A stretch of DNA of 64,000 nucleotides. Source: Styela clava. Its lineage: Eukaryota. Position numbers and translations under genes: made by a program. Numbering within the stretch: position 1 is the first letter of the stretch; each line of letters opens with the position of its first letter. The notes below the pieces were generated by a model that was given only the letters and a program-made list of their open reading frames with translations, was not told where the DNA came from and searched no databases. This document shows positions 1 through 64,000 of the stretch, one piece after another. The stretch lies in the NCBI RefSeq assembly GCF_964204865.1, contig NC_135259.1, positions 12,834,001 through 12,898,000 on the forward strand. Reading direction: 5' to 3'.

Positions 1-1533
1 CGCTGGTTTTTGGTGTGGTATATGGCACCCAAGATCCAGTGAATCTGATTTTATGGCTGCGGCTTAGCAATAACCTGTACCAATTGACAAAAAGAAATTT
101 ATTATAATAGGTGATATTAATATTAACTTGTTAAGCACCTCAATATTTACAAAAAACCCAAAGCATTCTTCAGTTTGAATGCTGATAATTCGAATTCATA
201 TTTTGACGATTTTATTTCTAAAGTCTTAATTGTGTGTGATAAGCATGCACCATTAAGAAAACTAACTAGAAAGGAACGTAGTCGAGAGAGAAAACCTTGG
301 ATAACAACTTGCATTTTGCGCTCGACTAAAGTTAGAGACAAATAGCATAATACTCATTTTATTAACGGATCCCCTGAACAAAAACAGCACTATAAGCAAC
401 AAATTCAAAATGAAAGCTAAGGAGATATATTTTGCCAAGCGCTTTAAAAATAATATAAATGATCCAAAAAAGACTTGTAGTACGATGAATTCTTTAATAA
501 ATTCGAAATCAAACATTAATGTTCCTCAAAAATTAATCGAACAGCATTCAATTAGTCGTTAATTACAGTGGACTAATATTAAGAATGTTCAATGGGTATT
601 TTTCACAGATTGGACAAACATTGTCTTAGGCATTTCACGATGTAAGCGATAATGAGCATCTGAAATTCATGACAAACAAGTCGTCCACGTTTATTGAAGA
701 TGCCTCGTTGAATGAGGTAGTATATATAATCAATTCTTTAAAAACTAACAAAGCAACTGGGTATGACCATATACCAGCTTATCTCCTGAATCTTCTCTGT
801 AGTACAATAAGTCCCATGCTCAGTAAACTCTCCAATTTCAATTATTTTATGGTTTATTTCCAGATTATCTTAAAGTTGCCAGGGTTGTTTCGTTTGTTCC
901 TGTATATAAATCTGGAAAAAAAATAATATATTCAATTATCGACTCATCTCTATACTTTCATGCTTTTCTATTGTTTTTAGAAAAGTTTATGCTTACTCGC
1001 CTCCAAAATTTTCTAAATAAACTTTCGTAATCATCATTCAACTACACAAGCAATTCTTCTAGATATTATTAGTAAATATTATGAAATCGTTGATAAGGGT
1101 TTGATTGGCTGTAGTATATTTTTGGATTTAAAAAAGAATTCGACACAGTTGTATACAAAATACTTTTAAGCGAATAGAAACTTTATGGGATTCGGCGCTC
1201 CCGTAGGATGTGCAACAAGATGGCAAACAACGGGACGTAGTATGTGTACCAGGTTGGAATTAGGCCATAATTTTATTCCAATTTTCCTTATTTTAGTTCT
1301 GTTACGAGTTTGTGGACTAGCCAAGTGACTCCCGTAGTATTTGTACCTGAAATTATGGCCTAACCCTAACCTGGTACACATACTACGTCCCGGGGTCCGC
1401 CATCTTGGTTCACATACTATTCTACATGAGTACCCTATTTTCTAGTTACCTGCACGGTCGAAATCAATTTGTCACTGTCTTTGCCAATGAATCACCTCAT
1501 CAACTTGTTTCTGTCGGCGTGCCCAAGGGCTCA
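1..1533 (+). mobile_element. Decayed non-LTR retrotransposon (CR1/L2-like LINE) ORF2, 5' part: endonuclease and RT remnants
   Basis: Broken-frame motifs: FIIIGDININLL (~97-135, APE endonuclease GDxN), KPWITT (~292), KATGYDHIP (ORF 669-926), NYRLISIL (~935), FLDLKK.FDTV (~1120) and GVPKGS (1516-1533). Many stops and frameshifts; interrupted by a MITE at 1194-1434. Confidence 0.85.
1194..1434. mobile_element. Palindromic MITE inserted in the LINE remnant
   Basis: Perfect 25-bp inverted repeat CGGGACGTAGTATGTGTACCAGGTT (1231-1255) / AACCTGGTACACATACTACGTCCCG (1368-1392), plus outer imperfect arms (CAAGATGGC / GCCATCTTG). Related sequence occurs at 32641-32830 and 60108-60292. Confidence 0.75.
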
Positions 1534-1629
1534 CCCAGATAGCACAACTACGTCGGAACAACCATGGCCGAACGTTGTTCGAACCACCGGCCCAATAATG
1601 GCGAACAACCATGTTCCAGCGAAGATTTG

Positions 1630-1850
1630 GCCGCTGGGCCAACGTCGGTCCTTTCGCTGTAATGCAACCGTGGCAAATGGTCGGGCCAACGTAGGCGATA
1701 CGTTGTATCACAATCGTGAAATATGGCCGGTCCAACGTTGGCGATACGTTGTAACACAATCGTGACATATGGCCGGGCCTACGTAGGTGACATGTTGTAA
1801 TACAATCGTGGCACATGGTCGGGCCAAGTTAGGCGATGTGTTGTACAGAC
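1630..1850. repeat. Subterminal tandem repeat, ~46-bp unit x ~5
   Basis: GGCCAACGTWGGCGA-like anchor recurs at 1639, 1686, 1732, 1778 and 1824 (spacing 46-47 bp) inside the left end of the CCCAG element. Confidence 0.85.
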
Positions 1851-3029
1851 AGTGTATGGATCTATACTACATAGAAATTTCCCACTAATCTAACATTATT
1901 TATATAATAAAAAACAAAAGATAACAAAATGTCTTTATTTTACAAATATGTATACATGTAATAAAATTAATCGGAGTTCGTTGCCAGATCATCCATAGCT
2001 GAAAAATATAAAAATTCTGTGTTAAATTGCAGTATTAGCAAATTACAGCACCAGAGTTCAAAGCCTAGTCTGAATAACTGCATCCCAACAAATTTTCAGA
2101 GTAGGAATCTTAAGCCAAGTTTCTGCAGTCGCAAATGTGTGAGTGAAGCTTACATTGACAAGACAATAATAATTGAGAAATACAGAAATTCTTGATTCCG
2201 CAAGGGGGGCGTAGACAATGTTTTGATGGGAATATTTGTTGGAGGGAATAATGATGATTTGAGATTTTATCTGACTAAAATGTCTTCAAATATTCCTTGT
2301 TGAAATTCATCTATATTATTAGAAACATCATGCACCATGATTAGTCTATTTGTTTAATAGATTTACAATAAATTTATTTGTAACTTCATCATTTGCTGTT
2401 GTGCTAGGGGGGGATGATAATGTAAAAAGTACTGTACGGGAGCGATGATACAAATAAGTTCGAAAACCACTGTTCGCCATTATGCACCAAACTCTGGCAA
2501 CATTGGATTGGCAATTTGGCACTTGACTCTAACCATAATCAGCTTGGCGATATTTCCTTAATAAATATTTTTCTATACTGTTCACTTTTGTATACAAAAT
2601 CTACATTCAATTTCTTTACTGTTCACAGTTGTTTACAAAATTATTACTCAATTTGACAATCATAATGATAAAAATGAATGGTGTGGCAACTGGCAAGTAC
2701 ATTTTGTTTACTACCAAACTTATCTAAATTTTCTCGCCTGTTTTTATTTTATTATATCTCTGTTGTTGTTGTGTGTGAGTAACTTAATTTAATTCATGAA
2801 CACGATAGGCATCTTTTTGGCAAAACCTTATATTCTTTACGCTTCAATCTTAATTAAGGTTTTGTTTTCACTCCAGATTGTCAGATTCTATTTAATCAAT
2901 TTTTGTTCATTTCCCGTATGAATTATCTTAAGCTGATTTGGAGTCAAAATAATCTTATACTTATAAAATAGAAGAGGGTAGAGCAGAGAAAGATGGTGGT
3001 ACAATATGATAAACATATTACATACGTAC

Positions 3030-3185
3030 CTTTAATAGCAGAAACTAAGGGCGTCCCACTCACTCCTTATCCACCGCGTCCTGCACAGTTGAAAGAGCGG
3101 GAGAGTAAATTTGTTATAACTGAGCTCATGATTCTCCAATCCAGTCTTTCTCGGAGCAACCTCCAAGACTTGACAAATATCTTAT
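3030..3185 (-). pseudogene. Decayed exon of a DUF4806 (BEN-like) accessory gene carried by the CCCAG element
   Basis: Bounded by ttccag| and |gtacgt on the minus strand. Translates IRYLSSLGGCSEKD../WRIMSSVITNLLSRSFNCAGRGG*GVSGTPLVSAIK, matching the LxxxGG..RIM..xTN....FNxxGR pattern of DUF4806 proteins. Contains one frameshift and one stop. A second decayed exon with splice sites lies at ~3962-4164. Confidence 0.6.
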
Positions 3186-4281
3186 CTGGAATGAGTAAAT
3201 AAGCCCAATTATAAGAATACATCTAATGAAAAGGTTTCCATCCGTTGCAAAAGCTCTATGTTAAATTATCGCGAGTATCTACTCTAAAATATACACATAT
3301 GTGTTTTGTCCACATCCCATTCGTATAAAAGTGAACAATTTTAATATTGCAATCAGATCGTATTTAGACATTTAAATAACCTTCCTTGAACACGAAGCGA
3401 AAATATTGGGCATATTGTATTTCATACATAAATTCGAAGCGCTTCATGCAGTCAAAAACAAAACGACAAAAAATAAAAGGCACTCAATAAGATGAGACCC
3501 AGCAAGGGTATTTTCACCTATTTTACTTTCATGTTCTGTTTAGCTTTCCAATTAATTATGGAGTAATCTGCAATATTTTAACATTGTACTAAAACTAAAC
3601 AAATATTCTGAATCTCAGAGATTTTTACATCGTGGTCTTCATACGATGGCATGTGTTACCGGTCAGCGAACTCTTAAATTAATTTTGCTTGCCCACTGGC
3701 CGCTGGGGTAAAAAGGTTGGGAACCACTGAACTAAACAGTTAAGTACAAGTACAACCACGTTGCACTAATGCCCCGCAAACTTACAGTCGATTTTCATCA
3801 GAAAGATTGAATAGAATAAATTGATTTTTACTGTTTTCTCGTTGTGGGGTCACAAGTATCTGTAGTCTGTGATTTTACAAAAATTGGGGTCGCGGAAAAA
3901 AAAGTTTGGGAACCACTGCCGTAAAGTGTATGTAATCAGCCTGTAAAAGTATTCAACTCACGAGCGATTTTTTCATCCTTGAATGTTTTCTGGATCAAAA
4001 TGTAATCAGACAATGAATTGACAATGAATTTCATCAATTCCTTTATGTCCGAGTCCACACTATAATCAGTGGAAAGTTGCAGATGCCGTAGCTTGTAGCA
4101 TAAGAGTTTCTACCGCCTGTCCCAACAATTTTTCCATGGACTGGATTGGAGCATGGCTTGATCTCTGAAAATCAAGTTAGTGTTACACAATATATAGTAC
4201 ATGATTGTCTTTCAGATGATAAACGTGAACGAATGGCCTATACTAATTACCAGAATATAAATTTTTCATTAATATTAGTTA

Positions 4282-4742
4282 CCGTATTTTCCGGCGAATA
4301 AGTCTACCCGGCGAATAAGACGAGGCCTGTTTTTAAGCCTGAAAAAATGGGTTTTTGCATATAACCGGCCGATGAGTCGGGGTAGTAAAATCGCATCAAC
4401 GTCGGGAATCTTAAATTACCATGCAATGCCTTTCGAGCGGTTGCCGCGTTTGCGCATTGGTTAAAATAGCCTATGACTTTTTTTTATAGCGTAATATTCA
4501 GTCCATATATGATAATCACAGCATTGAAATTTCAGATTCACAGCACGAGAATGTCGATTTAATTAAACTAACCTGATGAGGACGTGGGGGATGCTATTGC
4601 CGAAGGTATTTTATTGTCCGGGTTCAATAATAGGGCAACAAAAAAATGAAAATGATCATACTCGCCTAATAAGACGACCCCCCCCGAAAATCAGGCTAAA
4701 AATTTGGGTCTAGAAAAGCGACTTATTCGCCGGAAAATACAG
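4282..4742. mobile_element. Tc1/mariner (pogo/Tigger-like) MITE
   Basis: TIR CCGTATTTTCCGGCGAATAAGTC / GACTTATTCGCCGGAAAATACAG, flanked by TA at 4280-4281 and 4743-4744. Confidence 0.88.
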
Positions 4743-5797
4743 TATTAACCACATGATGTTGTACTAGGTAATTATTCAACCGATCTATCTAGCTATTGTG
4801 CAATATTTTATGGCACAGGTATGCAAGGAGCTACTATCAAACTATGAAACAAAAGCACCTGTTTTGGGCATTGTCCGCATTGAAACATTGAGATACTTGA
4901 AATGACACAGTGTATGATTGCGTGAAAGAGGGAATTGAAGCAGGTGAATTTTCCAGTCCATTGTCATAGGGCCTATTATAAAAATGGTATATATCATTAA
5001 ACTTACAATGGTAATATTGACACTTGACAGAATATCTAATCGGTAATAATTATTTAGAACCGGAAAAAAAATGGATATTACACAAAATATGTCCAAATAT
5101 TTGTAAAGGATGTGTCGTACAATACTTCATGCTTTTAGAGTCGCTGGGCATTGCACAGTTGCATGCACATTCGGCAGTCATTGTACAGAGATGGGCTTCC
5201 CCCCAATCGCCCGAATCTTTTTTGCTAGCGGTCTACTTTCCAATTCACTTTAAAATATAATAACACTTAATTAAGGTTGGTTGGGTAAGATTACATAGCA
5301 TACATACTGAAAATAAATCATATTAATATATATGATTAGATTACCCAATATAATTCTATTGAATTTTAAAACAAAATAGATATTATTCAAAAATCAGTAA
5401 TTTATTTCTCAACAAAGCTGAAAATATGAACTAGAGCAGGGTTGGACAAAGTTCTCGGACCTCGGACAAAAATTGAAAAAAAATTTAAAGTGTTACAAAA
5501 ACAAAAAGGGAAAACAATAATCCTTGAGCTATTTTTTACCCAAAAACATCAAATTTTAGTTTCAGTTTGATTGTGGCAATTGTTAAAACATATTTTAGAT
5601 TTCAGCCAATTGAGATCTGTATTTAGATTTGTTGAAATTCATCAGACAGAAGGTTCACAAATGTACAACTATTCAGATTACTGGATTAAGTCGTTCAACG
5701 GGTTGGATTTGGGCTGCGGAAATGTTTGCACTTATACAAATAAAGTAAATATAAAAAATTAGGCTATATCCAGGGATGAAGGACCAATACCGGTATC

Positions 5798-6147
5798 GGT
5801 ACTCGATAACGAATACTGGTAAATAAGAGATGGCAACCTCAGAAAGTTTAACAAAAAAATGTGCCAAAAGACCAAGTACCGGTACGGTAACGTACTGTAC
5901 GGTACCTCATCTCGTTCTGTCGTTACCAGTACCTATGGTGTCCAGGATAAATATGTAACTTTTACCGGTATCTACCATAGGTACCGGTACTCGATAACGA
6001 ATACTGGTAAATGAGAGATGGCAACCTAAAAAAGTTTAACAAAAAAATGCCAAAAGACCAAGCACGGTACCGTACCTCATCTCGTTCTGCCGTTACCGGT
6101 ACCTACCGTACGGTGTCCAGGGATAAATATGTAACTTTTACCCGTAT
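5798..6147. repeat. Tandem duplication, ~188-bp period x2
   Basis: GGTACTCGATAACGAATACTGGTAAAT...ATATGTAACTTTTACC starts at 5798 and again at 5986. The copies differ mainly by short insertions at TA dinucleotides. Confidence 0.85.
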
Positions 6148-6511
6148 GGTACCCTATCACCCTTATGAACCGTGACCTGACAACGCACTTAGAGTACCGG
6201 TACCATGAGATTAACTTACACGGTTACAACTAGGCTATCTCTACTTTCGCCATTCTACTATGAAAGCATAAAAAGTTCAATGTCACTGTCCCATCCACGG
6301 CAAAAACTCGTAACAGGCTATCGATTACGAGTACCGCCAAAATGAATGGCGACCTCATGTGCTATATTCGAATCGCGCGCGCATTTCTTCGCATAATGGA
6401 GTGTTTCGTTGAAGGCCAATCATGGCCTTACCATGGTAAATGGTTGTAAAACCGCGTACAACGGTTGCCGGCGGATTATAACGTTGGCCCAACGTAGTTG
6501 TGCTATCTGGG

Positions 6512-6935
6512 CAGTTATTGACCCGAACTTTTTTCTGGTTTATATAAATGATGTAGGCCTAGTTGAAGAATAACATCAATAGCAATTGATTTGTCCAGGC
6601 AAGTTGAAAAATACTTACAAAATATTTCCAAATGGATGAAATCTAACCATAAAGTTAAGTTAACCATAAATCCTTACTAAACACAAGTACTATTAATAAA
6701 TCATCCCTGTAATATAAATATTAAGTATGCACCTAGTCTCAATTTTACTCAAGTGGTGTTAAATTAAAAGTACATGACGCTGATAAATACCTTGGAATAT
6801 TCATATATAACACGCTTAAATGGGACCAACACATCAACTACCTTAAACTGAAACTGTCCAGGCTATAGGAATAATGACAAGGATAAAATACGTGATTCCT
6901 AAAAAAATTATGCGAACTGTTTACTTTTCTCTCTT
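6512..6935 (+). mobile_element. Decayed LINE ORF2, 3' part (continuation of 1-1533)
   Basis: VIDPNFFLVYIND directly after the TSD, then SKWMKSN (~6628), KYLGIFI (~6785) and KLSRAIGIMTRIKYVIPKKIMRTVYFSL (~6850-6935), typical of CR1/L2 RT C-termini. Confidence 0.8.
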
Positions 6936-6953
6936 ACTTGCACCTACAGCATG

Positions 6954-8215
6954 TTATTGGACACGAAGTGGACATAACGATCGTTTCATTATTATGTTGT
7001 TGTTGTTGTTGTTCTTGTTCTTGTTCTTTGACACGTTTTTAAAAAGTCGCTTTTGTCTTGGAATACTGGACCAATTGCTTTGAAATTTTCAGTGGTTGCA
7101 GATAAAATTTTTCTCCAGAAGGCTATTACTTTTATTTATTTTAAAATTTCCTGTGGACTTCGAGAGATTCGTTTTTTGTGTTCAAAGAAGTGATCAGAAT
7201 AAAAAATAGTGACACCTTGTGGCCATTGCGCGAAGGCATATCAACTGAGAAGCGATCGTAATTCTTGCTCCGCTAAGAGTTGTTTATGGGGAATCGAGAT
7301 GTTTGGGGTTACCGGTACCCGCAATGCAGCAATGCAACGGTTTGCGATTTCAATAAACTCGAAAGGTTTTTGAGGTTAAGTTAAACTACCGGTACTGTTT
7401 CGCTCGGTGTTCAATCAATCAATGTTCACTTTCCATATATTTCAGTATTTGTAGACTGTGGTTCCCGTGTTAAGCGAAAGTGATACCGGTAACGGTACGA
7501 TAGCTGGGAAAGCTATGACAGTCCCTGTTTCCTGTACGGCACGTACCGGTACCGTTTACAGGTTTACGTACCGTCTTACCGATACCGGTACCGTAGTCCG
7601 TTACGGTACGTACCGGTACAGCTGTACAGGTACGATATCGGTAGACTAGTACAGTATTACTGTACTAGTTGCATTAATTATATTTGTTTAGAGTGTGTGC
7701 CTGCATTGAAATTAAGTTTTTGTAATGAGCCAGCATGTCTGCACAGCTGCTATGCGTTTCTAATTTTTCGCTGTTTCGTTACATTTTTTTGGAAACAACA
7801 TTTGCATAAATACGTATGGTACCGGTACCATATGCAGAGGAAGAAACTTCACAAAAATTTCAAAATGTGCAGCAGGTTAGTGTACATAAATCAGTAAATA
7901 CAGAAATCTGCAGAGGAAGAGACTTTACAAAAAGGATAAGATTTACATGATTATCCCGATGGAGAGGAAAGCCTATAGAACGGCTTAACCATATTGCGAA
8001 CCACTGCCTCTTGTCTGGTTACCGATAAGGTACCATTCCAAGTCTGGTATGGCTGTATGGGAGAAGCATTACAATCTTTCCAATAGTGTTCAACATGTTA
8101 TGAAATATGGTGGTCGCGGTTTCATCAATGCAAAAAATATTTGCCGGTTTAACAGCGTGATGCAATTATTGCAAATAGTTTTCGTGTCCATATATTTGAG
8201 CATTGCTCTCTTGTT
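6954..8215 (+). mobile_element. Non-autonomous Helentron-associated element (HINE/DINE-like)
   Basis: 5' TTATTGGACACGAAGTGGACATAA followed by a (GTT)n/(CTTGTT)n microsatellite (~6995-7027). Matching inverted sub-terminal TTCGTGTCCA at 8181-8190, then a short hairpin GAGCA-T-TGCTC (8198-8208) and a T-rich end. This layout is the described HINE architecture. Confidence 0.65.
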
Positions 8216-8500
8216 GTGACATAGGGTTCCGCTGATAAAACTAGACTTGGATGACGGAGTCAGGTGGGGGTTAGAAATAATATATGCAAAATATACCTAA
8301 AATATGATTGAATATTTTACATATTGCAATTATTAATAATGTTTTATTATTTCTCAATTTAAATTAAGTGTATATAAATCAATTCATTCATTTTACCATT
8401 CTCTACTGAAATAAAATATGTTTGCGTAATAAAATGCAATGTCGGGCACTCATTATGCGTAAAAAAGAAACACAGAAAACATCTCACATAAAAACATGTA

Positions 8501-9156
8501 GGGGAAGGTGAGACACGGGGCATAGAGGAAAATCAGCTCTCACACTCATACTATATCCGGTATCAGGTCTGCGGTTCGGTGAGTTACAACGACCATGCAA
8601 ACGGTTAGCGACCGTGCAGAACGACGCAAGTTATGAGATGAAATTGGTTTTGGAGGGTCGAAACTAAAATTTCGCCCTCTCAGTCTTTTATTTTTCTACT
8701 TTAGGCTTTGCAACAGGACTAATCACTGTCTGGTTCTTTTTTTTAGTTTTAGTTCATACTGAAATATATATTTATACCGTTGGCTAATGGGTGTGCGTTC
8801 TTAGTAATATTTGTTTCCTATTTGGGCTTGCCCCATTGGGCACAAAGTTGAACATTGATTTAAATTATGATTTTTGCTTTTGCTTATTTTAAAGGGCATA
8901 TTCCGCTGAATTTAATAAACTGTCCCATTGTGCCCGCGGCCTGTTCGAATGATCCCCACAAGTGGGGTGCTGTTGAACGCTTTACAAATGTTTTTTAAAG
9001 CATTTTTGTGGCAAGATGTGTATCATCAGAGAATTTTTTAGTTGCTGAATAAAAACTACATTTACCCTTCTCTGCATTAGCCACGCGATGTCAAATGAAT
9101 GTGCAGATTATAGGGCTCAAAAGAAACAAAGTGTCCCAACCATCCACACTTCCCCC
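8501..9156. mobile_element. Degenerate MITE
   Basis: Imperfect TIR (TA)GGGGAAGGTG ... CACTTCCCCC(TG), with internal TGCCCCA/TGTCCCA repeats and no ORF. Confidence 0.45.
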
Positions 9157-10484
9157 TGCATGCTGAATCATGTACAAGCACAATTAACTCGATTGGCAAT
9201 TTTCTGCTGTTTCTGCAATATATCAGTTGATCGACGCCTCAAACAAAATCAATTTACAATACAAATTATTTTACAATGTCAAAGTCGTCGCTAACTTGAC
9301 ATCGCACAAGGCTCAAAACGCTGCTGTGTATCACCTGGAAAAGATCTCTGCGATCCTTTCGTTGCGCGTCTCGCGACCACCCACAGGGTCGCAACAAGTT
9401 AATGATTATTTACATATAGCCTACACAGTGGTGAGATTAAGCCGGTTCTATATGACCGTCTCACGGAATTTTGTTAGATCATCGAACCGGTTAGCACTAG
9501 GCTACTGGTTACTGTCAATGCTCTGTTTATAACAGAACCGGCGGAAAAAACATGACTTTCCTGAAGGAACCGGCTGACAAAAAATTTGGATTAGTAGCCT
9601 ACCTATAAGCGTCACGTGATTTATTGGTTTGGACAAAAATGATAGATCGGTATATGTGAGCCAGTTTGTAATTGTCAACTTTTCAAAACACTCTCAAAAG
9701 CAACGTTGAACTTGACCAGGGGAACGCACATAGCCTACACGCCGTCATAATGTTTCGGGATGGTAATTTTGGGAAGTCAATGAGAGAGTAGCCCCACCAC
9801 CTTATCCTAACCAATATGCCCAAAAGGCCCGGATTCAAAAATCACACGCTGTTTAAATAATTAACTTTCCAAATAAATCGGAACTAACCACGGCCTCCCC
9901 GAAACATTAACATAAAGAGAGGTTATATTTATATAAATATTCTGAAGCGTAAATGAATACAAATGAGCTTTTAGCACGAACAAAAAAATAAACAGAATAT
10001 GTATAAACATATACGACGTAAAGCTGAAAAAAATGTGGCTTATGCAACAAGGTCACCCTCGCAAAGATATAAAAAAATGGAATTAATACTAGTTGCTCGG
10101 CTAGTTCTATCTGATCTAGTGGATCTCGTTGAGTGGATGTATAATTTTAAGATAAATAAAAATTGATTTAACGTTAGATACGGCCAGCTCCTCGAGAAAA
10201 TTACTCAAAAAATACAAAATGAACAAATATAAAAATACTGTACTGTATTCCGCCTCGTAAGTCGGGACATGTGCTTATTTACCATTTAAAATTCTAAAGT
10301 ATATTCTTGCGCAATATTTATTTCAATTGTTTGAGCTCATAAATTTTATGATAATTTATATAAATGTGTTATATTATGTCACTTATGTGTTATATTGCAT
10401 CGCTATATTTCATACCTGATGCTGACTACTGGTTGTAAGAGCACAAATACAGAAAAATAGTACGATGAACAGCGGATGAATATA

Positions 10485-10560
10485 ATGACGTAAACTACGT
10501 AATCAAGTAATTCTCATGACTTGCGTCATACACAAAGCCACTTCCTTCTCTTTTGACTCG
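10485..10560 (+). promoter_or_regulatory. Candidate DDX5 core promoter: CRE/ATF-like sites and pyrimidine-rich initiator
   Basis: TGACGTAA (~10486) and TTGCGTCA (~10521) precede CACTTCCTTCTCTTTT (~10539-10554), about 110 bp upstream of the ATG. Motif-level evidence only. Confidence 0.35.
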
Positions 10561-10663
10561 CTGGACGGACTGTTTCGCTTTTCACCGCATATATTTATAT
10601 AATTCAACGTTTGAATCGTTAACTTCAGTTCGAGAATCTTTTTAATTTATATTATTTATCATC

Positions 10664-14979
<4,316 letters not shown>

Positions 14980-15254
14980 ATATATTATCTCTTTGGTGAC
15001 AGCTTAATGAAAAAGTCTGGAAGTATAGACTCGCGAGTGTGCTCCCCCAGAGCAAGCATCTTTTCTAATATTCATTCTTCGTCGTTTTTATTCTTCTGTT
15101 ATAAAGTAATTCCCATTGCGACTGCTGTTTTATTTATTTCCCGCATGCTTCAGGTTCACTCCTGCATGTTGCTGTAGGTTGTAGTCCCCTGTTCACCCAC
15201 TATTTGGTGTCCACACTTTTAAATACATGTATTGTTTTTACCCAATTCGCAAGA

Positions 15255-15260
15255 AATAAA
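15255..15260 (+). terminator. Candidate polyadenylation signal of DDX5
   Basis: First AATAAA after the stop codon, followed by T/GT-rich sequence. Confidence 0.5.
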
Positions 15261-15970
15261 AGGCTTTTCGTGTACATATCATCCTTGTGCTTTTCTTTAA
15301 TAAGCCTTAATGAAGTTTGGTTGGCAGCTCTTTCATTTATGTTGCTATTTGATGTGTGAAATTGTGGAATTTCCAGCTGATCTAATTGATTCGCTGCATA
15401 ATTTTAAACATTCCTTGATAATAGTCCTAAAGCTATTAGTTCTTACTCTATGGACTTTTTTGATCATGTGATAGTATTTGGAGATTTGTTTGGGGAAGTG
15501 AAAGTACATAAGCTAAAATGGATCTGTGGAACCTGGATTACATAAGTTATTTTGATCATTCCGATTGAACCACTCTTGATAAACCTTAAACATGGGAGAT
15601 TTTTGATCTTTGACAAAGTTTTACCTAGAAGAGTACCTATGTTGTTGCCATAAGACAGTATTAAAGGGGAGAATAGTGAACCTTGTTCCACAAAATAGTG
15701 AGCATGTATGGAGGATTTCGTGAGAATCTGTTTTTTTTTCAGACTATAATCTAACGAAACAAATGCTAATCATGGAAAAAGTTTTTTATATTCTTCATAT
15801 CTACCACAAATTTTATAATCTAACTGTTACCTGGCCTACCATAACTAATATACAATCTTGTAATGAATATTTTCAAGAGTACAAGATATAAATCTATGTA
15901 TTTACAACGAACAGGACAACAAATTTATAAAAATTCTTGACTGCAGCAAATTATTATTTTATGCTAGCAA

Positions 15971-16883
15971 TCATGAACATTTCCAAACAGTGATTGCTGT
16001 ACTACCAGCAAAAAACATATATAAAATGTTCTTCATTTCATGAGTGATTTCAAAACCATAACCTTCCCCGACAATTGCGTGCCATGATGATCCAAACTTC
16101 TTGTCCATACTTTCTTTAATCATTTTGGCTGCATTCTTGAAAGAAAAGAACAAGATTAGTTGGTGAAACTTAATAAACGGATATGCTTCAAACCAACAGT
16201 ACAAAAAATTTTCCCACGCGATTTTGACATTCAAGAAATCCAACATGTGAATGAAAACAAATTTGATAGACAAAGCGTTTTTTTTTTCATCTTTGACATA
16301 TTGCTAATTTGAGAGTTGGTTGCTAAAAGACGCAGTTTTTATAGTATGCAGATTATTTAAATTGATAAGGATTTGCAAAGTCAATTCAACCCTGTTTTTT
16401 ATTCCACATAATTCGAAACGAGTATATCCTACAGGTTGTGGAGTTCACATAGACACATGTGTTTATAATACCACACAATATAGTGTTCTGTACAAAGCTA
16501 GTAAACCGTGAAAAATACAGCCATGGCCAAAAGCGGAAAACAAGGGTTATAGCCATTGAAAATAAAACTGTAAGAGGGAAATGAGAAGTCCCTATCTACT
16601 CGTGTGTAGTAAATTTGGGTAAGTTACCTCGTTGTTGGCGGCAAATTTTTCACATGCTGTTACACATAATTCCATTGCTTCTACTCTCATTTCTTCAGGC
16701 ATATCAGTGTGCTGGAATAAAGTTATAAAGTAAAAGGCAAAAGGGGGTTGTTATTACTACTACGGTACAGGTAGTGCACCAAGCTAAAATATGTTTAAAT
16801 TGACTCACCCTAATTAGAGGGTAACTATGTAGTCTTCTGTAGTCATGAGCTTCTTCTTTTTTCGTTTCAGCTGCTTCCGTCAT
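15971..16883 (-). CDS. DNAL4: Dynein axonemal light chain 4, 3 exons, 107 aa
   Basis: Exons 16883-16809 (MTEAAETKKEEAHDYRRLHSYPLIR), 16711-16628 (HTDMPEEMRVEAMELCVTACEKFAANNE) and 16135-15971 (NAAKMIKESMDKKFGSSWH...VWKCS*). GT-AG introns; very close to vertebrate DNAL4. Confidence 0.96.
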
Positions 16884-16975
16884 GTTTAAATTTCAAGAAT
16901 TATAACAGAAATATCAAAAATTAGGCGAAAACGAACGAAATGACCACTCAAGCCGTCAATCACTGAAGCGAGTCT

Positions 16976-16989
16976 GTTGTTATGACGAT
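16976..16989. promoter_or_regulatory. RFX X-box-like motif in the DNAL4/TERB1 divergent promoter
   Basis: GTTGTTATGACGAT resembles the X-box GTTGCCATGGCAAC and lies 93 bp upstream of the ATG of a ciliary gene. Confidence 0.45.
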
Positions 16990-17245
16990 AACGTAAATTT
17001 TATGGCTCGCTGAGTAAAAACAAGGTAATATTATAAAAGACTAAAGTAAATAAATCGACAAATTGTTTAAATGCAATTTATTTTTTTCAATACTTTTCAT
17101 ATTTTTTGGAATTATATCCGACATTCTCTTTTCTAATCAGATAAGTCCCGATTCGTTGTCTTCTGCTGGCAACTAGCAGACGGCGGTCAGTAGACTATCA
17201 TGTCGTTGGCTTCGTCACTCCCGTGCTGTTGTTGATTGCGCAGAA

Positions 17246-20200
17246 ATGAATGAATCTGGGACTTCCCTAACTGATATCAAGATTTTACTTGATTTTTTAA
17301 AGCAGGATGTTTCTGCATCAGGTTCCGAACAAGCCCAAATTACCAGCTTACAAGCTTTATCAAGCATGTGCTCGAAAGAAGGTGAGTTGTAAGTTGCTTG
17401 CGGCTAACCTTTTAGAAAATCTACACTCATATTTGGAATTACGCTGTAAATGTAAAATAACTGCAGTTACGAAAATCCTGGAAAAGTTCAGTTCTTCAAT
17501 TCTTATTCAGCTTGAATATCAATTTTAAAATCTAGTTGTTAAAAGTATGTAGGCTATTACCAGTACCGTTAGGCTAGCTACCTTTGCCAGTATTCGTGAA
17601 ATATACCCGCTTCAAATTTGATTCAACAATTTTAAGATTTTAACTCATTGACGAATATTTCGTACAAGTTAATAGTTGCAATTCAATTTCTCGGTTGATA
17701 TCTTAAGCTTCAATACCATATTAAACGAACTTAATTCGCCACGAGTCATTTCGATGTTTTTATTGCAGTTTCTGAACTCATCATGCAATGCGGTGGACTG
17801 AATATAATGTGGAAACTGTGTGGTACAACGAAATGCCCAGAAGTTTGTCAGTCATGCTTGTATACTTTAGCTTGCGTATCAGAAAGTAACGGTGAGGCTG
17901 TTTAATTTGATTGTTACAGAACACTCATAATCACCACCCACCATCTTTTTTTTGCAAATGTAAACCATAATTACCAAATTACTCAACATCGTGACAAATA
18001 TCGGAGAATTCTGAATTATAAAGTTAACGCTGCACATTATCAATGACAGACATTTCCAATGACTGGCTTTATAAGAAAAAATCTGTCAAATGATATGAAT
18101 TGGCCAGAACGGAAAATAAGGGTATAGTAATAATTGCCTTCATACCCTTACAGTTGACCATCATAACCATATCATCATGTATTGTAAAACAACTATCCTT
18201 CCATCGGTGAATAGAGGCAGTGAGGTTTGAATTGTTATTTGAAAATTTCGGAGCAGATTGGTGGCGAGCGGGGTTTGCTCACCGGGTCAGACAGTTTCTT
18301 TTAGGTGCTGCGACACTGGGTTTAAAAAATGAAAGTCTCCTGGAATGGTTAAATGTTGCACTCTCTTATACTTTGTTGGAAGAAACGAAAGATTTAATCC
18401 TTAAGTGTTTGGTGATATATATATGAACTTCGGTAATATTTATCATTTTAGTCCATGTGAAACATGCACTATCAACAAAGGGAGTTTTCGGCAGCATTAG
18501 ATCAATATTGGAGGAATCAGATATCCCAGATCGTACACGGTTGTTCGCTATATATTTTTTGATACCTCTCGTTACCGGAAACGGTAAGTTTTGAATAGAT
18601 TTGAATACCGACATATATGTTTTAAATAATCATAACTAAATTTATTTTCTAACCAGAATTTGGACAAAATCTGATAAAAAGTTCTGGATGTTTGCAAACT
18701 TTGCTCAGTATATTTGTGTAAGTATGTTTCATAAAATATTCAAGAATACACCACTAGTTTATTTTTCATTCAAACTGGAAAAAAAACCACACTTTACATA
18801 AAATGAATCGTCTGGCGTTTTAGGGTGAAGAGAGGCACGAAACAACTATTATTGGATATCGAGCAGCGACGATCTTTTCCAACTTTTTCCAACTTAAATG
18901 ACTTCGAAATTTTTTTTGTTTTTTGCTTACAGTACGGGTGTGCAACTAATTACTTGTGGGAAGTTGCTGAAACAGAATTGCCAGCGTGAAGTATGGATGT
19001 TGTCAGCCAAAGCCTTACGACTTTGTGTGGGGTCGCCTCAAAACAGTGAGTGTCGTTTGTGAAAATACTATAGTTACTTTGAAACATCTAGAAAAATACG
19101 ATTTAAATGTGCCTGCGATGTGGCGCCTCGTGCTAAGCGTTAGGAATACGCTCGACTCCTGATTACCCTGCCTGGTTTCGCTGCTTCATGGGAATAAATA
19201 TGTGAGAGGGGATTGTTGGACTCCACGTGCCGTAGATTGGTTCACGTCATCGCTGTTCGGTTACGGCTTCCTCCACCATCAAGTCTATATATCTGAAACA
19301 AATACCTCCTTAGCTAATCCCATGCCCGACATTGACAGGTAACCTGACCAGAGGCCGTGGTTCGCCATATATTTAAGCAGTCTCAAAGGAATCCCACTCC
19401 CCCGGGTTAAATATATAAATCCTATTCTAAGATTAGAAGAGTCGGAAATAGACCTTAGTTCTTTAGAAACCATCACACGCGGGAAAATGATTGTGGCATA
19501 AAAAAATCATCGTTTTTATTGATATAATTTTTTTGAGTACCACCCGATATTTTTAACATGATAAACGCAGACGATTACTTTCTCACGGCAAAACATTAGC
19601 AGAATGTCATGGTTTACGGCAGCCATGTTCAACGCAAATGTCTTCTGCGGTCGCAAATAATATTCCAGTTTTCCACGCGCCGCATATTGTAAAACGTGTC
19701 CCACCTCATAAATTACAGTCCAATTTTTGTGAAATATGACAAATGTAAAGAGCAATGGATGGTTTCAAGAAGAAATAGGATAAAGAGTTGTCTAGATAGT
19801 ACGAATCTTTGAATGTCATTTCCACGCTTTTTTATATCGACTGGGATCTTTGATGCTGTTTCATGTAATTGGTCAGTCATATTTGACAATTTTCAAGATT
19901 TAAGCAAATATACAGCTGACTCAGTAATAGGTTGTGATTGACCGTAGAGAAGCATTTTGCTTCACCTTCAAAGAGGTTTCTTTATTGTGCGTAATTTCAT
20001 GAGGCACTGTATAATACCCGATGTTAAAATTGTGCTGTTCATGTCACTTTAATTTTTTCCGTGTGAAACGGGTTTAAATTACGGTGGTAAATTCTCATAA
20101 CCATAATATTTACAGAAACAAATCAGATGTCATGTATCGAATACATACCACATATAATCACAATAATCCACGAAGCAAAGGGAGATGAGGAGATCGTACT

Positions 20201-23200
20201 CCATGCATGTCAATTTTTTGCCGCAGTTGTGGAAAACAATCGTAAGAAATTTGAATTACACCACTGGCATTTTGTTCTCTTTTAAATATAGTGTAGCGAA
20301 GCATCAACTGAAGATGGCCGTATAGTTCATTATTATTCAATCTGGTGCGTCAGCAGTCGGAGATTGACGTGTTTCCGCGGGAGAAATGAAAATAAATCAA
20401 AACTTCCTGCTGAAAAATTTTAATTTTACCCAGCTTTACTAATAGTCTATCGAAGAAGGCTTGCATGCGTCTTTCGAAGTCTAGTCCTGCAGCCGGAGTC
20501 GAAAATTTTCACAACCCGTAGGCGGAGTCAAATTTTTCCTTGATCCGGAGTTGGGAGCAAAATTCTTTTCAATCCGTATGTTGGTGTTGATGTTAATTTA
20601 TTTTCTCTGCAACATGCGGACTTATGACTCACATATTGCTGTATTAATATATAAACCTCTGGCGGATTTGAAATGGAGCCATTGAGTCAGAGTCGGAGTC
20701 ATAATTTCAAACTTGTCGGACCTTGGCATTGGAGTTGGAACCGGAATCATAAAGTGTGAGGATTGAAACAAGCTGAAGTTGGGAATCATTTTCTATTATC
20801 GCCATGCAATTTTGTTTAAATTGTGTACTTTTTTTAAGTTTATATGTCGTTATTTCATTTCCGCAACTTACAAGTTATGCTTGTACTTTCAGAACGTTGC
20901 AAGGAAAAGTCATTCTCATGTCGCGCTCTTGAAGTTCTTGTCCTCGCTATACAATCGTGTTCGAATGAAAAACTAGATAAAGTTTCGGGAGAAATAGTTA
21001 TATGTTTGAATAATTTTCTGGAAGATTCAAGTTGGTATTTTTTTGTTTTTCGAAAGAGATGTTTATCATATAATTCACATTCGCTGATCCTCTATTCTAT
21101 TTAACTCGTAATATTTTTCATGTTCCTGGTTTCCGAGTTCTTAACTAAAATGGCAAAGATAGGAGCGGAATGGGACTTTTAGTGCCTCGTTTTGCGCTGC
21201 CTCTTGCTAGTCGCCGCCTTAACAATTTTTTAAACTTTCCTTGAAACAGGTTCATAAAATATAAAAAGGAATTTTTTATTTCTCACAATCATAAATACAG
21301 TATTATTTGTAATAGAAATAACATAGATTTTTAACTGGTATACTGTATTGTAATTTTGTCCATTAAGACTTTTTCGGCCGCCGCCAAATCAGCTGGCGTC
21401 AAGTGTTCTATACCCGAATAGTATATTTGTAAGCGGCCATTGGCTTCATAGAGTCTATATAAGGATATCTTCGTTATATATTATTCGAAATTCACTTATT
21501 TATTGACATACGACCAAGGTTGGCCAATTCGAATTAAGTATTCGAATGTATTCGAATATCTCGTCATTCGAATATCGGAATTCACGTTCATAAGAATATC
21601 GGATATTTGTGTGACGTCACACATTTTCCACGCCGCTTTCAAGACGTTTCCGTTGAATGAAAACATTCTCGATAGAAACTTGCGCGTGATTGTTTTCATC
21701 ACTCATCAGCGTAACGTGTTATTTAGGCCCGTAAACGCCTTTACGATTGTGTTATTTTCTTTAAAACGAAAATTTTCTACAAATTTGTTCCACGATAACG
21801 ATAACATTTATTTTATTTTTGTAGGCGCACGGAATTGTGAATCTGGTAAAAACGTTCATCGGCGGCGAGTTTCTAAAGACAACGCAACTTTTTGATTGAA
21901 AAGCGGCAATTTAAAATACTGAAAATAAAACCGTAAACAATATAAGTTTTATTGAAGCCCGCAAAAATTTAAAAAACGATTTTCTAGGCAGTGAAAATTG
22001 CAAAATTTCGTGGGCCTCTGGCACACATTATGTTTGGTCGGCGTTTAGAAACATATCGTCACTAATTGAGGGCGGGATTTGCCTGATTATCCATTACCTC
22101 AAATTGCCGTCGAATATTTTCGTGTTAACACGATACAAGGTTTGAAACGCGACTTTTTCCCGGGTTGTGAGGATGTATATAATATAATTAATCTAAAGTA
22201 TATTCAATCAATTTTATTGTGATGAAATAAATTTTACTCTGAGATATTACAGCATATTTATGGATTTTTCGAACGGTTTTATCTAAAAATATGGCAGCAT
22301 TTCGATCGAGCGAAGTCACTGTTAACAAGTATATCTAAATATATGCCGAATTCGCAAAATACGGATCAAAACAATATTTAATCGGGCAGTTCACCTCGCG
22401 TTTTTATTTTTATGACCGCGGATTGCAGTGGTATATAATAAGACTGGTGAGGATTTTATTTTGTCGACGCAACCGCAGGTTAAATTGAAGACAATTAAAT
22501 TAATAAAGCAAGACATTTTAAATATGCCCGTGTCGGTCACGAATTCATCACTTTGCACAACAGAAAAATATATATTCGTTGTTATATTATTTGTTGTAAA
22601 AGTCGACTCTTTTAACAGGTGGCATAATCGAGGCGATGAATATGAATTTTTAATTTACTGCTAAACTTTATATGTATATTCATTGTATGAAATGAATTAT
22701 ACTCTACACTTAACAGGATTTTATATAATTATTTAAGATTTTTCTTACGGCGATAACGAGTTGGCAAGATTGCAAAAACACGTATTAAAATTAAATACAT
22801 CAGGCAGTTTATCTCGTAATTTTAGGTCACAGATCGCCGTGGACCGAATAGTATTGTTTTTACTATTACGTTGGACACATTAAATTAATATATAAAGATA
22901 TTTTAGAATCTCGTAGTTGTCATGGATTGAATATTTTACGTAACAGGATGATCATTATACGCTGAACAGACGGCTCTTTTAACGAGCGCGTTACAGGCGG
23001 CAATGGAAATTTCCGATTTCGAAAATCCTGGCTGCGCGGCTGGCAGTGGTGGTCATCTATTCTCTACTAATTTATTTCTAATTCCAAACACAGCAATATG
23101 TTACACATAATAACAATGTTTCACAAAAATTAATATACAAATATACTGGTAGGTATTAGAATACTCTAGGCTTAAATATTAGAATTTTTAAAGGCATAAT

Positions 23201-26200
23201 GGATTTTTGATTGTTGTTGCCTGTATTACAAATAAATTTTATTACTCTCAGAAAATATACACAATTATCTGAATACATGTAGTATTTTTGTCAATAGACT
23301 TGACTATTATCGTAATATCATGGTACCACTGATAAAAAGCGTCAGTCAACTTCTTGGCTATCTTTTCATATGGTCATTTGTACAAATGAATAATTTTAAT
23401 GAACTGACTGTGTCACAAGTTGCTATTATTTTTTATCGATAGCTATAAACTTTGTGTACATATACTGTTGGTTTGTGGCTTTATTCTGATATTTCTATTG
23501 AAGCTTATTTCCTAATTTACTGGGTTTTAATCAACTAAAACAAAAATGTGTTATTTTCGATTTTAGAATGTATTCGGAATTCCAGATTCGAAAACATTAT
23601 TTTAGAATGTATTCGGAATAGTTTAGTATTCGGAAATGGCCATCCCTGCATACGACACGCTATGTATTTACAATAATACCGTTAAGTAAATTTCATTTTC
23701 TTTCAGAGGAATACTGCGAAAGACTCGGAAAATTGGGAGGAATTGAAATATTACTCCGTATAGTAGATTCTGATAATATACATTTGACATCTCGTCATCG
23801 GAGTCTTCTATTGATGATCTTAAAAAATTGTGCGGAAAATTCAGGTTTGATAGGACTCAAATCGATAATACTTTTATCGCTGTATTAATGATTTTACCCA
23901 GATTTGATGCCGTGATATAAATAATAAATATGGTGATCTTACTTTAACAATGACACAAGTTGGGCATACCATTATATAACTGGTCGGAGTTTTGTGTACC
24001 TAATTACTCCTAATTTTTCTATGATGTTGTATTATTGACTCTATGTTTTCTGAAGGCATGTATATCAGCGTTTCCCAAAGGGTGCGCTGCGGCGATTTGC
24101 TAAGAGCGCCCTGAAAATTAATAGAATTGTGTTAAACATAATGCTGTTTATATGAATCGATAAATTCATTTTACCTTTTTATGTCGTTTACATTTTGTTG
24201 CGTAGTGTCTGCCCCTATTGTTACGATTTCGCGAGCTGCAGTTTATTTATATTCGGAACCGAGTTTATCGAATATGAGTGATTTTTTAGTATTTCAAAGG
24301 AAAATCAGGCAGAGATGAGGAAGAAGTGTCACCTTTTGCCTTTAATCCTTAAGCCTACATTTTACAAACTTCAAAATGCTTTAAGTACACATTATGGCTA
24401 TTCCAAGTGACACTACAGGACAATTCCAGAAATTTTGCATGTTGTTAGATGCAATATATTTTTACATTTTCAGCTACATGTTTTGTTTCATTTTCCAATC
24501 AATTGCTTTATTGAATATGGAAAAAATTGCACAAAAGTTACACACGAGTGGATATAAAAAATATAGTAAAATATAGCGTGACACTACAGGACGGCAAATG
24601 CACCATGGATTAACGTTACATTGAGTTGTGCTGTAACTTTTTGCGATGGTTCAGCAGGAGCCCATAATATTTTCTGGTGCAGTAGCTGAAGGACCCCCCT
24701 ATGTGTTGCTCAAGTTACTTAATGTAACACTGTAAATCTAGGCCAATAATGTGCTAATGGTATGTGACACTACAGAACGTGACATTACAAGACATTTTTC
24801 CACTTAGGAACAGCGGCCTCTATCATCTTTTAAAATTCTGGTAATAAATCTTTATATGGGTGAAGAAATGCCCTACAGCACTACAATCATTTAAACTTTA
24901 TAAACTTAAATCCAGTGCGTCTATTTCATATGAAATAACTGTATCACACAATCAAACACTTTGTGTCACGAATCATCACGAAATATGTCAATTATACCAA
25001 AACTTCTACATTTCAGGACATTTTTTATAAAACAATCAAAAACCGGGGTGAAATTTCAACTTTTTCGGTGAAATAAATAATGCAGTCCATGAATTTTCAA
25101 TGTCTTTTGATATAAAAGAATTCAAAATAATTACTTTTACTAAACTTTTAAAAAATTTGATGAAATTCAACTTTTGCCTGGAATGGCCTATTAACGAACA
25201 CAAAATTGAGTTTTAAAGACAGCAATTTTGTTTCGTGTGAGTGCGCCCTAAGTTTTTTCCCCAGACAATTTGGAGCCGCACGAACAAGAAGTTTGGGAAC
25301 CGCCGAATTGTATACTATAACAGTAATCGAGTTCAAAGTTTTGCGTCACAATTCCACATATTTTATTCTGTAAAGGGGTCTATCTTATTCCAACAACGAT
25401 ATTAAATAAACATATATTTGGTTGTGTTTTTCATATTTTCATCTCATTATTAATCAATCAACTTCTTATTTTACTTAATCATATTCACGGGTTCGAACAA
25501 GGCCTTGTATTAGAATAAATTGAATACTAATGACTAACGATATTTAATCGGCCAAAATATAAGAAATCATATGAAGAATAGCAATCCAACACGATAATGT
25601 CTCGTGTGCTGGCCGTAATATACAAGACGGCGAAATAATGTCCAACATGCTCCATGCAACACACGGCGGAATTCTTATTTATCATGTCCTCACAATATAA
25701 TATAGAATGGGAATAACTTTATTAACTAGTTGTTTGTACCATTTTAGAAGCAGCCCAGCGAAAGCTGATAGAGTACAACGCTGCGTCGACGATAGTCCAT
25801 CTAATGAACACTGTACAAGACGATGAACATTTCAACAAAATCGCAGCATCTGTTTTGAATTATTGCATGCGAGATTTAAAAGGTGAATAGTATTTTATTC
25901 GAATTTTTTTATGCCCATCACAACTGCTTGTGATATCAGCTCAGCTAAATTTAATGCTTTAACCTCTTGGCCATTGCGGTCATTTTACTTGGAGCAGAAC
26001 CCAACTGACTTTAAGGTTATCTCAACTTTCCATCTTTAACAAATTTATAAATAATTTTCTGGCGTTAGATGTGCCCGATCGATGCGAAAAAGAAGTTGAT
26101 AATAGTGACGAAGCAGACGACACCTCGTCGACGAAAAGTTCAACAGATCATGAATGTGCGAAGAAAGATACTAATAATAAATATGGAGTAAGTGAGAATT

Positions 26201-29200
26201 TCTCGAAGCTTCTTGTATGTCACATGTTGCAAAATGTTCTTAATTAAATAGCACAATAATAAAATCTTATTTGAAAAAGAATATATTTTTTTTTATGCAG
26301 TTATTAATATTTAGGAGAATTGGTAACTATAGGGACATGCACTTATAATCGAAAATTCGAATTAACTGTTTACTTATTTAACTCAGATCAGACCGTGCCT
26401 TGATTAGGCCATGCCAATTTCTAATACATCAAAAAGTGTAAAAGCGCTCGAATGTTCGTGAATGTTGCAACTGGCATGCTTAGTTTTTCCAGCGGCAGCA
26501 TCATATGGAACAAGTTTTTTTTTATCTGTGTTAACTGATTTTCACCCATGTAAATCCCATGTTCATAAGTCACATTATTTGTTTGTTTTCTAGTTTCTAA
26601 ATTCGGGGAAAACACAAGTTGATCGAGAATGTTTCGACCTTGTTAACGGAGGTGGAAGTTGTATATCTGAAGTGATAGAGAAACAACAAACTCAAATTGA
26701 TCTTCTGAATAAGCTATTGTTGCAGGTACATAGTATACAGTATATATTGTCTGTTTTTCTATTTTTCTATAGTGAAACACAGGCTGTAAAGTTAACCAGT
26801 ATACTATATATGTTTCAAGTATAACAGATTTTTCGAGTTTTTTTCGACCGTAAAACTTCAGGCACATCTTCTAGTAATGGCGACTGATAATTACAACGTT
26901 AAAAAGTGGCGAGATGTTCTAAGTATCATCAGTTCGATGTCTTCGTTAACTGTTTTTTATTTTTTAGGAAAGAGATAAAAGAATAGAAAACGAGAAAACT
27001 TTGTCGGCGATCGTGAATTCGAACGCAATGTCTGTTTGTGGCAAGTATAAAATAGATTTATGTATTGTGGAAATGGAGTGTACTTATTGGTGGTTTTGCT
27101 GAATTGTTGTTCTTGTTGTTGTTGTGGTTCTCCACAAACAACGTACCGGTAAATTTCAGATTTTCATTACTTACAAACGACAGAACAAATCGTTAAAAGG
27201 CTATTTTCATTGTTTTCAACAAATTCCACCGGTTTTCAATATCTCACTCTATCTTCATTTGCTGTTTTTCATAATTCACCCGCAGATCACAATATAGCAT
27301 TAGGTAGAAGTAACGTTTTGCTGACATCGCTATAGTCATATAATCATTTGACATTCGTCCCCACACATTGGAGCATAACTCCCTTGATATGATCAATATC
27401 AGGGCGGGCAAGAATTTTGAACCAGGAGCCAAAAATTTGACTCACTTACATTGGCAAAAAAGTTACGTTTCATGAACAATATTTATAGTGTTGCAAAAGC
27501 AAAAGTGGAAAACAACAAGCCCCATGTTACAACTAATTTTAATCGCAATCTCAACAAATTCCTTGAGCTCTTTGGTTTTAGTTTGGTTGTAGCAGCATCA
27601 GGTGGGCCAGATTGAATTACCTAAAGGGCCGTATTTTGCCCATGTCAGATCTATCATATACTTATCATACCCCAAAGCAGGGTGGACCAAGGTTGTCGGT
27701 TCCGCGGGCCACAAAATTATTTTTGCATTGTTCGCGGGCCACAATAGTGCCAAGAATAGGTAAACAGTGCAATACAAAACAAACACCTTTATTGTGCAAA
27801 CACATACTTATCAGGCATAGTCATTCTAGGCTAATAGAATCTGCATTCGATTTTTAGTTTTCTATGATGCCTATATTTATTGTTTGAATATATTCCCGAC
27901 CAAAAAGTTAAAAAGCCAGATAACAATTTAGACCGCCAAGCACATCATTCAACTTCGCTAGTTTCCCAGCTATCCATAACACTATTCAATTCAGTGACAA
28001 TAGTGATGACAATACGTCAAAAGATTTTTCTGACTAATTTTATGACGAAACAACACGAAATGCGATTTTTCGATTACTCTCCGAATGTGAAGCGGGCCAC
28101 AGATAATGAGGCGGCGGGCCACATGTGGCCCGCGGGCCTGGGTTTGGACCACCCTGCCCTAAAGTGAATAATAAAATACTCGAACATGAAATTCATTTTA
28201 GGAAGCACAATCTTGAGTCCCCCAGGGTCGTGTTTTAGGTCCTATCATTTACCTCTTCAATCTATGAGTGTTCGTCGATGTCCGAGCAGATCTTGGTCTA
28301 TTGCAAGCGCACCGATCAAAAAACAGTCGAAACGTTTTCAAGACACATTCGACAGAGAAAAAACGAGATCTTTTTCAAGAGGAAGTAAATTATTATACAA
28401 CAAACAGCATTCTAGAAACTATGGTATGAGCAAGTTTACTTTTGAAAAGCCGAATTAAGTAGTGTTATTGTTTAAGTTTGATACAGAGGTTTAGTTTATT
28501 TAGCGCGTTGCCTCAGTAGAATACAAAAGCCCTCAGTCATTTTTAAAAGGGACTTGAAATTTAATAACTTTCCAGTCAATCCAGGTTTTGTATTTTTCAT
28601 GTGCCACTTTTTGACACGAGATTGGCTTCAAACTGACAAAAATCAGCGTCATAAATGTACAATTTTTCAATTTCACGCAATTGTAAACGAGGTACATGAG
28701 AAAATAAGTCACAATCATGGGCCAAAAAATTCAATCACGTAACATCTTAGTATTCATCAATTTTCATGTGTATATTTTCCACAGATACGGCGTCAACGAG
28801 TCAAAATCTTTTGACGTCGACTATTTTGGCATCACCGGATAAACCAAATTCTGTAACTCCCCACTTCATATCTCCTGATCTCAACGTTACAGATAAATTC
28901 CAGAATTTACAAGATAACATTTCTGTTAAACAAACAGAAGATCAAGGATGTCAAATAGACATGGGTATTTCTTATGAAGTATAAAGAATAATATCCGCAC
29001 TTATGATTTCTTTGATTCGAATATGCATCACCGACAATTTTTTTTTGCTTTTGCTATATGAAATTCCACACAGAACATTCCTAAACACCTCTAAAATATG
29101 ACGTTATATAAGAATTTGTTGTTCTCAACAAATACTTATTTCAATGGTTATTGAGATAAGGCTTGTTGTCCTTCACTTCCAAAATAAAAGTATTTATTAG

Positions 29201-32041
29201 TAAAATATAATTTTTGTATTGATGAATCTGAACAATATTCCAAATAGACTGCCACAGAATATATATAATTAGCGATTAAATTTCTATTTAGAAATATTAC
29301 AACATATTCCTGAATCTCCAGATGGAAGCATTATTGACATTGAAAGTTATACACCAAAGAAGCCAAAAAAGGTATTTTAGCAATATTGAAATCATTTATG
29401 AATCTGTACGTAAACGTTGATCTATTTTATTTATGTTTCACCACCATGGTTACGATTTTCTATTAGTTGTTAAAATTTTAAAAGGTGGCAATTCGAAAAA
29501 TTTCAATTTTAATGCAGATCTTCAAAGAAAAAGGGGCGATGACGAAATACTATGTTAAAGAGAACGATAAAATTAGTCAGCATGTGTCAGGATCAAAAAC
29601 ATCGTCAATTCATCAGCGATCTAACTCAGAAGGGTTGCAGAGGATAAAAGAGAAACGTTTAAATAAAGGCCCAGAAGCTGACGGTATGAGTGCATTTCCG
29701 CCCCTCTATCTCGAATGAACTATAGGTCGGCTATCCTCCTCACTTTCTCACTCATTGATTGAGCTGTTTTATTGAATTTACTCTACGTAATGCTAATTGT
29801 AAAATATCACTCAAGACTCGCTTTTTTACATAGATCTTACGTAGACCACCGCAGCAAATGGGTAACGTACAGTGCAGCTGACGAGTATAGCGTATTTATT
29901 ATTCGACGTTATTCAAATATTATGTATTAGAAGGTTTGTGTAGAGCCCCGTCATGTTAGTGTAGTTTAAGTAGCGAAATAATACATTTTTCAAAATGAGG
30001 GAACCTGTTGTTAGTGTTTCGATACTAAAGAGTACCTGTTCATAAAATCTTGAATTTGATCGTACAGTATAGTATACATCGGAAATATTGTGAACAAGTT
30101 TTTCGAGTGATTTGTACAGTTTTTAGAGTTTTTAAATTCTATTCAGACAATTTAATGTCAGTGTGTAGCGAGATTCTGAAGGAGGAAATTAAGAAAGCAA
30201 AAAGACGTGTTCGTTCACAAAGCTGTAGTTCAATTAGGTCGAGCCCTCGGGTTTTAAGAAGTAAGATTGAAGAGTTGAATATTTGATTTTTGAATTTGCA
30301 GATTGAGTTACAGATTAAGATATCTGCTTTATTTCTGCTATAGGTCGCAAAATTGGCAAGGAAGTACAGTGCAGTGAGGAAGACGTGTATTCATATAAAG
30401 ATTCCCCGACTGATTTTGATTTCAAGAAGGTACTATACTATATAATAGAACCAGTGCCGGATCGTGGCCTTTAGAGGCCCTAAGCCAGGGGTTCCCAAGC
30501 TTTTTTCAGGACGCCCCCAAGGACAACTTTCAAGCGTCCAGTGCGACCCCATGTCAATATATATATTTTTCATGAAACTTTAGAGCTTCTTTCACTGTAC
30601 TTCTGAGTTTGGTCATGTGGTGGTATTAAGTGAAAAAAGCTAAAACCAAACAGTGATGTCACAATAAGCACGTACATTTTCTATAGCATAAGCAGCCATG
30701 GAGCGATGCTTATGGGCCTGTTTTACAGGAAGCCATGGTACAAACTGCTATATTTAACATGGTTTGTCAAATCTTAGATGATTTGTACATTCATCCTCTA
30801 CCATACCTCTGCGACCCTACCTACTTATCCCTCCGACCCAATTTGGGGTCGCGACCCCTGGTTTTGGAACCCCTGCCCTAGGCACTCAAGACTTTGGTGC
30901 CCTATATATAAAATATAATAATGGGAATGTGTTACGTGTTATCTGAAATTGAAAATAAGTTTCAGTATTGAAGGCCAAATTGTTATTAATTTACATATTT
31001 TCTAAAAATAGTTTTCATCCCTATATAAACATTTAGGATGATACTTGAGAAAGAAAAAAAAAGCAAAATTTATTTCAACCGTGCCAATATGGGGGTCTGA
31101 ATCGCTTGACCAATCAAGCAATTTTATTTTGATCACTTTGACATAAAACAAAACATCATGAAACAAAAAAACAACAAACAGTCAAACAAAATGCAGAGGC
31201 CTCGAGGACGGGCATAACTCAAGGAACGGGCATAACTTAAGTTAAAAGACGTACAAATACGCGCCCGTCAACCAAAAACAGTTAAAGAACATGATGAAAT
31301 AATCACACACAATACAAAATCGGGCGATAACTTTTAAATTAATTTAAGATGTGAAAACAGTGATCAAAAGAAGAACAGGGCAACAAACTTTTTACAAACT
31401 AGACTTTGAAAAACATTTTGTGTCGGCCGTTGTCATAAGGTGTAACTGTAATGGTACTATTAAAATCTGGGCTATGAAAATTTCTGGGGTCCTCATGACG
31501 CCATGAACGACTGACGGCACAAACTTCCTATTATTGATTGTAATGTGGATTTGAATTGTGAGCGCCACTCCGGATATCAATATTATTGTTAAACTTATGA
31601 TGAATGACATAATACAGTTTTTTATGCTGCATGATTCGAACAAATAAGCACTTTGTTTAGTGGATATTTGAATCTGTGATCACGGTTTTTCTGTGTTTAG
31701 ATGAAATCATACAAGATTTTGTTTTCTAAAATACTGAATTCATTAGTGTCGAAAGTTGTTGAAATGTTTTTACATTGAGACACAACTTACTTCCATCTTT
31801 ATTAACCATTTGCTCGATGGTACTTTTATTACAGCCAATGCTGCCTCCTCAAAAACTGAATAGCCAAAGAAGTAGATCACGAAAGAGATTCGACTATCAA
31901 GAACGAAAAAATGTAGAGGAGGGTGTTAAACGACTTGGTACCAACTTTAAAGAGATCCTTTTCACATATGAGTTTCATCCTTGTCGAACTGCTATGGATT
32001 TGAGAGACAAGTATAGAAATTTGATGAAAAACAATATATGA
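17246..32041 (+). CDS. TERB1: Telomere repeats-binding bouquet formation protein 1 (ARM repeats + C-terminal Myb/telobox domain)
   Basis: Exons 17246-17381, 18305-~18406 (3' end uncertain), 18452-18583, 18657-18717, 18933-19045, 20116-20241, 20893-21030, 23707-23844, 25748-25882, 26069-26187, 26968-27040, 28785-28964, 29292-29371, 29518-29683, 30147-30260, 30344-30429, 31835-32041. TDIKILLDFLKQ, GQNLIKSSGCL, LCVGSPQN.TNQM.C, NKIAASVLNYC, SVCSEILKEEI and the Myb domain RKRFDYQERKNVEEGVKRLGTNFKEILFTYEFHPCRTAMDLRDKYRNL follow vertebrate TERB1 in order. Confidence 0.85.
19110..19430 (+). mobile_element. tRNA-derived SINE copy
   Basis: A-box-like TGGCGCCTCGTGCTAAG, decayed B box, core CGGCTTCCTCCACCATCAAGTC and tail TAAATCCTAT. 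Homologous copies at ~32330-32515 (+), ~40100-40420 (-), ~52590-52830 (+) and partly ~7935-8070 (-). Confidence 0.65.
21515..23648. mobile_element. Non-autonomous hAT-type DNA transposon in a TERB1 intron
   Basis: Perfect 8-bp TSD CATACGAC (21507-21514 and 23649-23656). TIR CAAGGTTGGCCAATT / AAATGGCCATCCCTG, with subterminal ATTCGAAT/ATTCGGAAT repeats. No transposase ORF. Confidence 0.85.
24066..25305. mobile_element. hAT-like MITE, probably with a second element nested inside
   Basis: Ends CAGCGTTTCCCAAA / TTTGGGAACCGCCG. The internal ~24350-25190 segment has repeated GTGACACTACAG motifs. TSD is not clean. Confidence 0.45.
27678..28156. mobile_element. hAT MITE
   Basis: TIR CAGGGTGGACCAA / TTGGACCACCCTG; 8-bp TSD CCCCAAAG / CCCTAAAG; subterminal GCGGGCCAC repeats. 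A second copy lies at 49384-50036. Confidence 0.88.
30486..30875. mobile_element. hAT MITE nested in an older repeat
   Basis: TIR CAGGGGTTCCCAA / TTTGGAACCCCTG; TSD CCCTAAGC / CCCTAGGC. Confidence 0.85.
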
Positions 32042-32329
32042 ATGAAAAAAAAAATTTCTGTTTATTATTGTGTGTTTTGAATTGAATTATATTTAGAATG
32101 AATTGTTTTTGTTTCAGATTTTATTCATGTTCTATCATTGTTGATTTTCCTTTTTCAAATTAATGAAGTTTTTTCTATATTTATGTTGAATGTCATGTTC
32201 TTATTTACATTGAAATAACTATAGATTGTTTCTAGAAATTTCAGGTGTAAGTGCTGTCCGTGTTACTGTCTATGATAGGATCTCCGACACAATTTGCTTC
32301 TAGGTAGCAGATTATTTTCCCTATAAACA

Positions 32330-32515
32330 TCAACGCTGGTCGGATGCGGCTTCCTCCACCTTCAAGTCAATACATCTGAAAACAAATGACTGGTTAACTA
32401 TGCCCTTACCAGACATGGACTGGTAACCGGAGAATAGAAGATAACGTGGTTCAGCATATGATTAAGTCATCTTATAGGCTTACCTCTCCCATGGATAAAT
32501 ATGCAAATTCTGTCT
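32330..32515 (+). mobile_element. 5'-truncated SINE copy
   Basis: CGGCTTCCTCCACCTTCAAGTC core and CATATGATTAAG...GGATAAATATG tail shared with 19110-19430. Confidence 0.55.
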
Positions 32516-32640
32516 TAATAATTTGGTAATAAGTGTGTCGGTGAAAGGAGCATACAATTTGTGTGTCAATTCGCCACCAAACTGAGGAATTCGATAGGGT
32601 CTACATATGGCGATAGAATACATATGGCGACTAATAGAAA

Positions 32641-32830
32641 GAGGTACCGGTAACTAATTTTGTTCGCTTATTTTACATCAAGTTGTGTAAATGGACTGAA
32701 ACCGATTGGCAGGGGGTATATTCACTTGGATAACACATACAATCTCCGAACTCGTAATAGAACTTAAATATGAAAAATCGGAATAAAATTATGACTTAAC
32801 CCTAATCTGGTACACGAACTACGGGAGTTC
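32641..32830 (-). mobile_element. Short interspersed repeat, reverse-complement homologue of 60108-60292
   Basis: GGTAACTAATTTTGTTCGC...GGAATAAAATTATGACTTAACCCTAATCTGGTACAC aligns end to end with the reverse complement of 60108-60292. Confidence 0.7.
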
Positions 32831-33911
32831 CTTTTTTAGATCCTTGTGGTTTTTGATTGGCGGTCCATTAGAAATCGGTGACTCAGAGACGGTTTATCAC
32901 TATAATATAATGAAAATCTCAATTCACCAGCAGTCTGCGGAATTCGATGATACAGTCTACAGATAGTTACGTACGACATTAGCTCAAATAATACCAAAGA
33001 TTAAGTCGTTGAACCATGGTAGCAACATTGGTCCCCAGACAAACCGACAGTAAGCGACATCATCATGAGAATATTTAACATATAATTTTAGCACTTTGTT
33101 GTGTTAAGTTAAGAAAACGAGGAGTCAAGTAAGTTTTTAAAAATCAAGTTCGGAATAATTGAATACAAAAAGACAGTTATCTATTGGGGCAAATTCATTT
33201 GATGAACATAGTTATTTCGAATTTGTAGCGAAATATTAGGATCTTTATGACTAACAAACGCAAATTACCGCAAACGTAACATTGCAGCGACGAAAAAGGT
33301 ACCTACCATCATCTTAAATGCATAGATTTAATTTCTACTTCAAATACGTTTTGATGCTTGCCCCCTCGCGTATATGTGAAATACTATTCATTCCTCACTT
33401 CCCAATATCTCAATTACTCGACTATCTTTTCGTCGTATTCTATTGACATTGAATCTGTTCCGTTTGATACTGAAAATTATTCTAGTTTAGAAGTTTTTAT
33501 ATATAAATAACACTTGATAGTTGTAGTCTGGGCCCCCTTTTTTAAATTCCGGTTATATTCTTATTAAAAACCGGTCATTTCATCGATATCTCGTGACTTT
33601 CCTCCGAGATGAGGAAATGATTTCCTTTTTATGTGCATCTCCGAAAAAGTTTCACTGCTTACCGTATGTTAAATAAGTGAGGTTAAAGGTTATCATATAC
33701 GCTGCGCCTTCCTAATCTCTGTCTGTCCGTTGTGTTGGCCCGTCTGGCAGTCTGGGTATCTCGATTTTTCATGCAACTCAATTACCTGCGGTGAATACCT
33801 ACATAGCAATACATTAGTCGTTTGCAATTTGCTGCTTTTTGTTGTTGCTGTACTATTTTTATTGAGCTACATTGTGGTCAGCTTTACAAAGGTTCATTGC
33901 AGCCTGATAAA

Positions 33912-36900
33912 ATGCTTGGTGACAATGCTACCCAAGAAAAAAAGGCAGGAGACATCGGTAAAAATATTTGGTAAGTTTAATGTTAGGGTATTTTGATGGT
34001 AATTTATTTGAAAGCGATATCAATTTTTGAATATTGTTGTATATTTTTATCAATAATATTAACTGACGCATAGAACATGGTTCAAAAAGTACTTGATGTA
34101 TTGTGCAATATGATGTATAAACTTGATGACAGTGTTAATTTGAGATTATTGCAACATTATTCCGATATTTTCTATTCCGAATATATATTCTCAATTCAAG
34201 CCACTTTCAAGTATGAACAAGCAGAAGTCGATGAACGTTATACTCAATGAATTTGAATTTTAAAATAACCGAAAAATAAAATAATATGATGATGATTTTT
34301 CAAATGAAAGTATTGTGAAGTATTTCTAAATCAAGAATTTAAAAATATTGAATGTACGGTATCAATTATCGAATATTGATTCATTTAGAACATCCCCTCA
34401 TTATAATAGATTCTCCTATTGCTGTATTGCGAAATTTCAGTTATTGATACATTGAAATGACAAGTAGATTATTTAAAAACTCAAAATCAAGCATTTGATA
34501 CTACATATTTTTAGGTCATCACTACTGAGTGAGGTTTCAAGCCGCTCAACTTCGTCCAAATTTTCTGATGGGGAGAAAAATATAATATTACTAGGTAAGA
34601 AAGTGGTTGACAACATAATATTTTCTATCAACACTCAGTTGGTCCTTATTCATGGCTGAGAGTAGTGCTCCAAATGATGCATTTGTTTAGTTGATTGTCA
34701 GCTCATTGAAATATGTTTTTTAACATCATTATATAATACAAAGTCATATGTATGATTTATTTCTTACCATTCCATGTTGAAAAGCACTGGAATGAACTTG
34801 ATTCAACACAGTTTACCATTTTACTTTTATAGTTTATACTCACCTTAACAATAAAGTGGCATCTGTGACATTGGATACTAACATGAAATTGCATTCTAAC
34901 ATCCTATCTCCCCTATCCTAATTTTATAGGCGATGATTTATCTGGTAAAACAACGTTGGCCACAAGACTTCAAGGAAAAGAAGATCCACACAGAGGTTCA
35001 GCTTTAGAATATCAATATATGGAAATCCAAGATGAGGATGTTGATGGTAAAATGATATAGATAAATAATATCAGAATTTCAAAAACATAGGACATAATTT
35101 TTGGGAGAATATAGAACATTGGAATTATTAAGTTTTGTTGCGGACTAATAACTTTTCACTATTTGTTTTATGATAACATTTGAATCATTTTATGTTGCTT
35201 CTTTCGATTTTAATAAAAAAACTTTCGGAATTTAGTAGCAGGCAGAAACGGAAGAAAAATGATAGGTCAAAAAATTTAGATCAGTAATTGTATTGTGTTA
35301 GCAAATAGTAACTTATCATTCAAAAAGGCCATAGTGTATTGTTTAACTACCGTAATTATACCACTTTGTTATTCAGCAGGTCATTTTAAGTGCTGCTGAA
35401 TTGTATATACCTCGCAACATAATTGTAATTCACTAATCACTAAATTGGCTTTAGCAATGACTGGTACCTTTCTGATCTAGCATAGGATACTGACTTTTTG
35501 TGTTATTATCCTCAGTTGTCAAGTATTTCATGGCCATTCGGGCAGCTTACTAGGAAACTCTATGCTTCTATTGATAAGGTGTTTACTTACACGTTTCAAA
35601 TATTTTTTACAGAAAAGGCGATTTGTGGTATTTGGATTATGGAAGGGAATAGATCTTACAGATCTTTGTTACATTTTGCATTACCTAAAGAAAGATTTTC
35701 TGATTCCATTATCGTATTAACATTGGATATGTCGCAACCATGGATTATGATGGAATCTCTCGATACGTGGACGACTGTCATCAGAGAACACATAGATCAA
35801 TCTAAAATATCTGCCGAAGAATTGAAATCGTTAGAAGAAAAACGTATGATTACTTTTATTGCTTTAAACTTCTGTCAATAGTCAATACTAGTACCTCAGC
35901 AGGAGAGCTGGTTTAAAATCACAATGGCTCAAACTTCGGCACTGGCGCTTAGTTTTTTACCTCCTTTATTCTAAATGCAGTTTCATGACAGCGGGACTCA
36001 AAACCATGATAGATATATATAAACAAGTGTTTCAATTTTTAAAATCCTACTTTGAACTTTCAGCTATACAAATTTAACTTGAAATTTTGAAATTCATATT
36101 AGAAATTAAATATTAAATAAATTTTAGTCAGAAAAGGCTAGATTTTTATTAAGTAGGCTATTAGGTAATTCGGGCTGGATCCAGTAAAATTATCGGTAAC
36201 CCATGCTCCATCTCTATGTATAGTCGTCAGCTTGGCTCCAGCTCCAATAATGTGTCATTGCCCCAGTCTCTGCCAACTTCACGTCAATGCCACTTTCCAA
36301 TCTGTTTTATTATCTGTCGTTTAGAAGATGTTTCATGTGCGATACCTAAAATTTAACACAATTTTATATATGGAAAGCATAATTTATATCAAGTTTTAAA
36401 AAAAAATTTGCATTCATGAAAGTCATTTTTTCTATAAAATAGTTTTTGTTTTTTATCCAAATAAGTTGTGTACCTCATCTGTTTCTTTTATTACATCAAC
36501 TTCCTATCATTATCTTTATGATTCTAGTAATACAAGATTTTCAAAAGTATATTGATCCCTCGGAAGTTACGCAAGATGATCCGAGTATAGTATCACAGGC
36601 AACTTCTCGACTGTCATCTTCAAATGATCCAGATTCTGAACAAATTACAATTCCTCTTGGAGAAAATACATTAACCTGTAACTTAGGAATTCAACTCATT
36701 GTTGTTTGTACAAAGGTAATGAAATTTAATGATTTTCGATTTGAACCGCTGCAAAATTCTAGTTAATTTTACAAATTTTATAGGCTAATTTTTTATGTGG
36801 ATTTTTTTCCTTTCACATTTGCAATGAAGCAGATGGTAAAGCTAAAAATCAATTTTTTTTAAATAGAATTGCTTCTGCATTCAGTTCAGTTTTTGCTCCC

Positions 36901-39900
36901 ATGATAGTGAAAGTAGAAGTTTACAGTTTTTACATTCTTGCAGCATAAAAGAAATTGAGAGTTTAGTGTTACTTATGGCAATATTTGCATTTATGTATCA
37001 GTCGTTTTGTTAGCTGGTTTTGTTATTGGGGACGATCAGAGGTGAAACGATGTTTCGAATATGAAAAGTACTAGCTACACAGAAATATTTTTGTATTCAA
37101 AATTCATTGAGATGTTTATGATCAGATCAGTTTGATAAATAAGATAATGATTTTGTAGTATTCCTACATATTTTTTCAATTTTTTCTTTTTCTTCCAGTG
37201 TGATTTCACAGAAAAATTAGAAAAAGACAATGATTATAAGGAAGAACATTTTGATTTTATTCAACACAGACTACGGACATTTTGTTTAAAATGTAAGTGT
37301 ATACAGTCAATACAAATATGTATATGCTTGTTTAGAAAGAAACCTGTGATTTCTTGGTTGGTAATGAATATTATCTACTTATATGAAATATTTTAGATTT
37401 GTTCTAAATTCCAATATTGGTTTATCAATGGTTTGATAATCTGACAATTTTTGTAGCATTGATACAAAAATTGTCAGATTATCAAACCATATCATACAAC
37501 ATATGTTACATTGTGGTGCGTAGGCTACATTGTTTGAATGCTTAACAACAAGAGAGAGAAGTAAGTTGGGTTGAACTTCTGTTAGGGCAAAAAGCTAACA
37601 TTTAGCCAATAAGGTCCATCGAAATAATTATTGGCATGGGTACAAGTAGGCTTAGCAATGCATAATCAATGTTTAATAATGAAATAAAAAAAATATAATT
37701 TTATTATAATTTTTTTCATATCCAGGTGGCTTATGTAAAAAAGCGTTATATGCGGATGGTTTTGAAAGATTTTCAAGTTTCATAAATGAGCACCTAGAGC
37801 AATTAAGCGTTTTCATCATCCTCTATATTACCACCTTCTACCTGCCTGCAAAAACCTATTTTTTTTTATTTCAGACGGTGCTGCATTATTTTATACATCA
37901 GTGAAAGACAATAAAAATACAGAGATTCTACATAGATATTTACTGCATAAATTATACGGATTTCCATTCGATGTATCGGCATCAGTGGTCGATAAAGATG
38001 CAGTGTTTGTGTAAGTGTCAATTTGTGTATTTTACCAGACTGTGGAGTCGAGGAATGTTACGATCGACTCCGAGAATTAAGAAAATTTTTGATCTTTGAC
38101 CCTATCTCAAAACTCTGAAAAAATGAATTTATGATAACAAAAACTTGGGAACGCTCAGTAAACGTAATGCTTTTTAACTATCTGTCAAGATTTTTTCATT
38201 GAAAGTTTGAAATTTAGACTTTGGTGGGTTAGAAAATGGACTGTGGCTTTGGCTCCAGTGAAAATTTGGCCTGACAGTTAGTGTACTTTACATTTTGGTA
38301 CATTACTGATTTTACCTCATTGGTATATTTGTGCATCAAATCGTGGCTTACTTCACGTATCTTCATTCTTTTATTCAGACCTTCTGGTTGGGATACTGAG
38401 AAGAAAATAAGTATAATCAGCGATAATTTTACTAAAGTTTCAGTTAACGATGCATTTGAAGATGTAATTGCAAGACCTATTGTTCGAAAGGTAAGAAAAA
38501 TGTTTCGTTAATAAATTTTCGCTGCATATCCAGGAAGTCATCACAGTCTATATATCTCCATATTACAAGCTTTTGTGATTTATTAAAAACAAATCTTTCG
38601 GCATGTAGCACAACAGAACCTTACATTGTGATTGGAAGCACAGAAATTTTTTCGACTGATTTTGATAATTATAGGCTAAACATTCAATTTCTTGACCTAA
38701 TATTACAATATAAACAGTAGTTGTCTGTGAAGCGCTATAAGTCTTCTGTATTCATTTCTTCCCATCACACATCAAAGCACTTGGGAGCTTCAAAATTTCC
38801 TAATAAATACTTTTGAAAAAATTCACAGTACTCATTTTGTAACTCAAATTAATACGATATCATTTCAGTATTTGAACCTTATACACTTATACTAATGTAC
38901 AAAATGTATTGTATCGTGCAAGACTTTTAACAAAAGCATATGATGACAGCAGGCCGAGTCTGATTTGTTTTTAAACTGAAACAATGACGCCACTTACCTA
39001 GCGATATTACTGATGCTTGAAATTAGTTAGTTTAAGTCTATTCAGTTATTGTTCATTTTTTAATACATATAAGACTTTTTCAAAGTTAGAACCTCCTTAT
39101 AACAGATTAATCCATGAAATTCTTTTACAATTTTATAATAATTATATTCTACTTCAGCCTTTACAAGAAATGAAAGAAATTACAGCAGAGGATGAACAGA
39201 TCTTTTTAACGAAAGCACAGGTATTTTATTTTGATAATAAACTATTATTTTCCTATACATCCTATTCAAAGTCTTTTTACAGCGTAAAAATTGGCACTTT
39301 CTCATAGAAGCAATTAATTCCTACAATGGTGTTTGTTGTTCTAATTTCAACGGTATGTCTTCTTAATTAATTTCAGTGAACTTACATGATCTGTGGCCTC
39401 CTTTTCGAAGACTCTCCAAAGCTCCCTCACTCTTAAATAAAAATGCCTATTTCTGATTTTAACATGTTTCTATAAGTTATTTTATGTGCCAAATTTATAT
39501 TTAATGTATTAAAAAATCAAAATCTGTGTCATCACGAAGGTTACCAAGTGAAGGCTTTTCTTCATGGCCCCCAGGAATCGCTCTCGAGGGCCCAATTTAA
39601 TGAACCCTGGTCAAGTTAGTACATTCTAACCCTCGATACCAGGGCTTCTTGCCAATAATCGTCAAAAAATCATTCTTCTACTTGATTACCCTGTATTACA
39701 GACCCTTCTTAGTGCCCCACCTGCTGGGCCGGGAGCAACTCGAGCATCTGTTCCGAACCGAACAACTGCCGATGCAAATAGACTCAAAGCAGCACAAACT
39801 AGTCGAGCATCACTCGGTGGACTTTCTGGTGCTTCGGCACCGAAAATTAAACCAGATCCGAACAAACCAGCTCAGTCAAATGAACGAGTTCTGGCAAATT

Positions 39901-40648
39901 TTTTCAATTCATTGTTGAACAAGAAACCTGGTTCTCCTGCTTCTCCTGGTAAGAATATTTTTTATTTGCTTCGAACTCCAGATTAGTAGCCACGGATGGA
40001 TAAGGGCCTATTTTTTGAACTACTAGCCTTGCCTAGTGTTATTGAGACAATGTTTGTGGAAACAATGTTTGGGCCACAGCTAGGATATATTGCAAGGTTC
40101 TATTGCCATTGGGCATAGGGAAGTCTATAAAAACGACCTGATAAAATGGCAAACCACCTCTTCTTGTCTGGTTGACAGTATCATTTCGGATAAGGGAATT
40201 GGTGATCAGTTGTTTATTCCAGATTCATAGACTGTATGGTGGAGGAAGCCGTATCTAACCAGCGGTTACGTGTACCACCCACCTTACAGCGGCGAGGATT
40301 CCAGCAATCCTCTCGCATATAATTATCTTCCATGGGATTCGAAACTGAAATAGCGCAGAGTTATCAGAAATGTGAAAGCTTGTTACTAATGCTTTGTACA
40401 ATGCTCCGGTTGTCGAACTGTATCACTATTGTATTATGTTTTGCCCCTGGCTTGCCGTCGAATCCGAATTTTCAATGCATTAATAAATTTACGGTGCATT
40501 TTGTGATTTTCTTTTAAAATAAAAATTCTTTCCACCAGCTCCCTCGGATAAAACAGCTGCTGATCTTGCAAGACTTCAGCAACAAGCTAATATAAAACAA
40601 AGAAATTCACCTTCTGGTAGCAAACAACCGACGTCAGGAGCATCTTAA
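33912..40648 (+). CDS. DYNC1LI2: Cytoplasmic dynein 1 light intermediate chain (DYNC1LI1/2 pro-orthologue), 11 exons
   Basis: Exons 33912-33970, 34515-34594, 34930-35046, 35613-35843, 36528-36715, 37199-37292, 37875-38010, 38379-38490, 39158-39220, 39702-39948, 40539-40648. Motifs NIWSSLLSEVS, P-loop GDDLSGKTT, DMSQPW, NLGIQLIVVCTKCD, PSGWD, AEDEQIFL and the adaptor-binding helix VLANFFNSLLNKK. Confidence 0.95.
37428..37490. repeat. Perfect 28-bp inverted repeat with 7-nt loop
   Basis: ATGGTTTGATAATCTGACAATTTTTGTA (37428-37455) - GCATTGA - TACAAAAATTGTCAGATTATCAAACCAT (37463-37490), in dynein LIC intron 6. Confidence 0.92.
40100..40420 (-). mobile_element. tRNA-derived SINE copy
   Basis: Reverse-strand B box (GGGATTCGAAAC, ~40334) and core ATGGTGGAGGAAGCCG (~40236). 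Confidence 0.6.
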
Positions 40649-43600
40649 TAAAAAACAACTTTTCAGTGTTTAATATAAGAAATTGCATATATTATTATTG
40701 TTATCTACGTTGATTTGCCTTTGAGACAGTATCATGGCAAAATGCAACTCTTGCTGACTAAAGCATTTGAAGCGAATTACTTCACTGGAATATTTTATTG
40801 TCAATTGTTTATCATGCTAACCTGTAAAGCTGCTTCGTAAGAATGCCATTTCGTTCTATGGACGGTATTCTGAACTTGAAGAAAATCAAAGAGGAATCGG
40901 TATTTGACTCTAATTTCAAAATGCCTGAAAGCTTGCTACTTTGTAAAATGTTCTTGTTTGTAATTCAGTAATTACATTGTCGGTACATATTATGCATAGA
41001 AAATTTTTTTCAAGATGGCAATTTAAAACAATGACGATTACCACTATGATTGAAATTCAAATACTATAACTAAAAGCTGTGGGTAATAAAGTAGATGAAA
41101 TGTTATTTTGTTGAAAAAAATCTTTATTCAATAAAATGTCATTTTGCCATTGTTTTTTATGATTAAAATTGGCTTGAAAATGATGTTTCTTCAAAATTAT
41201 TAGTAAATCTTGTGTGTTTTTAATCAAATGCAAGTCAAATATTTACACGCTGAATCAAAAGTTAACTAGCATGCATAATATAGCCAATAGATGAAAAAAG
41301 GACACAAAAATATACTGTCAATTGTTACTGAATTATTTTTGAACAATTGGAAAAAAGTTTCAATTGTTAATTTCTTCTCATTCAAGTCTTGGAAGAGTTC
41401 AAATGATTGTTCCATTATGTCTTTTATTCTTACCTATCCACGTGCCATTTTATGTTATGGTGTCATCTTCACAAATCTCATTAGTACTTTTGTTGTTTGT
41501 ATAACTCTTTATAATTGTGAAACAGACTGACATTATTATCCGTCTTGTTGCAATAAGTTTACAATTGCAGATTCTTTGTAGAATCTCCTAACGAGTCTGT
41601 TGTTTTTCAATAGCAATGGGTAGCAACTAGTTCCAAGTTGTCTGATCCAAAGCCTAATTCAACAAGTCAGTGATGTTCTGTATTTATGTAACATGTGTCA
41701 ACATACACAAAGTTGACAATGTGTCTCAAACTATATGAAGATGAATTTTTCTGTTCTCCGTATTTCTCAATCTTAAATATTGACTGAACAAGACTATATG
41801 GTGTTTTGTAGTATAAGTCAAAAATTTCATAAGATTGCGACTAAGAACTCTAGCTATTAGTTTTCAGAATAAAAACTTTCAGATAATTACGATTTGGACT
41901 GTTGTTATATTATGGCAGATTGAATTTGATTATAAAGATACTTTGTGTTTCGAGTCTAACAATACAAATAAACTATCTTATATTATCGTCTATTTTTGCA
42001 CTTTATTTTTTTCATAATTTTTCTTGTCATGTTGTAATAAATAACATGTTACGTTCAAATATATGGTGAAAGTTCTGCTTTTTGCATGGTTATTACTATT
42101 AATTAATTACGGTAATTAGTTTAATATCAAACTATTAAATGTATTGACTATTGGATAATTTATCTTCGTTTCTTTCCTAAAATTACACTTAACATTAGAT
42201 TTTATTTTGAGCGTAGATTTCCTATCATATCCCTGCTGAAATATTTGGTAAAATTTACTTCTCAATGACAAATTTTACGGTTTTCATATGTGCTTTTTGC
42301 AATATGAATATCCATTGGCCTATGCTGCTGATAGTTGGCATGTGGCCAATAGTGGCCACACATACTCCAATAATTTAGTATGCAATTGCATTTCTGTTCA
42401 GTACCTACGGTAATTGATTTAATGTGCTGTAGTTTTTGTGTCATCCATGACAATGTATGTCATTTTTAGACGTTAGTCTTGAATTAAGAAATGTGTACTA
42501 TGAATATGTAGGTCTTCTTGCATGAATTTTGATATTTTATTGATGTATATTTCATGGAAGTTATTTCTTTGTCTAAATTAATAAAAGCATGTTCGATTTT
42601 GGATGGATTAAATCTGAGTTCATAAAGTGAGACGCGAAGGTAGCTTTTTTTGATTTTGCTAGCATTTGTATTTTCAGCTTAACTATGCTAGTGTGGAGAT
42701 TTCTGATTTGATATCTAAGTACATCCCACCCAGATGTAGATTTGGCCAAACCAAAGAGATTCTCGCATTCAAAATTTGGTTGTCACACTCTCATTTAGAG
42801 GTGCTCAATGAGGAAGCTTGTTCGGTTCAGTGATGCATCACCAGCTTCATTGTTTGGTTTCAAAGTGTGATAGGTTCTGATCCTCTGGAATGTTCATTGT
42901 CGTTCCTTCCAGCAAAAAGGTTGAAGACCACTGGTGTGGATACTCAGCATCATTATAATCTTTACCTTACATGTGATGTTTGAATCCACACTAATTAATT
43001 TTAGTTTTTGTACAACATGAAAGTATTTCTAAACGTATTAACCCAGAAAGTTGGACGTCAGATATAGATGTAACAAAGTATTATGTTTGGCATATTAATT
43101 AGCAAGAAAAGAGAGTTCATAGGTGTTCACGGAGCAAGGGCAAAACACAAATTTCTTTCGCCTATAATCTTCTGTTACAATATTATGAATATGTGTTATG
43201 AATTTATTCTATTATGGAAGAAAATTTCCCTATCTGCGTGTCTTTACTCTCGTATTATTATTACACACCACACGTTAACGGAGTAAAACCCCAACTGACG
43301 CCTCAGAAGTCATTAAGCACACATTGTATTGTAATGCCGAATGTTCGTATATTGCAAAGTTGCATGATCGAATCCAAACAGATATATTGAAATATACACT
43401 TAAATCCAAATACGAGCTATACGGTTGAAATCCTAATTACCGTAGTAGGCAACGCAAGGGAGGGTGGTTTACGTATACGCTGGTCTTGATCCACAATCAA
43501 GACCATGGATGTGGTACCGGTACCTGTGACTGCTTGTCCACGACCTTGGTTTGATCGGGGGAACTTGTCGATTACGATAGTGATTGGACACGTGGTGTCG

Positions 43601-44340
43601 CTATTGAGTCAAAGCGAAGGGAACATGCGAAAGATCGATAAGTCGGCGGTCTCCGATTACTATATAGTATTAGAGAGCGAGTTTTATATAGTCACCTAAA
43701 TTACATTACAGAATGAGAAATACGAATAGGAATAAAAAAAAAAAATTTGAGCCTCATGCATTAAAATTGAAATATATATTTGGATAAACTAGGATTTAAA
43801 TTTGGCAAAAAAAAATTAATAATTTTTGCACTTTGTTTTATGCTCAGATGACATTAGCGAAGTGCATCACAAATTATTTCAAATGAAAAAGGCGATATTA
43901 TCCGGGTATCTTATTGGGTTATTTGACTCTGTTTCGAATAATCAGTCCAGAAAATTTTTTGCAGGGTGTTGCCTGATACAGTACAGGCCCAACTACAGAA
44001 CTACAGATCCAACGTACGATGATTGATAAATAAACGGAGCACTTAATAATAGGCCTACTTCATAAGTGTTACCGTATAATTTGAAATGAAAACGGTAAAC
44101 AGGATGTCGGGGAAGTAAATAGGGCTATAGTAACATTTTCTCTGTCACTACGGTTTTAAACGATTGAAATTAAGAAGTTATTGAAAGTCGTGGAGGAATC
44201 GTACCGGTATAGCATAGGCCTATCATAGCTGCATAATGGAAAATCGGGCAGGTTTCAGACTTATACCTGTACCTGCATTAAAAATAAATTATTTCATCAA
44301 TTGCTCTATTTGACTGTTTGGTGTAATAGGTACCTAAGTT

Positions 44341-46086
44341 GGGTAGTTATAAAATGGCTATGTCCCATATGTCCGCTATGTCCCTACTAAAATGGCTATG
44401 TCCGCTATGTCCCTACTAAAATGGCTATGTCCCATCTAAAATTGCGACTCCGATATTTTCCTACTACAATGACTATGTCCGCTATGTCCCTACTAAAATG
44501 GCTATGTCCGCTATGTCCCTACTAAAATGGCTATGTCCCATCTAAAATTGCGACTCCTATATTTTCCTACTAAAATGACTATGTCCGCTATGTCCCTACT
44601 AAAATGACTATGTCCGCTATGTCCCTACTAAAATGGCTATGTCCGCTATATCCCTACTAAAATGGCTATGTCCCATCTAAAATTGCGACTTCGATATTTT
44701 CCTACTAAAATGACTATGTCCGCTATGTTCCTACTAAAACGGCTATGTCCCTACTAAAATGGCTAAGTCCCATTTAAAATTGCGACTCCGATATTTTCCT
44801 ACTAAAACGGCTATGTCCCTACTAAAATGGCTATGTCCCATCTAAAATTGCGACTCCGATATTTTCCTACTAAAATGACTATGTCCGCTATGTCCTTACT
44901 AAAATGGCTATGTCCGCTATATCCCTACTAAAATGGCTATGTCCCATCAAAAATTGCGACTCCGATATTTTCCTACTAAAATGACTATGTCCGCTATGTC
45001 CCTACTAAAATGACTATGTCCGCTATGTCCCTACTAAAATGGCTATGTCCGCTATATCCCTACTAAAATGGCTATGTCCCATCTAAAATTGCGACTCCGA
45101 TATTTTCCCACTAAAATGACTATGTCCGCTATGTCCTACTAAAATGACTATGTCCGCTATGTCCCTACTAAAATGGCTATGTCCCATCTAAAATTGCGAC
45201 TCCGATATTTTCCTACTAAAATGACTATGTCCGCTATGTCCCTACTAAAATGGCTATGTCCCATCTAAAATTGCGACTCCGATATTTTCCTACTAAAATG
45301 ACTATGTCCGCTATGTCCCTACTAAAATTGCTATGTCCCAACTAAAATGGCTATGTTTCATCTAAAATTGCGACTCCGATATTTTCCTACTAAAATGACT
45401 ATGTCCCTACTAAAATGACTATGTCCGCTATGTCCCTACTAAAATGGCTATGTCCGCTATATCCCTACTAAAATGGCTATGTCCCATCTAAAATTGCGAC
45501 TCCGATATTTTCCTACTAAAATGGCTATGTCCCTACTAAAATGGCTATGTCCCATCTAAAATTGCGACTCCGATATTTTTCTATTAAAATGACTATGTCC
45601 CTACTAAAATGGCTATGTCTCTACTAAAATGGCTATGTCCGCTATATCCCTACTAAAATGGCTATGTCCCTACTAAAATGGCTATGTCCCATCTGAAATT
45701 GCGACTCCGATATTTTCCTACTAAAATGACTATGTCCCTACTAAAATGGCTATGTCCGCTATATCCCTACTAAAATGGCTATGTCCCATCTAAAATTGCG
45801 ACTCCGATATTTTCTGACTATGTCCGCTATGTTCCTACTAAAATGACTATGTCCGCTATGTGCCTACTAAAACGGCTATGTCCCACTAAAATGGCTATGT
45901 CCCATCTAAAATTGCGACTCCGATATTTTCCTACTAAAATGACTATGTCCGTACTAAAATGGCTATTTCTCTACTAAAATGGCTATGTCCCATCTAAAAT
46001 TGCGACTCCGATATTTTCCTACTAAAATGGCTATGTCCCTACTAAAATGGCTATTTCCGCTATGTCCCTACTAAAATGGCTATGTC
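44341..46086 (+). repeat. Left foldback arm: modular tandem repeat
   Basis: Mix of CTACTAAAATGRCTATGTCC (20 bp), GCTATGTCC (9 bp) and CATCTAAAATTGCGACTCCGATATTTTC (28 bp). Confidence 0.95.
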
Positions 46087-46243
46087 ATCTACTACATTTT
46101 TAATATAGCCATGCATATCTGAGAAAAAAGCTAGTATATGTCTTGATGCAATTAAAATAAGTTTATTGCTTAGGCATATTAACGAATTGTGTCAAGGGCC
46201 GACTCTATCAAGGTCTACATATTTAATAGTCATTAATGAAAAA

Positions 46244-49082
46244 TTATATTTTTCGAGTCTTTCTCTTCCTTTTTTCTCCCTTTTTCAATCCAGCTGTTTG
46301 TGATGGAGTTATTGTTTGCAATTTACCATCAGTTGATGAACAAAGACGAGGAGGACATTTATCAGGGGAAGACAACTGAACACGTTGTAAAAAATCTTTA
46401 AAATATTTATTTCGTTCGACTTCCGTCATCAGCATCCAAGTGTATACGGACAACGAAAATTGGGCATATGGTCCGTACAACGTGTATGGCCCTTGCTTCA
46501 ACAGTGCCTTTCTCACATCGGTATACGACGACTTGATTATATCACCAAGCATGTGAATTAAATCAGGAAGTTTATGTTGTCTCCAATTGGCAACGCATTT
46601 CAATACATGGTTTAAGGACTCGTTGTTGTTATTTGTCCACAGGTATCCATTTGTATGTGACTTTTTTTGCCAAATATTATTTTTAAATAACGGAAGAAAT
46701 CTTGTTTTGAGGTATCCAACAACCTTTGCACCTGGTTTTACAGTACGATACGACTTCTTCAGTCTTTGAATCAAACTCTTTTTCATTTTGGCAATGAAAC
46801 AAACCGAAAACTTCACTAACAATTGATCTCCGGAGGTTTTCACTGGTACCGACCTTATCCTTAAGATAATTTATTAAATTTTCCCTCATGTGTCTGCTGC
46901 AAAGGACATGAGTTGAATCCGGGAAAGAAGATGTGAAAGCACCGTGTAGGGCCGATTCGTCATCAGTACCAACGGTCAAGTTATCCAACTTTCTACCAAG
47001 TTTGGATTTTATGTTGGTAAAAAATTCTGTAAATGTGGATTTGTCAGATTTGTGGTGTAAAAATATAGGACCGAAAAACAATGGGTGTTCACCGGATTTA
47101 CATGACAGCAAGGAAAGATTTTTGAAAACTGTAACTGTGACGTAGACTCGTCCTAAATTGAAGGTTTTATCAATCCTAAGAATAGTTTTACCTGAGCAAC
47201 AAAACCGCTTCAGATCCAAGCATTGCTCTTCAAAGAATAAAGTTACATTAACAGATTCCATTTTACTGTGGGTTACTTTTTGTACAAATTCGTTTGTTTG
47301 CGCCATGTTAATGACCTCTAATATCTCGTCAGCGTAATTTTTATGATATATTTTTATTCCTGCTCCCTGCTTTTTCTTTTTTTGATTGAACCTCGCATTT
47401 TCGATTTGTCTTAGATTTCTGGGGTTTTCCTCCGCATGTTGTTGAAGATTAACATAAAGTTTTTTTGCAGTAACGCCTTCACATTTAGATATAATATTTT
47501 CCATAACGTCTGCTGATGTTCTTATGTACGCCTGTTGGTTTATCTTTGCATTTTCATGGGGTGTATGACCAGGAAATATGCCCTTGTATTCCACTACTGC
47601 CACATTCATACCAATGTGGCCATCGATCCAAGTGATTCGTCGTTCATAGCCAGTCGGTTGCCGAGCATAATAATGTCCAATTCTCCATATTGCACTCGTT
47701 TTGGGTTGTGGCTCAATAACTGGATATGACAGTTTTTTTCCGTGGCGCGATCTTATGCAAAATCTCCCCCCTTTCTCATAAATATATTTAACCTCGTCAT
47801 TTTGAAGTAAATACAGAGCGGAGGTATAATTGGTTTGTTTCCAGCTTCCGCAATCGTCTTCGAAAATTTGCTTCACTTTTTTCTCTTTTCTGCGTATGTT
47901 TTCGTTGTGATCAACTATGAAATAACAGTTGTTTTTCTCCCCCGTTGGTATTCTAGGACTAACTTTCACGGTTTTGTTTTTGAATATTTTCAACAATTCT
48001 GAAATACCCAAGAAAATACCAAACGGAAGCTCATGCCAGCCCTCGTCTACAGTGTTTTGGTCAGTCTGCGCATAAATCATACTGGATATCATATTTTCAG
48101 ATTCTTCAGTGTGGCAATTTGAAATCTCCAGACCTGGTCTCTCCAGATCAATGCAAGTATTCAAGGACAATTTTTGACTTTGTCGAAGGTGTCTCTTTAA
48201 TAAAGGAACAAAGTGATTGGGTACGAAATCAATAAAATTTGCAGGAACATTTGTTGTAGTCCACATTATGTGAAAATATGGACCCCGTCTCGAAGAAACC
48301 TCCCTACCCTGGATACTTATTGAATAAGCGGAAGATCGCATGTCTGTTGGGCCGGTAGAAGGCTGAAAGGAGTTGTATGAAACTTTCAATGCGGCGCTAA
48401 GAGCCAATAAGCAATCCATCCCACAATGGCTGCCAATTGTCGCTGCACAGTGTAGTACGTTTTTCAGATCCAGAGTAACGATCCTAAAGTCTTTAAGGAC
48501 TGGATGTAAATTTGTACTCTCGATGTCGTAACACTGGGGATAAGACAGAATTTCAATAATAGTTAAGAAGCTAAGATGAAGGAAATGATCCTGTGTACCA
48601 AACAAAGCAAAAGAAACTGCCCGATACAGGCAATTTCCATCACCTATCGTATATATCGGTTCATATTCATCTAAAACCGATGGCGACAATTGTTGTAACA
48701 GATTATTGGACGGTTCATCTAATTCACCCTGAAAATTCCTCGATTCTGGAAACTCAGGAAGCTTTACTTTATGTGCGTCCATCAGCATTTGCTCCTGCTC
48801 AGCTATTTCTTTCAGGCATTTATATACATTTTTGGTATCAAAACTCACACGATCAATTTTGTTCATAACTCTTCTCATCGACACCTCGAAATCATAGCCA
48901 TGGTCAAGAAAAACACAAGATTTACAATAGTAAGATAGATGTTTTTCTCCCCATTGTTGCCGTAATTCGGTTTCTATCCGGGCACAATCGAAATGGCACC
49001 AGCGTTCACAACCAGAACATTCAATGCAACCAGTTGAACAATCCAAACCGCAAAACAAGCATTTGTATGATGACTGATACAT
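46244..49082 (-). pseudogene. PHD finger - OTU-like cysteine protease - MULE DDE transposase fusion, one frameshift
   Basis: ORF 49154-46683 (likely Met at 49082): C4HC3 PHD (CLFC..CIECSGCERWCHFDC..YYCKSC), OTU-like GDGNCLYRAVS...PNHFVPL, MULE core IDKTFNL (D at 47169-47171), GTDDESAL (D at 46962-46964) and CSRH. The catalytic E motif WTNNNNESLNHVLK (E at 46619-46621) is in the overlapping ORF 46843-46244, so the frame shifts at ~46720-46740. Confidence 0.9.
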
Positions 49083-49383
49083 ACCTCGATCCGGCAGAAA
49101 TGAAAAAAATCGTTGTGCCAGCGTCGACAAATACAACATGGTGCCAACTCGCAATAAAAAGATACCACACTCATGAATTTTCCCAGCATAAACAATAAAT
49201 GTGTTTTGCTAAATAAATTCTAAATTATACGCAGTCCAACAAGCACTTTAAAAATGCTATCTTAATTTTTGATAATTTCCTTGTCTCTTTCTTCTTTACG
49301 GTATAGTCATACTATGTGGCAACGTTGGGAAAACTAGCTTGGAAATGTCCTTTGTGACGTCACTAATACGGAATATATATTTA

Positions 49384-50036
49384 CAGGGTGGTCCAAGCAT
49401 TGATACCTTATGTAGTCATCAATGGTCCAAGGTTGTCGCCTCGCGGGCCACAAAATTACTTTTGCATTGTTCGCGGGCCACAATAGTGCCAAGAATAGGT
49501 AAACAGTGCAATACAAAACAAACACTTTTATTGTGCAAATACATAGTTATCACTCAGACATAGCCATTACAGGCTAATAGAATCCGCATTCGATTTTTAG
49601 TTTTCTATGATGCCTACCGTGTTTCCGCGAAAATAAGACAGTGTCTTATTTCAATTTTCTTTCGAAAAATATCACTAGAGCTTATTTTCGGGGAATGTCT
49701 TATAATTTTATTTATCAAAAACAAAATTAGAAAGTACAGAAGCGAAACACGGTATATTGTTAGCATATATTCCCGAACAAAAAGATAGAAAGCCAGATAA
49801 CGATTTAGACTGCCAAGCACATCATTCAACTTCGCTAGTTGCCTCAGCTAGCCATAACACTAGTCAATTCAGTGACATTATTGATGTAACAAAATGTCAA
49901 AAGTTTTTTCTATTTAATTTTATTACGAAACAACACGAAATGCGATTTTTTGATTACTCTCCGAATGTGACGCGGGCCACAGATAATAAAGCGGCGGGCC
50001 ACATGTGGCTTGCGTGCCTGGGTTTGGATCACCTTG
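49384..50036. mobile_element. hAT MITE (same family as 27678-28156) inside the Mutator element
   Basis: Ends CAGGGTGGTCCAA / TTGGATCACCTTG. The body aligns with 27678-28156; TSD-like ATATTTAC / ATATCTAC. Confidence 0.8.
49617..49752. mobile_element. 136-bp Tc1/mariner-type MITE nested in the hAT MITE
   Basis: TA|CCGTGTTTC...GAAACACGG|TA. The paralogous hAT copy has the empty site GATGCCTATATT at ~27866-27877. Confidence 0.85.
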
Positions 50037-50306
50037 ATATCTACCTTATAGGTAAGTTTTAAACAAAATATTAACTACTACCATTCAATTTATTTTGACA
50101 TTCTAGAATAGTTGATTTTAAAAATGTGCAAATTTTAAATCAAAATTAGAACTTGAAAAATTGCATATATAGTCTAGAATCTAGATACAAAGTAACAGTT
50201 GATTTGATGTTAATTTCAAAGTCTCTTTTCTTAACCCTACGTCACAATTGATTTTGTGGTGATGATCATGTTCGATATAAATCTATCAATTTTGATCCGA
50301 TATTCC

Positions 50307-52495
50307 AGACATAGCTATTTTAGTTGAAACTAATCGGAATCGCAATTTTAGAACATAGCCATTTAGGACTTTGCCATTTAAGTAGGGACATAGCCATTTT
50401 AGTAGAGATATAGACATTTTAGTAGGAATATAGCGGACATAGCCATTTTAGTAGGGACATAGCGGACATAGTCATTTTAGTAGGAAAATATCGGAGTCGT
50501 AATTTTAGATGGGACATAGCCATTTTAGTAGGGACATAGCCATTTTAGTAGGAAAATAGCGGACATAGCCATTTTAGTAGGGACATAGCGGACATAGTCA
50601 TTTTAGTAGGGACATAGCGGACATAGTCATTTCAGTAGGAAAATATCGGAGTCGCAATTTTAGATGGGACATAGCCATTTTAGTAGGGACATAGCGGACA
50701 TAGTCATTTTAGTAGGGACATAGCGGACATAGTCATTTTAGTAGGAAAATATCGGAGTCGCAATTTTAGATGGGACATAGCCATTTTAGTAGGGACATAG
50801 CGGACATAGTCGTTTTAGTAGGGACATAGCGGACATAGTCATTTTAGTAGGAAAATATCGGAGTCGCAATTTTAGATTGGACATAGCCATTTTAGTAGGG
50901 ACATAGCGGACATAGCCATTTTAGTAGGGACATAGCCATTTTAGTAGGGACATAGCGGACATAGTCATTTCAGTAGGAAAATATCGAAGTAGCAATTTTA
51001 GATGGGACATAGCCATTTTAGTAGGGACATAGCGGACATAGTCATTTTAGTAGGGACATAGTCATTTTAGTAGGAAAATATCGGAGTCGCAATTTTAGAT
51101 GGGACATAGCCATTTTAGTAGGGACATTGCGGACATAGCCATTTTAGTAGGGACATAGCGGACATAGTCATTTTAGTAGGAAAATATCGGAGTCGCAATT
51201 TTAGATGGGACATAGCCATTTTAGTAGGGACATAGCGGACATAGTCGTTTTAGTAGGGACATAGCGGACATAGTCATTTTAGTAGGAAAATATCGGAGTC
51301 GCAATTTTAGATTGGACGTAGCCATTTTAGTAGGGACATAGCGGACATAGCCATTTTAGTAGGGACATAGCCATTTTAGTAGGGACATAGCGGACATAGT
51401 CATTTCAGTAGGAAAATATCGAAGTAGCAATTTTAGATGGGACATAGCCATTTTAGTAGGGACATAGTCATTTTAGTAGGAAAATATCGGAGTCGCAATT
51501 TTAGATGGGACATAGCCATTTTATAGGGACATAGCGGACATAGCCATTTTAGTAGGAAAATAGCCGACATAGCCATTTTAGTAGGGACATAGCGGACATA
51601 GTCATTTTAGTAGGAAAATATCGGAGTCGCAATTTTAGATGGGACATAGCCATTTTAGTAGGGACATAGCGGACATAGCCATTTTAGTAGGGACATAGCG
51701 GACATAGTCATTTTAGTAGGGAAATATCGGAGTCGCAATTTTAGATGGGACATAGCCATTTTAGTAGGGACATAGCGGACATAGCCATTTTAGTAGGGAC
51801 ATAGCGGACATAGTCATTTTAGTAGGGAAATATCGGAGTCGCAATTTTAGATGGGACATAGCCATTTTAGTAGGGACATAGCGGACATAGTCATTTTAGT
51901 AGGAAAATATCGGAATCGCAATTTTAGATGGGACATAGCCATTTTAGTAGGGACATAGCGGACATAGCCATTTTAGTAGGGATATAGCGGACATAGCCAT
52001 TTCAGTAGGGACATAGCGGACATAGTCATTTTAGTAGGGAAATATCGGAGTCGCAATTTTAGATGGGACATAGCCATTTTAGTAGGGACATAGCGGACAT
52101 AGCCATTTTAGTAGGGACATAGCGGACATAGTCATTTTAGTAGGGAAATATCGGAGTCGCAATTTTAGATGGGACATAGCCATTTTAGTAGGGACATAGC
52201 GGACATAGTCATTTTAGTAGGAAAATATCGGAATCGCAATTTTAGATGGGACATAGCCATTTTAGTAGGGACATAGCGGACATAGCCATTTTAGTAGGGA
52301 TATAGCGGACATAGCCATTTCAGTAGGGACATAGCGGACATAGTCATTTTAGTAGGGACATAGCGGACATAGTCATTTTAGTAGGAAAATATCGGAGACG
52401 CAATTTTAGATGGGACATAGCCATTTTAGTAGGGACATAGCGGACATAGCCATTTTAGTAGGGACATATGGGACATAGCCATTTTATAACTACCC
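50307..52495 (-). repeat. Right foldback arm: modular tandem repeat, inverted relative to the left arm
   Basis: Reverse complements of the same 20-, 9- and 28-bp modules, with internal higher-order duplications of 435 bp and 318 bp. Confidence 0.95.
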
Positions 52496-52589
52496 CCTAA
52501 GTTAAGTTACTGTTTGCTGGTTTGCAATTCAGTGCTTTGATAGCACAGTAGCAACAAGCCCATCTTGTTGACTTGAGTTAACTTAGGCT

Positions 52590-52830
52590 TTGCCTGTTTG
52601 TGGTGTGACGTCATGTGCTAAGTCTGTAAGTGTTGAAAATAAGCTCACCACCGACTGACCCAACCTCAGATTATCCTGCCTGGGTTCGAATCCCATGCGG
52701 CATTAATTATGTGCAAGACGACTGCTGGCCTCCTCACCACCGGCTTAGTGTCAGAGTGTGGTTTGCCATATGATTAAGCTGATAATAGGCTTTCCTCTTC
52801 CCTGGAATAAATTTTTTAAATCCTATCATG
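52590..52830 (+). mobile_element. tRNA-derived SINE copy (internally deleted)
   Basis: B box GGTTCGAATCCC (~52683) and tail CATATGATTAAG...TAAATCCTATC, as in the other copies. Confidence 0.6.
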
Positions 52831-52911
52831 AATTTTGAATTTCAGTTTGGAATAGGCCTATATGTTATATCTGTATATAGCCTAATATCTTAGTATTGTA
52901 GTAAACAAAGC

Positions 52912-54780
52912 ATGAGTGGGAGAAATTTACGTGACTTCGTTATTAGTCACAGAACTCAATATCAAGATGGAGAAGAACAAAAGCACTTGGTTACTAGAAT
53001 GATGATGGGAATGGACAGCAATCGATACAAAAAAATCAATTACGAAGAAGCCAGAGAGGCTGCCTTCAGATTTAAAGACAATGCAGTTGCCACAGGTGCT
53101 CGATTAAATCATTTAAAAAATCGTGCACGTATTGGTAAAGAAAGACAACTAGTGAAACAACATTATCCAATTTGGCGTGAATCACATAAAGAATTACGAG
53201 ATCATTTACGAGGAGCTGAATATGTTTATCAGTCTGTTTTTTCTGATTTGATAAAATCGTTGTCAAATATTGGGTATTTAGATTACGCAAGTGATTTAGA
53301 GCAATGCGACTCTGAAGTTGACGCTGAAATAAAGAAGTTTTCACAAGCGATTATTATGCCTATTCAACAATTGATCAATGATCTTAAAATAAGATTACAT
53401 CGCGGGACAAGTGGCCCGAACATTCACGAAAGTTTAAAAGAAGATGTTGATGACATAATGAATGAAATTGACTCTGTTAAATCTCAGTCATTATCTGTAG
53501 GAAAATGGCTTTCCCACCAGCAAATGATTTTGGAAGGAGACTTAGAAAAAGCTGATATCATTAGCAATGATGCTTATCCATCATTGCCACCAGTAGAGTC
53601 TGCCCTCCCAGTAGGGATTGTTCTTGCTGAATGCCCTGATACAGAATTAAAAAGCACTATTTTGAGACAGTTCATTGACTTACATACCAACTATAATAGG
53701 CGTTTGAAGGAAGAACTAGCTCGCTTACAAGGTGCTGAAAGTCTTTTTTCAAAATCAAAAGACAAAAGTTGGATATTTTCTGTGGTTTATGATCTTTATC
53801 ATCGTCATATTTCACCCCAATCAAGAGAAAGTCTTCATTTTTTAATTATTGACATGCTCGCTCATCTTATATCGAAAAATAACAAGAGTGAAATTCTAGA
53901 ATTGGAGTCCCATTTTTTGAAACAACGTTATTCAAAAAAACATTGTGAACTCTTGGTTTCAAATTATAACAGAGATTTCGGAAATTTAATATCCAATTCA
54001 TTATCTGCATTTGCGGAAGCACGACATGTTTATGCAAATGCTGACATTGCTGCAAAAGATCGAGCCAAGCAAAGAAAAATTTGTGCTGCATTGCATGAAA
54101 AGGTTATTTCCCTACGAGCAAAACAAGAGGAAATCCTTCAACTGGAAGCAGAACTGGAAGAGAGAAGTAGAAGAAAACACTTTGAAGAAGAAGAAAAAAG
54201 ACAATGGTTGGAAAACGAACGAAGATACAGAATGAAAAAAGAAATTACAAAATATCAACGACAAAGAAAAGCGATGGAACAACAAAAACAAATGGAACAA
54301 GAGAAACGACTACAAATTTTAAAATCAGAGATTGAAAACCAGAGAAAAATTGACCAGGAAAGAGTGAATTATCGTGCTGAAAAAATCAAGGAAAGGAATG
54401 AAATTCAAGCCATTAAATTGAAAGCAAAAATTGAAGATGAAATTTTGAAACAACAAAGGCTTGATAACTTGCGACAAACTGTCGCAGTTGAAGCTAAATT
54501 TGATCCTGAGCGTTTAGTCGCTGATACTATATCCAGTAAAGCACGACAGGGTATTGGGACAAATGAAGAAGTTTCAATTCAAGCTCCGTTATTTGATGTA
54601 CATGGGTATTCTCAAAAACAAATTGAAGGAGATGTCAGATTGAGAGTTGAAGCTGCACTGAGAAATGCTGGAATACATGAATCTGAATATGCTAGACGTG
54701 TTTTATCAAATATACCTCCTCCTACACAGCCAAGAAGGGATACTGATTCAAGTGCTTTGCAGTACATGTTTAAAAACTGA
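52912..54780 (+). CDS. CCDC148: Coiled-coil domain-containing protein 148, single coding exon, 622 aa
   Basis: Uninterrupted ORF. N-terminal RYKKINYE..KERQLVKQH..IW, long charged coiled coil and C-terminal VAVEAKFDPERL..PLFDVHGYS..DVRLRVEAALRNAGIHESEYAR..PPPTQPRRD resemble vertebrate CCDC148. AG acceptor at 52900-52901; AATAAA at ~54976 and ~54992. Confidence 0.88.
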   Translation: MSGRNLRDFVISHRTQYQDGEEQKHLVTRMMMGMDSNRYKKINYEEAREAAFRFKDNAVATGARLNHLKNRARIGKERQLVKQHYPIWRESHKELRDHLRGAEYVYQSVFSDLIKSLSNIGYLDYASDLEQCDSEVDAEIKKFSQAIIMPIQQLINDLKIRLHRGTSGPNIHESLKEDVDDIMNEIDSVKSQSLSVGKWLSHQQMILEGDLEKADIISNDAYPSLPPVESALPVGIVLAECPDTELKSTILRQFIDLHTNYNRRLKEELARLQGAESLFSKSKDKSWIFSVVYDLYHRHISPQSRESLHFLIIDMLAHLISKNNKSEILELESHFLKQRYSKKHCELLVSNYNRDFGNLISNSLSAFAEARHVYANADIAAKDRAKQRKICAALHEKVISLRAKQEEILQLEAELEERSRRKHFEEEEKRQWLENERRYRMKKEITKYQRQRKAMEQQKQMEQEKRLQILKSEIENQRKIDQERVNYRAEKIKERNEIQAIKLKAKIEDEILKQQRLDNLRQTVAVEAKFDPERLVADTISSKARQGIGTNEEVSIQAPLFDVHGYSQKQIEGDVRLRVEAALRNAGIHESEYARRVLSNIPPPTQPRRDTDSSALQYMFKN

Positions 54781-55986
54781 TATGTTCCAAAGTTTTGACT
54801 TAACTGTTTGCACCTAACATTAAAATTTATTGCAGGCTCACGAGTTATTCGCACCAATGTAGAATAGTATAGAATAGTGTTGGTAGGGAAACAAGCTCTG
54901 AGTGCTTCAAATGAATTGTTATTTTGTAGAGAATTATTTCAAAGTACTTACTCAATTGGCAAAGCAGTATTTAAAATAAAATCTTGTCTCAAATAAACAG
55001 TTGAAGGATTTGAATGTCACAATGATAATATTGCATTTATATAAAAGTCGCGCAGTAGTATCGCCTACTGGTTATATTTTTTTAATCTTTAGGCCAGCAG
55101 CCATCTTTTGTGTTTCAGAATTTCAAGCTGTACCTGTTTTAATTTTGATCGCAGGTATTTCATATGTCCATATGAAGATTATGACTGTTAGAACTGATCT
55201 ATTGCAAAATGCGATCTTCTCAAAACTTTAAAATATGACACAAGGTAATTTGGTTTGACTGCGCCGCCGATATTCTGTCTGCTGATTGTTTGGACCTATG
55301 GATGTATCATTTTGCAAAATTGTTGTTCATGGGTATTCATGTTGTTGTTGTTGTTATAAGGACTAACTATCAAAATATATGCTTTCAAATTTCTTTTGTC
55401 TCAAATATTGCTGGCATTGGGAAAATTCCACTTTCATAATTCCACCCAGCTTTTGCCCGATAAAATTTAACGGTACCTTCCTATGCCTAATTTTTACATT
55501 TTAGTTTATTTGTGAAACTTGAATCTATCACATTTTCAGCCATTTAGTATAATATATGTGTATCCTATTTCTATCTTTTTCATTGATATGTGTTATTCAT
55601 ATATTACGATTGACGTTAAAGTAATGTTAAGTGTTTTGCAACATTTTAATTTAAAAATGAATTTAGAATTTTTTTCAACAAACTATTATATTAAATATTT
55701 TACAAGTCCTAATTGTGTGTTGCCAGATTTTTATTCCTTAATGAGCTATGAAGTTATATTTAGGTTAGTTTTCATATTAATAGGTTATATGGTACAATAT
55801 TTTGTTAGTATTCGTTTGTATTTTATCTTTTGTAACGTTATTGTTTATTCTCTGTCACTGTGCTATTAGTAAACACCGTAGTGTAGGATTCAGCAATTAA
55901 TAAAGATCGTATTTATATATTTTAGATCTACATAATTAAATAAAAAATTAAACATTTAAATTTGGTTACCCATATACCTGAAATTA

Positions 55987-56546
55987 ATGGATGATATCGA
56001 CCTCGTTCAAGAGGTCAAAAGTGTAGCAGAAGAAATTCGATTTGTCGTCGATAAAGTTGTCATTGATGCGACTGATCCTTACTCGTTTACTGTTACAATT
56101 AAAGAAGGAGTTACATTTCATCTCAGTTTGAGTAGCAGAGGATTTCTTGTTGAAAATCAATCTCAAGGTGATCCAAACACTCAATCGGAAGTAATCATAC
56201 TCAAAGGACAGTGTTTCGAAACTATTTATGCTTTTCTTGATAAAGCAAGTCCAGCTTACAGGTTAGAATTACAAATTACTGTATCTAATATTGTTATTAT
56301 TATTAATAAATATTTAAATTGTTCATTATGTTAATATTATATTTATTGATTTATTGAAGTATTTCGATTCATATCAAGTATACTTTATATGAGTGCCATT
56401 ACATGAATTCAAACATTCCTACTCGCAATGAATCTTACATTGTTAAATTCTTTAAGACAAAACATATAACTTATGTCCAAATTTTTTTTAGAGTTGCATT
56501 TGTTCAAGACATTTCAAAAAAACTGAACGCAATTAGTGAAGGATAA
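55987..56546 (+). CDS. GSKIP: GSK3-beta interacting protein (DUF727), 2 exons, 109 aa
   Basis: Exons 55987-56261 and 56492-56546 (GT-AG, phase 2). The spliced C-terminus FETIYAFLDKASPAYR|VAFVQDISKKLNAISEG* matches human [30 protein letters not shown]; also VTIKEG..LSLSSRGF. Confidence 0.88.
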
Positions 56547-59500
56547 TGGCTGAAAACAAAGAAACCATAAAAGATAGACTTCGAAGCCTCCTCAACTTAA
56601 ACAAAGGTGGTGCAGTGTCTAAAACTGCCCCTTCTACCACTAACAAGCCGGCAATAATATCTGACGAGTTCTGGTTAGACATTGGAGCATCGTCACCACT
56701 CGAACAAAGAATTGAAAAAATTCGTGAAGCAATGAAGTTGGTTGAATCTGAAGTTCTTCAAGATTCTGTGATTAAAAAATTATGGATCGAAACTAAAGAT
56801 CTTCTTCAGCCTAAAATGAATCAAGAAGTTCGATTGTTTGAACTTGAATTTGTTCGGAGCATTGTCAAGGTAAATGATTTGTATTTAGAGTCATTTACAC
56901 ATAACTTAGACTTAATACTCCAAGCTCTTTATTTCTCCAATTCCTGGTTGACAAAAGTTTTGGTTCTGACTCTAATCGCAGGTTAAAAGTAATTTTGACT
57001 CAAGTTTTCAGTGCCTAGGGCTAGGAGACTATTCATTTTGTTTCTGTTGGAGCTACTACCTTCAGAAATACCAGGATCCTTGAAGTTTAGCCCTCCCTAT
57101 CCAAAATATTACACCCTGGGCATGATGTTCGATATAGAGATTTTCAATTTGTTATGCCAACATACTTAGGTCCAATACTCTTTAACTACTCAACATTCAG
57201 CAATCTCTTCCATAATTTGGTGACATAGGGATAGGGTAAAAAGAAGGATGGCATTAGTATAACATACTCTAGGTCAGTGTTTCCCAACCTATGGATCGCG
57301 ACTCAAACTGGGTTTTCTGCAAATTTACTTGAGTCGCTTGTTTTTTCAACAAAAACCCAAGAGTTTCTAATTTTAAAGTGTAGCTCAATAGTAATTGTAT
57401 ATGTGGGATGGGAATTATTATCCGTAAAAACTTGGCAGAATTCATTTTGCTCAGTAAAGCCACGCCACCCACCATTTTCCCTGATGACAAACAAGTGCTG
57501 TCTTCTCATTTTGGGGTAATTTCTGTCGAAATAAATGTTATGTAAAAAGGATTGTTTCGTTAAGTTTGCTGCCATAAAGATACTACATGTCATTTAGTAT
57601 TTGGGCATGTCCTTGGGTCGCAAGCTTTTACAGAATTTATTTCAAAAAAATTTGGGTTGCTTGAAAAAAGGTTGAGAACCACTGCTCTAGGAACCAGTAT
57701 ATTCATTTCTCGTTATTAACTCAGATTGTTATTATATTTTAGGGTCAATATCGTCGATTAGGAATGTTACGAGCTATGTTCTTTCAAACATTACAAGAAC
57801 ATAACATTCCTGAAGACGGCTCAGCTATTATACAAACATTTGAAACACTCAGTGACAATGGAAAAGACGTAGAATTTTTTGACCAAGAAGTCGGTCCGCT
57901 ACTTCTTCATTGGCTTGCAACAATGAGAGGAAACGTGACGTTACTTTCACTTCTTGTGAATATTATAAAGTATAATTCATCTTACTTGGATCAAGAGTTT
58001 ATCGTTAAAATTTTGGAATTGATTTGTGATCTTTGTAATTCTCAAACACCGGAAAAGGAAAAAGATCTAGGCCTGCAGGTAATAATCTTAAATCTTTTCT
58101 GCTACGTTTTACCTATATTGTTATAAATTACCCTAACCTAGTTGATGGTGAGTTTTTTTTCCCAACTTTGTCTCATACACGGCCGCAAGTTCTCTCTGAT
58201 GTAAAGTTAAACTCATTTGTAGAAGAATTTTCATGCTTCGAAATCTCCCGAAAGTATGTGGACATCCACAATATTATTTTCAACTAAATATTCCATGTCC
58301 AGTTCTTGCTTGCTGTTGTGGATTATATGACTCTGCTATAATTGATTCAAAACGCTAAATGGCTGCAATTTCACCTCGCAGTGTATATTCGAGCCAGCGC
58401 TATGGATGTGGTGACTTGGTGCATATTTCATTGTAGAATTTTGATTGCTGTGTGTTCAATTTCATTTTTGTCGAGTTGTATCTGAAAATCTTCTCTTTTT
58501 TAGGTGGATGAATTTTTTTGAAATATCTTTTCCCAATGCCAATAAATTTTAATGCTATTTCAACCTAACTTCTTTGTTTATTAAAATACTCTTTTTCAAC
58601 CATATGGCACAATCGACTTTACAAAATTTTTCAAATAGTTTTTCACTCTTATTACCCAGTATTGCCACAGATTTTTATTTATGCTAGAACCACTTGAATG
58701 TTTGAAAAAAACAAGCCGTAGCATAGTTATGCACTTGATTGCCAGCACACGTCATGTGCAGCTTTCTTCAAAAATCCTCCCGAAATCAAACATTCGGTCT
58801 CTATACCGGCCGCTCGGCCCCATAGCCTTCTACATAATAGGCCATTCAAATGATGATTGTGGCCCACCCTATCCCTAATTCATAACATTCTTTCATAATT
58901 ATAATTATAAAGAGAATTTTACAGCAATAATCTTTTTTGATTTATTAAACCCTCTTTGATTGAATTTAAAGAAGTTTTTTGCTGTCGTACAATCAATATA
59001 TTACGATTTGTTATCGATTTACCCGTAATATCCTTTTCTTTTTAGGTTGTAGATGCAATTATATGCTACAGCTCCCTTCCACATGAATCTCTTTATTCTG
59101 TGACTGTTATGTTGTGTCGTGTATTGAATCTGAAAAAATTTTGTAACGAGAGTTGGAAGTTGATGAGAAAACTACTAGGAACTCATTTAGGACACAACTG
59201 CATCTCAATCATGTGTCATATCCTTCAGGTAAAAATTATTTATGCATTTTGACTTCGAATATGGCTCGTTGAGAGGCAGAATATTTTGGGGTTAAGATGA
59301 TTTACTTCATTCATTTGATATTATTCACCTTGAGTTTATAGTCATTTGCTAGGCCTAGATTGACTTGCTCGAATCAGAATTTCCAAACTCTCCATGATCA
59401 TATGCTTTGATTAGTGAATTAAAACCCAATGGGGAAAATCATCTACTGTATATCCTTGCATATAAGCCGATCTTGCATATATAAGCTGACCCTCTAAAAA

Positions 59501-62500
59501 CGGCCTTAAAACTGTGAATTTATAAAAATTTGCATATAAGCCGATCACAGACTGTTATTGCTGTCATAGCATAAACATACAAGCGAACCATGCTCTTATT
59601 TTGAGAACATAGCCTGGTTCGAGTTGTAACCGTTGGAAATGAGTTAGCTTAATGACATTTTGTTTGAGTGCGATCAGAGTTATGCTTGTATAAGCTGTAT
59701 ATATGATACACATTAGCCATATGACAACTGAACGTCGCATAGTGAAGTTGCCATGTTGGTTCTATAGATAACTTTGACTAGATAGTATTAATCTCAGACA
59801 TAAAACTTGCTTATGATTGGATGTATAACACACTTAACTATATTTTATGTATTATAGAATCCGAAGATGTTACCTGAATGGCCGCTTTTACGAAGTGCGG
59901 TATTTTTCATTGGTATGGGATTGTGGGGATCTGTGAGAGTCAAATCCTTGAAGCACACTTCACAATCTGTTCTACCGTCGTTTCATTGCGCTCTTCATAC
60001 CAAGAATTTGGAACTGGCTTTTGAAGTTACTTTAACTATCCAGAGATTAGTACGAAAATATGGTCATGAGTTGCAGGTGCTTGCTAACTTTCTGTTACAG
60101 CATTTTAGGTGGTAACTCCTGTGTGTACCAGGTTAGGGTTAGGCCATGATTTTATTCCGATTCTCTTAATTTTTGTTCTTTTACGAGTTCGGGGACTGTC
60201 TGTGTTAGCCAAGTGAATATATTCCCTTCCCGTAGGCTTCAGTCCCTTTACACAACTTGGTGTAAAGTAGGCGAACAAAATTAGTTACCTCCAATCTCCA
60301 TATTGGTTGGTATCTTTTGTGACCTTTTTGCAACCTTGCTTTTGTTCGATCTTTTTCTCTTTTAGTACAATAAATGCAAAGTTATTGTCCTATAAGTATT
60401 TTACAATATATTGTCTTGTCATGATACTGCCGAAGTTGAATGGTTCGATTCCATAGTCATACATCAAATTTATTTGTCAAATGAAAATTATTTTCAATCA
60501 CTTTTTTATATTTATCATGGGGAGGGGAAAGGAGATAAGGTGACCTAATCATATGGCAAATCACAGCATCGAGTCTGGCCACCTATCCAGATCGTGCATG
60601 GGAGTAGTTAACCATTTTTTCCCTTCAAATGCATGAATGGTATAGAATACAACAAATTGTCAGTCATTTGGATAAATCCCCCAATGCCTGTTGCAAGTCT
60701 TTTTTCTGGTTTAAAAATTTCGAAAAGTATGATTATTTCTACTTTAGGCTGGAACTTGGGATCACGTTCTGGACATTGTTAGTTCTCTGTTAGAACTTGT
60801 CAATGAAAATTCAACAAAAACTCAAATTCCTGCCATGATTTCTCTAAAGAAAGGAACTCATGATCTGATAACTTTTATTGAACAATTAATTGAAACGGAA
60901 CTCTACGATGGCCCGATTGAAAGATTGTTTTCAATTACTGATAGTTGCGCTAAAGATCGTCCAAATGATTCTGTGTTCATGCTGATAGCTTATAAATCTC
61001 AGGTTTGTTGTGAATGATAATTATGGAATTTAAGGAATCTTTGGTTGAGGAAAATAAAAAATATAAAATTTCAGATTACATTTAATTTCTAAGAGGACAG
61101 TTGCAATCTTTTACTTATATATATCTCTTGATTTTTACTCAACTGTGTTTAAAATTTGGCTTTTTGTTTGTATGAATTGTTTCTTGCGCAGAATCTTTTC
61201 CCGAAAGATAATTAAAAACAGTTAATCAGGAATTTTGGTTTTCAAAATTTGGTCTCTTGTCTAAATGACATGTCATAAAGCCACTTTGAGAAAAACGTAA
61301 TAACTGTCAATTAACAGTTAAATGATATAATTAGGTCTTGTCGAATTAAAATGGTATTTTATATGAAGCCTTTTTTTGAGAAAAGATGTAAAAATTGTCA
61401 ATCAGGCTGGCTATTTGTGGCCCAGCAGGCAGTCCGATGTGGTAAAATTGAAAATATGTTTTTATGCAATATACAGTGAGAAGAATTGTATTTTTTGAAA
61501 AGAATAGAGAATTGAAAAAATTCCTCCAGGACACTTCTATTGCGCAAGAGGACGAAATATTCATAACCGATGTAACACAAAAATTAAAAATAGAAAATTA
61601 CTTCTGCGTCATCCTACCACAGTACCTTTAGATCTGACAGGGGCAAACTACCGCTCAGGGGCCAAGGGCCAGTTGGATAATTCAATCTGGCCCGCCTGGT
61701 GCTGCCACAACCAAATTTTGATGTTTAGTTAAAAAAAATAGCTCAAGAAATTTGTTGAGAATGCGTTCAAATTTAATTTTGGCACAAGGCTTGTTGTTTT
61801 CCACTTTTACTTTGTTAATATTGTTCATAAAATGTAACTTTATGCACACTTACATGGTCGTCAGTCTAGGTGGGCACAATTTTTGGCCCCCGGTCCGAAA
61901 ACCTTGCTCACCCCAGCTTTATATAAAGGCAATATTTAATTTGTTTGTGTTGCATCTCCTTTTAGGCAATAAATCCTACGAAACAGAACTGGTTGTCCAG
62001 TCTTCTCATGCTGTTGAATAATTATTATACGAAAGAATCAAGAACGCCTGTCAGATTAAAAACGTTGGAAGTTCTCTACTCTGTCACAGAATCTTGCATG
62101 GAACTTTATGAAGATGTATGTATGCTTTGTATAAATATTGAAAAATAAAAGAAAACTATTCAAAAAATATATTTGTTGTGTTTTCTTAACTGCAATTCCA
62201 AGCGATCAAGGAATGCGGCTAGAAATAAAATTTTGTTAAGAGCACATTTTCTGCTCGTAAGCTTCTTCCATTTGCAGTGATGGGCTCTGCTGAACACAAT
62301 GTGACCTCAATTCTTCAGTATTCAAATTATTCGCTGGAAAATATTTTGTAATATTAGGTATTCTAAATTGAGCCGCATGAGGTAATACAGGGTTCCCGCA
62401 AAACAAATTGTATATTGGAAATTCAGAATTACTTTATCCCGTATTTTGATATCTTGATTTTAGGAATATCAGCCACAAAAATGCAAAAAATTAAAATTAC

Positions 62501-64000
62501 GGAAAAATTTCAAATATATTAGGATGGAGTATTTCGATAGAAAAAAAAACACAGAATTGCGTAATATTTTAAAATTGAAGCAGTGGGCTTGAAAATTATC
62601 CTGGGCTAATAGAGTTCTGTTTATTAAATTTATTAATTCTTCCCTGACATATAGGCTACTCTCTTTACCATCTCTTTTTTTTCTAAATTTTATGAAAAGA
62701 TTTCTCATATTTCAATCTTTTTTAGGAACTAGTATCAGAAGTTTTGTTGAATTGTTTTTCTGACTTGAATGTTGAAACTGATTTGATTGTCAAAACCAAA
62801 GCTGTTCAGCTCATTGTCAACTCCTGTCTTCTTGCCAATGAAAAATGTCCAGAACTCTTTGCATCACTCAGAAATGTACTAGATGGTGATTGGATACGGA
62901 GAGGTACTACTAACAATATAAATTGAATATAGTAAATAAAACTTAACCGAAAGACAGAAAATAAGGTAGCTCAACCAACAGTATGTATGTCTATGAAGAC
63001 AGACTCAATCAGGACAATGAATATAACCCGTTGTCATTGCTCATAATTGCACATCCTGGAATTGCTTACATTTTCAAGACTTTCGACCTTATCAAAATTT
63101 TATTTAAAGTTCAGTACCCGATTTATAGTTTATTGTTTTTTAAAATGCAGCTATGAACAGAAAATCTGAAAAGTCATCTTCCGACTTCTTAACTGACATT
63201 GAAGAATTAGTTCTTGGACTTGTCAAAACTTTTAAAAAGAAAATGCCAAGGTATAATATTGTTTTTATAGTTTTTGTCCCAACACAAAGCATAACCAATA
63301 CTTGTCTGTATTTTTATCAAGGAATCTTTCTTATGGTGTTTGTTCAAAATATCTGGCAGTAGGTTTATTGTTTTAGTCTCTGGGAGGTATTTTCTTGTCA
63401 ATCCTTAGGTAATGTACCGCACCCCGATTCAACCCTTTTGCGGCGACCCATCAAAGACCGCACCCCAATTCAACCCTTTTGCGACCACCCATCGAAGACC
63501 GCACCCCAATTCAACCCTTTTGCGACGACCCATCGAAGATTATCTTATATATTGGTATGGTATACTCATGTATCATTATTTAAACTTATCTTCTTTCAGA
63601 TTATTTTATTAATTTTAATGGTTTATATTTTATAAAGTGCATATCCGTCAACATTTGAATATTGCATATAAATATCATTGGATAATTTTTTAAATAAAAA
63701 TTAATTTTCGAATTTTTGTCAGATATCCAGGTACTCACACAGTTGAAGCGTTTAGCTTACTCACGTTATATTTGCAACTTTATTATACTTCGGATAATAT
63801 TGAAAAGATTTCTAACTGTTTGACAAAAAGTAGAAAGAAGACTTTTGAATTGTTGCTGTCATTAAGAGCTAATGAGAAAAAACAACTTTGCATGAAAAAT
63901 TCTCAAGTGAGTCAATTTTTTTTTCTAACATAATTTCTAAGCATTCTCCAACTGGCTCTTATATAATTACAAATACAGTGTTGCTATAAAGTCGCACACC
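56546..64000 (+). CDS. TSC2: Tuberin, N-terminal part (continues beyond the window)
   Basis: Exons 56546-56869, 57743-58078, 59046-59228, 59858-60076, 60748-61002, 61966-62115, 62726-62903, 63151-63250, 63723-63906 and probably 63979-end. LWIETKDLLQP, GMLRAMFF, LLVNIIKYNSSYLD, DAIICYSSLP, WKLMRKLLGTHLGH, LLRSAVFFIGMGLWG and IQRLVRKYGHELQ are tuberin signatures. Confidence 0.95.
57275..57684. mobile_element. hAT MITE in TSC2 intron 1
   Basis: TIR CAGTGTTTCCCAACCT / AGGTTGAGAACCACTG; TSD CTCTAGGT / CTCTAGGA. Confidence 0.85.
60108..60292 (+). mobile_element. Short interspersed repeat with GGTAACT...AGTTACC ends
   Basis: Homologous to 32641-32830 (reverse) and to the arm of the 1194-1434 MITE (GTGTACCAGGTTAGGGTTAGGCCAT). 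Confidence 0.7.
61634..61916. mobile_element. Degenerate hAT MITE
   Basis: TSD-like CTTTAGAT / CTTTATAT around decayed GGGCAA / TTGCTCACCCC ends, with GGCCC subterminal motifs. Confidence 0.55.
63416..63538. repeat. Minisatellite, 41 bp x 3
   Basis: ACCGCACCCCRATTCAACCCTTTTGCGRCSACCCATCRAAG three times in a TSC2 intron. Confidence 0.9.

What the first reader, a model, noticed from the sequence alone, without database searches (positions are those of the whole stretch)
46244..49082. Transposase fused to a chromatin reader and a deubiquitinase-like domain (PHD + OTU + MULE DDE)
Seen: one reading frame joins a complete C4HC3 PHD finger (~49060-48915), an OTU-like domain with intact Cys (GDGNC, 48630-48632) and His (PNHFVPL, 48213-48215), an uncharacterised middle region (IPTGEKNNCYF..DDCGSW..PHENAK..YIRT) and a Mutator DDE core. 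Established: PHD fingers often read histone H3 tails; OTU domains cleave ubiquitin or ubiquitin-like modifiers; some MULEs carry Ulp1-type proteases; the vertebrate gene vertnin has an OTU-like domain and is thought to be transposon-derived. Inference: this element may encode its own targeting/anti-silencing kit, reading histone marks to choose insertion sites and stripping ubiquitin/SUMO marks from chromatin or from itself. The residue two after the His is Val rather than the usual Asp/Asn, so protease activity is not guaranteed.
Basis: partly seen in the sequence, partly recalled or inferred. Interest (0 to 1): 0.8.

Follow-up and report, generated by a model that had tools for sequence, protein, structure and literature searches.

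The report
Sea-squirt Mutator transposon carrying PHD and OTU
This is a young but frameshift-broken copy of a jumping gene of the sea squirt Styela clava whose single protein joins a PHD zinc finger and an OTU-type ubiquitin protease to a DNA-binding block and a Mutator-type cutting enzyme, a combination that is widespread in marine invertebrates but that I found in no paper.

Summary
Window 44341-52495 is an 8,155-bp Foldback-type Mutator (MULE) transposon with an 8-bp target duplication. Its arms carry 103 oriented copies of one 14-mer.

Its one intronless gene (49082-46244, minus strand) encodes four parts:
- a PHD finger;
- an OTU domain (OTUD3 Z 15.4, rmsd 2.0 Å);
- a confidently folded, unannotated β-sheet + HTH block, probably the DNA-binding domain;
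- an IS256/MULE-type DDE core (ISCth4 Z 13.0).

This copy is dead: a 2-bp deletion near 46722 shifts the frame. A sister copy keeps a 957-aa frame.

The OTU Cys and His are conserved in about 46 relatives that are under 50% identical to each other. The usual Asp/Asn two residues after the His is always Val, Ala or Cys. The PHD-OTU module is spread across the whole clade (tunicates, amphioxus, brachiopod, bivalves).

OTU or Ulp1 proteases and PHD fingers on DNA transposases are known. This combination on a MULE I found in no paper; Repbase and Dfam could not be checked. The "targeting/anti-silencing kit" reading remains untested.

The scan had already met this family on other DNA of this genome (s1-825813, s1-809923). 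A structural lead links the OTU + middle block to vertebrate vertnin.

The parts
44333..44340 (.). Left copy of the 8-bp target-site duplication, CCTAAGTT
   Evidence: Identical octamer at 52496-52503. Ten elements of the family have perfect 8-bp duplications of different sequence.
44341..46086 (+). Left arm. The terminus is GGGTAGTTATAAAATGGCTATGTCC, followed by arrays of 20/29/106-nt tandem units holding 44 copies of TCCCTACTAAAATG, all on the + strand. These are candidate transposase-binding sites.
   Evidence: 103 matches in the window against 0.01 expected; none outside the arms
46244..46722 (-). 3' part of the transposase gene, read in the frame used after the 2-bp deletion. It holds the catalytic Glu (WTNNNNES, 46639-46616), a C-terminal helical region and the basic tail KKGEKRKRKTRKI.
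   Evidence: The tail matches the conserved KPxQxxR/basic C-termini of relatives.
46721..46723 (-). Site of the 2-bp deletion (TA/AT) that breaks the reading frame in this copy
   Evidence: Pairwise alignment with sister copy L002. Contigs of runs X1 and X2 carry the two extra bases here.
46463..47342 (-). Mutator/IS256-type DDE catalytic core: D638 at 47171-47169, D707 at 46964-46962, the CxxH motif at 46901-46890 and the Glu at 46621-46619. It is interrupted by the frameshift.
   Evidence: Pfam MULE 26.3 bits here and above cutoff in relatives. ISCth4 transposase: Foldseek E 1.4e-6; Z 13.0 over 242 residues, model 581-874.
47340..47543 (-). Three-helix HTH-like bundle (about residues 514-581)
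   Evidence: Model pLDDT 84-94. VIA matches to homeodomain-like DNA-binding domains, including SETMAR/Hsmar1 TIR-binding Z 4.9, Mos1 4.6 and Tc3 4.5. Modest scores.
47553..48017 (-). β-rich middle domain (about residues 356-510) with the motifs IPTGEKNN, DDCGSW, RRITW, VEYKG and PH(G/E)NAK. Probably the sequence-specific DNA-binding domain. No Pfam family covers it.
   Evidence: Model pLDDT 89.2, pTM 0.81. No Foldseek hit at E<=1e-3. VIA: SSR4 Z 7.6, WOPR-DNA 6.2, GCM-DNA 5.9, NAC 5.1, WRKY 5.1. No Pfam hit at E<=10.
48048..48185 (-). Disordered linker (residues 300-345) between the OTU and the DNA-binding block
   Evidence: pLDDT 32-57 in the full-length model. Its length and sequence vary widely among relatives.
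48189..48713 (-). OTU-type papain-like cysteine protease domain (residues 124-298). Cys151 is at 48632-48630 and His290 at 48215-48213. The residue at His+2 is Val.
   Evidence: OTUD3 Z 15.4, rmsd 2.0 Å, 132 of 141 residues; OTUD1 13.9; DUBA 13.2; A20 12.9. All 19 PDB profile hits are OTU proteins.
48915..49061 (-). PHD finger, C4HC3 (C8, C11, C22, C25, H30, C33, C53, C56), with an invariant Trp two residues before the His
   Evidence: Pfam PHD 14.5 bits here; above cutoff in relatives P0008 and P0013. Best PDB sequence hit is the CXXC1 PHD, E 0.0016. All ligands are conserved in 19 distinct relatives. pLDDT 92-95.
49412..50131 (.). Spacer upstream of the gene that holds a very high-copy repeat. 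The sub-part 49398-49741 differs between copies.
   Evidence: Contig depth is 100-300 times that of the gene. Collinearity breaks.
50373..52495 (-). Right arm: the inverted counterpart of the left arm, with 59 copies of the 14-mer, all on the - strand, ending in the inverted terminus
52496..52503 (.). Right copy of the 8-bp target-site duplication, CCTAAGTT

Best explanation
SHOWN. Window 44341-52495 is one copy of a low-copy, recently mobile Foldback-type Mutator (MULE) DNA transposon of Styela clava; about 57 termini in the genome imply about 25-30 elements. Its single intronless gene encodes, in order: a PHD finger; an OTU-fold cysteine protease with conserved Cys and His; a disordered linker; a β-sheet domain plus an HTH bundle; and an IS256/MULE-type DDE core with a basic tail. 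This particular copy is inactivated by a 2-bp deletion.

INFERRED. The β-sheet + HTH block binds the roughly 100 oriented 14-mer sites in the two arms. The DDE core then carries out cut-and-paste transposition, leaving 8-bp duplications at locally GC-rich targets. The PHD-OTU module is ancestral to the clade and kept under selection. It most likely acts as a chromatin-tethered deubiquitinase (or a protease for a ubiquitin-like modifier) working with a Cys-His dyad. Its role would be to protect the transposase or transpososome from ubiquitin-dependent removal, or to edit ubiquitin marks at the site of action.
For: Element boundaries and duplications: (10 pairs with perfect 8-bp duplications). 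Arm motif: 103 copies against 0.01 expected, strictly oriented. Copies are 97-99.3% identical, each with private lesions. OTU: Z 15.4 to OTUD3, Foldseek E 1.4e-4, PDB profile hits only to OTU proteins, and Pfam cutoff passed in L014 and six of nine relatives. Cys and His are conserved in about 46 representatives under 50% identical to each other. PHD: ligands conserved in 19 distinct sequences, Pfam cutoff passed in two relatives. DDE: ISCth4 E 1.4e-6, Z 13.0. Middle block: pLDDT 89, with best structural neighbours being DNA-binding β-sheet folds and transposase HTH domains. The module is scattered over the whole core tree. Target octamers average 0.495 GC against 0.345 in the background, p=3e-5. 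Transposon-borne deubiquitinases of another class are enzymatically active (PMC9741609).
Against: No enzymatic or binding data exist for this family. The canonical third catalytic residue (Asp/Asn at His+2) is Val, Ala or Cys in every member, so activity is not assured. Model coordinates could not be inspected to look for a substitute residue. The DNA-binding assignment of the middle block rests on Z values of 5-7.6, a range in which unrelated folds also fall. The window copy's own Pfam scores are all below the curated cutoffs. pN/pS among the young copies is about 1; that is expected after insertion but gives no support for selection. Expression is not shown, because the runs laid are only guessed to be RNA. 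A paralog with an intact frame but no OTU motifs (L022) shows the module is dispensable in at least one lineage.
Confidence: 0.65

Rival explanations
1. The OTU domain is a pseudo-enzyme. It keeps the fold and a Cys/His pair but serves as a ubiquitin- or ubiquitin-like-binding module, a reader and not an eraser. It would recruit the transposase to ubiquitinated chromatin or repair factors.
For: The third triad residue is absent family-wide. Vertnin, the nearest named structural neighbour, is classed as an inactive OTU homolog (PMC10318531).
Against: The Cys in DG(N/S)C and the His in (N/D)HF are kept in about 46 lineages under 50% identical to each other. A binding-only module would not be expected to keep both. 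Cys-His dyads can suffice in papain-like enzymes (general knowledge).
Confidence: 0.2
2. The OTU domain is a self-processing protease. It cuts the polyprotein in the disordered linker and releases a PHD-OTU fragment from the DNA-binding + DDE transposase, as OTU-like proteases of some RNA viruses do.
For: A 46-residue disordered linker of very variable length follows the OTU directly. Babu et al. proposed polyprotein processing for protease-bearing MULE transposases (PMC1702500).
Against: No conserved cleavage motif, such as a Gly-Gly-like site, is visible in the linker across relatives. OTU enzymes are typically isopeptidases. Nothing here distinguishes action in cis from action in trans.
Confidence: 0.12
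3. The fusion is an artefact of this copy or of gene prediction: a chance read-through of neighbouring genes or nested elements, not a real single protein.
For: Some database relatives are clearly chimeric or truncated models. P0001 is fused to PIN4, P0006 has a recombinase-like N-terminus, and P0114 and P0147 start inside the OTU His motif.
Against: Uninterrupted 957-, 971- and 908-aa frames occur in this genome with the same domain order. The same order is seen in Lingula, Branchiostoma, Pinctada and others. Contigs show no splice joints within the frame. pLDDT is high across all domains.
Confidence: 0.01

Closest known systems
Phantom / Foldback-type MULEs (Marquez & Pritham 2010, cited from PMC6446971 and PMC3169594; Tm1 of Meloidogyne, PMC3169594)
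   Same: MULE DDE transposase inside long, internally repetitive Foldback-like inverted arms; 8-10 bp target duplications; animal hosts, tunicates included.
   Different: [quoted passage not shown] Here no FLYWCH or other zinc-finger family is detected in front of the DDE, the β-sheet domain lacks a conserved Cys/His ligand set, and a PHD-OTU module is added. Neither PMC6446971 nor PMC3169594 reports a protease for Phantom elements.
Ulp1-protease MULEs (KI-MULEs of plants; hydra and lancelet MuDR) and the Medicago MULEs with a papain-like domain that PMC1702500 assigns to the OTU superfamily (PMC2836005, PMC1702500)
   Same: A Mutator transposase fused to a papain-like protease specific for ubiquitin-like modifiers.
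   Different: Those carry Ulp1 (SUMO-protease clan) or, in Medicago, a C-terminal protease domain. Here the protease is a bona fide OTU fold, N-terminal, and preceded by a PHD finger.
Ginger1 and Helentron OTU domains (PMC2836005, PMC9741609, PMC6431247)
   Same: An OTU-like cysteine protease domain inside the main transposition protein of an animal DNA transposon. One Ginger1 family also has a PHD finger.
   Different: The transposition enzymes are different (a Gypsy-type integrase; a RepHel rolling-circle protein), and the OTU is C-terminal in Ginger1. Catalytic activity of transposon OTU domains had not been tested as of 2022 (PMC9741609).
Rehavkus elements (Repbase; summarised in PMC6446971)
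   Same: MULE-related DDE transposase with a PHD finger and minisatellite-like repeats near a terminus; about 9-bp duplication.
   Different: No protease is reported; hosts are arthropods and annelids. No reference sequences were available to me, so the relationship is untested.
Vertnin (VRTN), a vertebrate DNA-binding developmental regulator
   Same: It has an inactive OTU-like domain (PMC10318531). The ESM Atlas cluster 'Vertnin' (PF28388, partly with the transposase-type HTH_Tnp_1 and HTH_23) is the nearest named structural neighbour of a homolog's OTU + middle block: 229 aligned residues spanning 100-556.
   Different: TM is only 0.41/0.28. Vertnin lacks the catalytic residues and has no DDE core. 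No sequence-level link was found, and PF28388 is not in the local Pfam copy.

Membership tests
OTU cysteine protease (Pfam PF02338; MEROPS C85-like) | Papain-like OTU fold | tested here: met
   OTUD3 Z 15.4, rmsd 2.0 Å over 132 of 141 residues. OTUD1, VCPIP1, DUBA, A20, TRABID and the vOTUs give Z 11-14. Foldseek E 1.4e-4, target TM 0.76.
OTU cysteine protease (Pfam PF02338; MEROPS C85-like) | Catalytic Cys in the D-G-x-C motif at the start of a helix, and catalytic His in an (N/D)-H-aromatic motif | tested here: met
   GDGNC (Cys151) and PNHF (His290) in this copy. DG(N/S)C(L/F)(F/Y) and (N/D)HF in about 46 diverse relatives.
OTU cysteine protease (Pfam PF02338; MEROPS C85-like) | Third catalytic residue, Asp/Asn two residues after the His | tested here: not met
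   Val here; Val, Ala or Cys in all relatives, never Asp or Asn.
OTU cysteine protease (Pfam PF02338; MEROPS C85-like) | Score above Pfam's gathering cutoff | tested here: inconclusive
   Window copy 16.6 bits against a cutoff of 23.3. Relatives L014, P0008, P0010, P0012, P0030, P0034 and P0036 pass, with 25-35 bits. Family profile against PDB OTUD1: E 1.3e-7.
PHD finger (PF00628) | C4HC3 zinc-ligand pattern with canonical spacing and a Trp two residues before the His | tested here: met
   C8-x2-C11-x10-C22-x2-C25-x4-H30-x2-C33-x19-C53-x2-C56. All ligands and the Trp are conserved in 19 distinct relatives.
PHD finger (PF00628) | Profile score above cutoff / PHD fold | tested here: inconclusive
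   Window copy 14.5 bits against 24. P0008 (26.8) and P0013 (24.7) pass. PDB sequence hits are PHD fingers only (CXXC1 E 0.0016; DIDO1, MLL1, PHF13 are weaker). The small domain was not searched by structure on its own.
PHD finger as an H3K4me3 reader | Aromatic cage and measured peptide binding | not testable with these tools
   Two cage-type positions are conserved: the aromatic two residues before C1 in 15 of 19, and the Trp in 19 of 19. Loop-1 aromatics are absent. No binding data exist.
Mutator/MULE superfamily (PF10551; IS256-related) | DDE catalytic core of MULE/IS256 type with the CxxH motif | tested here: met
   D638, D707 and the Glu in WTNNNNES, plus CSRH. Pfam MULE 26.3 against 27.6 here, passed by L014, P0010 and P0036. 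ISCth4 (IS256 family): E 1.4e-6, Z 13.0.
Mutator/MULE superfamily (PF10551; IS256-related) | Terminal inverted repeats and 8-11 bp target-site duplications | tested here: met
   Inverted termini and perfect 8-bp duplications at 10 independent insertions.
Phantom subclass of MULEs | FLYWCH (WRKY-GCM1-fold) zinc finger N-terminal to the MULE domain | tested here: inconclusive
   No FLYWCH, WRKY or FAR1 Pfam hit even at E<=10. The conserved Cys/His are too few for a zinc site. The fold resembles GCM, NAC and WRKY only at Z 5-6. No Phantom reference sequences were available for a tree.
Foldback-type elements (a structural class) | Long inverted arms built of tandem subrepeats | tested here: met
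   Arms of 1.75 and 2.1 kb made of 20/29/106-nt units.
Vertnin family (PF28388) | Match to the Vertnin_mid profile | not testable with these tools
   PF28388 is absent from the local library. There is only an Atlas structural neighbour, TM 0.41/0.28.

The most novel reading that the evidence does not exclude
The PHD-OTU module is a self-contained chromatin unit: the PHD docks the transposase on methylated histone H3 tails, and the OTU, working as a Cys-His dyad, removes ubiquitin or a ubiquitin-like mark there. In addition, vertebrate vertnin would be a domesticated, catalytically dead descendant of the OTU + β-sheet + HTH part of this same transposase clade. That would tie a vertebra-number gene to a Mutator transposon.
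Probability: 0.2. Interest if true: 0.75.

Novelty: new variant of a known kind. Interest (0 to 1): 0.52.

Why it matters
Transposons that carry their own ubiquitin-system enzymes are a recurring but poorly understood theme. A 2022 study showed that Helitron-borne VTD deubiquitinases are active, and noted that transposon OTU domains have never been assayed (PMC9741609). This clade offers a compact and tractable case. The module is 300 residues long, confidently folded, and conserved from tunicates and amphioxus to brachiopods and bivalves, with natural intact paralogs in one genome. It also shows that MULEs are abundant in invertebrate chordates, contrary to the 'limited evidence' stated in the broadest survey (PMC6446971). 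It adds an unannotated domain, probably DNA-binding, found in thousands of proteins. And it gives a concrete, testable lead on the origin of vertnin.

Tried and rejected
1. Pfam on the window copy alone gave only sub-threshold hits, so I turned to relatives and structure.
2. Foldseek on the middle domain gave nothing at E<=1e-3; the top rows, CYTH/triphosphatase proteins at TM 0.22-0.33, I rejected as weak.
3. A word search with the OTU region alone returned only two hits and no named OTU subfamily or vertnin.
4. The six-frame search with PF28388 failed because the family is not in the library.
5. The first Atlas call on the L002 protein failed because the exact sequence is not held.
6. pN/pS among the young copies is about 1 and uninformative.
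7. The IQ-TREE mixture search did not finish in two 300-s runs. I used FastTree, so the tree supports only the coarse statement that the module is not clustered.
8. I first treated the 'short' 590-700-aa relatives as lacking OTU. I rejected that after two of them proved to start inside the OTU His motif.
9. Expression: the runs are only guessed to be RNA and are kept as contigs, so I make no claim.
All protein-level work used the natural sister copy L002 or natural paralogs.
11. The Phantom paper (PMC2927773) is not held.
Full report
WHAT IS THERE. The minus strand of 46244-49154 holds an 823-aa frame followed by an overlapping 199-aa frame. Alignment with a sister copy elsewhere in the genome (L002, 99.3% identical over 3.2 kb) shows that the window copy lacks two bases near 46722. 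Those two bases account for the frame change. L002 keeps a 957-aa frame but lacks 11 bp near the 3' end, and so loses the basic tail that the window copy still encodes. All protein work used natural sequences: L002, the paralogs L014, L021 and L022, and database proteins.

THE ELEMENT. The gene sits inside an 8,155-bp element (44341-52495). The termini are the inverted sequence GGGTAGTTATAAAATGGCTATGTCC, flanked by the direct repeat CCTAAGTT. The arms (about 1.75 and 2.1 kb) are arrays of 20/29/106-nt units. The 14-mer TCCCTACTAAAATG occurs 103 times in the window against 0.01 expected by chance. All 44 copies in the left arm are on the + strand, all 59 in the right arm are on the - strand, and there are none elsewhere. 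Genome-wide there are 57 termini, and the reversed-pattern control gives 0. Ten terminus pairs share perfect 8-bp duplications, each of a different sequence, with element lengths from 4.9 to 45 kb. Copies of the gene are 97-99.3% identical, and each carries its own stops or indels. This is therefore a young, low-copy Foldback-type element with a Mutator-type duplication. The copy in the window is dead.

THE PROTEIN, DOMAIN BY DOMAIN.
(i) PHD. The pattern is the canonical C4HC3 with standard spacing. The window copy scores below Pfam's cutoff (14.5 against 24), but relatives P0008 and P0013 pass. The best PDB sequence hit is the CXXC1 PHD finger. All eight ligands and the Trp two residues before the His are conserved in 19 distinct relatives, and an aromatic residue two positions before the first Cys is present in 15 of 19.
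(ii) OTU. The window copy matches Pfam only around the Cys motif. The paralog L014 and six of nine relatives pass the cutoff. A family profile hits only OTU proteins in the PDB: OTUD1 at 1.3e-7 and OTUD5 at 1.4e-6 over about 100 residues. The full-length AlphaFold model (pLDDT 88.9) superposes on OTUD3 at Z 15.4, rmsd 2.0 Å, over 132 of 141 residues. OTUD1, VCPIP1, DUBA, A20, TRABID, Cezanne, OTUB1/2 and many nairovirus vOTUs follow at Z 11-14. In about 46 representatives that are under 50% identical to each other, the motifs are DG(N/S)C(L/F)(F/Y) and (N/D)HF(V/A/C). The canonical Asp/Asn at His+2 is never present.
(iii) Linker. Residues 300-345 are disordered and hypervariable in length among relatives.
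(iv) Middle block. No Pfam family matches it, even at E<=10. Folded on its own it gives pLDDT 89.2 and pTM 0.81, with a β-rich core and a helical bundle. Foldseek finds nothing significant. The Foldseek-independent aligner finds, for the β core, SSR4 (Z 7.6), WOPR on DNA (6.2), GCM on DNA (5.9), NAC (5.1) and a WRKY DNA-binding domain (5.1). For the helices it finds homeodomain-like HTH domains, including the TIR-binding domains of SETMAR/Hsmar1, Mos1 and Tc3 (Z 4.5-4.9). These Z values lie in the range where unrelated folds also appear. However, WRKY-GCM1-type domains are what MULE transposases are known to carry in front of the catalytic core (PMC1702500). I therefore read this block as the DNA-binding domain, as an inference.
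(v) DDE. The triad is D638, D707 and the Glu of WTNNNNES, with a CxxH motif. Pfam MULE is 26.3 against 27.6 here and above cutoff in relatives. The model matches the IS256-family ISCth4 transposase at Foldseek E 1.4e-6 and Z 13.0 over 242 residues, ahead of Hermes and P-element transposases.

DISTRIBUTION. The word search found relatives in Branchiostoma, Ciona, Mytilus and unnamed eukaryote assemblies. An exhaustive profile search found 14,553 cluster representatives at E<=1e-3 and 1,844 at E<=1e-30. Named members are all 'uncharacterized protein', from Styela clava, Lingula anatina, Branchiostoma floridae and Pinctada imbricata; this also confirms the organism. Among proteins with a complete core and at least 250 residues in front of it, nearly all carry the OTU motifs, and at least 15 show the full PHD-OTU-middle-DDE order. 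On a FastTree of the shared core, rows with OTU and with PHD+OTU are scattered through all major clades and are not clustered. That fits an ancestral module with losses and many truncated gene models; two 'short' models begin inside the OTU His motif. One intact Styela paralog (L022, 928 aa) has no OTU motifs, so the module can be lost.

TARGETS. The 27 distinct target octamers average 0.495 GC against 0.345 in the background (p=3e-5). Flank positions 9-50 average 0.425 (p=1e-7), and the excess has almost gone by 300-500 nt. The background comes from this window only. The preference is local. It is compatible with a DNA-level or nucleosome-edge preference, and it neither supports nor excludes PHD-guided targeting.

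EXPRESSION. Contigs from four small runs cover the frame at low depth, without splice-like joints. The X1 and X2 contigs carry the two bases missing from the window copy. The runs are only guessed to be RNA, so I claim no more than 'intronless, and present in those libraries'.

COMPARISON WITH WHAT IS KNOWN. OTU domains are documented in Ginger1 and Helentron transposons, and Ulp1 proteases in MULEs of plants, hydra and lancelet (PMC2836005, PMC6431247). A papain-like protease assigned to the OTU superfamily on Medicago MULEs, and PHD fingers on Ciona and C. elegans MULE transposases, were noted in 2006 (PMC1702500). Rehavkus elements have a PHD finger (PMC6446971). Foldback-type MULEs (Phantom, Tm1) are known (PMC3169594). 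The broadest MULE survey mentions no OTU or protease and calls the evidence for chordate MULEs limited (PMC6446971). A 2026 arthropod survey likewise mentions neither (PMC13359780). Nine literature searches found no description of a PHD-OTU-MULE protein. Repbase and Dfam could not be queried. Transposon OTU domains had not been tested for activity as of 2022 (PMC9741609). I therefore rate this as a new variant of a known kind. The scan itself had already noted the same family on other DNA of this genome (s1-825813, with a concordant follow-up; s1-809923), and had noted this very element as a Foldback (s1-817651).

VERTNIN LEAD. Vertnin is classed as an inactive OTU homolog (PMC10318531). In the ESM Atlas, the nearest named structural neighbour of the OTU + middle block of the Lingula homolog is a chordate 'Vertnin' cluster. 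That cluster carries PF28388 in all members and the transposase-type HTH families in part of them; 229 residues align across query residues 100-556, at TM 0.41/0.28. No sequence-level test was possible. It is a lead and not a result.

VERDICT. The architecture is real, conserved and structurally well supported. The functional story is plausible but untested. The missing third catalytic residue is a family trait, not a lesion of this copy.

Noticed in passing
window 49412-50131 (variable part 49398-49741): The spacer between the gene's 5' end and the right arm holds a sequence whose contig depth is 100-300 times that of the gene. It looks like a very high-copy short repeat (MITE- or SINE-like). 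The adjacent roughly 340 nt differ in length and sequence between copies.
   Followed up: partly
G000:C6:1963064-2007918; C17:7671561-7696784; C2:26330734-26348069: Terminus pairs 45, 25 and 17 kb apart share identical 8-bp flanking octamers (CTTATGTC, ATTGTGGC, GGTACCGG). This suggests giant or composite elements, or elements swollen by nested insertions.
   Followed up: no
L021 (G000:C220) and near-identical copies on C5, C14 and C18 (two): A paralogous family, about 33% identical, has several intact 908-aa frames that start at the OTU domain. NCBI's model for the same family (XP_039247589.2, 987 aa) adds a PHD finger, so the PHD may sit on a separate upstream exon there.
   Followed up: partly
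L022 (G000:C10:23394500-23400500), ORF 1310-4009: An intact 928-aa paralog keeps the middle block and the DDE core but has no recognisable OTU Cys or His motifs. It is a natural 'OTU-less' comparator.
   Followed up: partly
window 47544-47561: The window copy reads PHENAK where the sister copy and nearly all relatives have H-G-N. This is a Gly-to-Glu change at a near-invariant position of the middle domain, and a second likely defect of this copy.
   Followed up: partly
P0001 (Branchiostoma lanceolatum 'PIN4') and P0006 (Mytilus coruscus): Public gene models fuse this transposase to unrelated parts: a parvulin/PIN4 C-terminus in P0001, and a segment in front of the OTU in P0006 that I read by eye as recombinase-like (not tested). 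These look like annotation chimeras or nested elements.
   Followed up: no
G000:C14:13979938-13981457; C6:12563983-12564995; C4:8834355-8835357: Termini only 1-1.5 kb apart suggest short non-autonomous, arms-only derivatives of the family.
   Followed up: no

What the first reader, a model, noticed from the sequence alone, without database searches (positions are those of the whole stretch)
55987..56869. GSKIP and TSC2 share one exon, with overlapping stop/start codons (TAATG): a candidate coupled GSK3-TSC2 dicistronic unit
Seen: after the intron 56262-56491, the exon starting at 56492 first encodes the last 18 codons of GSKIP, ending GGA TAA (56544-56546). The last A of that stop is the A of the TSC2 ATG (56546-56548; strong context, A at -3 and G at +4). 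There is no intergenic base, so no room for a separate poly(A) site or promoter. The 54 nt between the acceptor and the TSC2 ATG contain no ATG, and the TSC2 frame is closed just upstream (TAG TGA). The shared exon carries the F...L helix equivalent to the GSK3-binding segment of human GSKIP. Established: GSKIP binds and inhibits GSK3-beta, and GSK3-beta phosphorylates TSC2 to restrain mTORC1, so the two proteins act in one pathway. UAAUG overlaps mediate termination-reinitiation in viruses and bacteria but are very rare in animal nuclear genes. Tunicates resolve operons by SL trans-splicing. Inference: either (a) the AG at 56490-56491 is a dual-use acceptor, where cis-splicing completes GSKIP and SL trans-splicing (or a promoter in the intron) gives a TSC2-only mRNA, making the two products mutually exclusive per transcript; or (b) one mRNA makes both by stop-start reinitiation. 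Pure leaky scanning is less likely because three out-of-frame ATGs lie in the GSKIP CDS.
Basis: partly seen in the sequence, partly recalled or inferred. Interest (0 to 1): 0.9.

Follow-up and report, generated by a model that had tools for sequence, protein, structure and literature searches.

The report
GSKIP and TSC2 share one exon
In the sea squirt Styela clava the small GSK3-binding protein GSKIP ends, and the growth regulator TSC2 (tuberin) begins, in one shared exon with overlapping stop and start codons (TAATG). RNA assemblies run through both genes, so this is a real and unusually tight tunicate operon junction, but how TSC2 gets translated is still untested.

Summary
GSKIP has two exons (55987-56261 and 56492-56546). 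Its TAA (56544-56546) shares one A with the ATG (56546-56548) of tuberin/TSC2. Both models equal NCBI's Styela clava proteins. The TSC2 N-terminus (MAENKET...) is conserved in relatives, so this ATG is the ancestral start.

RNA-like contigs from three studies join 56261|56492. Contigs from two of them also run through TAATG into TSC2 exons 2-4. The GSKIP 5' end lies at an AG acceptor, 20 nt after the AATAAA of an upstream CCDC148-like gene. That looks like a Ciona-type operon junction, so the unit is probably three genes long.

Matching Logan contig lengths suggest that GSKIP and TSC2 also sit on one RNA contig in two further species.

The mechanism remains inferred. The two mature mRNAs must overlap or be the same molecule. 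I favour SL trans-splicing competing with cis-splicing at the 56492 acceptor (0.45). Translation from a bicistronic mRNA (0.2) and a promoter inside the intron (0.2) are the main rivals. No TURBS motif is present.

A GSK3-TSC2 "coupling" purpose is unsupported.

I class this as a new variant of a known kind.

The parts
52912..54780 (+). Single-exon 622-aa coiled-coil ORF, CCDC148-like. Probably the first gene of the transcription unit.
   Evidence: ORF list. No hit in the local Pfam copy. ESM Atlas feature hits to CCDC148 clusters at 0.96, a lead only. RNA contigs cover its 3' part.
54781..55923 (+). Transcribed 3' tail or intergenic stretch of the upstream gene. It ends at AATAAA 55899-55904.
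   Evidence: Contigs of X1, X3 and X6 tile 54500-55904. Depth there is at or above GSKIP-intron depth.
55924..55925 (+). AG acceptor-like dinucleotide at the 5' end of GSKIP RNA, 20 nt after the AATAAA. Candidate SL trans-splice site of a Ciona-type junction.
   Evidence: The 3848-nt X3 contig starts here at its 2nd letter, and its 1st letter does not fit the genome. The upstream tract is T-rich. The pattern matches PMC1488885.
55926..55986 (+). GSKIP 5' UTR, with no ATG.
55987..56261 (+). GSKIP coding exon 1: 91 codons plus 2 nt. The start AUG is in a weak context (T at -3, G at +4).
56262..56491 (+). GSKIP intron, 230 nt, GT..AG, with a T8 tract before the AG. It would be the outron if TSC2 is trans-spliced at 56492.
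   Evidence: A 230-nt skip is seen in contigs of three studies. Acceptor pyrimidine fraction is 0.75.
56492..56546 (+). Shared exon, GSKIP part: the last 18 codons plus TAA. They encode F95 and L103, which align to human GSKIP F122 and L130. The same 54 nt would form an AUG-free leader for TSC2.
56544..56548 (+). TAATG: the GSKIP stop and the TSC2 start share base A56546.
   Evidence: RNA contigs of X1, X3 and X6 cover it with no difference listed at this place; 62 further differences were not shown.
56546..56869 (+). TSC2 (tuberin) coding exon 1, residues 1-108. It contains ATTAAA at 56771, a possible GSKIP poly(A) signal.
57743..58078 (+). TSC2 coding exon 2
   Evidence: Joint 56869|57743 in X3 and X6. 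DUF3384 at 3.9e-18. Exact match to P0003.
59046..59228 (+). TSC2 coding exon 3
   Evidence: Joints in three studies. Exact match to P0003.
59858..60077 (+). TSC2 coding exon 4. The 3' boundary was not fixed, because the contigs leave the laid stretch here.

Best explanation
This is a genuine polycistronic (operon-type) transcription unit of the ascidian Styela clava: CCDC148-like gene, then GSKIP, then TSC2.

At the second junction the usual zero-length tunicate intercistronic boundary has gone negative. The last GSKIP coding exon is also the first TSC2 exon, and the GSKIP stop shares one base with the ancestral TSC2 start codon.

A complete GSKIP mRNA must reach at least 56546, and a complete TSC2 mRNA must begin at or before 56546. 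One precursor molecule therefore cannot be cut into two complete non-overlapping mRNAs.

Most likely the strong acceptor at 56491|56492 is used in two ways:
- Cis-splicing to the donor at 56262 completes GSKIP. That RNA carries TSC2 sequence as its 3' part.
- SL trans-splicing, treating GSKIP exon 1 plus the intron as outron, yields a TSC2 mRNA with a 54-nt AUG-free leader in front of a strong AUG.

Shown here: the anatomy, the cis-splice, RNA continuity into the TSC2 exons, and the ancestral status of the start codon.

Inferred: that linkage is kept in two other species (from matching contig lengths), SL use at 56492, where GSKIP mRNA ends, and that the two products are mutually exclusive per transcript.

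The pairing of a GSK3 binder with a GSK3 substrate is probably incidental.
For: - The sequence anatomy is confirmed.
- Both models equal NCBI's S. clava proteins.
- The TSC2 N-terminus MAENKE(T) is conserved from residue 1 in relatives, and human tuberin aligns from about residue 11. The ATG at 56546 must therefore be present in TSC2 mRNA.
- Contigs of three studies join 56261|56492. X3 (3848 nt) and X6 (1358 nt) contigs continue through TAATG and splice at 56869|57743, 58078|59046 and 59228|59858.
- The stretch between the upstream ORF and GSKIP is transcribed up to AATAAA 55899-55904. The GSKIP contig starts at AG 55924-25, with one non-genomic letter before it. This is the Ciona pattern, in which poly(A) is added at the acceptor AG of the downstream gene (PMC1488885).
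- In Ciona an SL has been seen joined to an internal exon-2 acceptor of an operon gene, and per-transcript mutual exclusivity was already proposed (PMC1488885).
- The 56491 acceptor has the best pyrimidine tract (0.75). The AGs at 56536 and 56541 are poor (0.35).
- The 54-nt leader has no AUG.
- Linkage in relatives is inferred from equal Logan contig lengths. GSKIP P0002 and TSC2 P0113 are both on 5750-nt contigs. GSKIP P0114/P0115 and spliced TSC2 fragments P0006/P0116 are on 1766- and 3628-nt contigs.
Against: - No SL-56492 junction was seen. Contigs cannot show 5' ends, and the loose-end table was swamped by a repeat.
- I could not identify an SL RNA gene in this genome with the Ciona SL sequence.
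- An upstream donor normally favours cis- over trans-splicing at an acceptor (established for nematodes; my own knowledge).
- The GSKIP 3' end is unknown. There is no poly(A) signal between 56492 and 56546, and no RNA depth at 56900-57099 in TSC2 intron 1.
- A GSKIP stop followed by many exon junctions should trigger nonsense-mediated decay, unless the mRNA ends inside the shared exon. This is inference.
- In Botryllus, a styelid, a linked gene pair gave a joint transcript but no SL on the downstream gene (PMC3691228).
Confidence: 0.45

Rival explanations
1. One mature bicistronic mRNA serves both proteins. Ribosomes reach the TSC2 AUG by leaky scanning past weak upstream AUGs, by reinitiation after the short out-of-frame ORFs, and/or by stop-start reinitiation at UAAUG.
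For: - Contigs from two studies run from the GSKIP 5' UTR through TSC2 exon 4 and beyond. The same is inferred for two further species.
- The GSKIP AUG and the three out-of-frame AUGs all have U at -3. The TSC2 AUG has A at -3 and G at +4.
- The out-of-frame ORFs are 11, 21 and 22 codons long and all stop before 56546, the last at 56524.
- Dicistronic mRNAs with small CDS overlaps are known in Drosophila (PMC4528330).
Against: - A contig spanning two genes does not prove a single molecule, as itself states.
- There is no UGGGA (TURBS motif 1) in the 150 nt before the stop-start.
- Reinitiation after a 109-codon ORF is normally inefficient (established knowledge).
- Out-of-frame AUGs are not depleted relative to synonymous resampling (P = 0.5). 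The U at -3 pattern is a post-hoc observation.
- Tunicates have SL trans-splicing, which normally resolves such units.
Confidence: 0.2
2. These are ordinary overlapping genes without trans-splicing. TSC2 has its own promoter inside or near the 230-nt GSKIP intron, or in GSKIP exon 1. GSKIP mRNA is polyadenylated inside TSC2 exon 1 or intron 1, for example after ATTAAA at 56771. The through-contigs are then assembly merges of overlapping transcripts or read-through.
For: - ATTAAA at 56771 lies in the shared exon.
- De Bruijn contigs merge overlapping transcripts (caveat stated).
- In Botryllus, joint transcripts of two linked genes were judged likely to be read-through, and the downstream mRNA lacked an SL (PMC3691228).
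Against: - RNA depth in the intron is very low (0.6-3.9, against 13-73 in the exons).
- 230 AT-rich nt is very little room for a promoter.
- The upstream junction looks like an SL-operon junction.
- No poly(A) loose end was listed near 56790-56830, although most loose ends were not shown.
Confidence: 0.2
3. The operon is resolved at an acceptor downstream of the GSKIP stop, and TSC2 is made from a downstream Met (M63 or M91). The overlap would then be only apparent.
For: AGs exist at 56560, 56572, 56576 and 56585. In-frame Mets exist at codons 63 and 91.
Against: - Residues 1-62 are conserved in relatives from the first Met (MAENKET..., IISDEFWLDI...) and align to human tuberin residues of about 11 onward. 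This shows purifying selection on translation from 56546.
- NCBI's model uses this Met.
Confidence: 0.03
4. The overlap is an assembly or annotation artefact.
For: None was found.
Against: - DNA-type runs hold 85-100% of the sampled words.
- RNA contigs of three studies cover TAATG, with no difference listed at that place.
- The independent NCBI models agree.
- GSKIP is single copy.
Confidence: 0.02

Closest known systems
Ciona intestinalis/robusta SL-resolved operons without intercistronic DNA (Satou et al. 2006, PMC1488885; Satou et al. 2008, PMC2760879)
   Same: - Same-strand tunicate genes abut directly.
- The upstream mRNA 3' end coincides with the acceptor AG of the downstream gene. The CCDC148-like to GSKIP junction here looks like this.
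- Dicistronic cDNAs are seen.
- The authors already argued that upstream and downstream mRNAs may be mutually exclusive per transcript.
- An SL was seen joined to an internal exon-2 acceptor in one operon.
   Different: - In Ciona the mRNAs abut but the coding regions do not overlap.
- Here the stop and start codons share a base, and the candidate trans-splice acceptor is also the cis-acceptor of the upstream gene's last intron. The two mature mRNAs must therefore overlap by at least 55 nt if the 56492 acceptor is used.
- SL use was not shown here.
Caenorhabditis SL1-type operons (little or no intercistronic sequence; cited in PMC1488885)
   Same: The poly(A) site of the upstream gene lies next to the trans-splice site of the downstream gene. 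Expression may be mutually exclusive.
   Different: A different phylum and a different leader, and no CDS overlap. Nothing about them was tested here.
Drosophila dicistronic genes with multiphasic CDS overlap (FlyBase 'rule-benders', PMC4528330)
   Same: Two conserved proteins are encoded on one transcript, with small overlaps of the two reading frames. 18 pairs share coding sequence in different frames, most by less than 40 nt. The downstream ORF is thought to be translated by resumed scanning or internal initiation.
   Different: Drosophila has no SL trans-splicing, so bicistronic translation is the only route there. In Styela an SL route is available and is more likely.
Viral termination-reinitiation at UAAUG (calicivirus and influenza B TURBS type; my own knowledge)
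   Same: The same pentanucleotide stop-start overlap.
   Different: The TURBS motif UGGGA is absent from the 150 nt upstream. The upstream ORF is a cellular gene, and no 18S-complementary element was identified.
Botryllus schlosseri fuhc-sec / fuhc-tm pair (PMC3691228)
   Same: Two linked genes in a styelid ascidian, with capped and polyadenylated joint transcripts detected by PCR and mRNA-seq.
   Different: There is a 227-bp spacer and no CDS overlap. The downstream mRNA lacked an SL, and the authors favoured read-through.

Membership tests
GSKIP (Pfam PF05303 GSKIP_dom) | Significant match to the GSKIP domain | tested here: met
   Exon 1 scores 7.1e-9, 36 bits, against a cut-off of 20.9. The protein is 99% identical to NCBI's S. 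clava 'GSK3-beta interaction protein-like'. It aligns to human C14orf129/GSKIP 1SGO, residues 5-107 to 32-134.
GSKIP (Pfam PF05303 GSKIP_dom) | C-terminal SPAYR..F.......L helix, the GSK3-beta-binding segment (human F122 and L130; the function is from my own knowledge of the literature) | tested here: met
   SPAYRVAFVQDISKKL aligns to human [16 protein letters not shown]. F95 and L103 lie in the shared exon. Binding itself is not testable here.
Tuberin / TSC2 | N-terminal DUF3384, Tuberin and Rap_GAP domains, with the N-terminus homologous from Met1 | tested here: met
   DUF3384 on exon 1 (5.6e-4) and exon 2 (3.9e-18). The exons equal P0003, 'tuberin-like isoform X1 [Styela clava]', which carries PF11864, PF03542 and PF02145. 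The N-terminus is conserved.
Tunicate SL-resolved operon (Ciona type) | Same-strand neighbours with an intercistronic distance of 0 to under 100 nt | tested here: met
   The CDS distance is -1 nt for GSKIP/TSC2. For the upstream pair, AATAAA 55899-55904 is followed by AG 55924-25.
Tunicate SL-resolved operon (Ciona type) | Evidence of a polycistronic precursor | tested here: inconclusive
   Contigs from two studies span GSKIP and TSC2, and contigs tile the upstream intergenic stretch. However, contigs can merge separate molecules.
Tunicate SL-resolved operon (Ciona type) | The downstream gene's mRNA carries the spliced leader at an AG acceptor | not testable with these tools
The S. clava SL sequence was not identified.
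Tunicate SL-resolved operon (Ciona type) | The upstream mRNA is polyadenylated at the downstream gene's acceptor AG, so the two mRNAs abut without overlapping | tested here: not met
   For GSKIP/TSC2 this is impossible by sequence logic. No AG lies between the stop (56544-46) and the ATG (56546-48), and any acceptor at or before 56546 would cut off the GSKIP stop. So this is a variant, not a canonical member. For the upstream junction the pattern is compatible.
Termination-reinitiation (TURBS type) | Stop-start overlap or close proximity | tested here: met
   TAATG at 56544-56548.
Termination-reinitiation (TURBS type) | An upstream UGGGA motif complementary to 18S rRNA, within about 100 nt | tested here: not met
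   No TGGGA in the 150 spliced nt upstream.
Leaky-scanning bicistronic mRNA | Few and weak AUGs upstream of the second ORF, with AUG depletion | tested here: inconclusive
   All four upstream AUGs have U at -3. The number of out-of-frame AUGs is what synonymous resampling predicts (observed 3, mean 3.4, P = 0.5).

The most novel reading that the evidence does not exclude
Across ascidians, TSC2 is translated mainly from a conserved GSKIP-TSC2 bicistronic mRNA. Ribosomes reach its AUG only after passing or terminating on the GSKIP ORF, through UAAUG reinitiation and leaky scanning past AUGs with U at -3. TSC2 output would then be translationally tied to GSKIP translation. This would be a chordate nuclear example of functionally coupled stop-start translation between two members of one signalling pathway.
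Probability: 0.12. Interest if true: 0.85.

Novelty: new variant of a known kind. Interest (0 to 1): 0.55.

Why it matters
Tunicate operons are known for having no intercistronic DNA, and how one precursor yields both mRNAs is still an open question. Here the coding regions themselves overlap and share an exon. One molecule therefore cannot give two complete non-overlapping mRNAs. The cell must either choose between cis- and trans-splicing at one acceptor or translate a bicistronic mRNA.

That makes the locus a clean natural test case for operon resolution in a chordate. It appears to be kept in at least two other species, and it involves a gene (TSC2) whose dosage matters for mTORC1 control.

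If the unchecked scan notes on similar pairs hold, overlapping cistrons may be a general feature of this genome. That would matter for annotating tunicate genomes.

Tried and rejected
1. The look-up of encoding contigs on the relatives' GSKIP proteins, to read the junction in other species. The stop/start overlap therefore could not be examined outside S. clava, and only co-residence on contigs could be inferred from equal contig lengths.

2. Looking for the S. clava SL RNA gene with the Ciona leader taken from PMC1488885.
- With 2 mismatches, the hits are near the control count, apart from an array on C3:24.85-24.96 Mb.
- That array turned out to be a tRNA-gene array with an ATTTGCAT-containing upstream element, not SL RNA.
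- A pattern of leader 3' end plus GT plus Sm site gave only chance-level hits.
- Rejected as uninformative. This is not evidence against trans-splicing.

3. Loose ends at 56492 (SL) or poly(A) ends for GSKIP. The read-laying table showed only the loose ends of a dispersed repeat at 60120-60293 and hid 440 others. All the runs are contigs, which cannot show ends.

4. AUG depletion in GSKIP as a signature of leaky scanning. Not significant.

5. TURBS motif. Absent.

6. Rfam scan of 52000-64000. No hit.

7. Literature search for GSKIP in tunicates, or for overlapping stop/start in tunicate operons. Nothing found. Matsumoto 2010 and Ganot 2004 are not held.

8. Joined exon sequences were used only inside local scripts, for counting AUGs. 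Full-length searches used the database proteins P0001 and P0003. The joined-model search step was left out.
Full report
**What is there**

The window is Styela clava DNA (G000:C13:12834001-12898000). The GSKIP exon is 99% identical to NCBI's 'GSK3-beta interaction protein-like' of Styela clava (P0001, 109 aa). P0001 has the same splice and the same C-terminus...SPAYRVAFVQDISKKLNAISEG.

- ATG at 55987; exon 1 runs to 56261.
- GT..AG intron at 56262-56491, with a T8 tract before the AG.
- Exon 2 starts at 56492 and gives 18 more codons, then TAA at 56544-56546.
- The last A of that stop is the A of an ATG (A at -3, G at +4) that opens a 108-codon exon ending at 56869|GT.
- The TSC2 frame is closed just upstream by TAG TGA.
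- There is no ATG in the 54 nt after the acceptor.
- Three out-of-frame ATGs lie in the GSKIP CDS.

Pfam calls exon 1 GSKIP_dom (7e-9). It calls the two following exons the tuberin N-terminal domain DUF3384 (5.6e-4 and 3.9e-18). Human GSKIP (PDB 1SGO) aligns over residues 5-107. F95 and L103 fall at the positions of human F122 and L130, and both are encoded by the shared exon.

**Is the TSC2 start real?**

A full HMMER scan with exon 1 found P0003, named by NCBI 'tuberin-like isoform X1 [Styela clava]' (1610 aa). It matches residues 1-108 to 1-108 at 100%. Exons 2-4 in the window match it exactly.

In every full-length homologue the match starts within the first 10 residues. The N-terminus MAENKE(T) is nearly invariant in the closest relatives and still recognisable in Phallusia, amphioxus and Xenopus. 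Human tuberin aligns from about residue 11.

The ATG at 56546 is therefore the ancestral start, and a downstream-Met reading is very unlikely.

**RNA evidence**

No listed run is on record as RNA. Nine runs from three studies hold 41-55% of the sampled words, which is about the exonic share. Their contigs show clean GT..AG skips.
- Contigs from X1, X3 and X6 (three studies) join 56261|56492.
- The X3 contig (3848 nt) and the X6 contig (1358 nt) continue through TAATG and splice at 56869|57743, 58078|59046 and 59228|59858.
- Intron depth is low (0.6-3.9) against 13-73 in the exons.
- Depth in 56900-57099 (TSC2 intron 1) is zero.

The exon sharing is therefore real at the RNA level, and the overlap is not an assembly error. 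DNA-type runs hold 85-100% of the words, and GSKIP is single copy.

The limit, stated by the tool itself, is that a contig across two genes does not prove one molecule, and contigs cannot show 5' or 3' ends. The loose-end table was filled by a dispersed repeat.

**Context: an operon**

Upstream, on the same strand, lies a single-exon 622-aa coiled-coil ORF (52912-54780). It is CCDC148-like by Atlas features, which is only a lead.

Contigs tile the 1.1 kb after its stop, up to 55904, at depths at or above those of the GSKIP intron. AATAAA sits at 55899-55904. Twenty nt later is a T-rich AG (55924-25). The long X3 contig begins exactly there, preceded by one letter that does not fit the genome.

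This is the junction described for Ciona operons, where poly(A) is added at the G of the acceptor AG of the downstream, SL-trans-spliced gene (PMC1488885). About 20% of Ciona genes lie in such operons (PMC2760879). The unit is therefore probably CCDC148-like, then GSKIP, then TSC2.

**Conservation**

The protein collection reports contig lengths, and these pair up:
- A GSKIP 75% identical to the Styela one (P0002) has a longest contig of 5750 nt. A 1614-aa TSC2 in the cluster of P0024, which is 86% identical to the Styela TSC2 (P0113), sits on a 5750-nt contig.
- A more distant GSKIP (P0114/P0115, 41% identical) is on contigs of 1766 and 3628 nt. Spliced TSC2 N-terminal fragments (P0006/P0116, 46% identical) are on contigs of 1766 and 3628 nt.

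Three length coincidences make co-residence of the two ORFs on one RNA contig likely in two further species. Whether the stop and start overlap there is unknown.

**Mechanism**

By sequence logic, a complete GSKIP mRNA must extend to at least 56546, and a complete TSC2 mRNA must start at or before 56546. The canonical Ciona resolution gives abutting, non-overlapping mRNAs, so it cannot apply. This defining feature is not met, and the junction is a variant.

I favour alternative use of the 56491|56492 acceptor (confidence 0.45). It has the best pyrimidine tract (0.75), whereas the AGs nearer the ATG are poor (0.35). SL joined there would give an AUG-free 54-nt leader. Ciona provides a precedent for SL joined to an internal cis-acceptor, and for per-transcript mutual exclusivity.

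Bicistronic translation (0.2) is not excluded:
- All four upstream AUGs have U at -3.
- The three out-of-frame ORFs (11, 21 and 22 codons) end before the TSC2 AUG.
- Against it, there is no UGGGA TURBS motif, and AUGs are not depleted beyond expectation (P = 0.5).

An intronic promoter, with GSKIP polyadenylated after ATTAAA 56771, is a third option (0.2).

By inference, a GSKIP stop followed by many exon junctions would invite nonsense-mediated decay. This favours a GSKIP 3' end inside the shared exon, or else ribosomes that continue into TSC2.

**Comparison and novelty**

The kind is known: tunicate SL operons without intercistronic DNA. The variant appears not to be described in the papers I could search. 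It consists of overlapping coding regions and a last-intron acceptor that doubles as the downstream gene's 5' boundary.

Stop/start or small CDS overlaps on dicistronic mRNAs are not very rare in animals. FlyBase lists 159 dicistronic pairs and 18 pairs with shared coding sequence.

The GSK3-TSC2 pathway link is background knowledge and was not tested. Unchecked first-stage notes on this genome list other tight or overlapping pairs: LYRM7/CINP with a shared exon, VMA21/SNX25, ADAT2/GLO1 and ZNHIT1. This suggests a genome-wide style rather than a pathway-specific device.

Joined sequence was used only in local counting scripts.
- The SL RNA gene of S. clava was not identified.

Noticed in passing
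window 60120-60293 (TSC2 intron after exon 4): A dispersed repeat of about 174 bp, with at least 1749 first-look candidates in the genome at about 90% identity. Its summed RNA-contig depth is 3e4-1e5, and many different flanks are attached. It looks like a SINE or MITE. There is no Rfam match.
   Followed up: partly
window 57300-57700 (TSC2 intron 1): A stretch with RNA-contig depth of about 18-53, while the rest of the intron is at or near zero. Odd joints link it to the 60120 repeat region. It is probably another repeat or transposon fragment.
   Followed up: no
window 52912-55925: A single-exon 622-aa coiled-coil ORF, CCDC148-like by Atlas features only. Its transcribed tail of about 1.1 kb ends at AATAAA 55899-55904, right before the AG where GSKIP RNA begins. 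This is a candidate first cistron of a three-gene operon.
   Followed up: partly
G000:C3:24847563-24961794 (locus L008 = C3:24912000-24917000): A large tandem array of tRNA-like genes (GTGGCCGAGCGGTCTAAGGCGCTGG...). More than 80 copies are listed. About 50 nt upstream of each copy examined in L008 lies ATTCTATTTGCATAAG, which contains the octamer ATTTGCAT and by chance resembles the Ciona spliced leader.
   Followed up: partly
window 56508-56694: Run X10, labelled as a different organism (B), holds a 188-nt contig with only 2 differences from this Styela sequence. This points to carry-over between samples or a mislabelled or very close relative.
   Followed up: no
window 56157: An in-frame 6-nt deletion polymorphism in the GSKIP coding exon, seen in the contig of run X6. 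Several single-base variants occur in GSKIP exon 1. None is listed in the 54-nt shared segment 56492-56545.
   Followed up: no
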